IMG/VR virus record: IMGVR_UViG_2703718833_000007
Location: 6,191-70,190 of that record
Source of the DNA: a virus
Taxonomy: Duplodnaviria > Heunggongvirae > Uroviricota > Caudoviricetes
Direction: 5' to 3' (one strand)
Length of the DNA: 64,000 nucleotides
A model generated the notes under the pieces. The model saw only the letters and a program-made list of their open reading frames with translations. It ran no database searches and was not told the origin of the DNA. The position numbers and the translations under genes are program-made. How positions within the stretch are numbered: position 1 is the first letter of the stretch; the number at the start of each line of letters is the position of its first letter. Positions 1 through 64,000 of the stretch are shown here, in pieces.

Positions 1-236
1 ACGACAATGATGCTATCTCGTTTGCCCTGTTCGCCTTCAAAAATATAGACATTAACAAACCTGTTAGGACTAAGTGATTGTTTATTCTCAACTTTCCCCA
101 TTGGGGGTAGTTGAATTATCCCCCTCTGTGCCATGCGTTCTATAGACTGTTTTACTTTATCGTGACGATTGCCTAGTAGTTCCGCAATTTCAAAACTATT
201 CATCTTAACAGCATCAAAAACCATTAAGTCACTCAT
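1..236 (-). CDS. Rha/antirepressor-family phage regulatory protein, N-terminal 78 codons (gene continues beyond window start)
   Basis: Own minus-strand translation from ATG at 234-236: MSDLMVFDAVKMNSFEIAELLGNRHDKVKQSIERMAQRGIIQLPPMGKVENKQ..., open to position 1; resembles Rha-family N-terminus. Confidence 0.45.
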   Translation of the reverse strand, partial: MSDLMVFDAVKMNSFEIAELLGNRHDKVKQSIERMAQRGIIQLPPMGKVENKQSLSPNRFVNVYIFEGEQGKRDSIIV

Positions 237-367
237 TGTAATTTCTCCGTAAAACGCTCTACAACGCAAAATCCCACCGCGTAACCCATTTGCACAGGTT
301 GCAGTGTCTTATTGCGTCAGAGGCGCTTTCAGGTGGCTAATTTTTGATTTACAGACTGGTAGGTAGG

Positions 368-469
368 TTATGGATTGACTAGAAGGAACAAACCGCCGAA
401 CAAAGCGACGTTAACAGCGATTGCCGCAGCGATGGCAAAAGCCAGGGCGAAAACGTGTTTACCGTCCAT
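368..469 (-). CDS. Small hydrophobic peptide (33 aa), hypothetical
   Basis: Own translation MDGKHVFALAFAIAAAIAVNVALFGGLFLLVNP; GAGGA-like SD upstream; same strand as flanking early genes. Confidence 0.25.
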   Translation of the reverse strand: MDGKHVFALAFAIAAAIAVNVALFGGLFLLVNP

Positions 470-602
470 TTTAAAATCCTCTCTAAAACGCTCTCTAACG
501 AGCTAAACCGCTAAAGGTATGCAAGTGTAGCACCCAATGCTTTTTAGCTCGCTGGTGGGCTTGTTTTGTTGGTGATTTTTGATTTTTGCGTATTGTGGTT
601 GG

Positions 603-1655
603 TCAAATAGCGCCTGCGCGTGTATCGCGTAGCGTTTTTGGTTTAAGCAGGAAATCAAGTGTCGCAGTGAAGCCATCGCCGAAGTAAAAGTCCGAAGCCT
701 TGATCTTGAACGCTTCAAAGTAGGCGATAAAGCCGTTAATGCTTTTGTCTTTCAGGTAGTCAGTGAACGCATAGATCTTACGTTCCAAATCCCGATCCAG
801 TTCAGCAGGTGGCAACAGGCCATCAAACGTGATGTTAAACTCATTAACCACATCGGCAGCGTTTACAGTAGATGACAGCTTGCGCCATTGTTCAGCGTCA
901 GCCAGATACCCATCGAATTTAGTTACCCGGCAAATGTTGATAGGCTTAGGTGTTCCGCCACGGCTACGCCATTGCGTTAAAGCCCACTCAATCACTAATG
1001 TGATCTCATCCTCCGTATACGCTTTGCGTGTTTTTGTTTCTGTCAGTAGTTCGATGAATGGCTTAGCATCACGACATTTGCATCCTGCCTTGTCGTTGTA
1101 GAATGCCAGGCAACGCAATGCAGCATCGCTTATCTGATAGTCACTATCCTGATTGACTTCTTTTCTTTTTATATTTTTCTTTTCTTCTTCTGTTTCTTTT
1201 TCTTCTTCTAATTCTATTTCTAATTCATGACCCTTTCCTGACCCGGTCATGACCATATCATGACCTTTTGTTGTTGGATTGATTAACTTCTCTAATTTTA
1301 ATTGCTCCTTAGCTGTGTTTATGGCTGCCCTGTATGCGCTTTTAGAAGTCATTGATTGGTCCAGCCTTTTCAATAACTTTAAACAAGTTATGTGGCCTTG
1401 AGAGCATTCGAATAAACCAATTTCGATAAAGTATTTCATCATTTCTTCTATGCGTTTTTCAGTCGATCCGACGTTTCGCGCGATGATTCTGGCGTCATGT
1501 CGTAGGTCAAATGTAAGGTTGTGCTGATCTACGTCATAAGTTATCAGTTCTAGGCAATACCAATAAAGCCCGTAGCCTTCCAGGCCATAATCTAATAAAA
1601 CGTTTTGAAGTTTTTCATCGCGGTTCGCATCGCTATCATGCTTAAACCACTTCAT
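603..1655 (-). CDS. Phage replication initiation / replisome organiser protein (DUF4373, Lin1244-like N-terminal domain)
   Basis: Track ORF 350 aa; N-terminus MKWFKHDSDANRDEKLQNVLLDYGLEGYGLYWYCLELI typical of this family; acidic/Lys-rich linker; adjacent to immunity region. Confidence 0.6.
   Translation of the reverse strand: MKWFKHDSDANRDEKLQNVLLDYGLEGYGLYWYCLELITYDVDQHNLTFDLRHDARIIARNVGSTEKRIEEMMKYFIEIGLFECSQGHITCLKLLKRLDQSMTSKSAYRAAINTAKEQLKLEKLINPTTKGHDMVMTGSGKGHELEIELEEEKETEEEKKNIKRKEVNQDSDYQISDAALRCLAFYNDKAGCKCRDAKPFIELLTETKTRKAYTEDEITLVIEWALTQWRSRGGTPKPINICRVTKFDGYLADAEQWRKLSSTVNAADVVNEFNITFDGLLPPAELDRDLERKIYAFTDYLKDKSINGFIAYFEAFKIKASDFYFGDGFTATLDFLLKPKTLRDTRAGAI
1150..1230. other. 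Candidate replication origin (AT-rich pyrimidine tract with TTCTAATTC direct repeats inside replication gene linker)
   Basis: ttcttttctttttatatttttcttttcttcttc...ttctaattctatttctaattc encodes the EEEKETEEEKK linker; analogous to lambda ori inside gene O. Confidence 0.3.
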
Positions 1656-1658
1656 AGA

Positions 1659-1916
1659 TCATTCCTCCGGCAACATCACTACATAGACATCACTGAATGC
1701 ATCAAGACGACAAACAAATCCTTTATCCATTAATGCGGCGAATGCATCATGTACCGTATGAACAGGAAGTTCACACATTGCGGCTACTTCTTTGCGTGAT
1801 GCATCATGTACCCGTCCTTTGTTATCTGCCTTTTCAGCCAGAGCCATTAAGACAAGTTTTTGAATCGGGCTGTTAAGTTTTACGTTCCATGCTTTGCTAA
1901 TAATGTTCATGCTCAT
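1659..1916 (-). CDS. Winged-HTH DNA-binding protein, first gene of leftward early operon (Cro-position regulator or origin-binding helper)
   Basis: Track ORF 85 aa; strong AGGAGA SD; HTH-like KLVLMALAEKADNKGRVHDASRKEVAAMCELPVHTV. Confidence 0.5.
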   Translation of the reverse strand: MSMNIISKAWNVKLNSPIQKLVLMALAEKADNKGRVHDASRKEVAAMCELPVHTVHDAFAALMDKGFVCRLDAFSDVYVVMLPEE

Positions 1917-2222
1917 TGTATTTTCTCCTATGGTTAAAATGAACGCGCTGGCGGGTATCCCATTAGCATTAGATAGCAGTGACTGACCGCTGAACAGATC
2001 CCGCCGTTGCGTGATATTTGTTTTTCGCTTCGCAGCGACACCGGATTTTTAAAGAGCTTTTAAGGTATGTGCCTTTTGTGCTTTCCATTATCTTTTTTCT
2101 TGCATCCTTGCAAGTATGGCCTTACCTTGTCTGCAAGTTTACAGAATGGCGTTAACAGGTCAAGGATTGAAAATTACATTTTGTGACTTGCATCAAATTT
2201 TTTTAGGTTATAGGGTAGCGAC
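1917..2222. promoter_or_regulatory. Divergent immunity control region (PR-like / PRM-like promoters, putative operators)
   Basis: 306-bp gap between divergent wHTH gene and repressor gene; repeated CTTGCA(A/T)G palindromic motifs near 2097-2195; minus-strand TTGCAA-17-TAATGG promoter-like element. Confidence 0.45.
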
Positions 2223-2870
2223 ATGAAAACAAAATGGTATGACTTAGCGAAACAACTCATGCGGGCGCAGGGTATGAGTCAGGATTCATTGGCAGATCTC
2301 ATGGGGATCACAAAAGGCGGCTTGTCACACTGGCTTAACGGTCGCCGCGAGCCGAATCTTGAAGACATTGCGCGGATCATGCGGGCGCTTGGGCGTCGGC
2401 AATTCACTGTTACACATGATGGAATGGTCATTGATGATTCTGTTTCTAACACGTTGCCGGGAGCGCCACCGCGTGATTTAGGCAGTTACCCGGTTGTTGA
2501 CTGGAAGGATGTAGTAAACAATATGGAAGATGCAAGGCGATCAACATTACCACACGTTACGACTAGCGTTATTTGTTCAGATGATAGTTACTGGCTGGTA
2601 GCTAAAGGCGAATCAATGAACGCGCCGCAAGGATTGAGTATACCAGCGGGGACGATGATACTTGTCGATCCGCACGCGCCAGCTATTGATGGCAAACTGG
2701 TTATAGCCCAATTGGAGGAGGGGCAGATACCGACGTTTAAACAGTTGATTATTGATGGAGGCAGAAAACTTTTGCGTTCACTGAATCCGTTGTATCCGCC
2801 AATCCCTATGAATCCAGAATCTAAAATCATAGGCGTGGTAGTGGATGCGAAGATCGTAAACCTGCCATAA
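2223..2870 (+). CDS. CI-like prophage repressor (HTH_XRE + LexA-like S24 peptidase domain)
   Basis: Track ORF 215 aa; N-terminal HTH (SQDSLADLMGITKGGLSHWLNGRREP); C-terminal GESM Ser motif and FKQL Lys motif as in LexA/lambda CI. Confidence 0.8.
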   Translation: MKTKWYDLAKQLMRAQGMSQDSLADLMGITKGGLSHWLNGRREPNLEDIARIMRALGRRQFTVTHDGMVIDDSVSNTLPGAPPRDLGSYPVVDWKDVVNNMEDARRSTLPHVTTSVICSDDSYWLVAKGESMNAPQGLSIPAGTMILVDPHAPAIDGKLVIAQLEEGQIPTFKQLIIDGGRKLLRSLNPLYPPIPMNPESKIIGVVVDAKIVNLP

Positions 2871-2876
2871 ACATTA

Positions 2877-2900
2877 GCCGCCTGGTGGCGGCTTTTCTTT
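2877..2900 (+). terminator. Rho-independent terminator after repressor gene
   Basis: gccgcc-tggt-ggcggc stem-loop followed by ttttcttt. Confidence 0.6.
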
Positions 2901-2993
2901 GCCATAAAAACACCAAAACGTAAACAGAAAACGTTATTTATTGTTTAAATATCAATGACATATAAAATATTTTAAAAAAGTATACAAAATGGA

Positions 2994-3022
2994 TTGACTC
3001 GGTGTTTTACGTGGCGTATATT
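2994..3022 (+). promoter_or_regulatory. Sigma70 promoter (PL analogue) for rightward early operon
   Basis: TTGACT - 17 nt - TATATT preceded by AT-rich UP-like tract. Confidence 0.5.
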
Positions 3023-3063
3023 GCGAGTCAAAGGAGGAAGCAAGGCAGGGAAAGAAGGTTACT

Positions 3064-3101
3064 TGCTCTTTAACAATCTGGTCAGCCGCTGGAAGTGCGG
3101 C
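3064..3101 (+). promoter_or_regulatory. nut-like site: rrn-type boxA (TGCTCTTTAACAA) plus boxB-like hairpin
   Basis: Exact 13-nt boxA consensus, then 8-nt spacer and GCCGC-UGGAAGU-GCGGC hairpin, between promoter and N-like gene. Confidence 0.5.
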
Positions 3102-3156
3102 AATTAACGAAGATGATTTTTATTAAGTATCATCAAGGATATAAGGAGATCAGATC

Positions 3157-3447
3157 ATGACCGTTACAATCATGTATGGCAAATGTGATAGCAAAATAAA
3201 CGCCAGGGAACGCAGAAGAATAAAAAGAGAAAACGAAAGAAAATCATCACCTGCAATTAATAAAACAGACAATGTGGATAAAGCTATTCGCTTTGCAAAC
3301 GAGGAAAGATGCAAACCAAATAGCATTAAAGAACGTCGCAAAGGAGCAGTAAAATGGTATACGGAAAATGAAAGCGGCAACTACTACCACGCAACGCAAC
3401 CACGCCAGTTAGGGGAAAAACCCCTTGATAAAGTCCGTTACCATTAA
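3157..3447 (+). CDS. N-like transcription antiterminator (P22 gp24 / lambda N analogue)
   Basis: Track ORF 96 aa; strong AAGGAG SD; N-terminal MTVTIMYGK and arginine-rich motif ARERRRIKRENERK; immediately downstream of nut-like site. Confidence 0.65.
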   Translation: MTVTIMYGKCDSKINARERRRIKRENERKSSPAINKTDNVDKAIRFANEERCKPNSIKERRKGAVKWYTENESGNYYHATQPRQLGEKPLDKVRYH

Positions 3448-3477
3448 TACAAAATGTAAATAATCGGAGGTGACATT

Positions 3478-3600
3478 ATGGTTATTCAGGCGCTCCAATT
3501 CAAACTGGCGGTAGCGGAAATGCTTCATGATGCCGAAATGTGGAGCGCCGCGAATAAAGCCTTGTATGTAGTGTTAACAGCGAAGGAGATCAAAGAGTGA
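3478..3600 (+). CDS. Hypothetical protein (40 aa)
   Basis: Own translation MVIQALQFKLAVAEMLHDAEMWSAANKALYVVLTAKEIKE; GGAGGTGA SD; stop overlaps erf start. Confidence 0.35.
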   Translation: MVIQALQFKLAVAEMLHDAEMWSAANKALYVVLTAKEIKE

Positions 3601-4250
3601 AAACAGAGTTACACAAAAAACTGTGGACGATTCAGCAAACGCTGAACGCGCCTAAAAATCAGCGTAATAATTTCGGCGGGTATAATTACAGATCAGCGGA
3701 GGATATTTTAGAAGCGGTTAAACCACTGCTTCAAAATATCACGCTGACTGTTAGTGATGAAATTGTCCTGATCGGCAATCGCTATTACGTGAAAGCAACG
3801 GCGACGCTAAGCGACGGTGAAGATGAAATAGCGGTAACGGCTTACGCCAGGGAGGAAGAAAGCAAGAAGGGAATGGACGCAAGCCAGCTAACAGGAGCAA
3901 CATCAAGTTACGCGCGGAAATATGCTTTGAACGGATTGTTCTGCATTGACGACGCCCGCGATCCTGATACTGACGCATACGCGAAGCAGACAGGCCAGCA
4001 GCCACGCCAGCAGAAAAATACGCCAAAACAGCAACCTAATCAGAAACCACAGCAGCAGAAAGCGCCGCCAAATCCTGATGAGGTGTTAGCACGTTTTTGT
4101 GATGCGGCAGCGAAAGCGCAGGACGAAAAAACACTAAGGGAAATATTCGGTAAATGTTGGAAGCTGTTACCTGAAAATTCAGAGCAACGGCAGAAAGCGC
4201 AAGATTGTTACCAGATCCGTAAGGATGAACTGAATGGAACAATTAACTAA
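3597..4250 (+). CDS. erf: Erf-family single-strand annealing recombination protein
   Basis: Track ORF 217 aa (GTG start); LNAPKNQRNNFGGYNYRSAEDILEAVKPLL and GATSSYARKYALNGLF closely match remembered P22 Erf. Confidence 0.85.
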   Translation: MKTELHKKLWTIQQTLNAPKNQRNNFGGYNYRSAEDILEAVKPLLQNITLTVSDEIVLIGNRYYVKATATLSDGEDEIAVTAYAREEESKKGMDASQLTGATSSYARKYALNGLFCIDDARDPDTDAYAKQTGQQPRQQKNTPKQQPNQKPQQQKAPPNPDEVLARFCDAAAKAQDEKTLREIFGKCWKLLPENSEQRQKAQDCYQIRKDELNGTIN

Positions 4251-4830
4251 AAAATGCACAAAATGCGGCAGAATCCTGCCGCTTAACTCTTTCCTGAAGC
4301 ACAAATCATGCAAATACGGCGTAGCTGGTACATGTAAGGATTGCGCAAAGGTATACAGGGAAGCCAATAAAGACAAAATAGCCGAGCAAAATAGAAGATG
4401 GAGGGAAAAACACAAGGAAGAAATTCGAGAAAAGGATAGAAAATACTACGAAGAACACAAAGAAGAATGTAATAAGCGAGCGAAAGAGTATCGTAAAAAT
4501 AACAAAGAAAAAATATTGGAAAAGAAAAATAATTGGGTAAGAAGAAACGAGGAAAGGTTAAAGGAGTATAGGAGACAATACCACGAAGATTATAAAGAAA
4601 GAAATAAGGCGGAACTAAAGGCAAGAACAAAACTAAGCAACGCCATTAGAGATGGTAAAGTATTAAGGCCAAATAAATGTGATAGGTGCGGGAAAAAGTG
4701 CACTCCTGATGGGCATCATTGGAATTATGCATATCCGCTAAATGTTGTTTGGTTATGCCGTTCTTGTCATAAGATAGTGCATTTTAAGTTTGGGTGTATA
4801 CACGAAAACATTAACGGGGAGATCGGTTAA
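4234..4830 (+). CDS. HNH-motif zinc-ribbon protein (putative HNH endonuclease)
   Basis: Track ORF 198 aa; N-terminal CxxC...CxxC, K/E/R-rich middle, C-terminal CDRCGKKCTPDGHHWNYAYPLNVVWLCRSCHKIVH. Confidence 0.5.
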   Translation: MEQLTKKCTKCGRILPLNSFLKHKSCKYGVAGTCKDCAKVYREANKDKIAEQNRRWREKHKEEIREKDRKYYEEHKEECNKRAKEYRKNNKEKILEKKNNWVRRNEERLKEYRRQYHEDYKERNKAELKARTKLSNAIRDGKVLRPNKCDRCGKKCTPDGHHWNYAYPLNVVWLCRSCHKIVHFKFGCIHENINGEIG

Positions 4831-5234
4831 TGAGCTTAAATTTAATCACACTTGGCGGTAATATTGGGAATGATATGAAAGTTCGCTACACGCAAAACGG
4901 GAAGGCGATTGGTAGTTTTTCGTTAGCTGTAACGAATGGATACGGTGATAATAAACGGACAATGTGGATCACTTGTCTGGTATTTGGCGAGCGTGCGGAA
5001 AAATTAGCGCCACATATCCGCAAGGGCGGGAAAATAGTGGTAAGCGGTCGCCTGGACGTTCGGCAATATGACTGGAACGACGGCACGAAGGGGACTGCGG
5101 TAGAAGTGGCGGTTAATGAGTTCGAATTTTGCAGCAGAAACGATCAGCAACCACAGCAACAGCAGCAACAGCAGAATAATGGCGGTGGATATGAAGAGCC
5201 GCCAATGGATTTTGATGATTCAATTCCTTTTTAA
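4830..5234 (+). CDS. ssb: Single-stranded DNA-binding protein
   Basis: Track ORF 134 aa; OB-fold-like N-terminus, Gln-rich linker, acidic C-terminal tail DFDDSIPF. Confidence 0.9.
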   Translation: MSLNLITLGGNIGNDMKVRYTQNGKAIGSFSLAVTNGYGDNKRTMWITCLVFGERAEKLAPHIRKGGKIVVSGRLDVRQYDWNDGTKGTAVEVAVNEFEFCSRNDQQPQQQQQQQNNGGGYEEPPMDFDDSIPF

Positions 5235-5249
5235 ATCAATAGGTTAGCG

Positions 5250-5528
5250 ATGGTCGATTATTTAAAACCGCCACCGCCACCGCGAACAAAAGAGCAAGTA
5301 TTAAAAGAAGCCCGTGATCAAATCGATCATGGGCTTTTTTTATGTGGCACGGCAGCGGAACGGATGGCAAAAAGATTCAGTGACCTGTACGCAAAACAAA
5401 TATGGTTCGACAACTGGCAGGCAAGTTTTTATCCACTGCAAAGAAAACCGGATATGCACTGGCCTGAATATGTCGATCCGCGTATGCGCAAATATCGCGG
5501 GCGTATGGGCCAGGTCATTAACGATTAA
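5250..5528 (+). CDS. Hypothetical protein
   Basis: Track ORF 92 aa, + strand, packed with neighbours; no family recognised. Confidence 0.4.
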   Translation: MVDYLKPPPPPRTKEQVLKEARDQIDHGLFLCGTAAERMAKRFSDLYAKQIWFDNWQASFYPLQRKPDMHWPEYVDPRMRKYRGRMGQVIND

Positions 5529-5767
5529 TGAGGTATCAAATCATGATCGAAGAAAAAGAAGTTGATAAGGAAATGCCTGACACAGCAGATGACTACGTTA
5601 CTTTTGATGGCGGCCTGTATGAGTTCGATACGTCGGCTGGGTGGACGGATAAGTGGCCTCTTCCTACTCGCCAGGAATTAATGGCGCGCAAATCATTCGG
5701 CGAAGATGCGGAACGCCTTGCCAATAACAAATGGCTTGATAAGTTCATTGCGGAGGGTGGCAAATGA
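5528..5767 (+). CDS. Hypothetical protein (start uncertain, possibly 5543)
   Basis: Track ORF 79 aa; stop overlaps next ATG. Confidence 0.35.
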   Translation: MRYQIMIEEKEVDKEMPDTADDYVTFDGGLYEFDTSAGWTDKWPLPTRQELMARKSFGEDAERLANNKWLDKFIAEGGK

Positions 5768-5877
5768 ACCTTGCAAAAATTGCCGCATTGCTTGCGGCTT
5801 TGTCTATCGCTGTGCTGTATCTCAGTGTATCGCTTTATATCACGGTAGCGATCATTAAACTCATTACTAACATGTGA
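5764..5877 (+). CDS. Small hydrophobic peptide (37 aa)
   Basis: Own translation MNLAKIAALLAALSIAVLYLSVSLYITVAIIKLITNM; ATGA overlap with upstream stop. Confidence 0.35.
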   Translation: MNLAKIAALLAALSIAVLYLSVSLYITVAIIKLITNM

Positions 5878-5885
5878 GGTTAATC

Positions 5886-6005
5886 ATGAAAGTCGGTAAG
5901 GATATTGTAACGGTCGCGTTTTGCATTATTTGCTTCCTGTTTGTGGTTGTGTTTTGTGGCGGATTTGCTGCGTTGGTTAGCCTTATTTTTAGGGGGTTGC
6001 TGTAA
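5886..6005 (+). CDS. Small hydrophobic peptide (39 aa)
   Basis: Own translation MKVGKDIVTVAFCIICFLFVVVFCGGFAALVSLIFRGLL; GAGG SD; stop overlaps next ATG. Confidence 0.35.
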   Translation: MKVGKDIVTVAFCIICFLFVVVFCGGFAALVSLIFRGLL

Positions 6006-6277
6006 TGAAAACATGGGATGCAAAGGCTGGCGATCTTGTTGTATTGCCTGAATATCGTGATGACCCTGGCATGGTTGTGCTGAATAAGACGTATAACGAT
6101 TTTGAGCGCCCACTATTGGTTAAATATCTGGACGGAGAAATCATAGAACCGCGCTACTTTGATGAGATTGAACTAAAGGCACGCAATGTCCGCGTTAAGC
6201 CGTTCCGGGCTTATGTTGAAGACCACTGGCGTAAATTGTTCGCCGGACTGAATGGGATGTACGGCGTATGGCTATAA
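6005..6277 (+). CDS. Hypothetical protein
   Basis: Track ORF 90 aa, packed in operon. Confidence 0.4.
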   Translation: MKTWDAKAGDLVVLPEYRDDPGMVVLNKTYNDFERPLLVKYLDGEIIEPRYFDEIELKARNVRVKPFRAYVEDHWRKLFAGLNGMYGVWL

Positions 6278-6468
6278 AATTAGTGAAAGTTAAACACCTG
6301 AAAGGCGGTGAGACGATCCGCGCGTGGTATGGATACGAATTTACTGTATCTGCATTTTATTTCGGTCCTGGTGGTCAGGTGACACTATTTGACGAAGATT
6401 TATGCGAGGTTGGGCAATGGCATCTTGAACAATATGTTGAGGTGTTAAATGAAAATCAAGTTTTATAA
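6268..6468 (+). CDS. Hypothetical protein
   Basis: Track ORF 66 aa, overlaps neighbours by a few nt. Confidence 0.35.
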   Translation: MAIKLVKVKHLKGGETIRAWYGYEFTVSAFYFGPGGQVTLFDEDLCEVGQWHLEQYVEVLNENQVL

Positions 6469-6781
6469 AAGTTATGATTCAGCTACTAACAAGCTATCAC
6501 TATTTATTGAGTTCGAACGCCGGATCGTGGTTGTTCCTTATTCTCGGCGCTTTAATGATGCAGCAGGGCGGCGACAGTTCGCGTTAGATATGTTGTTACG
6601 CGGTTGCGGCCTTATGCGCCCGCTATCTGATTTAAAACGGATGATGCCTGGATCGTTCGGTCAGATTGATGAAATAGAAATAAGTCAGGAAGAACTAAAA
6701 CGGGCGCGTGATTTATTCCTTTCAAGCGAAGGAAACCAGTTTAATCCAGAAACTGAAATGAAATGGCATCACCCACTATAA
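6449..6781 (+). CDS. Hypothetical protein
   Basis: Track ORF 110 aa. Confidence 0.4.
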   Translation: MKIKFYKSYDSATNKLSLFIEFERRIVVVPYSRRFNDAAGRRQFALDMLLRGCGLMRPLSDLKRMMPGSFGQIDEIEISQEELKRARDLFLSSEGNQFNPETEMKWHHPL

Positions 6782-6794
6782 AAGGATAAATATC

Positions 6795-7415
6795 ATGAAC
6801 GACATCAAAACAGCTTATTCACTCGGCAGCGAAGGCATGTTAATCACTCGCTACACTGAAGACGCAAGTTTTCATGAAGTAGAAATTAAAGATTATCACG
6901 AAGTATTGAAAGATATGGAAGCTGGCAAGTATGACGCTGATTTGAATCTGGCGTTACAGATTGTTGATATTGTGATGGATGCAAACATCCGCGATTATGT
7001 GTCTTTAAGTGCGGAAGAAAAAACATCGGTAGCTCGCTATGTCTTCTGTCTTGCTTTCGTAAAACGCATGGAAGAGGAATATGGGCGCGTACCAGTGCCG
7101 GAAGAGATTGACCCGCTTGCGTTCGGAAGCGCTGTTATCTTCCCGCTTGATGAAAACCGTATGGGAAGCATTGCGCTGTATTCTATGCGTGGCATGATGA
7201 AAAAACTCTTTGAAGTTAAGGTGATGCAGAAATGTATTGATGAAGGCCACAAAGAGGAAGAAATAAAATTTTTCATGCCATTGTTTTACGGTGAAATGGT
7301 CGGAAATGATATGCGTGCAAATGATCTAGGTGTACAGGCGGCTATTGCGGTGCTTAATGATGCACGGAAAAATTCACAGCCAATGCCGGAACCGGAAAAA
7401 CGTGTACTGCATTAA
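6795..7415 (+). CDS. Hypothetical protein
   Basis: Track ORF 206 aa; no family recognised. Confidence 0.45.
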   Translation: MNDIKTAYSLGSEGMLITRYTEDASFHEVEIKDYHEVLKDMEAGKYDADLNLALQIVDIVMDANIRDYVSLSAEEKTSVARYVFCLAFVKRMEEEYGRVPVPEEIDPLAFGSAVIFPLDENRMGSIALYSMRGMMKKLFEVKVMQKCIDEGHKEEEIKFFMPLFYGEMVGNDMRANDLGVQAAIAVLNDARKNSQPMPEPEKRVLH

Positions 7416-7512
7416 CAGCGTGATTGCGATCACATGAACATACATTTTGTGTTGTGATTGCATATCCGTTTTGTAAACTTAAATTAAAGGTTTACATCGC
7501 GGAGGAAAGTAA

Positions 7513-7732
7513 GATGGAACGTGAATACATGCTTTATTGCGTTGAGGGTGGCGTAGGTAGCGATGCCTACGTCGCCGGGAAAAGCTATCCAGCAGATGAA
7601 GTGCTTTCTAATATGCACTTCCGTGAAAATGAAAACCAGGTGTCTGTGTGGAAGCGATGCGTTGATGGTATTGAAGTCGTTAGCCTTGAAAGATATTTGG
7701 GTAAATTCGACTACGGATTAATTGAGGCTTAA
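7513..7732 (+). CDS. Hypothetical protein (73 aa from MEREYML)
   Basis: Track ORF 7424-7732 trimmed to internal ATG preceded by GGAGGAAAG SD. Confidence 0.35.
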
Positions 7733-7830
7733 CTATGGACGAATCATTGCTATTCATGTGCATTTGCTGGGGTTTTATTGCCTTATGCCTGTTTATCAGG
7801 TGGTTTATTGAATACCACATGAGGTGATAT

Positions 7831-8025
7831 ATGGAACAGAAAACTGATTATAGAATACCTGACAACCTGAAATTGGTTGGTATTGGTTTTGGTTGTCGTT
7901 TTGTATCTGACGTAAACGGGGCTATTTATTTAGTGCGCATCATTGATGGCGTTCAGCATATAAGAAGGCTAGGACTTTATATCAAAGCATTCAGGAGAGG
8001 TTATTTGAAAACTCATGAAATTTAA
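7831..8025 (+). CDS. Hypothetical protein
   Basis: Track ORF 64 aa. Confidence 0.3.
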   Translation: MEQKTDYRIPDNLKLVGIGFGCRFVSDVNGAIYLVRIIDGVQHIRRLGLYIKAFRRGYLKTHEI

Positions 8026-8218
8026 ACAGTATAAAGAATGGAAGATTCCAGAAGAAGCAACAAAGGCAGCGCCAGGAAGTTTTTCTGGCGTTTACTTTTA
8101 TATGGGTGGTAAATGGTATTTCGGCAGCAGGCCGGATCACTATTATCAAGAAGTATGCAAATCTCACACCTGGGATATTAATGAACGCGTGCAAGGTGGT
8201 GTAATAGACGAGGTTTAA
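8015..8218 (+). CDS. Hypothetical protein
   Basis: Track ORF 67 aa. Confidence 0.3.
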   Translation: MKFKQYKEWKIPEEATKAAPGSFSGVYFYMGGKWYFGSRPDHYYQEVCKSHTWDINERVQGGVIDEV

Positions 8219-8219
8219 A

Positions 8220-8456
8220 ATGGTTAGGGCTTTTTTAAAGTGGTTAGGTGAGTGGCTTTTGGCTACGCTTTTCGTTTTTTTGACGTTCATTGCAGTAATG
8301 ATCATCTTTCTTCTTTCCATGATGTTCCTTACATGGTCAGTACCAGAGTTTATGGATATTGGTAAGGTTCTTGATTTCGCTCGTGCTTTGTTGCTTTGTA
8401 GTGCATTTATTGGTTTTTGCAGGACTGTTTCGCCTGATTGGGATGATGAATGGTGA
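8220..8456 (+). CDS. Hypothetical membrane protein (2 predicted TM helices)
   Basis: Track ORF 78 aa, hydrophobic segments LLATLFVFLTFIAVMIIFLLSMMFL and ALLLCSAFIGF. Confidence 0.35.
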   Translation: MVRAFLKWLGEWLLATLFVFLTFIAVMIIFLLSMMFLTWSVPEFMDIGKVLDFARALLLCSAFIGFCRTVSPDWDDEW

Positions 8457-8460
8457 TCCT

Positions 8461-8694
8461 ATGGCCTTGTTCAATATGTCAGAGCCGCAATTTAACGCCG
8501 TAAAGACTGCCGCCCGCGCAGCGCTTTCGGCCTGCAAAGCGGAAGTAGAGAAAAACGGCTACAGCGATAAAGCTACGCGGCTGATATTAGAAAAGCATTA
8601 TCGCAAGGTCGCCCCACTAATCAGCATTGAGCGCTTTGTGTGGTTGGTGGGGTATTTAAACAACCGTTGGGGAACGGAACAGGATTATTTCTAA
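8461..8694 (+). CDS. Hypothetical protein
   Basis: Track ORF 8359-8694 trimmed to ATG after upstream stop. Confidence 0.3.
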   Translation: MALFNMSEPQFNAVKTAARAALSACKAEVEKNGYSDKATRLILEKHYRKVAPLISIERFVWLVGYLNNRWGTEQDYF

Positions 8695-8703
8695 GGGGGC
8701 GTA

Positions 8704-9243
8704 ATGAAAAATGATTTTGGAGGCAGCCACACTCCTAAGGAAATTAAAGATCTATGGCAGACGCCTAAACCAGTTTTCAGAGGAATGGATCGGGAATTTG
8801 AATTCGTCGCGGATGTGGCGGCAAACAAGGCAAACGCGCTAGTTCCGCGATATATAACCGAAGAAATGGACACGTTGCATTATCCGTGGGGAGCGGTGGC
8901 AATGCCTGGCGAGTATGTCTGGCTTAATCCGCCATATTCTAAACCGGGGCCATTCGTTGAGAAGGCGGCATTAGAACATCAACGAAATCACATTGGCTGT
9001 GTAATGCTGTTGCCCGCTGACATTTCTGTTAGCTGGTTCATGAACGGCGTGGAGACGGCAAACGAATGCCGATTAATCACGCGCGGGCGTCTGGCGTTTA
9101 TCAATGCTGAGACAGGGAAACCAGCAAGCGGAAACAACAAAGGCAGCTTGTTTTTGATCTGGCATCCACGGTGCAGACATGAATGTATTTTTACGCAGAT
9201 AACACGTAAAGAGCTATATGCAAGAGGTGCAGATAATGACTAG
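8704..9243 (+). CDS. Phage DNA N6-adenine methyltransferase (Dam-like, orphan)
   Basis: Track ORF 179 aa with catalytic NPPY motif (WLNPPYSKPGPF); no adjacent restriction gene. Confidence 0.8.
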   Translation: MKNDFGGSHTPKEIKDLWQTPKPVFRGMDREFEFVADVAANKANALVPRYITEEMDTLHYPWGAVAMPGEYVWLNPPYSKPGPFVEKAALEHQRNHIGCVMLLPADISVSWFMNGVETANECRLITRGRLAFINAETGKPASGNNKGSLFLIWHPRCRHECIFTQITRKELYARGADND

Positions 9244-9664
9244 TGCGGCAGATTTACTACGAATCGCAGCGGAAACAATAGAGCAAAGGGGTAAACAAAA
9301 CGGATACGACAGAAAAGAGGAAAAATCAGCGCCAAAAATAGCCACTATTTACAACGCTAAGAAGGGTACAAATTTAACCCCGCTTGATGTATGGGATCTG
9401 TTGATTTGTCTCAAGGAGGCGCGTTTAGAGGCCATTTTGGTAAATGGTTCTGACCCTACTGATACTTTGGTTGACTTGATTAGCTACAGCGCACTAAAAG
9501 CTGAGCAGATATTAAGCGATCATGAGGAAGAGCAAAAGAAAAAACAGTTCACTGCTCTTAATCCTCAATGTGGTTGTATTTCAACTCGGCTTGATTTGAG
9601 TTTTGACAGATCTGAAGCTATTCGCGATAAGAGGTATGACCCAAATGAAAAAGGTGGCAATTGA
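9236..9664 (+). CDS. Hypothetical protein
   Basis: Track ORF 9218-9664 trimmed to ATG (MTSAADLL) overlapping Dam stop. Confidence 0.4.
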   Translation: MTSAADLLRIAAETIEQRGKQNGYDRKEEKSAPKIATIYNAKKGTNLTPLDVWDLLICLKEARLEAILVNGSDPTDTLVDLISYSALKAEQILSDHEEEQKKKQFTALNPQCGCISTRLDLSFDRSEAIRDKRYDPNEKGGN

Positions 9665-10148
9665 CAGGTTATTAGCCTGCGTTTATGTCGCCGTTTTCGT
9701 GATCATCAACCTTATTGTTAACCATTGCGGCCCGTGGGTAATTCCGATCACCACGGTAGCCGCTGTGTGTGTCAATATGATGATCCGTGACTTCTTGCTG
9801 TATGACGGCGGCTTGAAATGGTCTGCTACAACATGCGCCGCCGCTGGCGCAATCACGGTAATGATAAATTACGATGCTGGAATGGTAGCGATCGCGTCAT
9901 TCGTTGCGGTTGTTTCCGGTGCGCTTATATCTGGAGGTGTTTACCGGGTTTTGCCTGGTGATTTCGATTCTAAGCGCTGGCCTGCAAACATAGCTTCAGC
10001 CATCGGGGATGCGTTAATTTTCCCGACGCTATCGTTTATGGCGTTTATGCCGGAAATATCAGCGATGCAGTTTATCTCAAAAATGGCAGCGGTAACGGTG
10101 ATCACTATCATCATGCGCCGCTATTTCACGTTTGAGGGTAGAAAATGA
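9645..10148 (+). CDS. Multi-pass inner-membrane protein, possibly VUT/YhhQ-like (queuosine-precursor transporter family)
   Basis: Track ORF 9603-10148, start taken at MKKVAIDRLL with AAGAGG SD; 4-5 hydrophobic segments; family assignment from loose pattern resemblance only. Confidence 0.35.
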   Translation: MKKVAIDRLLACVYVAVFVIINLIVNHCGPWVIPITTVAAVCVNMMIRDFLLYDGGLKWSATTCAAAGAITVMINYDAGMVAIASFVAVVSGALISGGVYRVLPGDFDSKRWPANIASAIGDALIFPTLSFMAFMPEISAMQFISKMAAVTVITIIMRRYFTFEGRK

Positions 10149-10672
10149 ATTGGGATGATTATTTTATATACAATCCGGACACAGGTAAGTTGTACTGGAA
10201 ATATAGAAATGACATAGAAGAATCAAGGCGTAAACAATGGAATGCGTGTAATGCTGGTCATGAGGTTGGACATATTGGCGGAAGCGGTGGGTGTCTTAAT
10301 ACAGCGCTTACCGTTGGCGGAAAGCGTTATAATTTAAAAGTACATAGAATATGTTACGAGATGTACTATGGGCCAATACCTGAAGGTAAGGAGGTTGATC
10401 ATATAAATCACGTTAAAACAGATAATCGAGCCGTCAATCTTGGATTAAAAGACCATAAAGATAATATGCGCAACATGTCTTTAATGGTAAACAATACCAG
10501 TGGGTGCGCTGGTATCCATAAAAATAAACATGGTAAATGGGTTGTTAGAATCGGTGGAGGCAAAAGAGGTAATAGAATTTATATAGGGTGTTTTTCTGAT
10601 ATCAATGACGCAATAAAAGCTAGGCGCGACGCTGAAAGAAAGTATGGCTATCATGAAAATCACGGCAAATAG
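10145..10672 (+). CDS. HNH homing endonuclease (HNH_3 + AP2-like DNA-binding domain), paralogue 1 of 4
   Basis: Track ORF 175 aa; INW-DYF start motif, GPIPEG-EVDHINH HNH core, C-terminal AP2-like (AGIHKNKHGKWVVRI). Confidence 0.85.
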   Translation: MNWDDYFIYNPDTGKLYWKYRNDIEESRRKQWNACNAGHEVGHIGGSGGCLNTALTVGGKRYNLKVHRICYEMYYGPIPEGKEVDHINHVKTDNRAVNLGLKDHKDNMRNMSLMVNNTSGCAGIHKNKHGKWVVRIGGGKRGNRIYIGCFSDINDAIKARRDAERKYGYHENHGK

Positions 10673-10869
10673 AACAACCACGCCACCGCCGCGCGGCTTT
10701 GCCCGTGCTGTATTCCTGGCTAACGACCGGGCCATCAATCGTGCTACGCTCAACCGCGTTTTACCGGACTGAAATTTACAAAATGGCGTCATTGCGTGAT
10801 GTGGATCACATAATGGCGCTTTTCACCTTGTTCTGACGTATCCGTTTTGTATACTTCAAACAAGCAAAA

Positions 10870-10902
10870 TGCTCTTTAAAAATCCGGCAGCGCTGAAATG
10901 CG
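10870..10902 (+). promoter_or_regulatory. Second boxA-like element (TGCTCTTTAAAAA) with weak downstream hairpin; possible nutR analogue
   Basis: boxA-like 10/13 match; only a 3-bp stem CGC-UGAAAU-GCG follows, so weaker than site at 3064. Confidence 0.25.
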
Positions 10903-10931
10903 TAGAAATCACCTGAAAAGGAGAGAGCATT

Positions 10932-11108
10932 ATGCCTTTTGATAATTACCAATGGCATGACGACTATGAACGAGAAAGCGTCATGCGTGCAATGTGCAAT
11001 GTATGCAGCACGAAGAAAGGAGACTGCAACGAGTGCAACGAATGTTTAGATCATTGGCTAAGGGCCGGACACGCCGAAAGGCGGAGCGAAACAGAAAATC
11101 AAAAATAA
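10932..11108 (+). CDS. NinF-like small Cys-rich protein (putative)
   Basis: Own translation MPFDNYQWHDDYERESVMRAMCNVCSTKKGDCNECNECLDHWL...; GGAGAGAG SD; directly upstream of ninG. Confidence 0.3.
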   Translation: MPFDNYQWHDDYERESVMRAMCNVCSTKKGDCNECNECLDHWLRAGHAERRSETENQK

Positions 11109-11122
11109 TCGGGGTGATTTTT

Positions 11123-11728
11123 ATGCAGAACCCTAAAAAACCCATAAGACGCCGTTGCAAATGCTGCGGCGTTTTTTTTGAACCTAAATATCACAATCAA
11201 ACGTGGTGCAGCGATGAATGTCTGGAAGAACTGAAGTTTGATCAGCTATGCCGCGATCGTGAAAAGGCTATGAAGGCTATGGAGCGGAAGAAACGCCGCG
11301 ATAGCCAGCGTGAGGAACGCAACCGGAAGCGGAAGCAGTTAAATCCGCGTAGTTATTGGTTAAAGCAGGCGCAAAACGTGTTTAACGCATATATTCGCGA
11401 ACGTGACGCAGGACAGCCGTGTATATCTTGCGGGACTTATTATTATGAGCAATGCGGAGCAGATGCGGGGCATTACAGGACGGTAGCAGCAGCTGGACAC
11501 CTTCGATTTAACGAGGATAACGTAAACCTACAATGTCGACATTGCAATCAGGTATTAGACGGAAACATAGAGGCATATCGTCCGGCACTGATTCGAAAAA
11601 TTGGCCTTGCCAGGGTGGAGGCGTTGGAGAACAACAACGAAACCCATAAATGGACGATCGAAGAATGCAAGGAGATCATTAAAGTTTACCAGGCGAAATT
11701 GGACGCCCTAAGGAGAAAGGCGGCATGA
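11123..11728 (+). CDS. ninG: NinG/Rap-family recombination-associated protein
   Basis: Track ORF 10994-11728 trimmed to MQNPKKPIRRRCKCCGVFFEP; Cys clusters and YRPALIRKIGL region typical of lambda NinG. Confidence 0.75.
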   Translation: MQNPKKPIRRRCKCCGVFFEPKYHNQTWCSDECLEELKFDQLCRDREKAMKAMERKKRRDSQREERNRKRKQLNPRSYWLKQAQNVFNAYIRERDAGQPCISCGTYYYEQCGADAGHYRTVAAAGHLRFNEDNVNLQCRHCNQVLDGNIEAYRPALIRKIGLARVEALENNNETHKWTIEECKEIIKVYQAKLDALRRKAA

Positions 11729-12132
11729 ATGAATATACATTTAGCCTACCTTACCCGCCATCGAATAATAGGTATTACCGGCATTCACGAGGTTTTCATT
11801 ATATCAGTAAAGTGGGGAAAGAATACCGGGAACAGGTAAGAGACATCATCGAGCTATTAAATTTAAACATCAACCTATCTTGCCGACTGGCAATTACCAT
11901 TCATGCCGCGCCGCCGGATAACCGGATAAGAGATCTGGATAATATCACCAAATGCCTTTTTGATAGCCTTACTTACGCCGGATTCTGGACCGACGACGGG
12001 CAGATCGATTCTATAAAAATTGTTCGCTGCCGGAAGGTAAAAGGCGGGCGCTTGTTTATTAAGATCCGCGAACGCGGCGACCTACTACCGGATATTGACG
12101 AATACGAGACTAATATGTGGGGTGAGCAATGA
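11725..12132 (+). CDS. rusA: RusA-family Holliday-junction resolvase
   Basis: Track ORF 135 aa; LPYPPSNNRYYR...GFHYISKVGKEYR and DLDNITKCLFDSL motifs. Confidence 0.85.
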   Translation: MNEYTFSLPYPPSNNRYYRHSRGFHYISKVGKEYREQVRDIIELLNLNINLSCRLAITIHAAPPDNRIRDLDNITKCLFDSLTYAGFWTDDGQIDSIKIVRCRKVKGGRLFIKIRERGDLLPDIDEYETNMWGEQ

Positions 12133-12311
12133 AAAACGAAGTTAAAGATCTGCAAATAGATATTCAGTGCGATGAGCATGATTTAGCTACAGTCAGAAAA
12201 ATCCAGGCTTTTCATATGCGAGAATTGCTTGCATTGAAAGAGCTTGAGAGGAAGTTAGTCCAGTCTATTTCTGATCGTAAACGCCTTATTGCTCGTTACG
12301 GGGGCAAATAA
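12129..12311 (+). CDS. Hypothetical protein
   Basis: Track ORF 60 aa between rusA and Q. Confidence 0.4.
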   Translation: MKNEVKDLQIDIQCDEHDLATVRKIQAFHMRELLALKELERKLVQSISDRKRLIARYGGK

Positions 12312-13033
12312 TGAATCTGGAGTCAATTCTTAAATTCCACTTCCCAAAATCACCGCATTTGTCAGATGAAAGTCGTGGCACGTCACCGGACGCGCTTAAT
12401 ACTACGGATGCGCTAACTGCCGCTGGTATGGCGCAATCGCGCGTAGAGCTTGGTTATAGCGCTTTTTTAGGGAAGATGGAACTATCACAAGCCGAAAAGC
12501 ACAGGGCCGTAGTTTTGCTTACAGAGCGTTTAAGAGCTATGGCAAAAGATTATAAATACGTTATGGAACTGGACGAGGTGCGACGAAATGATCTCATTAT
12601 TCTTGTTGCCGTTTTCGCATTTCGGGATTATTGCCAGAGTGCCGCGACGGAAAAAACTTGTATGGAGTGCGGCGGATATAAATTTACGTTTGACGAGTAT
12701 GGGGAAAAACACCTTTGCAAAAAATGCAAGGGGCATGGGAAAGTTCTTAATCATTGCAAACAATGCAAGGGCCGTGGAGAAGTGCCTGATAAAGCAGCCA
12801 GCGAAGCGGCGGAAATGCCCGTGTTCAAAACGTGCCAGCATTGCGGCGGGCGCGGGTACTCGCGTTTCCCTGTAGATCTTGTCCGGCAGGCGGTTAATCA
12901 GCTTGTCTTTCCTGTAAGCCGATCAACATGGTGGAAGAAATACCGTGCTTTCTATGAAGACGCCATTGCTGAATTGTTCAAAGAAGAGGCGCGGGCTGAT
13001 AACGAAATTAAACGAGTGACGCGGGGTGAATGA
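12311..13033 (+). CDS. Late-gene antiterminator Q (lambda Q family)
   Basis: Track ORF 240 aa; N-terminus MNLESILKFHFPKSPHLSDESRGTSPDALNTTDALTAAGMAQS and zinc-finger region closely parallel remembered lambda Q. Confidence 0.85.
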   Translation: MNLESILKFHFPKSPHLSDESRGTSPDALNTTDALTAAGMAQSRVELGYSAFLGKMELSQAEKHRAVVLLTERLRAMAKDYKYVMELDEVRRNDLIILVAVFAFRDYCQSAATEKTCMECGGYKFTFDEYGEKHLCKKCKGHGKVLNHCKQCKGRGEVPDKAASEAAEMPVFKTCQHCGGRGYSRFPVDLVRQAVNQLVFPVSRSTWWKKYRAFYEDAIAELFKEEARADNEIKRVTRGE

Positions 13034-13233
13034 TGGATAAGCTGGAAATAAACGATAAGTTTGCCGTTATCTTGTTCGAAGATAAAACGGGCGGTGCTTG
13101 GTGTAAGAAAGTTACTGGTGCTGAAGCGCGTTTAATATTGGGCATGGCAAGCGCATTAAACGAAGGTGAATTGCCAGCCGTGCCAGTTAAGCCAGTACAT
13201 ATTTACGGACGGAGCAAAGACAATGAAGCCTAA
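13030..13233 (+). CDS. Hypothetical protein
   Basis: Track ORF 67 aa; ATGA overlap with Q stop. Confidence 0.4.
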   Translation: MMDKLEINDKFAVILFEDKTGGAWCKKVTGAEARLILGMASALNEGELPAVPVKPVHIYGRSKDNEA

Positions 13234-13492
13234 ATTAAAAGAACATCTATTTGCAAAGCTGGTTAATGACCTGACGTTATCAGCGCGGTTGTGCGGTGAT
13301 ACGCAACAATTGAGGGCATGGATAGCAAGGGATTTAAAAAAATATATTGAGCCTGGCGGGCCTGGTGACGAAATGACTATGGACAAGGCCATCAATCGCC
13401 GTTCGGCTGAATGGTCAGTGAGTAACACCGGATTAACCGGATACATTGAAGGCTATAACGACTGTTTACAGGATCATAGCGATGGCAAATAA
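13223..13492 (+). CDS. Hypothetical protein
   Basis: Track ORF 13166-13492 trimmed to MKPKLKEHLF. Confidence 0.35.
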   Translation: MKPKLKEHLFAKLVNDLTLSARLCGDTQQLRAWIARDLKKYIEPGGPGDEMTMDKAINRRSAEWSVSNTGLTGYIEGYNDCLQDHSDGK

Positions 13493-13781
13493 ACACTTAC
13501 ATTTGAATTTAAAAGGAGAATACTTCCACGCTATCAGGGCGGGGAAGAAGGTCGAGGAATACCGGCTTTATAATGACTATTGGCGCAAACGCCTTGAGGG
13601 GCGCGACTATACAAGATTGATTCTTAAATGGGGATACCCTGCAAACGACGATAAGGAAAGAATCCTTGTTCTCCCTTACATGGGGTACAAGATAAAGACT
13701 ATTCAGCATCCTTTGTTCGGTGATGAACCTGTTAAGGTTTTTGCTATCCACTGCGATATTTATTGGCAATATAGGTTTTAG
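13482..13781 (+). CDS. Hypothetical protein, possibly ASCH-like
   Basis: Track ORF 13446-13781; LHLNLKGEYFHAIRAGKKVEEYRL resembles ASCH beta-barrel N-terminus. Confidence 0.35.
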   Translation: MANKHLHLNLKGEYFHAIRAGKKVEEYRLYNDYWRKRLEGRDYTRLILKWGYPANDDKERILVLPYMGYKIKTIQHPLFGDEPVKVFAIHCDIYWQYRF

Positions 13782-13784
13782 AAT

Positions 13785-13997
13785 ATGAAAAGTAACCGCA
13801 AGCGCCTTGTAAGGGCATACGACAAAGCATTAAAGGCTTTTGATGATCTGCGACGCAATAAGCGCCAGCGCCGTAAAGTTGCGCGCATGTTTGTAAGGTG
13901 GTTGCATAATGAGGATTATTTCCTTAATGCTAGGCACATGACGCAGGATGTAGCAGACGCATTGGCTGACGAGAACGTTTATTATATGATGTGGTGA
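13785..13997 (+). CDS. Hypothetical protein
   Basis: Track ORF 70 aa. Confidence 0.35.
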   Translation: MKSNRKRLVRAYDKALKAFDDLRRNKRQRRKVARMFVRWLHNEDYFLNARHMTQDVADALADENVYYMMW

Positions 13998-14001
13998 TAA
14001 T

Positions 14002-14367
14002 ATGCAAATAATCATTGATTATCTTTGCCATGCTGCAAATACAATTTTTGGCATGTATCAACAACCATTCCTTCAGGAATGGGATGATATGCTAAACGAC
14101 ATCCTCGACAAAGGATTAATAATGGATGTTGACGAGCTTACAATCAGATTTAATTATGAGGGTGAAGAATATCTAATTTGGGTTGGTAATAGATGGTATT
14201 CATACGGTCATATTTATTCAATTGGTGGTAAGTTCATTAAAAGAAACCAGGAATTTAGACCGCGCTTCCGCACAATGCGCCGCCTGCATGATCTGCATAT
14301 GAAATTATTCGAAGATCAGGAAGCACGGGAATTATTCAAAATTTACGGGGATAAATCATGGAGCTAA
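14002..14367 (+). CDS. Hypothetical protein
   Basis: Track ORF 121 aa. Confidence 0.4.
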   Translation: MQIIIDYLCHAANTIFGMYQQPFLQEWDDMLNDILDKGLIMDVDELTIRFNYEGEEYLIWVGNRWYSYGHIYSIGGKFIKRNQEFRPRFRTMRRLHDLHMKLFEDQEARELFKIYGDKSWS

Positions 14368-14588
14368 AAATCTGGCAGGCTATCGACGTGGTTGATAACG
14401 AATTATCTATGTTTGCCACTGACGGGAAACGCGTGGTGATCGCTACATGGACACGCAACCACGATGATATTGCTTTTCGTCGCAAGGCGGCGGAATGGCT
14501 TTTCTCTGATGGCGGCTACACGATGAACATCGCACAGCTTGCCAGAATGAAAGATGAAAAGCTGGTGGACAGCTACACAACTGCGTAA
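14358..14588 (+). CDS. Hypothetical protein
   Basis: Track ORF 76 aa. Confidence 0.35.
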   Translation: MELKIWQAIDVVDNELSMFATDGKRVVIATWTRNHDDIAFRRKAAEWLFSDGGYTMNIAQLARMKDEKLVDSYTTA

Positions 14589-14598
14589 TGGGGTAAAT

Positions 14599-14829
14599 AT
14601 GCGTATCTATGAGCACAAGCGGGATAAAACCCGCTTTTTTGTTCGTGCTGGCGTGGCGTACCAGTATCACGAATGCGGTTACATTGAGGCGCTTGCTTAC
14701 GATCTGGACTTCGAGCAAGAAAAGGCATGGTTCGATTTTAAAATTTACCGTAAGCGCAAACCTACGCGCGACGAGCGCCACGCTATCCGGGACTTTTTAA
14801 TCAGCATTGAGCGTTGGGAGTCAGATTAA
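14599..14829 (+). CDS. Hypothetical protein
   Basis: Track ORF 14554-14829 trimmed to MRIYEHK. Confidence 0.35.
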   Translation: MRIYEHKRDKTRFFVRAGVAYQYHECGYIEALAYDLDFEQEKAWFDFKIYRKRKPTRDERHAIRDFLISIERWESD

Positions 14830-15056
14830 TGAAAGTCAAATTCTTGCACGATCACGGTTATCCATCACTGAAACAGGTTGTTGGTAAGGTTGTTGATGTA
14901 GTTCATAGCGATAATGTCACTTGCATGATTAACGGTGCTGACCTAATTGCCGCTGGCGCTGATGACCATTACATAAATCCGGCATGGTCGTATACGTTCA
15001 GCCTGGGCGACTTCGTTGGCGACAAGGGGCGCGGGCTGGAAGTAGTCGAGGGTTAA
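14829..15056 (+). CDS. Hypothetical protein
   Basis: Track ORF 14814-15056 trimmed to MKVKF (ATGA coupling). Confidence 0.35.
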   Translation: MKVKFLHDHGYPSLKQVVGKVVDVVHSDNVTCMINGADLIAAGADDHYINPAWSYTFSLGDFVGDKGRGLEVVEG

Positions 15057-15060
15057 CATC

Positions 15061-15309
15061 ATGGACGTTTACGAAGATCTATACCTCCAGACAGACACCA
15101 ACACTTTTTATTTTCTTAAAAACGGCGTCGTGTATCGCAGTGACGACGGGGTGATAATGAAAGAGTGGTTATTTAAGCGTGAAGACCTACTCGACGATCT
15201 GGTTTTTGCCGGGGTATTTCGTAAACGTCCGGCTAACATGAAAGAAGAGATGTTGATTGAGGTTATTAAAAATGAAAATCAGGGTAAGTTATTTCCGGGC
15301 GAAAGATAA
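15061..15309 (+). CDS. Hypothetical protein
   Basis: Track ORF 82 aa. Confidence 0.35.
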   Translation: MDVYEDLYLQTDTNTFYFLKNGVVYRSDDGVIMKEWLFKREDLLDDLVFAGVFRKRPANMKEEMLIEVIKNENQGKLFPGER

Positions 15310-15523
15310 GGCAACAGGAAAGCAGGTGGCGATCCTGGTTAACGAGGCGCAGTACATGTTTGTCCTTCAACCGTGGTGTATAGCTGACTATAACGATGAT
15401 TATCGCCGTCACGCTGCGCGGAGTGCTGTAGGAATGAAAGGATGGCAGCCGCGCGACATGGAAAACTATTGTGATTGGAAATTGGTGGCAAAATACACGG
15501 TAGACTATAAAGGGGTTTTCTGA
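15272..15523 (+). CDS. Hypothetical protein
   Basis: Track ORF 15257-15523 trimmed to MKIRVSYF. Confidence 0.35.
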   Translation: MKIRVSYFRAKDKATGKQVAILVNEAQYMFVLQPWCIADYNDDYRRHAARSAVGMKGWQPRDMENYCDWKLVAKYTVDYKGVF

Positions 15524-15525
15524 TT

Positions 15526-15741
15526 ATGTTTGCAAGATGCGTTTACTCTGACACTGCGTGCTTTACTGTTGGTGAATTATATAGCGTTGATCTTCTTAAC
15601 GGGTGCAAGCGCGGCGCTGGCGGCATTCATTATGTAAAGGATAATGATGGCGATGCGTGGCAAATTTACGGCGATCATGCAAAGTGGGCTGTTAAGGGAA
15701 GTTTTGACAATCGCGTGATGGCGCGTTTTGTTAAGTGGTAA
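15526..15741 (+). CDS. Hypothetical protein
   Basis: Track ORF 71 aa. Confidence 0.35.
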   Translation: MFARCVYSDTACFTVGELYSVDLLNGCKRGAGGIHYVKDNDGDAWQIYGDHAKWAVKGSFDNRVMARFVKW

Positions 15742-16153
15742 TGTCGTTTACATCAATAAATGTGATCTACCACGCAAAGTTTACGAAATGGCATTGTTTC
15801 GGCAGTGCCATTTTGTTATATATAAGCCACTGAAAGACGGATGGTGCAAAATCATGAAAAGCGACAAATTCATTGCGTGCTGTTTTGTTGAAGTGCCTAA
15901 AGGTGATTTTTTCTTCAATTATGAATTTAAAGATAGTTTAGGAAGATCTCATGTTGTCGCTGGTAAGCGTGGAGACTGGTTGTATATCACTGATGGGGAC
16001 AGGATCTTCACTAAAAACCAGTTATTCAGAATAAAGGCAGAAAATAATGAAATACCAGTAGGCAATATGGGGATTATGAATTATCACGCTGGTTTATCGT
16101 TAAAGCACGATGCGGTAAATAAAGCGCGTAGCTTACCTGGTGCGGAGTTTTAA
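15728..16153 (+). CDS. Hypothetical protein (start uncertain)
   Basis: Track ORF 141 aa. Confidence 0.35.
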   Translation: MLSGNVVYINKCDLPRKVYEMALFRQCHFVIYKPLKDGWCKIMKSDKFIACCFVEVPKGDFFFNYEFKDSLGRSHVVAGKRGDWLYITDGDRIFTKNQLFRIKAENNEIPVGNMGIMNYHAGLSLKHDAVNKARSLPGAEF

Positions 16154-16155
16154 TT

Positions 16156-16410
16156 ATGGTTGTGATCAGACTATGGCGCGGCAATAGCCGATTTGATGGT
16201 GAGTACGTCCGCGTGATTGAAGATGTTAATCGTGGTCGGTTTTATGAATTGGTATACAGCGAAAAAAGGGAGAAAGAATATCTGAACGAATCGACCCCTA
16301 TGTGGCGTAAAGTGGCTGGCCTTGCCTTAATTCTGCGCCGCGGGTTTTATACAGATCACAACACACTAACAGATGCGGAACTAGTGACAATTCTTTACAA
16401 AGGAGAATAA
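16156..16410 (+). CDS. Hypothetical protein
   Basis: Track ORF 84 aa. Confidence 0.35.
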   Translation: MVVIRLWRGNSRFDGEYVRVIEDVNRGRFYELVYSEKREKEYLNESTPMWRKVAGLALILRRGFYTDHNTLTDAELVTILYKGE

Positions 16411-16413
16411 CAA

Positions 16414-16737
16414 ATGTCTAAATTTATCAGCGTTAATGTTTTCCGTGGCAATTTTCCAGAAGATAAAGAAATTGGACAATTCGCAGGTGAACGTGGCGTA
16501 TGTTTCCGTGTAGCTACTGAAGACGATGCGCACGTTAAATGCTTTCACGTATCTGAACCGCCTTTTAATGCAGACCATCTTGAAGACCTGAATAGAATTA
16601 AAAGCCTTATTTTTGCTTATCTGGCGTTCCCTGGTATTGGTGATACTGATGTCGAATTACTTGGCGCTGAACTGTTTGCGGAATACAAAATGACTGAAGG
16701 GGTAGAAGGGGGAATTGAAATTGAGCGCATCAAATAA
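16414..16737 (+). CDS. Hypothetical protein
   Basis: Track ORF 107 aa. Confidence 0.4.
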   Translation: MSKFISVNVFRGNFPEDKEIGQFAGERGVCFRVATEDDAHVKCFHVSEPPFNADHLEDLNRIKSLIFAYLAFPGIGDTDVELLGAELFAEYKMTEGVEGGIEIERIK

Positions 16738-16750
16738 GCTGTATAAAGTC

Positions 16751-16972
16751 ATGTGTAAAGGTGAATATCATGGCTTTACGGTTGGTTGCGAATACCTGGG
16801 CCACATTGGGTACGGCCCTTTCGGTGAACTGGGAATGAATACGATGGACGACGATGGAGACAGCAGGACGCTTGATCTTGATTCTGATGATTTCGAATAC
16901 ATCCCGCCGGTAACTTACCGCGACGTTGATGATTTCCTGGCTGAACATGAAGACGAGGACGATGATGATTGA
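16751..16972 (+). CDS. Hypothetical protein with poly-acidic C-terminus (start uncertain)
   Basis: Track ORF 16715-16972; ends DDFLAEHEDEDDDD. Confidence 0.3.
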   Translation: MCKGEYHGFTVGCEYLGHIGYGPFGELGMNTMDDDGDSRTLDLDSDDFEYIPPVTYRDVDDFLAEHEDEDDDD

Positions 16973-17162
16973 ATGCCTTATTGCTGTGATTGTTTTGCTT
17001 TATATCGCTGGCGCGATCCTGATGTCATGTTTTATTAAGGTTAGCGGCGCTGAACATGGTGGCCTTGAGATTCCCTTCTGGCCTGTATTGGTTTTTCTCG
17101 CTTTCTTTGATGCTACGGTAGTGCAGATCAAGCGAGCCATTAAGGAGCGCAAGAATGATTGA
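16947..17162 (+). CDS. Hypothetical membrane protein (start uncertain)
   Basis: Track ORF 16926-17162; two hydrophobic segments. Confidence 0.3.
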   Translation: MKTRTMMIECLIAVIVLLYIAGAILMSCFIKVSGAEHGGLEIPFWPVLVFLAFFDATVVQIKRAIKERKND

Positions 17163-17337
17163 AGATGGCATCTATGGTGTAAACCTTATTGAAAACGTAT
17201 TTTACATGGTTGATGGCGATACCGTGACAATCAGCGTAAACGGTGGTGAATATGTAGAGCCATTCTTCAAAACAACAAAGGAAGACATTAAGCGAAGCGT
17301 TGATAAAGGCGTACTATTTAAGGTTGGCGAACTATGA
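17155..17337 (+). CDS. Hypothetical protein
   Basis: Track ORF 60 aa. Confidence 0.3.
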   Translation: MIEDGIYGVNLIENVFYMVDGDTVTISVNGGEYVEPFFKTTKEDIKRSVDKGVLFKVGEL

Positions 17338-17510
17338 GCGAGATAGAAGACGGTATCTATTTTCACAAGGTATTTAACATCGTCTATTTACTTAGAGGTG
17401 AATCGGTGATGATAAAACCTGATGATGATCCGCATTGGGAATCAAGCGACATGGATCGGTGGCATATGCAAACATTGCTAGATAATGGCCTGATATACAG
17501 AAAGCAGTAA
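17334..17510 (+). CDS. Hypothetical protein (58 aa)
   Basis: Own translation MSEIEDGIYFHKVFNIVYLLRGESVMIKPDDDPHWESSDMDRWHMQTLLDNGLIYRKQ; ATGA coupling to upstream ORF. Confidence 0.3.
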   Translation: MSEIEDGIYFHKVFNIVYLLRGESVMIKPDDDPHWESSDMDRWHMQTLLDNGLIYRKQ

Positions 17511-17518
17511 AGCCGTAT

Positions 17519-25608: not shown

Positions 25609-26874
25609 ATGTCAGATTTAATTCAAGTAAACACAAAAATTTCATGTAATAAAATCCGCAGGGAGACGTACAACGGGAGGGAGCATCTCGTAGTTCCTTC
25701 GTATACACTCCCATTTGGTATCGTTATGAATCGGGAATATTACCCAGAAGCTGAAATCATTGCTAATTATCAATCTCTGGAAGGAACACTCGCACCGTTG
25801 GGCCATCCTACGGTTGACGGTGAATTTGTTTCCGCATTTAGCCCGGAAGGTCTGAATATTGGCTTTTGTGGAGCGTGGAACAGGAATGTTGAATTGCGCG
25901 GGAACCGTGTTTATGTGGAGAAATGGGTGGATGTTGAAACTGCCAGTCATTCAGAACAAGGACGCGAATTATTAAGCCGACTGGAAGCACTGGAAAAAGG
26001 CGAAAGCAAAGATCCGATCTGGTCATCTGTTGCCGTATATCGTCAGCGTATGCCAGCTACTGAAGAGATGAAAGCCCAGGGTGCTGATAGCGTTGTCAAA
26101 ATCATGTCAATTGACCATGACGCCATCTTACTGCATGAACCGCCAGCCGCATCGCCTGAACAGGGCGTTGGCCTGATGGTTAACACTGACCAGGCGAAGC
26201 CGTTAATGGCTGTGGCAATGAAAGAAAACAGCTATCGCACGCTTGAAAGACAATTGGAAGAAGCTGCGCGTGAACTGTTCCACGATGCAGATTATGTATA
26301 TGTTGTGGACTTCACTGATAAAGAAGTGACGATTGCCACTAATACCGAAAGTGCTCAAGTTTGCACATATGAAAAACAGGCTGATAAAATTATTCTCAAT
26401 AATGGCGAGCTTGCAACCAATGAGGAAAGTAAATCCTGGTTCGCTCAGTTCGCTGAACACTTATCTAATCTTTTCTCCCTGAATGAAAAAATTAAGGCCA
26501 ATAAATCGGAGGGTGAACCCATGCCTTTGACCAAAGAAGAACGCGCCGAACTGGTGAAAGAAATTAACGAAAGCATCACCGCTAATATGGCTAATGCAAT
26601 CGCTGAAGCACTTAAACCAGTACAGGCAAGCGTTGAAGAATTACAGACCAATCAAAAAGCGATTAAAGAAGAGATCGCAGCAAACGCAGATAAAGAAGTA
26701 GCAGAAAAACGCGCCGCAGTAGCAAAAGTACACGGCGAAATTGTTGCTAACGCATTAAATGGTGAAGCGTTAGAAGCAATGTTTAAATCCCTGGGCAAAG
26801 CCGCGCCGATGGCAACCAACGCAGCAAGCGAAGGTAAAAAAGGCGAAGTCCCGGACTTTAACACTTATTTCTAA
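25609..26874 (+). CDS. Head assembly protein (scaffold / prohead protease-scaffold candidate)
   Basis: Track ORF 25600-26874 trimmed to MSDLIQ with GGGAG SD; C-terminal half helical Ala/Glu/Lys-rich. Confidence 0.5.
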   Translation: MSDLIQVNTKISCNKIRRETYNGREHLVVPSYTLPFGIVMNREYYPEAEIIANYQSLEGTLAPLGHPTVDGEFVSAFSPEGLNIGFCGAWNRNVELRGNRVYVEKWVDVETASHSEQGRELLSRLEALEKGESKDPIWSSVAVYRQRMPATEEMKAQGADSVVKIMSIDHDAILLHEPPAASPEQGVGLMVNTDQAKPLMAVAMKENSYRTLERQLEEAARELFHDADYVYVVDFTDKEVTIATNTESAQVCTYEKQADKIILNNGELATNEESKSWFAQFAEHLSNLFSLNEKIKANKSEGEPMPLTKEERAELVKEINESITANMANAIAEALKPVQASVEELQTNQKAIKEEIAANADKEVAEKRAAVAKVHGEIVANALNGEALEAMFKSLGKAAPMATNAASEGKKGEVPDFNTYF

Positions 26875-26890
26875 TTAAAAGGGGATCACA

Positions 26891-27319
26891 ATGTTTCGTT
26901 TTCGTCGTGTAAATATTGATGGTAAATCCATCACCGAAACCCGCCTCGCTGGTGCTGAATTAAAACCGGGTGAACTGGTTAAACTGGCTGAAGGTAAATT
27001 CGCTAAAGCAGCCCTTGCAGATGTTGGCAAGGCCCAACTTTTCATCGTTAACCCGGCATTCCATGAAGGCAAAACCATTGCTGATGCAATCGCTGCAAAT
27101 GAAACCGTTGTAGCCGATTATGTGGAACAGGGGCGTGAATTTGCTCTTCGTGTTCCTGCTGCAACCTACACCAAAGGCGCAGCTATTGCTCTCTCTGCCA
27201 CTGGCATCAAGCTGTTTACCGCGCCTAGTGGTGATGATGCTGCGGACCCAATCATCGCATACTGCCAGGAAGACGTAAAACTGGAAGCGGAAGACTTCGT
27301 CCGCGTTCGCGTCGCTTAA
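26891..27319 (+). CDS. Capsid-associated protein (decoration/scaffold candidate)
   Basis: Track ORF 142 aa immediately upstream of major capsid gene. Confidence 0.4.
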   Translation: MFRFRRVNIDGKSITETRLAGAELKPGELVKLAEGKFAKAALADVGKAQLFIVNPAFHEGKTIADAIAANETVVADYVEQGREFALRVPAATYTKGAAIALSATGIKLFTAPSGDDAADPIIAYCQEDVKLEAEDFVRVRVA

Positions 27320-27336
27320 TTTAAAAGGGGAAAAAC

Positions 27337-28389
27337 ATGTACTTTACTAAAGAAAACCTTGCTACCAACGCCCGTATGCAGGGTCATTGGAGCGAACTGT
27401 GGGCGCAGCGCAATATCTTCAACGCTCAACATGACGCCATGATTGCAGCAAACAAGGCGAACATGACTTCCGAAATGTTGGCCTGCAACGCTGTTGGTGG
27501 CTTCGCAAAAGAGTTCTGGAAAGAAATTGATAACCAGATCATCGAACTGAACACCGAGGAAATCGGTATTGAAATCGTCAACGACCTGATGGGTGTGCAA
27601 ACCGTACTGCCTATCGGTAAAACGCTGAAAATGTACAGCGTATCCGGCGACATCAACGATGAAGTCGTAATGTCTATGGATGGTCAGGCGCCACACGGCT
27701 TTGATCACACCGAATACGGCAGCGATGGCGACCCGATCCCGATGTTCGCAGCGGGTTACGGTGTTAACTGGCGTTTAGCTCAGGGCTTAAATACTGTAGG
27801 CATTGACCTTGCCCTGGACAGCCAGCGCCTGAAACTGAAAAAATTCAACAAAGCCCGCGTTAAATTCTACCTTGATGGTAACGAAAACATGGTTGTTGAT
27901 GGTCATAAAGCTATGGGTATTAAAAACCACAAAAACACCCAACAACTGACCCTAACCACTAACCTGACCACTGCAAAATTTGACGCACTGATCGACTTCT
28001 TCACCATTGGTGAATTTGGTGTTCTGGCCCGCAATAACTTCGTTGCTAAATATGATGTTATGTGGGTATCACCTGAAATCATGGCTAACCTGGCCCGCCC
28101 GCACATCGTTAACGGTGCTGTAGTTGGCAGCGTGCTCAATACGGTTATGCCGTTCGCACCGGTTGGTGAAATCCGCCAGACCTTTGCACTGAAAGGCAAC
28201 GAAATCATTGCTTATCAGCGCCGTCGTGACGTTATCACCCCGCTGATCGGTATGACTACTGGCGTAGTACCTGTGCCGCGCACCATGCCTACCGATAACT
28301 ACAATTTCAAAATCATGTCTGCCGAAGGTTTACAAATCACCTGCGACATGCTGGGCCGTTCCGGAGTCGTTTACGGCAAAAATTCCTAA
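27337..28389 (+). CDS. Major capsid protein
   Basis: Track ORF 350 aa; strong SD; followed by strong terminator; position. Confidence 0.75.
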   Translation: MYFTKENLATNARMQGHWSELWAQRNIFNAQHDAMIAANKANMTSEMLACNAVGGFAKEFWKEIDNQIIELNTEEIGIEIVNDLMGVQTVLPIGKTLKMYSVSGDINDEVVMSMDGQAPHGFDHTEYGSDGDPIPMFAAGYGVNWRLAQGLNTVGIDLALDSQRLKLKKFNKARVKFYLDGNENMVVDGHKAMGIKNHKNTQQLTLTTNLTTAKFDALIDFFTIGEFGVLARNNFVAKYDVMWVSPEIMANLARPHIVNGAVVGSVLNTVMPFAPVGEIRQTFALKGNEIIAYQRRRDVITPLIGMTTGVVPVPRTMPTDNYNFKIMSAEGLQITCDMLGRSGVVYGKNS

Positions 28390-28407
28390 TATAACGTTTC
28401 CTGTAAC

Positions 28408-28437
28408 TCCCCGGCGCAATGCCGGGGATTTTTTTTG
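28408..28437 (+). terminator. Rho-independent terminator after major capsid gene
   Basis: ccccggc-gcaat-gccgggg hairpin followed by 8 T. Confidence 0.8.
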
Positions 28438-28454
28438 TATGTGGAGCAAACAAA

Positions 28455-28841
28455 ATGGTAACTACAGAACAGGCGCGGGAATATCTTGAAAGCCAGGGTA
28501 TTGACCTGCCAGACGTTATCTTATCTTTGCTGGTGGAGCAGGCAAATAGCGTTAATGAATGCCTTGATGCTAACTATCAGGCCTCCACTGCAACATTAAT
28601 TCAGCTTTATCTGATTGGCCTGTTGGGACTCACCCAGGCTAACAAATACGTTTCCTCGCATACTGGTACGAACGGCGCGAGCCAGTCATATCGCTATGTC
28701 GATTTTAATAAAAAATGGAAGGCGGCCTATTCGTTGCTTTACTCACTGGACAAACACCATTGCACAGCAGAACTGATTCCACCGGCTCCAGAAAACACCG
28801 CGCACGCCGGGCTGTGGATAGGTAAAAGCGGGAGGATGTAA
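28455..28841 (+). CDS. Head-tail connector/adaptor protein (putative)
   Basis: Track ORF 28419-28841 trimmed to MVTTEQ; position. Confidence 0.4.
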   Translation: MVTTEQAREYLESQGIDLPDVILSLLVEQANSVNECLDANYQASTATLIQLYLIGLLGLTQANKYVSSHTGTNGASQSYRYVDFNKKWKAAYSLLYSLDKHHCTAELIPPAPENTAHAGLWIGKSGRM

Positions 28842-28843
28842 CA

Positions 28844-29029
28844 ATGTGGAATGACCTGACATTACCGGATCCGCTATTACCGAAACCGTTTACCCGCGTA
28901 TGGGTGCAGACTGATACCGGGCGGCAGGTGGCGGCATATCTCAATGACGCTGGCGAATGGGTGATTCTATGCCCGCGCGTGGCGGAAACCTATCCGAAAA
29001 TCATCAAATGGAGTTGCGGATATGAGTAA
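28844..29029 (+). CDS. Hypothetical structural protein
   Basis: Track ORF 61 aa. Confidence 0.35.
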   Translation: MWNDLTLPDPLLPKPFTRVWVQTDTGRQVAAYLNDAGEWVILCPRVAETYPKIIKWSCGYE

Positions 29030-29390
29030 GATCGCGAGATTCAGCTATAAGGCATTAGCCACCATTTACCCCGTGACGCGTGACGACTGGACAAACTCCG
29101 ACGTATACGGAACGCCATATCTGATTGATTGTTCATGGGAACGCACTGACGGAACCGCAACAGACGCAAACGGGAATGAGGTTAGCAACACGATAACCGT
29201 ATATACCGAACTGCTTCACAAGATGCAGCCAGTGCAGCGCCCTGAAAAAGGGTGGATGCTTGCCACTGGTGACACTACTGCTATTTCTGACCCGCTGGCG
29301 GCTGGGGCCAACTTTATAACCGGGATCGTTGAATGGGACATGAGCATGTTTAACGACACGCCGGACTATAAGATCGTGACAGGAGGTTAA
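29022..29390 (+). CDS. Head closure / head-tail joining protein (putative)
   Basis: Track ORF 122 aa; position. Confidence 0.4.
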   Translation: MSKIARFSYKALATIYPVTRDDWTNSDVYGTPYLIDCSWERTDGTATDANGNEVSNTITVYTELLHKMQPVQRPEKGWMLATGDTTAISDPLAAGANFITGIVEWDMSMFNDTPDYKIVTGG

Positions 29391-29392
29391 TC

Positions 29393-29866
29393 ATGCCACT
29401 GAAAGGCGTCAGGCGTGTCCGTATGAAAATGACGGAAGAAATCAGGAATATAGCAGACAAAAAGACTTATGAAGTGCTATGGATTGTTGGCAATGTCGCG
29501 TCCGGCCTTGCATCTGGAATGACGCCAGTTGATACGGGTTTTTTAATTAACAGCATGTATCAGACAGTTGAGAAAAACGGTAACGGACTTTGCCTCAGGG
29601 TTGGATATACCGCCCGCTATGCTGAATGGGTGCATGACATGCCAGGTACATTAATGGGACAGCCTCGCGAGCATTTCGGGAAAACCAATAACCTTTCGGA
29701 TTTCGGCCCGAAACAGGTAATTGAGTTCGGCGGCGGTACTGGCAAGGGTGATTACTGGGATCCAAACGCAGAACCTGAATTTTTGCGCAAGGCGTTCGAG
29801 GAACCAGATAACTTCAATGAAATCTGGAACACGATCAAACTTGGATACTGGACGAAACAATCATGA
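29393..29866 (+). CDS. Head-tail joining protein (HK97 gp10-like, putative)
   Basis: Track ORF 157 aa; position. Confidence 0.4.
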   Translation: MPLKGVRRVRMKMTEEIRNIADKKTYEVLWIVGNVASGLASGMTPVDTGFLINSMYQTVEKNGNGLCLRVGYTARYAEWVHDMPGTLMGQPREHFGKTNNLSDFGPKQVIEFGGGTGKGDYWDPNAEPEFLRKAFEEPDNFNEIWNTIKLGYWTKQS

Positions 29867-30249
29867 AACGCAGCGAAGTATACGATGAAATAAGGGATTG
29901 GATTAAATCCCACGGGTACGACGAAGGTTATATTTTGCAGGCCCGTTTCTGGAATGAGCGATCCAATTCTAATAAAGACAGATACATTGTCATACAGCAA
30001 AACGGCGGCGCGGCTGGAGAAGAAGCAATAACCCGTGACTATTTCCGCATCCTGGTTATTTCAGCGCGCAATGACGCAAATATCAGCGAAGTGGAAGACC
30101 TCGCCGATGCAATACGGCAAAGTATGATAACCGAATATAAAACTGATAAAATTACACACATGAAGCCAGTTGGCGCTATTCCTGCAATGCAGACAAGAGA
30201 AGGGCGCTTTATTTTTACCGTAGCTTTTCAAACCATCATATCAAGATAA
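29863..30249 (+). CDS. Tail completion/terminator protein (putative)
   Basis: Track ORF 128 aa; position before major tail gene. Confidence 0.4.
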   Translation: MKRSEVYDEIRDWIKSHGYDEGYILQARFWNERSNSNKDRYIVIQQNGGAAGEEAITRDYFRILVISARNDANISEVEDLADAIRQSMITEYKTDKITHMKPVGAIPAMQTREGRFIFTVAFQTIISR

Positions 30250-30262
30250 GAGGTAACTAAAC

Positions 30263-30739
30263 ATGTCTCAGACTTGTGATAAAGGTTCGTTCTTAGGCCG
30301 CGACGTTGCCGTATTTTACGCTATCGCTTGCCCTAATGCGAAACCTAATGACGAAGCATATAAAGCGTTAGGCATGATGCGTGGTAAATCGCTTTCCGTA
30401 GAATGGGAAACCGCAGACGCCACCGCTGATAAATCAGCAGACTACACGAAAGAATCATTGGTAACTTACAAATCTGTTGCCTTCTCAGGTGACGGCGTAT
30501 CACGCACCGAAGAAATCCACAACCAGAAGGCACTTAAACGCCACGTTATTAACCCTGGCGAAACAACAGGTGCGCAGCCTTACGTCTGGTTGAAACTCGT
30601 TTCCCCGCTCGATGTAACCGAAGGTCCGTTTCTTTGCACCTCATTCAAAGAGGAGGATCCGCACGATGATGTGTCCACCTGGTCCATTGAATGCGAAAGC
30701 GCTGGCAAAGTCACGGTAGGTGACGTTCCGTCAGTGTAA
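30263..30739 (+). CDS. Major tail (tube) protein
   Basis: Track ORF 158 aa; followed by terminator; position. Confidence 0.65.
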   Translation: MSQTCDKGSFLGRDVAVFYAIACPNAKPNDEAYKALGMMRGKSLSVEWETADATADKSADYTKESLVTYKSVAFSGDGVSRTEEIHNQKALKRHVINPGETTGAQPYVWLKLVSPLDVTEGPFLCTSFKEEDPHDDVSTWSIECESAGKVTVGDVPSV

Positions 30740-30756
30740 CAGCAAATATTAACATC

Positions 30757-30782
30757 GGGGCCATTTGGCCCCTTTATTTTTT
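30757..30782 (+). terminator. Rho-independent terminator after major tail gene
   Basis: ggggcc-attt-ggcccc hairpin followed by tttatttttt. Confidence 0.7.
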
Positions 30783-31475
30783 ATGGTGACAGTTATGATC
30801 CATGTTCGAACAGGACAATTTGCGGTTGTTGTTGATGGCAGGCGTTACGAGTTTAACCCCTGCTTTGCTGCAATGGCTAAAATAGGCAGTGACAGAGAAC
30901 TGGTCGAATACTTCGCAACGGTGCACGGTGGCAAATATCCATCACGATTGCCAACGGATACAGACCTACGCAATCGCATTCTGGCGCGTTGTTATGGTGA
31001 ACTGGTGCAAACGTCCATCCACATACTTAAATGTTGCTCAGAATGCGAAATAGGCCCGTTATTGGGCGAATGTAGCTTTACTCCTTCTGGTAAGTTGAGA
31101 CTTAAACCTGGATTGATGCCCACCAGCGACGTTATCACGCTTGCGCAGCACTGCATGTTCCACGGTTTAATTGGTGACGGACCGGAGGAAGACGTTGGCG
31201 ATGAGCAGGAAGGCGACTATAAACAGACTTTTGACATCCTTGAATACGTTTACTCTGCCGTTGCTCACCTGGGATTGTCTGAATCTGAAGCATGGGGCAT
31301 GACAATGACCGGATACAGGGCCGCTGTACGCGCTAAAACGCCACCAGACGAAAGAAACGAGAAACGTAAGCCAAACGTTCATATAAATAAACGTGATTAT
31401 GATGAGCAAATGGAGGCCGCTAAAAGGGTGCTGGAATTGATGAAAAAACGCGAGCAAGAAAAAGCCCGGAATTAA
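30783..31475 (+). CDS. Tail assembly chaperone (putative, position-based)
   Basis: Track ORF 30765-31475 trimmed to first ATG after terminator. Confidence 0.4.
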   Translation: MVTVMIHVRTGQFAVVVDGRRYEFNPCFAAMAKIGSDRELVEYFATVHGGKYPSRLPTDTDLRNRILARCYGELVQTSIHILKCCSECEIGPLLGECSFTPSGKLRLKPGLMPTSDVITLAQHCMFHGLIGDGPEEDVGDEQEGDYKQTFDILEYVYSAVAHLGLSESEAWGMTMTGYRAAVRAKTPPDERNEKRKPNVHINKRDYDEQMEAAKRVLELMKKREQEKARN

Positions 31476-31490
31476 CCGGGCCTTTATCTT
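31459..31490. terminator. Bidirectional hairpin terminator between convergent genes
   Basis: gcccgg-aattaa-ccgggc with T-tracts on both strands. Confidence 0.55.
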
Positions 31491-31792
31491 TATTTGTATG
31501 CTGCAAATCTGCATCTTGCCTCATCCAGATCGTGAATATCGTACACGTTATCGTAAATGTAAGTTGCAACCTGTGCTTTCTGTACGTCAGTTGCGTTAGG
31601 GAACTCCATGCTTACAAAAGTCACTGCATCAACGTAGTTCTTAAACATTTTTTTGTTAACGCACAGTGCGTAAATCAATACACCAGGCCAGAAAATCAGC
31701 GCGCCAATGAATGCCATGAGCATATTCAGATGTTTTTTCTGCGCTACAGCCATAGTTACTACGAAGCCGATGAGTGCAATTACCAGTTCCAT
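31490..31792 (-). CDS. Opposite-strand moron: membrane protein (2 TM) with soluble C-terminal domain
   Basis: Track ORF 100 aa; GAGAGGTG SD; inserted between tail chaperone and tape-measure genes. Confidence 0.5.
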   Translation of the reverse strand: MELVIALIGFVVTMAVAQKKHLNMLMAFIGALIFWPGVLIYALCVNKKMFKNYVDAVTFVSMEFPNATDVQKAQVATYIYDNVYDIHDLDEARCRFAAYK

Positions 31793-32167
31793 GATACACC
31801 TCTCATTTACGTTTATCTTCGGTTGTCATTGCCAGCACTAGCACAGCCATCACATTAAATGCTAACCATTCTGTAATATATACATCTATAACCGTTTTGA
31901 TTGCGTCCATTTACCCGCCCCGCTTATTTCTTGTTTTTAAGTGCTTTCAGCATTTCTTCGATAAAGTCGGCATAGTGCTCATGCTCGTTGGGTCGGTAGT
32001 AGTTTTTCATTTTCTTATCCTCTTTTGCTTCCTCCGGTTAATCCGGCCTTCTAAATCCCTTTACTCTATCCCTTTCCTTTAGCCTCTTTATACAAAATGT
32101 ATTCGTTGAAGTGAAGCCATTTTGTATAAAATAGAGATCAGGATCACACTTTTTACGAGGTTAAATC

Positions 32168-34513
32168 ATGGCTACCAGTTTAGGTACAATTTATTACGAA
32201 GTTGATGCAAAAACTGGTCAACTTCTAGTCGCTCAGAGACAGGCTGATCAGGCTTTTGACAGTATAGAGCGCGGCGCAAAACGTGCCGACCGCCAGGTGA
32301 ACACGCTTAAGACTTCAATCAAAGCACTATCCAGGGTCATCCATCTGTTACTTGCTGCGGAGGCTGTGCGCCAGTTTATTGACATGGCGGAGCAAGCAAA
32401 AATGCTTCGTGTCAAAATTAAAATGCTCACAGGTGACGCAGAGGCTGCAGGACGTGTTTTTGACGGCCTGAAAAAAATATCAAAGGAAACCGGGCAAAGC
32501 CTTAAAGACACTGGCGAATTGTGGCAGGGCCTGGCTATTTCACTAAAGAACACTTCCGCTACGGAAGGCCAATTGCTCAACCTGGTTGGCACTATTCAGA
32601 AGATGGGTGCGTTAGGAGGCGCGTCAGCGGAACAGATGTCTAATTCTATGCGCCAGTTCCGCCAGTCTATAGACGGCGGCGTGCTGCGTGCTGAAGAGTT
32701 TAACAGCCTGTTAGAGAACACGCCGACCATCGTACAGACAATGGCCCGCCATATGGGGTTGTCAATGGGCCAGTTCCGCGCCGAAATGCTGGACGGCAAG
32801 ATCACGGCTGAAAGGATGGTTAACGCGATTCAGGCAGCTACACAGGAAACAAACGAGAAGTTTGCACAGTTGCCGCGCACGTCCGGCAAGGCTATCAATG
32901 AGCTTAAAGTTGAGGTGATGGGACTTGTCGAACAGTTAGACGATCTTTTCGGCATATCAGATGGCGTTGTGTCGGCAATAGACTTAATCACTGGTGGCGT
33001 TGAGGGATTAGGTAAAGGCGCAAAATTCGCCGCAACATGTTTCAATACACTAAAAACGGCTGGCAGTGAGTTCATAGACATGTTTGACGACGTGGCTGTT
33101 AAGGCTGGCGAGGTGGCGGAAGAAATCATTAGAATGGTAACGCCAATCAAGGCGCTAATGGATGGCTACAAATGGATGAAGGAGATTGTAGGAAAGCAAA
33201 CAGAAGAATATAACACCAATTATGAGAAGAAATACGGTAAAAGACTTGGTAAGGGAATGCAATTTTGGGATGATTGGCAGGCCGTACTTAACCAAACAAA
33301 AGAAAACAAAGGAACCGACACCGCTAACGACGGCAAGATCACCGGATTCGAGCCGCCAGTAGATAAGCCAGGAAAACCGAAAAAAGGCAAAAAAGACAAG
33401 AAATCTGAAGCTGATCGGCTTGGTGATGAAGGTGTAAGTGTCTCCGACCAGTACAACAAAGACGCCGCCGCTATGCGTAAAGCACTGGAGAACGGCAAGG
33501 CCATTGACGCTGCGTTTGCTCAGGGCAAAATAACCCTCCTTGAGTACAAGGCAGCGCAAAAGGGGATAGGCAAGGAACTGAAGGACGAATTGGCACAAAT
33601 CCCGGTAGAAGAATTGCAGGACAAATGGGCGCACATAGTAAGCCCGATGGATCAGCTTAAGGGCGAAATTGACCCAATCAAACAGGCGCAGAATGAATGG
33701 GCAGTAAGAAAGCAAATGTTATTAGACCTGGGCGCTACAGAGGCGCAACAGAGACAGGCGCAGTTAGAATATGAACAACAGATCCGCGATCTGAAGTGGG
33801 AGCAGTGGCAGGCGCAAAGCGACACAAACAGCCTGATCGGTGCTTGTGTTAGCGGCCTCAAAGGTGGCATGGGTAATGCTCTTACCGGCCTGCTAAACGG
33901 CACTCAATCATTAAGCGAGGTTTTCGCCAACCTGGGAAGCAGCATACTTAACACCGTTGGCAACAAACTCTCAGAAATAGCCGCTAACTGGATAGCAGAT
34001 CAGTTAATGATGGAAACGCAAAGCAAGGCTACCCAGGCAAGCACTGCGGCTGGCGCTGTGGCTGCCCAGGGTGAGATCGCGGCAGCGGCGGCCCCGGCAG
34101 CGGCGGCTACGGCTGCATCAACTGGCGGTAGTTGGGCTATGGCTGGTGCTGCGGCGCTTTCTGCGATCATGTCGCTGGCAACGTCAATTTTTGGCGGCGG
34201 GCGTTATAATGGTGGTTCTGTGAATGGTGGTAGTCTGTATCGCGTAGGGGAACACGGAATACCTGAGCTATTCCAGACGAGCAACGGGCGTCAGTATATG
34301 ATCCCTGGGGAAAATGGCAGGGTTATTCCTGGCCGCGATCTTTTCAGTGGTGGCGGCATTAATATGCCTGTTAACATCACTGTTCAGACCACAAACGGGT
34401 TTAGCGACGAGGACAGTCGCAGACTTGAGCAGACAATGGAACGTGTAGCGATGAAAATGATGGCAAGGGAATCGCAACGACCGGGCGGAATGTTGCAACC
34501 TCGCCGCAAATAA
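32168..34513 (+). CDS. Tail tape-measure protein
   Basis: Track ORF 781 aa; helical N-terminal two-thirds, Gly/Ala-rich C-terminal region; position. Confidence 0.9.
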   Translation: MATSLGTIYYEVDAKTGQLLVAQRQADQAFDSIERGAKRADRQVNTLKTSIKALSRVIHLLLAAEAVRQFIDMAEQAKMLRVKIKMLTGDAEAAGRVFDGLKKISKETGQSLKDTGELWQGLAISLKNTSATEGQLLNLVGTIQKMGALGGASAEQMSNSMRQFRQSIDGGVLRAEEFNSLLENTPTIVQTMARHMGLSMGQFRAEMLDGKITAERMVNAIQAATQETNEKFAQLPRTSGKAINELKVEVMGLVEQLDDLFGISDGVVSAIDLITGGVEGLGKGAKFAATCFNTLKTAGSEFIDMFDDVAVKAGEVAEEIIRMVTPIKALMDGYKWMKEIVGKQTEEYNTNYEKKYGKRLGKGMQFWDDWQAVLNQTKENKGTDTANDGKITGFEPPVDKPGKPKKGKKDKKSEADRLGDEGVSVSDQYNKDAAAMRKALENGKAIDAAFAQGKITLLEYKAAQKGIGKELKDELAQIPVEELQDKWAHIVSPMDQLKGEIDPIKQAQNEWAVRKQMLLDLGATEAQQRQAQLEYEQQIRDLKWEQWQAQSDTNSLIGACVSGLKGGMGNALTGLLNGTQSLSEVFANLGSSILNTVGNKLSEIAANWIADQLMMETQSKATQASTAAGAVAAQGEIAAAAAPAAAATAASTGGSWAMAGAAALSAIMSLATSIFGGGRYNGGSVNGGSLYRVGEHGIPELFQTSNGRQYMIPGENGRVIPGRDLFSGGGINMPVNITVQTTNGFSDEDSRRLEQTMERVAMKMMARESQRPGGMLQPRRK

Positions 34514-34519
34514 ACAAAA

Positions 34520-34547
34520 CCCCGGTACAATGCCGGGGCTATTTTTA
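34520..34547 (+). terminator. Rho-independent terminator after tape-measure gene
   Basis: ccccgg-tacaatg-ccgggg hairpin followed by T-rich tract. Confidence 0.7.
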
Positions 34548-34984
34548 GTTGTTCTCAAAACTTGTATATCCTCTTTCAATTTTTCCACCGTGTACGCTTC
34601 TGGCAAATACCGCGTCAGTATACCTGAAAAATGGGCATGTATATGTATCCCCTTTACTATCCATATATTTTAGCACCCATGCTATGCGTTTTACGTTGCT
34701 TTTATTTGCCGGATTTTTCATTTTATTTTTCCTCCGCAAATCACAATCTTCCGTTTCTTGCTATATAGCTGCGAGCAAACATCACCTGCCAGATGTTCCA
34801 AATCTCACGCCACGTAAATTCATCATCTTCCATATCTCACACCATCGCGCTTGTATGGTTCGCCATCAGCAAACGGGATTAACTCATCGTTTGCCACCAT
34901 TCGATTAAACCAGTCTTTCAGAACAACCAGGGAGAACCGGATCCCGTAACTGTGCAATTCGCGCCACCTCATTTATGTGCCACC

Positions 34985-35491
34985 CTATTTACCGTGATTT
35001 GGATGAAAACCGTATTTAATTTCGGATTCTTGCCTTGCCTTGATTGCATCATCTTTGCTTTTGAATACCCCTAAATGTTTTAATTTTCCGTTGATTCTGA
35101 TAACTGCGCACCATTTACGCAATCTTTCAAGCCAATAAACACCAGCACAGCCGGATTTATTATTATGGTTGCGACTTCTGTTGTGGTTATTGTCTTGGCA
35201 GGTAACTAGCCGCAAATTTTCTATATGGTTGTTTACCTTATTGTGATCGATATGATCTATTTCCATTCCTTCCGGGATTGGTCCGTTGTGCATTTCCCAT
35301 ATAATTCTATGCTCTTGGTATATCCTCCTGTTAAACCCTACATGTATATACCCACTTCGTTTATGAAGGCACCCGGCTCGCTTTCCCGCATATCTTGAAT
35401 TCCAGGTTTTGGAAACGCCATTTCTTGGCTTCCATAATATAGCGCCGTCACTGTATATAAAATAATCATTCCAGTTAATTACTTGTGACAT
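34985..35491 (-). CDS. HNH homing endonuclease (HNH_3 + AP2-like), paralogue 4 of 4, opposite strand
   Basis: Track ORF 168 aa; INWNDYFIY, GPIPEGMEIDHIDHN, SGCAGVYWLERLRKWCAVI motifs. Confidence 0.85.
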   Translation of the reverse strand: MSQVINWNDYFIYSDGAILWKPRNGVSKTWNSRYAGKRAGCLHKRSGYIHVGFNRRIYQEHRIIWEMHNGPIPEGMEIDHIDHNKVNNHIENLRLVTCQDNNHNRSRNHNNKSGCAGVYWLERLRKWCAVIRINGKLKHLGVFKSKDDAIKARQESEIKYGFHPNHGK

Positions 35492-35733
35492 CCGCGCACC
35501 CCTGACAATTCATTAAATTTGTGATGCTCGACGATTACCCATGCTTTCAAGTCCTGGCTATAAACACGCCAATCTAAATTGGCGCGGAAGGCGTAGCCGT
35601 AGCCGTCCTTTAATTTTTTGGGTGCAACATCCTTGTTTAAAAACGCGTTCAGAAGTGCTTTTGCTTTTTTGATTACGTGTCCAGGTGCGTTTTTCTGTGC
35701 TTTAAGATTTTTGTCAATCATTACCAATTTCAT
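35479..35733 (-). CDS. Hypothetical protein, possibly RelE/ParE-fold toxin-like
   Basis: Track ORF 84 aa; WRVYSQDLKAWVIVEHH loosely resembles the RelE/ParE C-terminal strand pattern; weak. Confidence 0.35.
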   Translation of the reverse strand: MKLVMIDKNLKAQKNAPGHVIKKAKALLNAFLNKDVAPKKLKDGYGYAFRANLDWRVYSQDLKAWVIVEHHKFNELSGVRGCHK

Positions 35734-35753
35734 AACTCACCCCACGCAATCCA

Positions 35754-35909
35754 TTAGTTGACCACTTTCAGGAAGAAATCACGGTATTCATCTTCTTTTG
35801 CGTTCATCATGAATTGACCGTATTTGAATGCGTCATCAAAGCCTTTTACAATCGCCACTTCCACCTGTTCGAATGCTTTGTTTAGCATTACCACTACATA
35901 GCGTTTCAT
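35754..35909 (-). CDS. Hypothetical small protein (51 aa), upstream partner of the 84-aa ORF
   Basis: Track ORF 35754-35960 trimmed to MKRYVVV with G-rich SD. Confidence 0.35.
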   Translation of the reverse strand: MKRYVVVMLNKAFEQVEVAIVKGFDDAFKYGQFMMNAKEDEYRDFFLKVVN

Positions 35910-36024
35910 GATGCCCCCCCTTTGTTGGTACTTCTTTCTCTTCTTGCTTTCTATATACATCTTGTTATGTCCTGTGTGAAGCCATTTTGTAAACTGGGTA
36001 TAATTCTTGTGACGAAGTTCTCAT

Positions 36025-36052
36025 TTTTCGCGTAGAAGCGCGTAAAGATGTA
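36025..36052 (+). promoter_or_regulatory. Conserved 28-bp near-palindromic element, copy 2 (TTTTCGCGTAGAAGCGCGTAAAGATGTA)
   Basis: 25/28 identical to copy at 22811-22838; lies between CCATTTTGTAAA/TATAAT element and gene M. Confidence 0.35.
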
Positions 36053-36079
36053 TGCAATATGTAACTTATAGGGGGAATC

Positions 36080-36433
36080 ATGCCGGAAGTTTTCAGATGG
36101 ACGCCACAAAGAAGCTACAGCGTGACCAGGGAACCAAATGTGTCGGTCGTTAAACTTGGTGATGGTTATGAACAGCGCCAGGCGAAAGGGATTAACACGT
36201 TGCTTGATAGCTACACCCTGGTTTTTAAAGGCAGTAGCGCAGGATGCGGTGATGGTGGGAACGTGGCGATCCAGGCAGAAGCATTCTTGAGGGCGCGCGG
36301 CGCTGTCGAGGCTTTTTACTGGTCGCCGTCTATGGATGGCGTGCAAAGGCTTTTTGTTTGCCGTAGCTGGAGTATGACAAAAGACGGGCCTGTATACACG
36401 CTAAACGCAACATTTGAGCAAGTTGTCAGCTAG
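36080..36433 (+). CDS. Minor tail protein M (lambda gpM-like)
   Basis: Track ORF 117 aa; GDGYEQRQAKGIN and C-terminal FEQVV match remembered lambda M. Confidence 0.8.
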   Translation: MPEVFRWTPQRSYSVTREPNVSVVKLGDGYEQRQAKGINTLLDSYTLVFKGSSAGCGDGGNVAIQAEAFLRARGAVEAFYWSPSMDGVQRLFVCRSWSMTKDGPVYTLNATFEQVVS

Positions 36434-36444
36434 TGGGGGTTAAT

Positions 36445-36630
36445 ATGTACGGGACTTGTGTAGTTGACAAAACTGACGCATTTACATTATTTGACGACTA
36501 TGAGATCAACGACCTTACTGTAAAGGCTGACAATGGCGATACATGGTATCTTCATGATGTTGGTGACGGGTATGTGGGGTGCAGATCCAGAGAAGGCAAG
36601 GAGGTTTTATTTTTGGTTGATGGCGTATAA
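36445..36630 (+). CDS. Hypothetical protein (61 aa)
   Basis: Track ORF 36433-36630 trimmed to ATG. Confidence 0.35.
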   Translation: MYGTCVVDKTDAFTLFDDYEINDLTVKADNGDTWYLHDVGDGYVGCRSREGKEVLFLVDGV

Positions 36631-36809
36631 TAACAACCCCGCTTCGCGCGGGGTTTTCTTGTCAGTAGTGAATGTACATCAAACTCATTGGGTGAGCGTG
36701 CGCCATATTATTGGCTATCGCCGCCCAGTCCCAATCGGCAGCATGAACGCCAAATACTATCAGTCCCATTATTATTAGCGCCAAAACTTCTATTTTCATA
36801 ATCTGTCAC

Positions 36810-37058
36810 CTATAAGTTATCACGCAGGTAATTAACGCCCTTATCAGTGACGAATGAATGGTTGACCTGGTTTTCATCCGTCATAATGATGAATAACTTT
36901 TCTTGTAGGTACTTAGCTTTCGGGTACAGCGTTAAACAGACCTGGTACAGTATCCCGCGCTCAATCAGCAAATCAATAAATTCGTGCTCATGATAACCGA
37001 TGATGCGAGCGGCCTGTTTCAACGTGTACACATAATCGCCGTGATTGCGCCGCGCCAT
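36810..37058 (-). CDS. Opposite-strand moron: hypothetical protein with HTH-like segment
   Basis: Track ORF 82 aa; YTLKQAARIIGYHEHEFIDLLIERG. Confidence 0.4.
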   Translation of the reverse strand: MARRNHGDYVYTLKQAARIIGYHEHEFIDLLIERGILYQVCLTLYPKAKYLQEKLFIIMTDENQVNHSFVTDKGVNYLRDNL

Positions 37059-37067
37059 ATTGCCGCC

Positions 37068-37418
37068 TTATTTATCGAACGCAGACAAATTATCGATACA
37101 GAAATCTTTTGCCGCTTTTTCGTATTCGCGTTTTGCTTCTGGAACGTCAACCGGAAAACCTTTTGCGTGTATTTCACCAGGGCAAGACTGATCCATAGAA
37201 TCCGCAAAATTAACATTGAAGCTAACATCAATATCTTTAGGGTTCATCTCTTCCACCATATCAGGTACTTGGACCGGAGTAATATCAAAATCACGAGCGT
37301 TAGACCAACAGCGAAGTAATTCGCGACCTTCATCACGCGCCGCAGCATATGTGTCAAATAGGCCCATGCGTTCCCATTCACATTTATCAGTCCAAATTTC
37401 TAAACTATATTTTTGCAT
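37068..37418 (-). CDS. Opposite-strand moron: hypothetical acidic protein
   Basis: Track ORF 116 aa. Confidence 0.4.
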   Translation of the reverse strand: MQKYSLEIWTDKCEWERMGLFDTYAAARDEGRELLRCWSNARDFDITPVQVPDMVEEMNPKDIDVSFNVNFADSMDQSCPGEIHAKGFPVDVPEAKREYEKAAKDFCIDNLSAFDK

Positions 37419-37431
37419 TTTTGTTAACCTC

Positions 37432-37605
37432 TCATTTGACAGGTTCTATCCTGTACCCCAAAACGCGGTCATCCTCAGCAAGTAAAAGCGCGTCAGTAAG
37501 TGCCTCGCCTTCATCCTTATACAGAGCTACAGTCATTTCCCTGCCATCCGCTAGGAATACCTTCAATCTCCACACCTTATCAACCATCTCACACCTCCGC
37601 GCCAT
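37432..37605 (-). CDS. Opposite-strand moron: hypothetical protein (57 aa)
   Basis: Track ORF 37432-37662 trimmed to MARRCEM. Confidence 0.35.
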   Translation of the reverse strand: MARRCEMVDKVWRLKVFLADGREMTVALYKDEGEALTDALLLAEDDRVLGYRIEPVK

Positions 37606-37715
37606 TTTGTTAACCCTGCTTTCTTTTGAGTACAATATACATATTGTAAAAAGCGCTATCAACCGTTTTGGTATGATTTAGCGTGACGGCGATCACAAAA
37701 TGACAAGGTGATAAA

Positions 37716-38420
37716 ATGCGCAGCATACCTACAGAAATGATTATTGATTCCGTGGATTCCGGAGTCGGCGCGGTAATTGACTTGTTTGAATTGGACCTCA
37801 CGCCCCTGGGTGGCGAGGTTATCCGCTTCCATTCCGGCGCGAATGGCTATTACGGCCCGGTTATCTGGAAGGGAGTGGCTTACAACAGCTACCCAATCGA
37901 GGTAACTGGCTTCGAAATGAAAAACGAAGGCGTTTACTCACGCCCACAAATGGTAGTAGCTAACATTGGCGGGCTAATCACTGGGATGAATAACGATTTT
38001 AACGACCTTCGAGGAATGAAGGTTACGCGCCGCCAGGTGGAAGTAAAATACCTTGACGCTATCAACTTCCCCAACGGCAACCCAGATGCAGATCCATCTA
38101 TTGAGGCTGTATCTTTTTACGTCGTTGAGGCGATGAGCGAAGAAACAGCCGACCAGGTGCAATATGAACTATCAACGCCAATTGATGCTGATAAAGCTGT
38201 TATCCCTGGGCGCACAATTCTCGCTGACGTTTGCCAATGGCAGTATCGCGGAGACGGTTGCGGATATAGTGGCGGCCCTGTAGCTACTGATAAAGACGAA
38301 TCGACCAGCGATCCAAAGATGGACAAATGCAGCCACCGCCTAAGCGGTTGCCGTTTGCGTTTCCCGCGCCCGAATCCGTTACCAATTTCATGTTTCCCTG
38401 GATCGAGCAAGGTGGGTTGA
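37716..38420 (+). CDS. Minor tail protein L (lambda gpL-like)
   Basis: Track ORF 234 aa; C-terminal Cys cluster; position. Confidence 0.8.
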   Translation: MRSIPTEMIIDSVDSGVGAVIDLFELDLTPLGGEVIRFHSGANGYYGPVIWKGVAYNSYPIEVTGFEMKNEGVYSRPQMVVANIGGLITGMNNDFNDLRGMKVTRRQVEVKYLDAINFPNGNPDADPSIEAVSFYVVEAMSEETADQVQYELSTPIDADKAVIPGRTILADVCQWQYRGDGCGYSGGPVATDKDESTSDPKMDKCSHRLSGCRLRFPRPNPLPISCFPGSSKVG

Positions 38421-38422
38421 TT

Positions 38423-39154
38423 ATGACGCTTGAAGATAAAATGATTCGCTATGCAGCAGCCCACCCAGAAGAGGAGGTGTGCGGGCTGGTGATAGATAAC
38501 GATTATTTTTACCCATGCTTAAACGTATCTGAAGCGCCGCACAACAGCTTTAAAATCTCGCCTGACGATTATATCAAAGCTGACGAATTAGGCGTTATAA
38601 CAGCCGTTTTCCACTCACATACTAATGATTCATTGGTATTGTCAGCACGGGATCGACAACAGCAGGTTATTTCCGGCCTGCCGTGGTTTTTGTGTTCCGG
38701 TGGCAGGGTGAGAAAATTCCGCCCGGTGGCGCACCTGTTAGGCCGTAAATTTGAGCACGGGAAAACGGATTGTTACTCGCTTTTCCGTGACGCCTATCAC
38801 CTTTGCGGCGTGGATCTGCCGGACTTTGAGCGCCACGATGGGTGGTGGCTGCGTGGGGAAAACCTGTACATAAAAAACCTGCCATTGAACGGTTTTTACA
38901 TGGTTGACGCGCAAAGCATTCAGCCCGGTGACGTGATTATCCGCCAGCCGTTTAAAGGCGCTGACCCATGTCACGCGATGATTTACCTGGGCGACAACAC
39001 TGTTTTGCATCATGACAATGCCGGACTGTTAAGCCGCCGCGAGCAAATGCGGCCAGCTTATGTTAGGCAGACTAATTCAATATGGAGATCTGACAAATGC
39101 TCAAATTTAGATTTACGGGCAATCTTCGAAGATATTACGGCAAGGTGTGTTTAA
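38423..39154 (+). CDS. Tail assembly protein K (JAB/MPN + NlpC/P60 domains)
   Basis: Track ORF 38327-39154 trimmed to MTLEDK; JAMM motif HSHTNDSLVLSARD and NlpC/P60-like Cys (DCYSLF). Confidence 0.8.
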   Translation: MTLEDKMIRYAAAHPEEEVCGLVIDNDYFYPCLNVSEAPHNSFKISPDDYIKADELGVITAVFHSHTNDSLVLSARDRQQQVISGLPWFLCSGGRVRKFRPVAHLLGRKFEHGKTDCYSLFRDAYHLCGVDLPDFERHDGWWLRGENLYIKNLPLNGFYMVDAQSIQPGDVIIRQPFKGADPCHAMIYLGDNTVLHHDNAGLLSRREQMRPAYVRQTNSIWRSDKCSNLDLRAIFEDITARCV

Positions 39155-39627
39155 ACGTTGACACGCCAGCGCAGGGACTTGGCTTGCTGGTTGCGCAGAA
39201 TCATGAGTTCAAAAAGGCGTTTTTAAGTACCCCATTGCGCTTGCGGATTGCCGGAAAAGATTATGACGAAAAGACCGCGCCAGCAGCGGTTAATAGTAAA
39301 TACCCTGACGGGACTACCGTCATTGTTGCGCCAGTGGTGGAAGGCGGTATTGCAGGAATTGGCGTTGTAGGCTGGATTTTGATCGGTGTTTCGGTTGTTA
39401 GCGTTGCGTTCTCGATCTTTATGTCTCGCAACATGAAGATAAAAACATCAGCAGAAAGTGCACAAGATAACACCATATCTAACAACACATACACCAGCGT
39501 TGAAAACAAAGTGGGCCAGGGTAGACCAGTGCCGATCCTGTTGGGTGAAATGAAAATAGGTTCAAACGTCGGATCGTTAGGCATAGACACAAGTAACAAC
39601 AAAGACGCCCTAGACGTTGTAAGTTAA
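39097..39627 (+). CDS. Tail assembly protein I (lambda gpI-like)
   Basis: Track ORF 176 aa; C-terminal hydrophobic segment; overlaps K end as in lambda. Confidence 0.75.
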   Translation: MLKFRFTGNLRRYYGKVCLNVDTPAQGLGLLVAQNHEFKKAFLSTPLRLRIAGKDYDEKTAPAAVNSKYPDGTTVIVAPVVEGGIAGIGVVGWILIGVSVVSVAFSIFMSRNMKIKTSAESAQDNTISNNTYTSVENKVGQGRPVPILLGEMKIGSNVGSLGIDTSNNKDALDVVS

Positions 39628-39640
39628 CAGGAGAAAAGCC

Positions 39641-42600
39641 ATGAGTAGCGGCGGCGGCAAAGCCAAAACACCAACATTATTAAACGATAACCTGTATCAT
39701 AAACAGTTTTATCGTGTTTTAGACATTCTCAGCGAGGGGCCGATATACGGTCCGGTAAACCAGAATGCGCCATTAAACAACGTAATGCTTAATGACACGC
39801 CTATCACTGACGCAAACGGAAACACATCAATCCCGGGGATTAGTATAGCCTGGCGCAACGGCACGGCTGACCAGTCGCCGATTAATGGTTTTAATGCTAT
39901 CGAATCAACCGTTATTGTTAACGCAAAGGTAACTCACGATACACCAATAATCAGGACTGTTTCAGATCCAAACGTTAACCGCGTAAGGCTGAATCTTGGC
40001 GTTGATTCTCTGGTTCAGTCAGATGATAAGGGCAATCAATATAATACATCCGTTATGTTGATGGTTGATGTTAAACCGTCATCATCTTCTACGTGGTCGC
40101 AAATTAAAATCATTACCATCGGACCAGGTAAACAGAGTGGTGAGTATCTTGAAGCTCATATCATAGATGCACCCAATGAAAAACCGTTTGATATTCGCGT
40201 GCGCCGCATAACAGCAGATAGCAACAGCGATCTATTGCAGAATGATACGCGATGGAGTAGCTACAGCGAAATCATAGACGATAATCTGTCTTACCCTCAC
40301 ACCGCTGTAGCTGGCGCCGTAATTGACCATGATCAGTATACTGATACGCCTACCCGTAACTATCACCTTCGCGGGCTGATTGTTGATGTGCCGGACAACT
40401 ATAACCCTGAAACGCGCACGTATTCCGGTTTATGGCTTGGTGGATTTAAAAAAGCGTACACCAATAACCCTGCGTGGCTTTTCCGGTATCTGGTTAAAAA
40501 TGAACGTTTCGGGCTTGCCCGTCACGCTGGTTACATTGACGTTGATGACGGCGCATTGTATACGCTTTCTCAATACTGTGACCAGTTGGTTAGCGACGGT
40601 TACGGCGGCTTTGAACCTCGCATGACGCTTAATGCTTACATCACGGAGCAAATGAGCGCACGCGACTTGCTGGATAATATTGCTGGCATGTTCCGTGGTA
40701 TCGCGTTATGGGATGGGCAACGCCTTACCGTGATGATTGATGCGCCACAGGATCCAATTGCCACCATCACAAACGCAAACGTCGTTGATGGTGTGTTTAC
40801 TCGCTCAAGTCTTCCGCTTGCAGAGTGTTACAACGCCGTGATCGTATCATGGACTGACCCGGAAAACGGCTGGGAGCAATCAAAAGAATACGTGGCAGAT
40901 GATGAATTGATCGCCCGCGATGGTTATAACGAAACCACGTTGGAGGCGTTCGGTTGCACGTCACGCGGTCAGGCGTACCGCGCTGGCAAATGGCTGATAG
41001 AAACAGCAAAACGCGAACCGTCAAAATTCACGTTTAAAATGGCCCGTGACGCAATTCACTTCACCCCCGGGGATATTATCGAGATACTCGACAATAACCG
41101 CGCTGGCGCACGTTTAGGCGGTCGTATCGTGTCAAACACTGGCAGGGTTATCACTGTCGATAAGGTTGATTCTGAATACATCGCCCCAGGTGACACCATT
41201 AGCCTGCTTGATAGTGATGGCAAGTTTAAAAAACACCAGATCACTGGGGTTAACGGAAACAAAATCACCCTTGCATCCGCCCCGTCATGGATTCGCAACG
41301 GGACTGTTTTCGCTGTATCAACCAACGCGGCAAAACCCGTATTGTGTCGAATCATCAGCGTAGCAGAAACAGAAAATAACAGCGTGTACACCATCGAGGC
41401 TGCGCAGCATGATCCGCACAAACAGGCCGTAGTTGATGAAGGCGCGATCTTCGAGGTAAACAACGACACCCTTAATCACTTCCGCGTGCCTAACATTGAA
41501 AACCTGAAGGTGTTAAATGTTGGTTCTGAGACAGTTCAATGCCGCGCGACATGGGAAACACAGACGACAACGCATCGCCTGACCTTTGAGATCCGCGTAT
41601 ATAACGCCGAAGGCCGCGTGGTGGAAACTTATGAAACCACGAATTACCGCTATGAATTTTATGGCCTCGACGCTGGCAGTTACACGCTTGGTATTCGCGG
41701 GCGTAATGACACTGGCATGAAGGGTGCGGAAAGTATTGTGGACCTGGTTATTGGTGTACCATTGGCCCCTGTCGGCGTTAATTGGGTTCCTGGTGTTTTC
41801 CAGGCAACAGTATACCCGATCAGCAAAACAACCATGACCACTGATACAGCATATGAGTTCTATTTCTCAGGTGAAAATCAGATCACAGACCCATCAAAAG
41901 TAACCACATTAGCGCAGTTCACCGGGCGTGGCTACCAATGGACTTTTGGCGGCATGAACACGGGCCATACCTATTACGTTTATGTCCGCACACGTAACGC
42001 TTTTGGTGTGTCAGATTTCGTTGAGGCATCAGGAAAACCAACTGAAAACTTCGATGAAATCAGCGACTACGTGACGAAGGATGTTATGGGGTCAGAACAG
42101 TTTAAGGACATGATTGGCGACATTAAAGATCTTGGCGACCGCACAGATGTTATTGAAAATGCTACAAATGAACTAAAAACAGCGACCGGCAACCTCAAAA
42201 CTGCAACTGATAATCTGACAAACATAACTGACGATTTAAGAACTGAAACCGACAACCTGACCAACATAACCGAAGATTTAAGAACTGACACTGACAACCT
42301 GATCACAGAAACAGGATCAATAAAAGCTGATACCGATACGCTAAAAAAAGAAACAGAAGATCTTTATAAAAAAGTTAAGGAAAACGCCGATGATATTGGT
42401 CAGCATGAGTCAAGAATTGACTCATTAGAAGTGTCCAGCGAAAAAGTTGGCAGCGAACTGGCGCAAGCAAAAGCAAGCCTGCAAAACGCGTCACTTGCTC
42501 TTATTAATAACTCACTTGCACAGACAAACACGCGCGTAACTCTTACCGCTCAGTACAATAAAGGCAGGGCAGAGACCAAAGCGCAAATTGACCGCATTGA

Positions 42601-44980
42601 CAACGTTATCGCTGAAGAGAAAAAAGCGACAGCGGAATCACTGGAAACCATCACGGCAGAAATGAACACGATGGATTCTAACCTTAAAGGTCAGATTTCT
42701 AACGTGCAGCGCGCAGTAGCTGACGAGGCCAGCGCCCGCGCTGAAGCTATTAACGGTGTAAATGCCTCAATAAGCAATCTTGATAAGAAAACTGACTCCA
42801 GCGTTAACCGCATTGATCAAGCGATCGCTGACGAGACGAGCGCACGGACTCAAGCCATCAGCGACGTAAATGCAAGTATCTCAACGCTAGACAAGAAAAC
42901 TGACGCCAGCGTTAAACGCTTGGATCAGGCAATTGCAGATGAAACCAGTGCAAGAACTGAAGCCATCAGCGGCGTGAATGCCTCAATTTCCACGCTTGAT
43001 GGCAAAGTTACAAGCAATATTAACCGCATTGATAAAGCGATTGCAGACGAAACGAAAGCACGCACCGACGCGATCAGTAGCGTGAATGCAAGTATTAGCA
43101 CACTTGAAAACAATACAGAATCAGAAGTAAGCAGACTGGATCAAGCGGTTGCAGATGAAACCAGTGCCCGCACCCAGGCCATTAGCGACGTTAACGCCTC
43201 AATAAGCAATCTTGAAAGCAAAACTGACGCGAGCGTTTCCCGTCTTGATAAAGCAATATCAGATGAAACGCAGGCAAGAAGCGACGCAGTAACAGAGGTT
43301 AAAGCTAATTTAACGACGCTTGAAAATAGCACAAACTCCAGTGTTAAGCGCCTTGATCAAGCCATCGCCGACGAATCAAGCGCCAGGGCGCAGGCAATAT
43401 CAGGCATCAGCGCTGAACTTGGTATAGTTGAAAAAGATGTTGACAAAAACAGCGACGAAATAAATCAGACTAAAGCAAGTCTGCAAAACGCCTCAATCGC
43501 ACTTATCAACAACTCTATCGCTCAGACCAACACGCGGGTTACTCTTACTGCCCAATATAAGAAAGGTCGCAGAGAAACCAACGCGCAAATTGACCGTATT
43601 GACAATGTTGTAGCAGAGGAGAAAAAAGCCACTGCAGAAGCCATTAGCTCTGTAAACGCATCGATAACCGAACTTGATAAGAAGACAGAAGCAAGCGTTA
43701 GCCGCCTTGATAGAGCGATTGCAGACGAAACGAGCGCCCGCAGCGAGGCCATCAGCGGTGTGAATGCCTCAATTTCCACGCTTGATGGCAAGGTGACAAG
43801 CAACGTAACCAGGATGGATAAGGCGATTGCAGACGAAACGAAGGCCCGTACTGACGCAATAAGTAGTCTTAACTCATCGCTTACCAGTACGATTAATTCT
43901 AAGGTATCAGAGGCGTCAACGGCACTTTCTACGCATGAAGCATCAAGCGCAGAAAAATTTAGCCAGATCTCTGCGTCTTTCGAATCTGTAAACTCAAGTA
44001 TTACAGAATGGTCGCAGGCAATGGCAACGGCTGACGAGGCATTATCAAGCAAAATTGATCAGTTGACAGTAACAGTTAACGGGAACAAAACGGCGATAGA
44101 GACGACATCGAAAGCGTTAACCGACTTCAAAGGTAATGTTGATGCGTCGTACTCTATCAAGCTGGCGACCGACAACAACGGAATGAAATACGCAACAGGT
44201 ATGTCGCTTGGCCTCACTGGTGACGGCACTAACTTTCAGTCGCAGTGTATTTTCCTTGTTGACCGTTTCGTGTTAATGACCGCAGCAAACGGCACATATA
44301 CAACGCCTTTCTATGTCACCAATGGCGCAATGTATGTAAGAGAAGCGTTTATTAAGGACGGCACTATCAACTCCGCCAAAATAGCTGATCTAATACAGTC
44401 AGTTAATTACAGCTGGGAAAACGGTACAGGATGGGCGATAAATAAAGACGGTAACGCAGTATTTAACCAGGTAACAGTAAGGGGTACGGTATACGCCACA
44501 AACGGTAAATTTACTGGTGAGATTCAGGCCACAAGCGGGACGTTTAAAGGGACTGTACAGGCTAACAAATTTGTCGGTGATATTGTGGCTATTCACACTT
44601 TCCCTGATTCCAGCACTGTCTATAACTCAAGCCAGCGTGTAGCGCGTTTCTGTTATCGCTATGTGGACTCAACATCCGAAGAGACTTATAAAAACGTTAT
44701 GTTCCAGGCAAGGTTATCAGGGGCTACCAACACATCACAGATCAATGCCTGGATAGCTGGTTCTCAGGTATTGGTTGGTAAGAAATACGGTAACGAAAAC
44801 TCAAACGGCATGTTCTGTTTCGGTATGGATGGTGTAACAAATCAGATTGTCGATGTTGTTATCGAGATCTACACTCCGTGGTCAACAGGTAACAACACTG
44901 GGATTACGTTAAGTTGTCCGACCATGTTTATAGGTCGCAGTAACGGCACATGGTCGAAATGGGAAGAATCACACGACTAA
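39641..44980 (+). CDS. Host-specificity / central tail fibre protein J (lambda gpJ-like) with long internal coiled-coil repeat region
   Basis: Track ORF 1779 aa; position after I; repeated ~38-aa units (ADETSARTQAISDVNASISTLDKKTD...). Confidence 0.9.
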   Translation: MSSGGGKAKTPTLLNDNLYHKQFYRVLDILSEGPIYGPVNQNAPLNNVMLNDTPITDANGNTSIPGISIAWRNGTADQSPINGFNAIESTVIVNAKVTHDTPIIRTVSDPNVNRVRLNLGVDSLVQSDDKGNQYNTSVMLMVDVKPSSSSTWSQIKIITIGPGKQSGEYLEAHIIDAPNEKPFDIRVRRITADSNSDLLQNDTRWSSYSEIIDDNLSYPHTAVAGAVIDHDQYTDTPTRNYHLRGLIVDVPDNYNPETRTYSGLWLGGFKKAYTNNPAWLFRYLVKNERFGLARHAGYIDVDDGALYTLSQYCDQLVSDGYGGFEPRMTLNAYITEQMSARDLLDNIAGMFRGIALWDGQRLTVMIDAPQDPIATITNANVVDGVFTRSSLPLAECYNAVIVSWTDPENGWEQSKEYVADDELIARDGYNETTLEAFGCTSRGQAYRAGKWLIETAKREPSKFTFKMARDAIHFTPGDIIEILDNNRAGARLGGRIVSNTGRVITVDKVDSEYIAPGDTISLLDSDGKFKKHQITGVNGNKITLASAPSWIRNGTVFAVSTNAAKPVLCRIISVAETENNSVYTIEAAQHDPHKQAVVDEGAIFEVNNDTLNHFRVPNIENLKVLNVGSETVQCRATWETQTTTHRLTFEIRVYNAEGRVVETYETTNYRYEFYGLDAGSYTLGIRGRNDTGMKGAESIVDLVIGVPLAPVGVNWVPGVFQATVYPISKTTMTTDTAYEFYFSGENQITDPSKVTTLAQFTGRGYQWTFGGMNTGHTYYVYVRTRNAFGVSDFVEASGKPTENFDEISDYVTKDVMGSEQFKDMIGDIKDLGDRTDVIENATNELKTATGNLKTATDNLTNITDDLRTETDNLTNITEDLRTDTDNLITETGSIKADTDTLKKETEDLYKKVKENADDIGQHESRIDSLEVSSEKVGSELAQAKASLQNASLALINNSLAQTNTRVTLTAQYNKGRAETKAQIDRIDNVIAEEKKATAESLETITAEMNTMDSNLKGQISNVQRAVADEASARAEAINGVNASISNLDKKTDSSVNRIDQAIADETSARTQAISDVNASISTLDKKTDASVKRLDQAIADETSARTEAISGVNASISTLDGKVTSNINRIDKAIADETKARTDAISSVNASISTLENNTESEVSRLDQAVADETSARTQAISDVNASISNLESKTDASVSRLDKAISDETQARSDAVTEVKANLTTLENSTNSSVKRLDQAIADESSARAQAISGISAELGIVEKDVDKNSDEINQTKASLQNASIALINNSIAQTNTRVTLTAQYKKGRRETNAQIDRIDNVVAEEKKATAEAISSVNASITELDKKTEASVSRLDRAIADETSARSEAISGVNASISTLDGKVTSNVTRMDKAIADETKARTDAISSLNSSLTSTINSKVSEASTALSTHEASSAEKFSQISASFESVNSSITEWSQAMATADEALSSKIDQLTVTVNGNKTAIETTSKALTDFKGNVDASYSIKLATDNNGMKYATGMSLGLTGDGTNFQSQCIFLVDRFVLMTAANGTYTTPFYVTNGAMYVREAFIKDGTINSAKIADLIQSVNYSWENGTGWAINKDGNAVFNQVTVRGTVYATNGKFTGEIQATSGTFKGTVQANKFVGDIVAIHTFPDSSTVYNSSQRVARFCYRYVDSTSEETYKNVMFQARLSGATNTSQINAWIAGSQVLVGKKYGNENSNGMFCFGMDGVTNQIVDVVIEIYTPWSTGNNTGITLSCPTMFIGRSNGTWSKWEESHD
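42100..43900 (+). repeat. In-frame tandem and segmentally duplicated coding repeats within gene J
   Basis: Repeated DQAIADETSAR...NASIS units and two copies of KASLQNAS(L/I)ALINNS(L/I)AQTNTRVTLTAQY block. Confidence 0.7.
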
Positions 44981-44985
44981 TACTA

Positions 44986-45008
44986 ACCCCGCTACGGCGG
45001 GGTTTATA
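44986..45008 (+). terminator. Rho-independent terminator after J
   Basis: ccccgc-tacg-gcgggg hairpin followed by tttata. Confidence 0.6.
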
Positions 45009-45088
45009 CATATAGTAAACACATATTCGTCTGCGTAATGATAAGGCGTTAAAATAGTATGGTTAATTAACATAATGGAGTCATTGCG

Positions 45089-47026
45089 ATGATTTACACA
45101 ACTGGAACAATTGCCATCAATGGCAACACCGTTACAGGTACGGGAACAGATTTTTCCGCGCCGCTTTCTCTCATCCGTGTAGGTTGCACGCTCATTGCCA
45201 TCGGCAATCCGGTGCAGATCTTTACCATTACGGAAATCAAAAACGGTACTGAACTGTCAGTTACGCCAGCGGCTAACCCTGCAATCCCTGCGGGAACAAA
45301 ATTTAGTATTCTGCTTTCTGATTCGATCTCAGTTGATGGGCTTGCCCAGGACGTAGCTGAAACGTTGCGCTACTATCAGAGTAAAGAAACAGAAGTAGCG
45401 GAAGCGCTTGAATGGAGTCAGAACCATATAGCAGACAAGATCGGGCTTGGTGCAGATCACCGCGACTGGCCTGATTGCAACGATCCTACTGGTTATATAG
45501 GTTTTTGCCGTGCTGTAGAAGCTGAATCACGTAACTTTCCGTCAATCGCATCTGGCGAAATTTACTTGGTTGGTTGGCTTGCGCGTGGTGACAATGCCGT
45601 TATTAACGGCTGTTTCGTTGGTACAATTAGCCTTTCACTGTACACATACAGATATAACCCAACAGATGGTACGAAAGTATGGACACGACACGCAAGAAAA
45701 GATGAGGTAAGCAGATTGGCCCAGGGTTCTGACGAATCAGCTTTATGGGCCGCAGGAGGGAAGCAAAAATTTGTTCTGTTGGATGGAGGTGATGGGAATA
45801 CTCTATCTTGGGGTGTTTGGGATGATGCTGTTAGTCAATGGAGTCCATTAGCAATAGCTCAGGGCGGTACTGGTGCGCTTGATGCTTTAACTGCTAGGAA
45901 CAATCTAGGGGTGGGTGTAGGTGACAGTCCTCAATTCAGGGATGTGAATCTATCACGCTCAACAGATGAATCATCTGGCTTGGTATCTGGTGGTATACAA
46001 AGTTCCATACTTCTGGGATCTGATGGTACTAAGCGTGCAGAAGGTTTATTTTATGTAGAACACCAACAAGATAAACCAACACAAGTAACGCTTTCTGTAA
46101 ATGGAGCTAACGAAGGTTATAAATATTTATGCTTTAATACAATGGGGCAGATTTTAGTAGATACAGCCATTTTCAGATCAAACGGCACTAATCCACTTAT
46201 TATTAAAAGCAACACACCAACAATCTTATTCGTTGAAGAGGATCGCCCAAACGGATCACCTTATTACAGCTTAAATTTTGATGATGGTAACTGGCGCATT
46301 CAGAAAAGTGGCAATGGGTATAATGGTGAATATGTAATAAACTACGACTATCAAAAAAATGAAATAGAGGTTCCAAAACTCAAAGCATCAAGAATGAGTA
46401 TTCTTGGGACAGGCAGTAGTTTAGAAATAAATAGCGCTGGAACAGCAGATGAAACGACGTCTATTCAATCATGGGGTAATAGATCTGATCGCTTGTCTGT
46501 TTTTGAGGTAAGTTTAGATACAGGCTATTTATTTTACGCGCAGAAAAATGCTGATAAAAGCATGGTTTTATCAGTCAACGGGAAGATAGAATGCGTGTCA
46601 TTATCCCAATCATCTGACAGGGATCTGAAGGATAACATCAAGATTATCAGTGACGCCACTGAAGCCATCCGTAAAATGAACGGGTACACCTACACGCTTA
46701 AAGAAAACGGCCTGCCTTACGCTGGCGTTATCGCTCAGGAGGTCATGGAGGCAATACCGGAAGCAATAGGGTCGTTCACAAAGTACGGTGAAGAACTGGC
46801 AGGCCCGACACAAAGCGGTCATGAACTGCGAGAAGAAACCCGTTTCCTTAGCGTTGACTACGCAGCAGTCACTGGTTTACTTGTCCAGGTGGCACGCGAA
46901 ACAGATAACCGCGTCACCGAACTTGAAGAGGAAAACGCCAGCCTGCGAGATAACATTGCCGCAATGGATGAGCGTATCGCAAAACTTGAAGCGCTTGTCA
47001 GCAAGTTGACTGGAAGCGAAAAATAA
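45089..47026 (+). CDS. Tail fibre/spike protein with C-terminal S74-type intramolecular chaperone domain
   Basis: Track ORF 645 aa; C-terminal SDRDLKDNI...NGYTYTLKENGLPYAGVIAQEV and terminal coiled coil. Confidence 0.75.
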   Translation: MIYTTGTIAINGNTVTGTGTDFSAPLSLIRVGCTLIAIGNPVQIFTITEIKNGTELSVTPAANPAIPAGTKFSILLSDSISVDGLAQDVAETLRYYQSKETEVAEALEWSQNHIADKIGLGADHRDWPDCNDPTGYIGFCRAVEAESRNFPSIASGEIYLVGWLARGDNAVINGCFVGTISLSLYTYRYNPTDGTKVWTRHARKDEVSRLAQGSDESALWAAGGKQKFVLLDGGDGNTLSWGVWDDAVSQWSPLAIAQGGTGALDALTARNNLGVGVGDSPQFRDVNLSRSTDESSGLVSGGIQSSILLGSDGTKRAEGLFYVEHQQDKPTQVTLSVNGANEGYKYLCFNTMGQILVDTAIFRSNGTNPLIIKSNTPTILFVEEDRPNGSPYYSLNFDDGNWRIQKSGNGYNGEYVINYDYQKNEIEVPKLKASRMSILGTGSSLEINSAGTADETTSIQSWGNRSDRLSVFEVSLDTGYLFYAQKNADKSMVLSVNGKIECVSLSQSSDRDLKDNIKIISDATEAIRKMNGYTYTLKENGLPYAGVIAQEVMEAIPEAIGSFTKYGEELAGPTQSGHELREETRFLSVDYAAVTGLLVQVARETDNRVTELEEENASLRDNIAAMDERIAKLEALVSKLTGSEK

Positions 47027-47056
47027 GAGGTGATGTGCGAAGAACATCGCCGCGCG

Positions 47057-47085
47057 AAACGAGGCTCACGCCTCGTTTCTTTTTG
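47057..47085 (+). terminator. Rho-independent terminator at right end of prophage 1
   Basis: acgaggc-tcac-gcctcgt hairpin followed by ttctttttg. Confidence 0.7.
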
Positions 47086-47459
47086 TGTACCAAATAGTGA
47101 CCAAATTTTAAAAAACAAAACTAAATCATACATAACACACTGTTTTTAAAGAGATAATATTTAACATTAACCATTCCAGACAGGACTGGTGAGTAAGTCC
47201 AGGGTATTGAAGTTGTGCGTAATCATTGAGATCCCGTTATTTTTATCAATTTTTGTTGCTATCCGATCGCAAAAAAGCCACGTCATATGATCAGATAATT
47301 CTGATAATGATAGACGCTATTTAACACTTCACACGGTTTGTATACGGATAAGCATTTTGCTTTTTGTATTCAATTTAGACAGAATTTTATTAATCATTTC
47401 AGGGTAATGGGGTGATGAGATGTTGCGTAACAGGGCCAGAAGGCTAGACTACAAAATAA

Positions 47460-48464
<1,005 letters not shown>

Positions 48465-48941
48465 CAAAAGCAATTTTTCCGGCTGTCTGTATACAAAAAC
48501 GCCGCAAAGTTTGAGCGAAGTCAATAAACTCTCTACCCATTCAGGGCAATATCTCTCTTGCAGGTGAATGCAACGTCAAGCGATGGGCGTTGCGCTCCAT
48601 ATTGTCTTACTTCCTTTTTTGAATTACTGCATAGCACAATTGATTCGTACGACGCCGACTTTGATGAGTCGGCTTTTTTTTGCCTGTTATTTATCAGCGT
48701 CTACCCTTTAAGAGTCCACCCAATGACCAGAGGGAAATATGACGACACTTATTTATTTGCAAATTCCTGTCCCTGAACCGATTCCTGGCGATCCTGTTCC
48801 AGTGCCCGATCCGATCCCTCGCCCGCAACCCATGCCTGACCCACCACCCGATGAAGAACCGATTAAATTGTCGCATCGTGAGCGTAGATCTGCGAGGATA
48901 CGCGCCTGCTAACTTTGCGTCGATGACCACGAGAATAGATT

Positions 48942-50315
48942 GTGACCGCTTTTTCTACCCTGAATGTTTTGCCTCCCGCCCAACTCACGAACCTTAATGA
49001 GTTGGGTTATTTAACCATGACGCCGGTGCAGGCCGCCGCGCTTCCGGCGATCCTTGCCGGAAAAGATGTTCGCGTGCAGGCGAAAACCGGCAGCGGCAAA
49101 ACGGCGGCTTTTGGCCTCGGCTTGTTACAGCAAATTGATGCGTCGCTATTTCAAACCCAGGCTTTAGTGCTGTGTCCTACGCGTGAACTGGCGGATCAGG
49201 TGGCAGGTGAATTGCGTCGGCTGGCGCGTTTTCTGCCAAATACCAAAATTTTGACGTTGTGCGGTGGTCAACCGTTCGGTATGCAGCGTGATTCGTTGCA
49301 ACATGCGCCGCATATTATCGTGGCAACGCCGGGGCGTTTGCTGGATCACCTGCAAAAAGGCACGGTATCACTGGATGCGTTGAATACGCTGGTGATGGAT
49401 GAGGCCGACCGCATGCTGGATATGGGATTTAGCGATGCCATTGATGATGTCATCCGTTTTGCGCCTGCATCTCGACAGACGCTTCTGTTTTCGGCAACCT
49501 GGCCGGAAGCCATCGCTGCAATCAGCGGACGAGTGCAACGCGATCCTTTGGCGATTGAAATTGACTCAACAGATGCTTTGCCACCCATTGAACAACAATT
49601 TTATGAGACATCCAGCAAAGGCAAAATTCCTCTGTTGCAACGGTTATTAAGCTTGCATCAGCCATCCTCTTGCGTGGTGTTTTGCAATACCAAAAAAGAT
49701 TGCCAGGCTGTCTGCGACGCGCTGAATGAAGTAGGGCAAAGTGCATTGTCATTACACGGCGATTTGGAGCAACGCGATCGCGATCAGACCCTGGTACGTT
49801 TTGCTAACGGTAGCGCCCGTGTACTGGTCGCGACTGATGTTGCTGCGCGTGGTCTGGATATTAAATCGCTTGAGCTGGTGGTGAACTTTGAGCTGGCGTG
49901 GGACCCTGAAGTTCATGTACATCGCATCGGTCGTACAGCTCGTGCAGGAAATAGCGGTCTGGCGATCAGTTTCTGTGCTCCGGAAGAAGCACAGCGGGCC
50001 AATATCATTTCTGACATGTTGCAGATAAAACTTAACTGGCAAACGCCGCCAGCTAATAGTTCCATTGCGACGCTGGAAGCAGAAATGGCAACGTTGTGTA
50101 TCGATGGCGGGAAAAAAGCCAAAATGCGCCCGGGTGATGTATTAGGTGCACTGACAGGAGATATCGGGCTTGATGGCGCAGATATTGGCAAAATCGCCGT
50201 GCATCCGGCGCATGTCTATGTCGCGGTCCGTCAGGCTGTTGCTCATAAAGCATGGAAACAGTTACAGGGCGGGAAGATTAAAGGAAAAACGTGCCGGGTG
50301 CGGTTATTAAAATAA
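48942..50315 (+). CDS. dbpA: ATP-dependent RNA helicase DbpA (DEAD-box), host gene
   Basis: Track ORF 457 aa; Walker A AKTGSGKT, DEAD box (VMDEAD), SAT, HRIGRTAR motifs. Confidence 0.95.
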   Translation: MTAFSTLNVLPPAQLTNLNELGYLTMTPVQAAALPAILAGKDVRVQAKTGSGKTAAFGLGLLQQIDASLFQTQALVLCPTRELADQVAGELRRLARFLPNTKILTLCGGQPFGMQRDSLQHAPHIIVATPGRLLDHLQKGTVSLDALNTLVMDEADRMLDMGFSDAIDDVIRFAPASRQTLLFSATWPEAIAAISGRVQRDPLAIEIDSTDALPPIEQQFYETSSKGKIPLLQRLLSLHQPSSCVVFCNTKKDCQAVCDALNEVGQSALSLHGDLEQRDRDQTLVRFANGSARVLVATDVAARGLDIKSLELVVNFELAWDPEVHVHRIGRTARAGNSGLAISFCAPEEAQRANIISDMLQIKLNWQTPPANSSIATLEAEMATLCIDGGKKAKMRPGDVLGALTGDIGLDGADIGKIAVHPAHVYVAVRQAVAHKAWKQLQGGKIKGKTCRVRLLK

Positions 50316-50335
50316 TGAAATGTTGAATTGCCGGG

Positions 50336-50432
50336 TGCAAGAGTAAACATCTTATTCGGGATTGCCGGATGCGACGCTGGCCGCGTCTTATCCGGCCTCC
50401 ATAAGAGTAGCCCGATACGCTTGCGCATCGGG
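50336..50432. repeat. REP/BIME-type repetitive extragenic palindromes between dbpA and ttcA
   Basis: tgccggatgcgacgctggccgcgtcttatccggcc and gcccgatacgcttgcgcatcgggc match the E. coli REP pattern. Confidence 0.7.
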
Positions 50433-50443
50433 CGCTATCCTGG

Positions 50444-51379
50444 TTATTTCACTTCAACCACATTCAGCCGTAACTCATCCAACTGATTTTCATCTTCTTC
50501 TGGCTGCCAGCACGCCGGTTGTAGTGGGATCTCTTCGCGATCAAACGCCAGATCACCCCCGTTAACCACTTCAGAACCGTGGGTGATGCCTTTGAAATCG
50601 AACAGGTTGGTATCGCACAGATGCGACGGCACCACATTCTGCATCGCGCTGAACATCGTCTCGATACGCCCTGGATAACGTTTATCCCAGTCACGCAACA
50701 TGTCAGCAATCACCTGACGTTGCAGGTTAGGCTGTGAACCGCACAGGTTGCACGGAATAATCGGGAACGCTTTTGCATCGGCAAATCGCTGAATATCTTT
50801 CTCGCGGCAGTAGGCCAGCGGACGAATAACGATATGTTTGCCATCATCGCTCATCAGTTTCGGAGGCATACCTTTCATCTTACCGCCGTAGAACATATTT
50901 AAGAACAACGTTTGCAGGATATCGTCACGATGGTGACCCAACGCGATCTTCGTCGCCCCCAGTTCCGTTGCGGTACGATAAAGGATACCGCGACGAAGGC
51001 GAGAACACAGTGAGCAAGTGGTTTTGCCCTCTGGAATCTTCTCTTTCACGATACCGTAAGTATTCTCTTCAACAATCTTGTACTCAACGCCCAGCTTTTC
51101 AAGATACTCGGGCAGAACGTGTTCCGGGAAGCCCGGTTGCTTTTGATCGAGGTTAACAGCCACCAGCGAAAAATTGATTGGCGCGCTTTGCTGCAAATTG
51201 CGCAGAATCTCCAGCATGGTATAGCTGTCTTTACCCCCGGAGAGGCAAACCATGATGCGATCGCCTTCTTCAATCATATTGAAGTCAGCAATGGCTTCGC
51301 CCACGTTACGACGCAGACGTTTTTGTAATTTGTTCAGATTGTATTGTTCTTTCTTTGTAATTTGTTGATTTTCTTGCAT
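50444..51379 (-). CDS. ttcA: tRNA 2-thiocytidine biosynthesis protein TtcA (5' end adjacent to Rac-type integrase)
   Basis: Track ORF 311 aa; PP-loop SGGKDS and Cys motifs. Confidence 0.9.
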
Positions 51380-51430
51380 TATTTCAGTTCTCTGGTACTA
51401 AATGGGGCAAATTGGGGGCAAACTTTGCAA

Positions 51431-52666
51431 CTACGATAACCGCGCATTCAACATGGCTATCTGTTCGTCGTTCATGTCATCAATCCACATACCGTAAATT
51501 TCATACACCATCTGCGCAGTTTCATGCCCCATTTGGCTGGCTATAAATGCCGGGTTCGCTCCTGCCGTCAACAGCCAGCAGGCAAAAGTATGCCGCGTAT
51601 GGTACGGATTACGGCGGCGAATACCAGCACGTTTTACTGCTGCATTCCACCTTGCCCCCAAACTGCTTACCGAGTAATAAGGTTTTTGTTTTCCGTTACA
51701 CACCCTGGGCATGAAAACAAAATGCAGTTTTTGCTTTTCGGTTCTGCCGTACTCCCGATGATAAAAGGTGATTTCGCTTTTGCGATGATGCCCGGTCAGT
51801 TTGTATTGCTCCTTCAGTGCTTCAAGAGCAGGCTGCAGTAGTGTTACTGTTCGGATCCCGGCATTTGTTTTTGGGGGACCGAACATATCAAGTATCGTCA
51901 GGTTTCTTCTGACATTCACTATTCCCTTTTCGAGATCCACATCCTCCCACGCCAGAGCTGCCAGTTCCCCGTGACGAAGTCCTGAGTAAACGGCAAATTT
52001 CCACAAGTTCTGGCTCTGTCCTTTTTCACTTTCCATTAATGCATTGAATTCTGTTTTAGATAACGGATCAGGCTTTATTCTGTTTCGCTGTAATTTTTTT
52101 ACTCCTTCAAATGGTTTGGTTGATATAAATCCCGACTGATACGCAAAACGCAACAGCGAACAGAGCAGGGCGATATAGTTATCAACTGTGCGCACGGTTC
52201 TTCCTTTTTTGTTGGATCTTGGATTATCCAGGTAAAGCGTTTCTCCATGCAGCAGTTCATTCCGGTAGTTTAAGATATCGCTATAACGAATATGTGATAT
52301 CGGGGTACTTTCACAAATTATTATTCTGAGTGTTTTTAATTGTGATTTTGTTTTCTTCATTGTGTATGTTGTTAACTCTGTCTCTTTAATTTTTGTCCAG
52401 ATATCACAAAGCTCTCCGAACGTTTTTATGACTCTCGTTGTCACCATTTTTGCCCCAGTGCTGGACTGGGGAAAACGTCTTAAATACTCAAATTCACCGG
52501 AGTTTATTTCATGAACTATCAGCGCTCTTAAATTTCCGGCCTTTTTAATATTACTGTTTGTAATCTCCCAGCCTTTTAATGTTTCCCGACATCGTTTTCC
52601 TCGAAACATGAACCAGATGCGAATGTATCTACCTCTAATCTCGACACCTGTTGGTAATTTAGACAT
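51431..52666 (-). CDS. intR: Rac prophage integrase (tyrosine recombinase)
   Basis: Track ORF 411 aa; C-terminal catalytic R...HxxR...Y region (NPYHTRHTFA). Confidence 0.9.
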   Translation of the reverse strand: MSKLPTGVEIRGRYIRIWFMFRGKRCRETLKGWEITNSNIKKAGNLRALIVHEINSGEFEYLRRFPQSSTGAKMVTTRVIKTFGELCDIWTKIKETELTTYTMKKTKSQLKTLRIIICESTPISHIRYSDILNYRNELLHGETLYLDNPRSNKKGRTVRTVDNYIALLCSLLRFAYQSGFISTKPFEGVKKLQRNRIKPDPLSKTEFNALMESEKGQSQNLWKFAVYSGLRHGELAALAWEDVDLEKGIVNVRRNLTILDMFGPPKTNAGIRTVTLLQPALEALKEQYKLTGHHRKSEITFYHREYGRTEKQKLHFVFMPRVCNGKQKPYYSVSSLGARWNAAVKRAGIRRRNPYHTRHTFACWLLTAGANPAFIASQMGHETAQMVYEIYGMWIDDMNDEQIAMLNARLS

Positions 52667-52667
52667 A

Positions 52668-52883
52668 TCATGAGTCTTTGATAAACTGATTTATCTTTGG
52701 ATAGTTGTACCAGATAATCCCTCGTTTGCTGTCTGGCTTACCTAAAGGAGATACTCGTTTGAAGTGGAAGCCCTCCACCCAACAGTTCTGGCGGTATGCT
52801 TCAATTTGTCTGGCCCCCAGACCAGTGCGAAGCATCAGGCCGTATTCAACCATCCACTCTTCATTAAAGATTACTTGTGCCAT
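52668..52883 (-). CDS. xisR: Rac prophage excisionase
   Basis: Track ORF 52668-52907 trimmed to [15 protein letters not shown]. Confidence 0.8.
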
Positions 52884-52961
52884 CGCATCACCTCTGGCAG
52901 GCGCCAATGTTAGACTGAAATTGACGCCCGATGTTGATTATTAATAATAAGCTATGAAGTT

Positions 52962-53171
52962 TTAATTTGAATACAATGCAATTCTCGAGGACTGAAGTTT
53001 CTCGCAATTAAAATTTATCAGTTTTACTTTCTGCTCTCTGGAAACGCCTGCTTCTTTTTTACCTGAGAGCATTTTTTCGCATTCTGATTTCGTTAGTTTA
53101 GATTTTGAATATCTTGTCCAGTTAGTAGGAGTGCCACCTTCCTTTTCAATAGTGGCGGTAATTTTATACAT
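52962..53171 (-). CDS. rcbA: Rac prophage protein RcbA (YdaC)
   Basis: Track ORF 52962-53243 trimmed to MYKITATIEKEGG. Confidence 0.75.
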   Translation of the reverse strand: MYKITATIEKEGGTPTNWTRYSKSKLTKSECEKMLSGKKEAGVSREQKVKLINFNCEKLQSSRIALYSN

Positions 53172-53358
53172 GAACACCTCCATTATTATTTCCAGTGGTT
53201 CGTTTATTCCATCTTTCGAGTGCTTCTTTTTCACCTCCACCATAACCGGTTCGGGATTCGCATCCGTTACACTTCGCTCGGTAATATCCTGAAATGGCTT
53301 TCACCGTTACTGATGGACAACCACAAAATGGACATGGTTTAACATTGTCATATCTCAT
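53164..53358 (-). CDS. ralR: Restriction-alleviation protein / type I TA toxin RalR (Lar)
   Basis: Track ORF 53164-53397 trimmed to MRYDNVKPCPFCGC; matches remembered Lar. Confidence 0.8.
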   Translation of the reverse strand: MRYDNVKPCPFCGCPSVTVKAISGYYRAKCNGCESRTGYGGGEKEALERWNKRTTGNNNGGVHV

Positions 53359-53414
53359 AATTTTTCTCATAAAAAATATTTCAAGTTGGCGGTGCATTAC
53401 ACCGCCAGGCTGAA

Positions 53415-54224
53415 TTATTCCTCTGAATTATCGATTACACTGTATTCCCCGGTTAATACAGAGGAATCTGCAGGATCGATTGTCAGTGGTTCCTTTTCAT
53501 CCATTGATACTGCACGCTGGATCTCAATTGATACGGGCAGATATTTGAACAGGCGACGAATAGCCGTTTTCTTTGCCATTTCTTCCCAGTGAGTTACCCA
53601 CGGCCCGTTATTACCAGCTTTACTCAGGCTGCGCACCAGCTCAATCTGTTTGCGCGTCATAACTTCAAACTGAGTACCTCCGTCTTTCAGTCTTGCGACA
53701 GCATAGACGTGGGTAACCGGGGCATCTTCGTTTTCTCCCGGGCGGTGTATTAACTTTTCATCAAGGCCAAATTCGAAGCTAAACTCGTCACCTTCACGGA
53801 CAACACGGGCTGACAGGCTGGCGATTTGACCAGAACGGCGAGCCAGATCAATCATGCCGCGATAGCCAATGATTAGCTGAACGTTCTTTTTACCGCTCTT
53901 TTCGTTTTTATTACCAAAAGGCAGTAAATATGCATGACCGAGGGCGCTACCTGGCTCAAGTCCGAGCTGTGAACACTGTACGATCGCACTGACAAAACTC
54001 ATAGTGTCACAGTTTCCTAACGCCGGAACTTTACGAATTTCTGTGGTGGCGATACGGATCATACGTTCAGCCGTCATATGGCGTGGAAGAGCTGCTGCCA
54101 GTTGCTCTTTCATTGATGGCTGGTTAATAAAACTAATCACGTCGCTATTTTTAACTGCTGCTGGTGCACGGTTTCCCTGAGTTTTTTGCAGATCGGTTTT
54201 TGCGATTGGTGGTTGCTTAGTCAT
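53415..54224 (-). CDS. recT: RecT single-strand annealing protein
   Basis: Track ORF 53415-54281 trimmed to [14 protein letters not shown] (269 aa). Confidence 0.95.
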
Positions 54225-56817
54225 TTGCATATTCCTTAGCCCAGCGGGGCAGTGATAATGTCTTAATAGCTGGCCATTCATCGGTATTCAGGCAGTCAGA
54301 CAGGGTTCGCAGATTGCGGTGATATTCCTGTTGACCTGCCAGTTTTGCTTCTTCGCCCATCATGAAAATTTCAACCGGATAACGTCCGCATTCAATAGTT
54401 GTGCTGGCAACCAGAAAAACGAAAGTTGGCTGCACTCCAAACTGTGCTTCATAACCGTCACTGTAGAATGCATCCTGAACGTGATAGCGGTAGTCGTAAT
54501 AAGCGGTTTTGAATCGTTGAATATCCGCCGTAGTTTTCACGTCCATGATCCAGTGAAATTCAGGGATAATTTTGTCCGGACGGCACCGACACAAAATTCC
54601 TGTTTCAGGATCTTCCCAGTAAATTGATGATTCAGCGTGTCCGGCGCTTTCAACAAGCCATTGCCCCAGCGGCAAAGCCATAACGCTTTGATACATGAGT
54701 TCAATTTTCCGGCCTTCTTCCGCAGTGATAACCGTTTTTCCTGTGCTTGCGCATTCCATCAGAAACGCTTTCTCTTCTTCTTTTCCGGCGTTTGTACGGC
54801 GGTTAAATTCAGGTGCTACGATAAAGCGGTTACTGAATTCCTCCGGTTCAAGTACCCGGCAGTGGAAAGCGGTTCCTAAATCGAGCGTTTTTGTCTTTGT
54901 GGTGTCCACGGGGGCATTTTTACGCCACAAATATAGTGCCGGAGTATCAGCAATGTCATCGAGCTGAGACTTACTGACACCGGGACCCGCGTGGTAATTC
55001 TCATTCGAAATTCCGTAATAAATACCTGGCTCTATGTCTTCTACGATTACGGGATCTGCGACTTCGCCAGTTTCATCACTGCAATCGCGATGCGGATCGC
55101 TGCCAGCATTCTCATTGTGCGGATGTTCAGCGCCTTCCATTTCCTCCGGATCATTTTCCTTAGCTTCAACCTGACTCTCTTCATCGAATGTTTCCTGGTA
55201 TGTTGCGTCGCCCATCACCGCACCACAGTCAGGGCAGTTATCCCCGCCAGTCTGGCCGCAGGCATTGCAGGCTATTTCCGGTTCCTGTTGCACTACTGGC
55301 TCAGGTTGATTCATATCCGGGCTGGTTTTTTCCGTTTCTGGCTGGTTCTGGTACACACAATCGCGAGTCTGGATCCCCTTTACCCATTTCGGATCGTTCG
55401 GGTCGCTAATTCCGTCAACAAATTCACCACGTGATGCAGCAAGCAATTTATCGGCATCGACAGGATTTTTTGATGGAATGTTTTTCCGGGCTTCATGGAG
55501 TTCTGCCCGCAGTTCCTGATATTTCGCATCAACAGAATTTACCTGTGACTGAGCATCCAGCGGCTGCGTGTCCTGATGATGTTCAGTTGCGTCCGGTTCC
55601 ATTGTTTCAGCCTCTCCCTGTTCAACTGCCGTTGTTCCAGATGGTTGCGGTTTTTCTTCATCATCCTGTTTTCCTTCTTCTGTTACTCGCTGCGGCATCG
55701 GGGCAGAGGAGCGACCGCAGGCAATATCCACGATTTCCGGATCAGGGTTGGCATGATCGGTTTCAGTCAGTACTTTGTTCAGATATTCAGTGACGTGCGC
55801 GGGGATGACCTCGATCCCAATTGGTGCTTCTTTTACGGACGCAACCACGATGGCGCGGGAATAATCCAGCCCGCCAGGCATGGTGATGAATTTGTCGCGG
55901 AAAACAGAAAAGGGCGGTTTATTTTCAGCGATAATTTCCTCAATGCGTTTAGCGTGTGCCGGATGAAGGTTATAGATGTCCAGATCCATTGAACGGGCCA
56001 GTACGCCAGTGGCTACGTCGCGCGCCAGTGACGTCAGATCGTGTACGAAACCTTCGCCGCGATCGGTGAGGTTTCCGCCGCCAGCATTAGCACCGGAAGC
56101 CGTGCGAGTGATGTGTGAAACACGATTACCCTTCATCCACTCTTTTGTCAGCAGTCCTCGATCGGTGTAGTCAGCGTTCAGGTATGCTTCGAAAAAAGCA
56201 GTTATCAGTCCCAGGTTTGAATTACCAGGATTAGGGAAAACTTTGTCAGTGTCACGAACCAGTTTGTGGAGTTCGCGAATTTCCAGCGGGTCGAGCAGGC
56301 TGGTTTTGTGGGAAACAGCCAGGGCAGTAACAGCCGGTAGTTCTTCAGCCCGAGCAATGTGTAATGCCTGGAGTCCGTCGCGTGAAACGTGCGTTACCGG
56401 TTTTTCGCTGCCGTGTTGAGCAAGCCAACGAATGGGCAGTTCCTGGCCAGAAATTGGGAGTAGCATATTCTCCTCAATCTCAGTCATGTCTTCGCCGTTG
56501 ACGTTGGTATTGCCTTGATAGTGAGCGTTGTCTGGTGCTGCTCCCGGTTTTAGTTCCCATGTCATGGAGTCTTTGCTGAGTTGATAGCGTTCACTCCAGG
56601 TAAAATCGATCTCACCTTCAGCGGGCAGGTCATTAACGACAGGAAAATTCGTGGCAACAGCTTTAAAATAGCTGCTCAGTTTTTTACCTGACTTAACGAT
56701 CAGGTAGTCCAGAGTGGCACAGGTCGATTCAAAATCGTTGCTTGCCCACAGGACGACGTCAGGTTCACCGGATGATTTTTTCGCTTTCCGTAACAGGAAG
56801 AGTGGTTTTGTGCTCAT
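54217..56817 (-). CDS. recE: Exodeoxyribonuclease VIII (RecE), full length
   Basis: Track ORF 866 aa; overlaps recT start as in K-12. Confidence 0.95.
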
Positions 56818-56918
56818 TGTTTTTTAACCTCAACTCAGATTAAAATTCGTTTTGTTCAGTGAATGATCTTGCCGGATACACACTGTTCATAGCCTGCGCC
56901 ATACGCAGGCTATTTCTT

Positions 56919-57194
56919 TCAGATTTCACCTTTTAATTTCATTGCAATTAGAGTTGCCAGAAATTCGGCTTTTTTTTCTGCGGGCAGATTCTTTCCGATA
57001 TGCACCAGGCACATTTTTTTGACACCTTCATCAAGTGTTTTTACGTTGCCTGATGGACCATCGATATCAACCACAGTGAATGGGGTTTCTTTATTTTCTG
57101 TTTTAATTACGTAGCCAATGCGCTTTCCTTCCAGATTCACCTCGTGAACAATGTCATCGGTAGTTACAACAGTGGCTTCATAATTGGTAATCAT
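56919..57194 (-). CDS. racC: Rac prophage protein RacC
   Basis: Track ORF 56919-57242 trimmed to MITNYEATVV. Confidence 0.8.
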   Translation of the reverse strand: MITNYEATVVTTDDIVHEVNLEGKRIGYVIKTENKETPFTVVDIDGPSGNVKTLDEGVKKMCLVHIGKNLPAEKKAEFLATLIAMKLKGEI

Positions 57195-57268
57195 GTTTTT
57201 CTCCTTAATTAAGGTTGAGCGAATACCTGCCATTTCTGGCATAAATTCAGTTTCGAATAGTCAATTAA

Positions 57269-57439
57269 TTAAAGTTCATGTGCCATCTGGTCTTTTTCGG
57301 CACAAGCTTCACTGCAATATTTTCTCGGTTCGTCTTTTGATAAAATCCCGTGCATGAAGTGAAGCATTCTTTCAATAGCTTTGCTTTCTTCAACGTCTTT
57401 TTTGCAAAGGTGGTAAGCACATTTTATTTTCTTAGTCAT
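57269..57439 (-). CDS. ydaE: Rac prophage small Cys-rich protein YdaE
   Basis: Own translation [56 protein letters not shown]. Confidence 0.6.
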   Translation of the reverse strand: MTKKIKCAYHLCKKDVEESKAIERMLHFMHGILSKDEPRKYCSEACAEKDQMAHEL

Positions 57440-57660
57440 CACCATGACTCCGCCTTTACAGGTAAACCATCACGACCGAGGAAGACTTTAATCATGCGGT
57501 CAGTAATGCATGTTTTTGTGGTCAGGTTACGAATATATAGTTTTCGCTTTTTAATATTGTTTGCCGAGGCAATATATGTCCGGCCTTCATGAAGAACATA
57601 ATCGCCAGGAGTCACACACTGACGTGGTATTTCATCAGTTCCGAAGTGATGTGCAATCAT
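57439..57660 (-). CDS. kilR: FtsZ inhibitor KilR
   Basis: Track ORF 57439-57672 trimmed to [14 protein letters not shown]. Confidence 0.8.
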
Positions 57661-58101
57661 AATTATCTCCATTTTTACAAATGAACTTTGTTGATGCGGT
57701 GCCTGGTGCCTCCAGGTGACTGCAACCAGTTAACAATTACAGTCGGCTTTCCCACCCAAACCAATAAGGACTAACATGACTTTTAACTGTGCCACGTGCG
57801 CTTAGCCGCATTCACCGCATCACAAAATTCACTTTAAAAAGGGCGGACATCAGCCGAACTTCAAGAAAAAAACTGATGCCGCCAGGACTACACACAGCAA
57901 TGTCGTTATTTACAACCGGAGGCGCACTCCCACCATTTAAATTTAACAGACAAGACCGACTCTTTATGGATATCGGAAATGCGCCTTCGTGTTGTGCCCG
58001 GTTTTATTTCACCACCTCCGGGCTTCGGTGGTCTCGGCTATACCCCTACAGCGAGAGCTTGTGTTAACATTTCAATACCCTTACAGTTGAGAGTTATTGA
58101 T

Positions 58102-64000: not shown

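Follow-up and report, generated by a model that had tools for sequence, protein, structure and literature searches.

The gene at 45089..47026 on the plus strand of the window (the whole 64,000-nucleotide stretch of phage DNA analysed here) raises the question of what its product is and how it reaches its final form. An earlier note had read it as a tail fibre carrying a self-cleaving chaperone of the S74 type at its C-terminus. Our analysis confirmed that reading, which is correct and also ordinary, the product being a side tail fibre of a common and well-understood kind. Its identity as the side tail fibre of an mEpimmI-group siphovirus prophage and the self-cleaving chaperone mechanism, taken together, have in our estimate a probability of about 0.87.

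The open reading frame is real and intact; it starts at the first ATG that follows a stop codon, ends with TAA and encodes 645 amino acids, with a precursor mass of 69.8 kDa. The gene and its immediate surroundings comprise the following features:

45089..47026 (+), side tail fibre gene, 645 codons plus stop, assigned by PHROG tail-fibre families and by homology to mEp010 gene 118
45077..45080 (+), GGAG ribosome-binding site, 9-12 nt 5' of the fibre ATG, read from the sequence
44987..45007 (+), probable intrinsic terminator, a GC-rich hairpin (CCCCGC-TACG-GCGGGG) followed by TTTAT, just 3' of the J stop codon
47056..47079 (+), intrinsic terminator after the fibre gene, at the right prophage end, with a 10-bp stem (6 GC pairs) followed by TTTTTGT

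The hairpin at 44987..45007 probably separates J from the fibre gene as an intrinsic terminator; it was absent from a simple terminator scan because its T-run is short. In mEp010 an annotated terminator, T18, occupies the equivalent position, and T19 lies in the same place as the terminator that follows the fibre gene. Within the gap between J and the fibre gene, matches resembling a sigma-70 promoter were no commoner than in shuffled sequence. Moreover, no tail-fibre-assembly (tfa-like) ORF of at least 50 aa was found on the plus strand between 47027 and zntB at 47481, which is consistent with a chaperone built into the fibre itself.

In a PHROG search the protein matched tail-fibre families, phrog_6578 with an E value of 1e-116. 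At NCBI an identical protein is named 'tail fiber domain-containing protein [Escherichia coli]' with PF13884 precomputed, and the exact sequence occurs on one contig only. There are thousands of relatives in E. coli prophages; among the candidates scored, 2873 matched at E <= 1e-5, and many of these carry the name S74 family peptidase. A Megablast search of complete E. coli genomes returned no near-identical full-length copy, and only the ends of the module matched, because of mosaicism.

An mEpimmI-group (mEp021-like) prophage of E. coli ends with the fibre gene, which lies after J and before zntB. On its 5' side lie the genes for the tape measure, L, K (NlpC/P60 and JAB), I and a J protein of 1779 residues, and the structural module of 25 kb is about 91% identical to mEp044, mEp554, mEp021 and mEp010. 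On the 3' side of the fibre terminator, which is a strong one, the E. coli core genes ynaN, zntB and dbpA follow at 99.2% identity, zntB adjoining the prophage at the ydaM-side integration site that has been described for the mEpimmI group (PMC11893012). Throughout its length the fibre shares 79% identity with the product of mEp010 gene 118, a 'tail fiber protein' gene in the same position (last, after J and a terminator) that shares the anchor, the shaft modules and the S74 domain, but differs at residues about 425-500, the putative tip, and has a Cys codon (TGT) where our fibre has the catalytic Ser509 (TCT).

The S74 domain itself was sought with the HMM search that the earlier note had proposed as a check, and the outcome that would have refuted the note, a lack of any hit, did not arise. 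Pfam Peptidase_S74 (PF13884) matched residues 509-559 with an E value of 3.1e-14 and 53.4 bits, well above the gathering cutoff of 22 bits and far from anything that chance would give, and the match spans model positions 1-56 of 58. The domain was said to occupy the last ~130 residues, and 137 were found (509-645 of 645, the extreme C-terminus); the announced signature SDRDLK...GVIAQEV was located as well, with SDRDLK at residues 509-514 (nt 46613-46630) and GVIAQEV at 546-552. The features of this part of the gene are:

46613..47023 (+), S74 intramolecular chaperone / auto-processing domain, residues 509-645, with S509 and K514
46610..46615 (+), predicted scissile bond Ser508/Ser509, S509 being position 1 of the PF13884 model, by analogy with MyRF and T5 pb1
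46886..47014 (+), C-terminal coiled coil, residues about 600-642, with heptad a/d positions at 609-640 within a predicted helix 575-642

The terminal coiled coil, likewise announced, was borne out by heptad spacing at residues 609-640, where the hydrophobic 3-4 pattern is strict and unbroken (V L N L I M I L V L), and by AlphaFold, which places a helix over 575-642 in a monomer model from which the oligomeric state is not readable. A single-sequence search of PDB with the C-terminal 151 residues also matched this region weakly to coiled coils, both designed and natural. That query returned mostly coiled coils, and a profile of the diverse family was required to reach solved chaperones. Residues 495-645 were also compared with 1.84 billion 50%-cluster representatives, giving 4786 clusters at E <= 0.001, and in essentially all the representatives listed the match is C-terminal, in proteins ranging from ~100 to >5000 residues. 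Searched against PDB, a profile (A2) built from 45 diverse members of the chaperone domain then reached several solved structures: the long tail fibre gp37 of S16 at E 1e-19 (6f45), the ICA domain of MyRF at 4e-14 (7dc3), chain d of 8hqz, which is an L-shaped tail fibre, at 6e-7, a further phage fibre at 1e-4 (8jov) and the neck appendage chaperone gp12 of GA-1 at 5e-4 (3gud).

Membership in the chaperone family rests on sequence and profile rather than on a modelled fold, because the monomer AlphaFold model of the full protein, from a shallow alignment, has pLDDT <50 at residues 511-600. A monomer model represents an intertwined trimer poorly, and the Foldseek search of the full-length monomer against PDB was set aside as mostly beta-propeller noise, T4 gp34 being the sole meaningful match. 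Some relatives carry the NCBI label 'Pyocin knob domain-containing S74 family peptidase'; this was not transferred to our fibre, since NCBIfam was uninformative, a scan with E up to 0.1 giving no pyocin-knob match and just an insignificant coiled-coil match.

Work on MyRF and T5 pb1 has shown that the catalytic dyad consists of the first Ser of the domain and the Lys five residues on (S587/K592 in MyRF, S1264/K1269 in T5 pb1 and, as cited in those papers, S911/K916 in endoNF), that the scissile bond lies N-terminal to the catalytic Ser (P586/S587 in MyRF, T1263/S1264 in T5 pb1), and that a triple coiled coil at the C-terminus drives trimerisation. In T5 pb1 the uncleaved chaperone hides the receptor-binding tip (PMC4690869). 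Our fibre has the Ser-x4-Lys dyad as S509/K514, with canonical spacing at the start of the domain. The motif [S/C]DxxxK is kept in 60/60 close relatives (Cys in four of them) and stands at the domain start in 106/106 full-coverage 50%-cluster representatives. Given this conservation, we infer autoproteolysis of the fibre from its catalytic residues, and the predicted cut is at S508/S509; it would yield a mature fibre of 54.7 kDa ending ...SLSQS at Ser508 and a chaperone of 15.1 kDa.

In T5 pb1 (R1250) and, in the account given by the same papers, in endoNF (R897), the oxyanion hole is formed by an Arg of the neighbouring chain that lies 14 residues ahead of the Ser. The equivalent position here is S495, and positions 495-508 contain no basic residue that is conserved in the fibre and its close relatives. 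MyRF, which likewise has no required basic residue, still cleaves, so that the oxyanion Arg is a non-universal feature.

A Cys in place of the catalytic Ser was observed in the plaque-forming mEp010 and in about 6/267 fetched relatives. We give somewhat less than even odds to the reading that the S74 chaperone family naturally tolerates Cys for Ser and, if such alleles still self-process, can work with a thiol nucleophile.

Upstream of the chaperone the fibre is a mosaic, in which an anchor of Drexlerviridae/Webervirus type is followed by two BF23-like shaft modules and a T4 gp34-like distal part:

45089..45421 (+), N-terminal virion-anchor domain, residues 1-111, with matches to Klebsiella depolymerases and T1-like fibres
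45422..45913 (+), shaft module 1, residues 112-275, ending in a QGGTGA...ARNNLG junction motif
45914..46612 (+), distal shaft and tip modules, residues 276-508, the putative receptor-binding end of the mature fibre
46349..46528 (+), hypervariable patch, residues 421-480, from column entropy across 60 relatives

Residues 3-111 match the N-termini of Klebsiella siphovirus depolymerases (7vyv/7vz3/7lzj, E about 1e-24), a region that has been named the conserved N-terminal anchor domain (PMC10581125). Its identity to T1-like/Drexlerviridae fibres, Tls stf among them, is 45-55%, and across the prophage relatives the anchor is conserved at about 90%. Our fibre allele is without an Ala/Ser-rich helical segment of ~84 residues that is found after the anchor in most relatives.

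The likeness to a T5-type L-shaped fibre, also put forward in the earlier note, holds over residues 118-438 and 352-620, which align with the BF23 L-shaped fibre (Ltf). By BLASTP, residues 118-273 are 45% identical to BF23 residues 173-327, residues 280-438 are 42% identical to 432-593, and residues 352-620 are 27% identical to 975-1252, which comprises the distal part and the chaperone of BF23; the portion 352-508 by itself is 27% identical to 975-1128, just before that chaperone. In the AlphaFold model, residues 121-270 are beta-rich with pLDDT 80-90. The structure prediction suggested earlier for residues ~300-510 was run on 276-508 as a separate model (mean pLDDT 80.8), and Foldseek against PDB found the T4 gp34 C-terminal region with a probability of 0.97-1.0, as well as Bdellovibrio fibres; against BFVD it returned tail fibres only, including L-shaped fibres, gp37 proteins and S74-domain proteins. 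A comparison of residues 110-280 with 280-508 for internal duplication gave only a weak similarity over 54 residues.

Three other readings of the gene product were weighed against this body of evidence. The anchor match to 7vyv/7lzj might be taken to mean an enzymatic tailspike, that is, a capsule or O-antigen depolymerase instead of a fibre; however, that similarity is confined to the first 111 residues, no beta-helix, lyase or hydrolase Pfam match was obtained, and the remainder matches modules of L-shaped and T4 gp34-type fibres, so the depolymerase reading was rejected and we regard it as scarcely tenable. The C-terminal domain could instead fold the fibre and stay attached, being uncleaved or catalytically dead, as the lack of the endoNF/T5 Arg at -14 and the want of a confidently modelled chaperone fold might suggest. 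Against this, S509 and K514 are intact at canonical spacing, MyRF cleaves without such an Arg, and the dyad-bearing T5 pb1, MyRF and (according to those papers) endoNF all self-cleave; a domain that stays on is thus very improbable. Equally improbable, in our view, is a decaying prophage in which the gene survives as a silent relic and yields no functional fibre. The exact sequence is known from a single contig, truncated alleles exist at the same locus in other strains, and the left prophage end lies outside the window; but the ORF is full length from anchor through chaperone, with its ribosome-binding site and terminator, all catalytic and nearly invariant positions are kept, and the tail genes upstream of it are likewise intact, sharing about 91% identity with those of plaque-forming phages.

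Across the 60 relatives conservation is about 90% at both ends of the protein, and it is the centre that varies, with a column entropy of 1.9 bits at residues 421-440, a peak of 2.58 at 441-460 and 1.6 at 461-480; our fibre departs from mEp010 gp118 within this region too. Conserved ends with a variable centre are typical of receptor-binding proteins. The earlier note had placed a receptor-binding domain just upstream of the chaperone. The most variable stretch, 421-480, does lie directly before the chaperone, but its fold is a T4 gp34-like module with no recognisable lectin or knob, and by Foldseek the distal domain resembles shaft modules more than a defined receptor-binding head. A receptor-binding tip right before the chaperone is, from the pattern of variation, plausible.

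For the mEpimmI phages, dependence on LamB or OmpA tracks clusters of the J C-terminus and was assigned to J, side fibre and S74 not being discussed (PMC11893012). Because of this assignment and of the analogy with T5 pb1, we infer that the fibre is most likely an accessory adhesin which speeds adsorption, while J carries the essential porin specificity. Could the fibre, and not J, be the primary host-range and receptor determinant, essential rather than accessory? The LamB-using phages mEp010, 013, 044 and 554 all match the S74 region of the fibre gene (nt about 1518-1938) at the DNA level, and the OmpA-using mEp021 and mEp515 match only the first 325 nt of the gene; fibre type therefore co-varies with receptor group, and the distal patch is hypervariable. 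However, the J C-terminal clusters track the receptor groups too, and J has a lambda-type tip domain (PF09327); the closest characterised fibre, T5 pb1, is a dispensable accelerator that binds O-antigen (PMC4690869), and a related E. coli strain has a truncated fibre gene at the same locus. A primary role for the fibre is accordingly unlikely.

A maturation pathway can be proposed. The coiled coil of the S74 domain (509-645) would align three chains in register, and the domain would then act as a template on which the beta-structured, intertwined distal shaft folds. When the trimer has reached its correct fold, Lys514 would activate Ser509 to cut the S508/S509 bond, releasing the 15 kDa chaperone and exposing the fibre tip. 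The mature fibre of 508 residues would be held at the tail tip by its anchor (1-111), with the variable distal end (about 421-508) presumably facing the cell surface.

Beyond the correct annotation of the fibre gene these results have little significance. What annotation gains is that this prophage side fibre needs no separate assembly chaperone, and a predicted mature size of 54.7 kDa with Ser508 as the last residue. Residues about 421-508 are the place to seek host-range differences among mEpimmI phages, and compact self-chaperoned fibres are practical parts for phage host-range engineering. Should the Cys alleles indeed self-process, the compact combination of anchor, Ltf modules and chaperone would offer a minimal scaffold for testing a thiol nucleophile, and the same scaffold would be useful for swapping fibre tips between siphovirus families.

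Among known systems, lambda Stf/Tfa is analogous in role and position, as an accessory side fibre 3' of J in a temperate siphovirus, although no search detected sequence similarity to lambda Stf; lambda needs Tfa as a separate assembly protein, but our fibre carries its own chaperone and no such ORF follows. The anchor of ~110 residues is shared with Klebsiella Webervirus Depo32 (7vyv), DpK2 (7lzj) and Tls stf, but in Depo32 and DpK2 it is followed by a helical bundle and a beta-helix enzyme, while in our fibre it joins the shaft directly. The K1F endosialidase (endoNF, MEROPS S74) belongs to the same Pfam family, PF13884, and has the S-x4-K dyad and a C-terminal trimeric helix bundle; its passenger is a sialidase tailspike, not a thin fibre, and the R897 equivalent is absent here. 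Neither the single-sequence nor the profile search of PDB gave a direct match to endoNF chains. The best match to a chaperone of solved structure is gp37 of the Salmonella phage S16 (6f45; E 1e-19 by profile, 8e-4 by single sequence), extending from SSDRxxK through the coiled coil; S16, however, is a myovirus that needs a separate gp38 adhesin, and the upstream parts of its fibre are unrelated to ours.

With the T5-type L-shaped fibres (T5 pb1, BF23 Ltf) the differences are several: these are longer (1265-1396 aa, with BF23 Ltf at 1265, vs 645), our N-terminus has no significant similarity to BF23 Ltf and is of the Drexlerviridae/Webervirus type instead, the equivalent of T5 Arg1250 is absent, and the bullet-shaped polymannose-binding domain of T5 pb1 was not detected in the PDB sequence or Foldseek searches. 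Nevertheless, the C-terminal chaperone, the Ser/Lys dyad and the coiled coil are common to both, and in the T5-type fibres, as here, the chaperone comes without a separate gene.

In the tail fibre gene of mEp010 (gene 118, L001:9001-10965) the position of the S74 catalytic serine is occupied by a cysteine, the codon being TGT as against TCT in the window; mEp010, the bearer of this fibre, is a plaque-forming phage. Cysteine replaces the catalytic serine in about 6 of the 267 fetched relatives, two of them distant cluster representatives, and the relatives listed for this residue are P0002, P0008, P0039, P0054, P0074, P0174 and P0213. The change looks like a recurrent natural swap of the nucleophile rather than a single error.

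A related fibre gene in E. coli PRO_A-1370-6W-A_ESBL is reduced to a 3' remnant (L003:8545-9000), annotated as a pseudogene with its N-terminus missing, at the same chromosomal site as the window fibre, adjoining ynaN and zntB. Since this strain has just the 3' remnant at the site, resident prophages do at times lose or rearrange their fibre gene.

The window also carries the following features:

603-1655, minus strand, leftmost large ORF, protein with a Lin1244/Lin1753-like N-terminal domain
34985-35491, minus strand, HNH endonuclease ORF (PF13392, E 4e-20)
39641-44980, plus strand, J-like tail tip protein, 1779 aa
42199-42302, 42-nt repeats in the coiled-coil region of the J-like gene
42741-42996, 108-nt tandem repeats in the same region
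45410-45425, fibre junction after residue about 109
51431-56817, minus strand, second, Rac-like prophage, starting directly past ttcA
51431..52666, minus strand, its tyrosine integrase with Arm DNA-binding domain
53415..54281, minus strand, its RecT
54217..56817, minus strand, its RecE/exonuclease VIII homologue

The leftmost large ORF does not encode an integrase, therefore the window begins within the mEpimmI prophage, whose left end and attL lie outside it. The HNH endonuclease ORF runs on the opposite strand and fills part of the gap that separates the tape measure gene from the tail genes L/K/I/J.

In the J-like protein some 650 residues of coiled coil, composed of degenerate 36-aa units, separate the Ig domains (residues 609-811) from the C-terminal tip domain (1485-1623); the antisense ORFs within this stretch seem to arise merely from its repetitive sequence. 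The J protein of mEp010 is of comparable length, 1707 aa (annotated CDS 5124 nt).

Most fibre relatives have some 84 additional residues behind the anchor domain, at about 110-192 in their own numbering, forming a helical segment rich in Ala, Ser and Thr. The window protein has a short neck without it, as do a smaller number of the relatives (e.g. mEp010 gp118, P0003, P0004 and P0006). This segment is comparable to the helical bundle found behind the anchor of the Klebsiella phage depolymerase Depo32.
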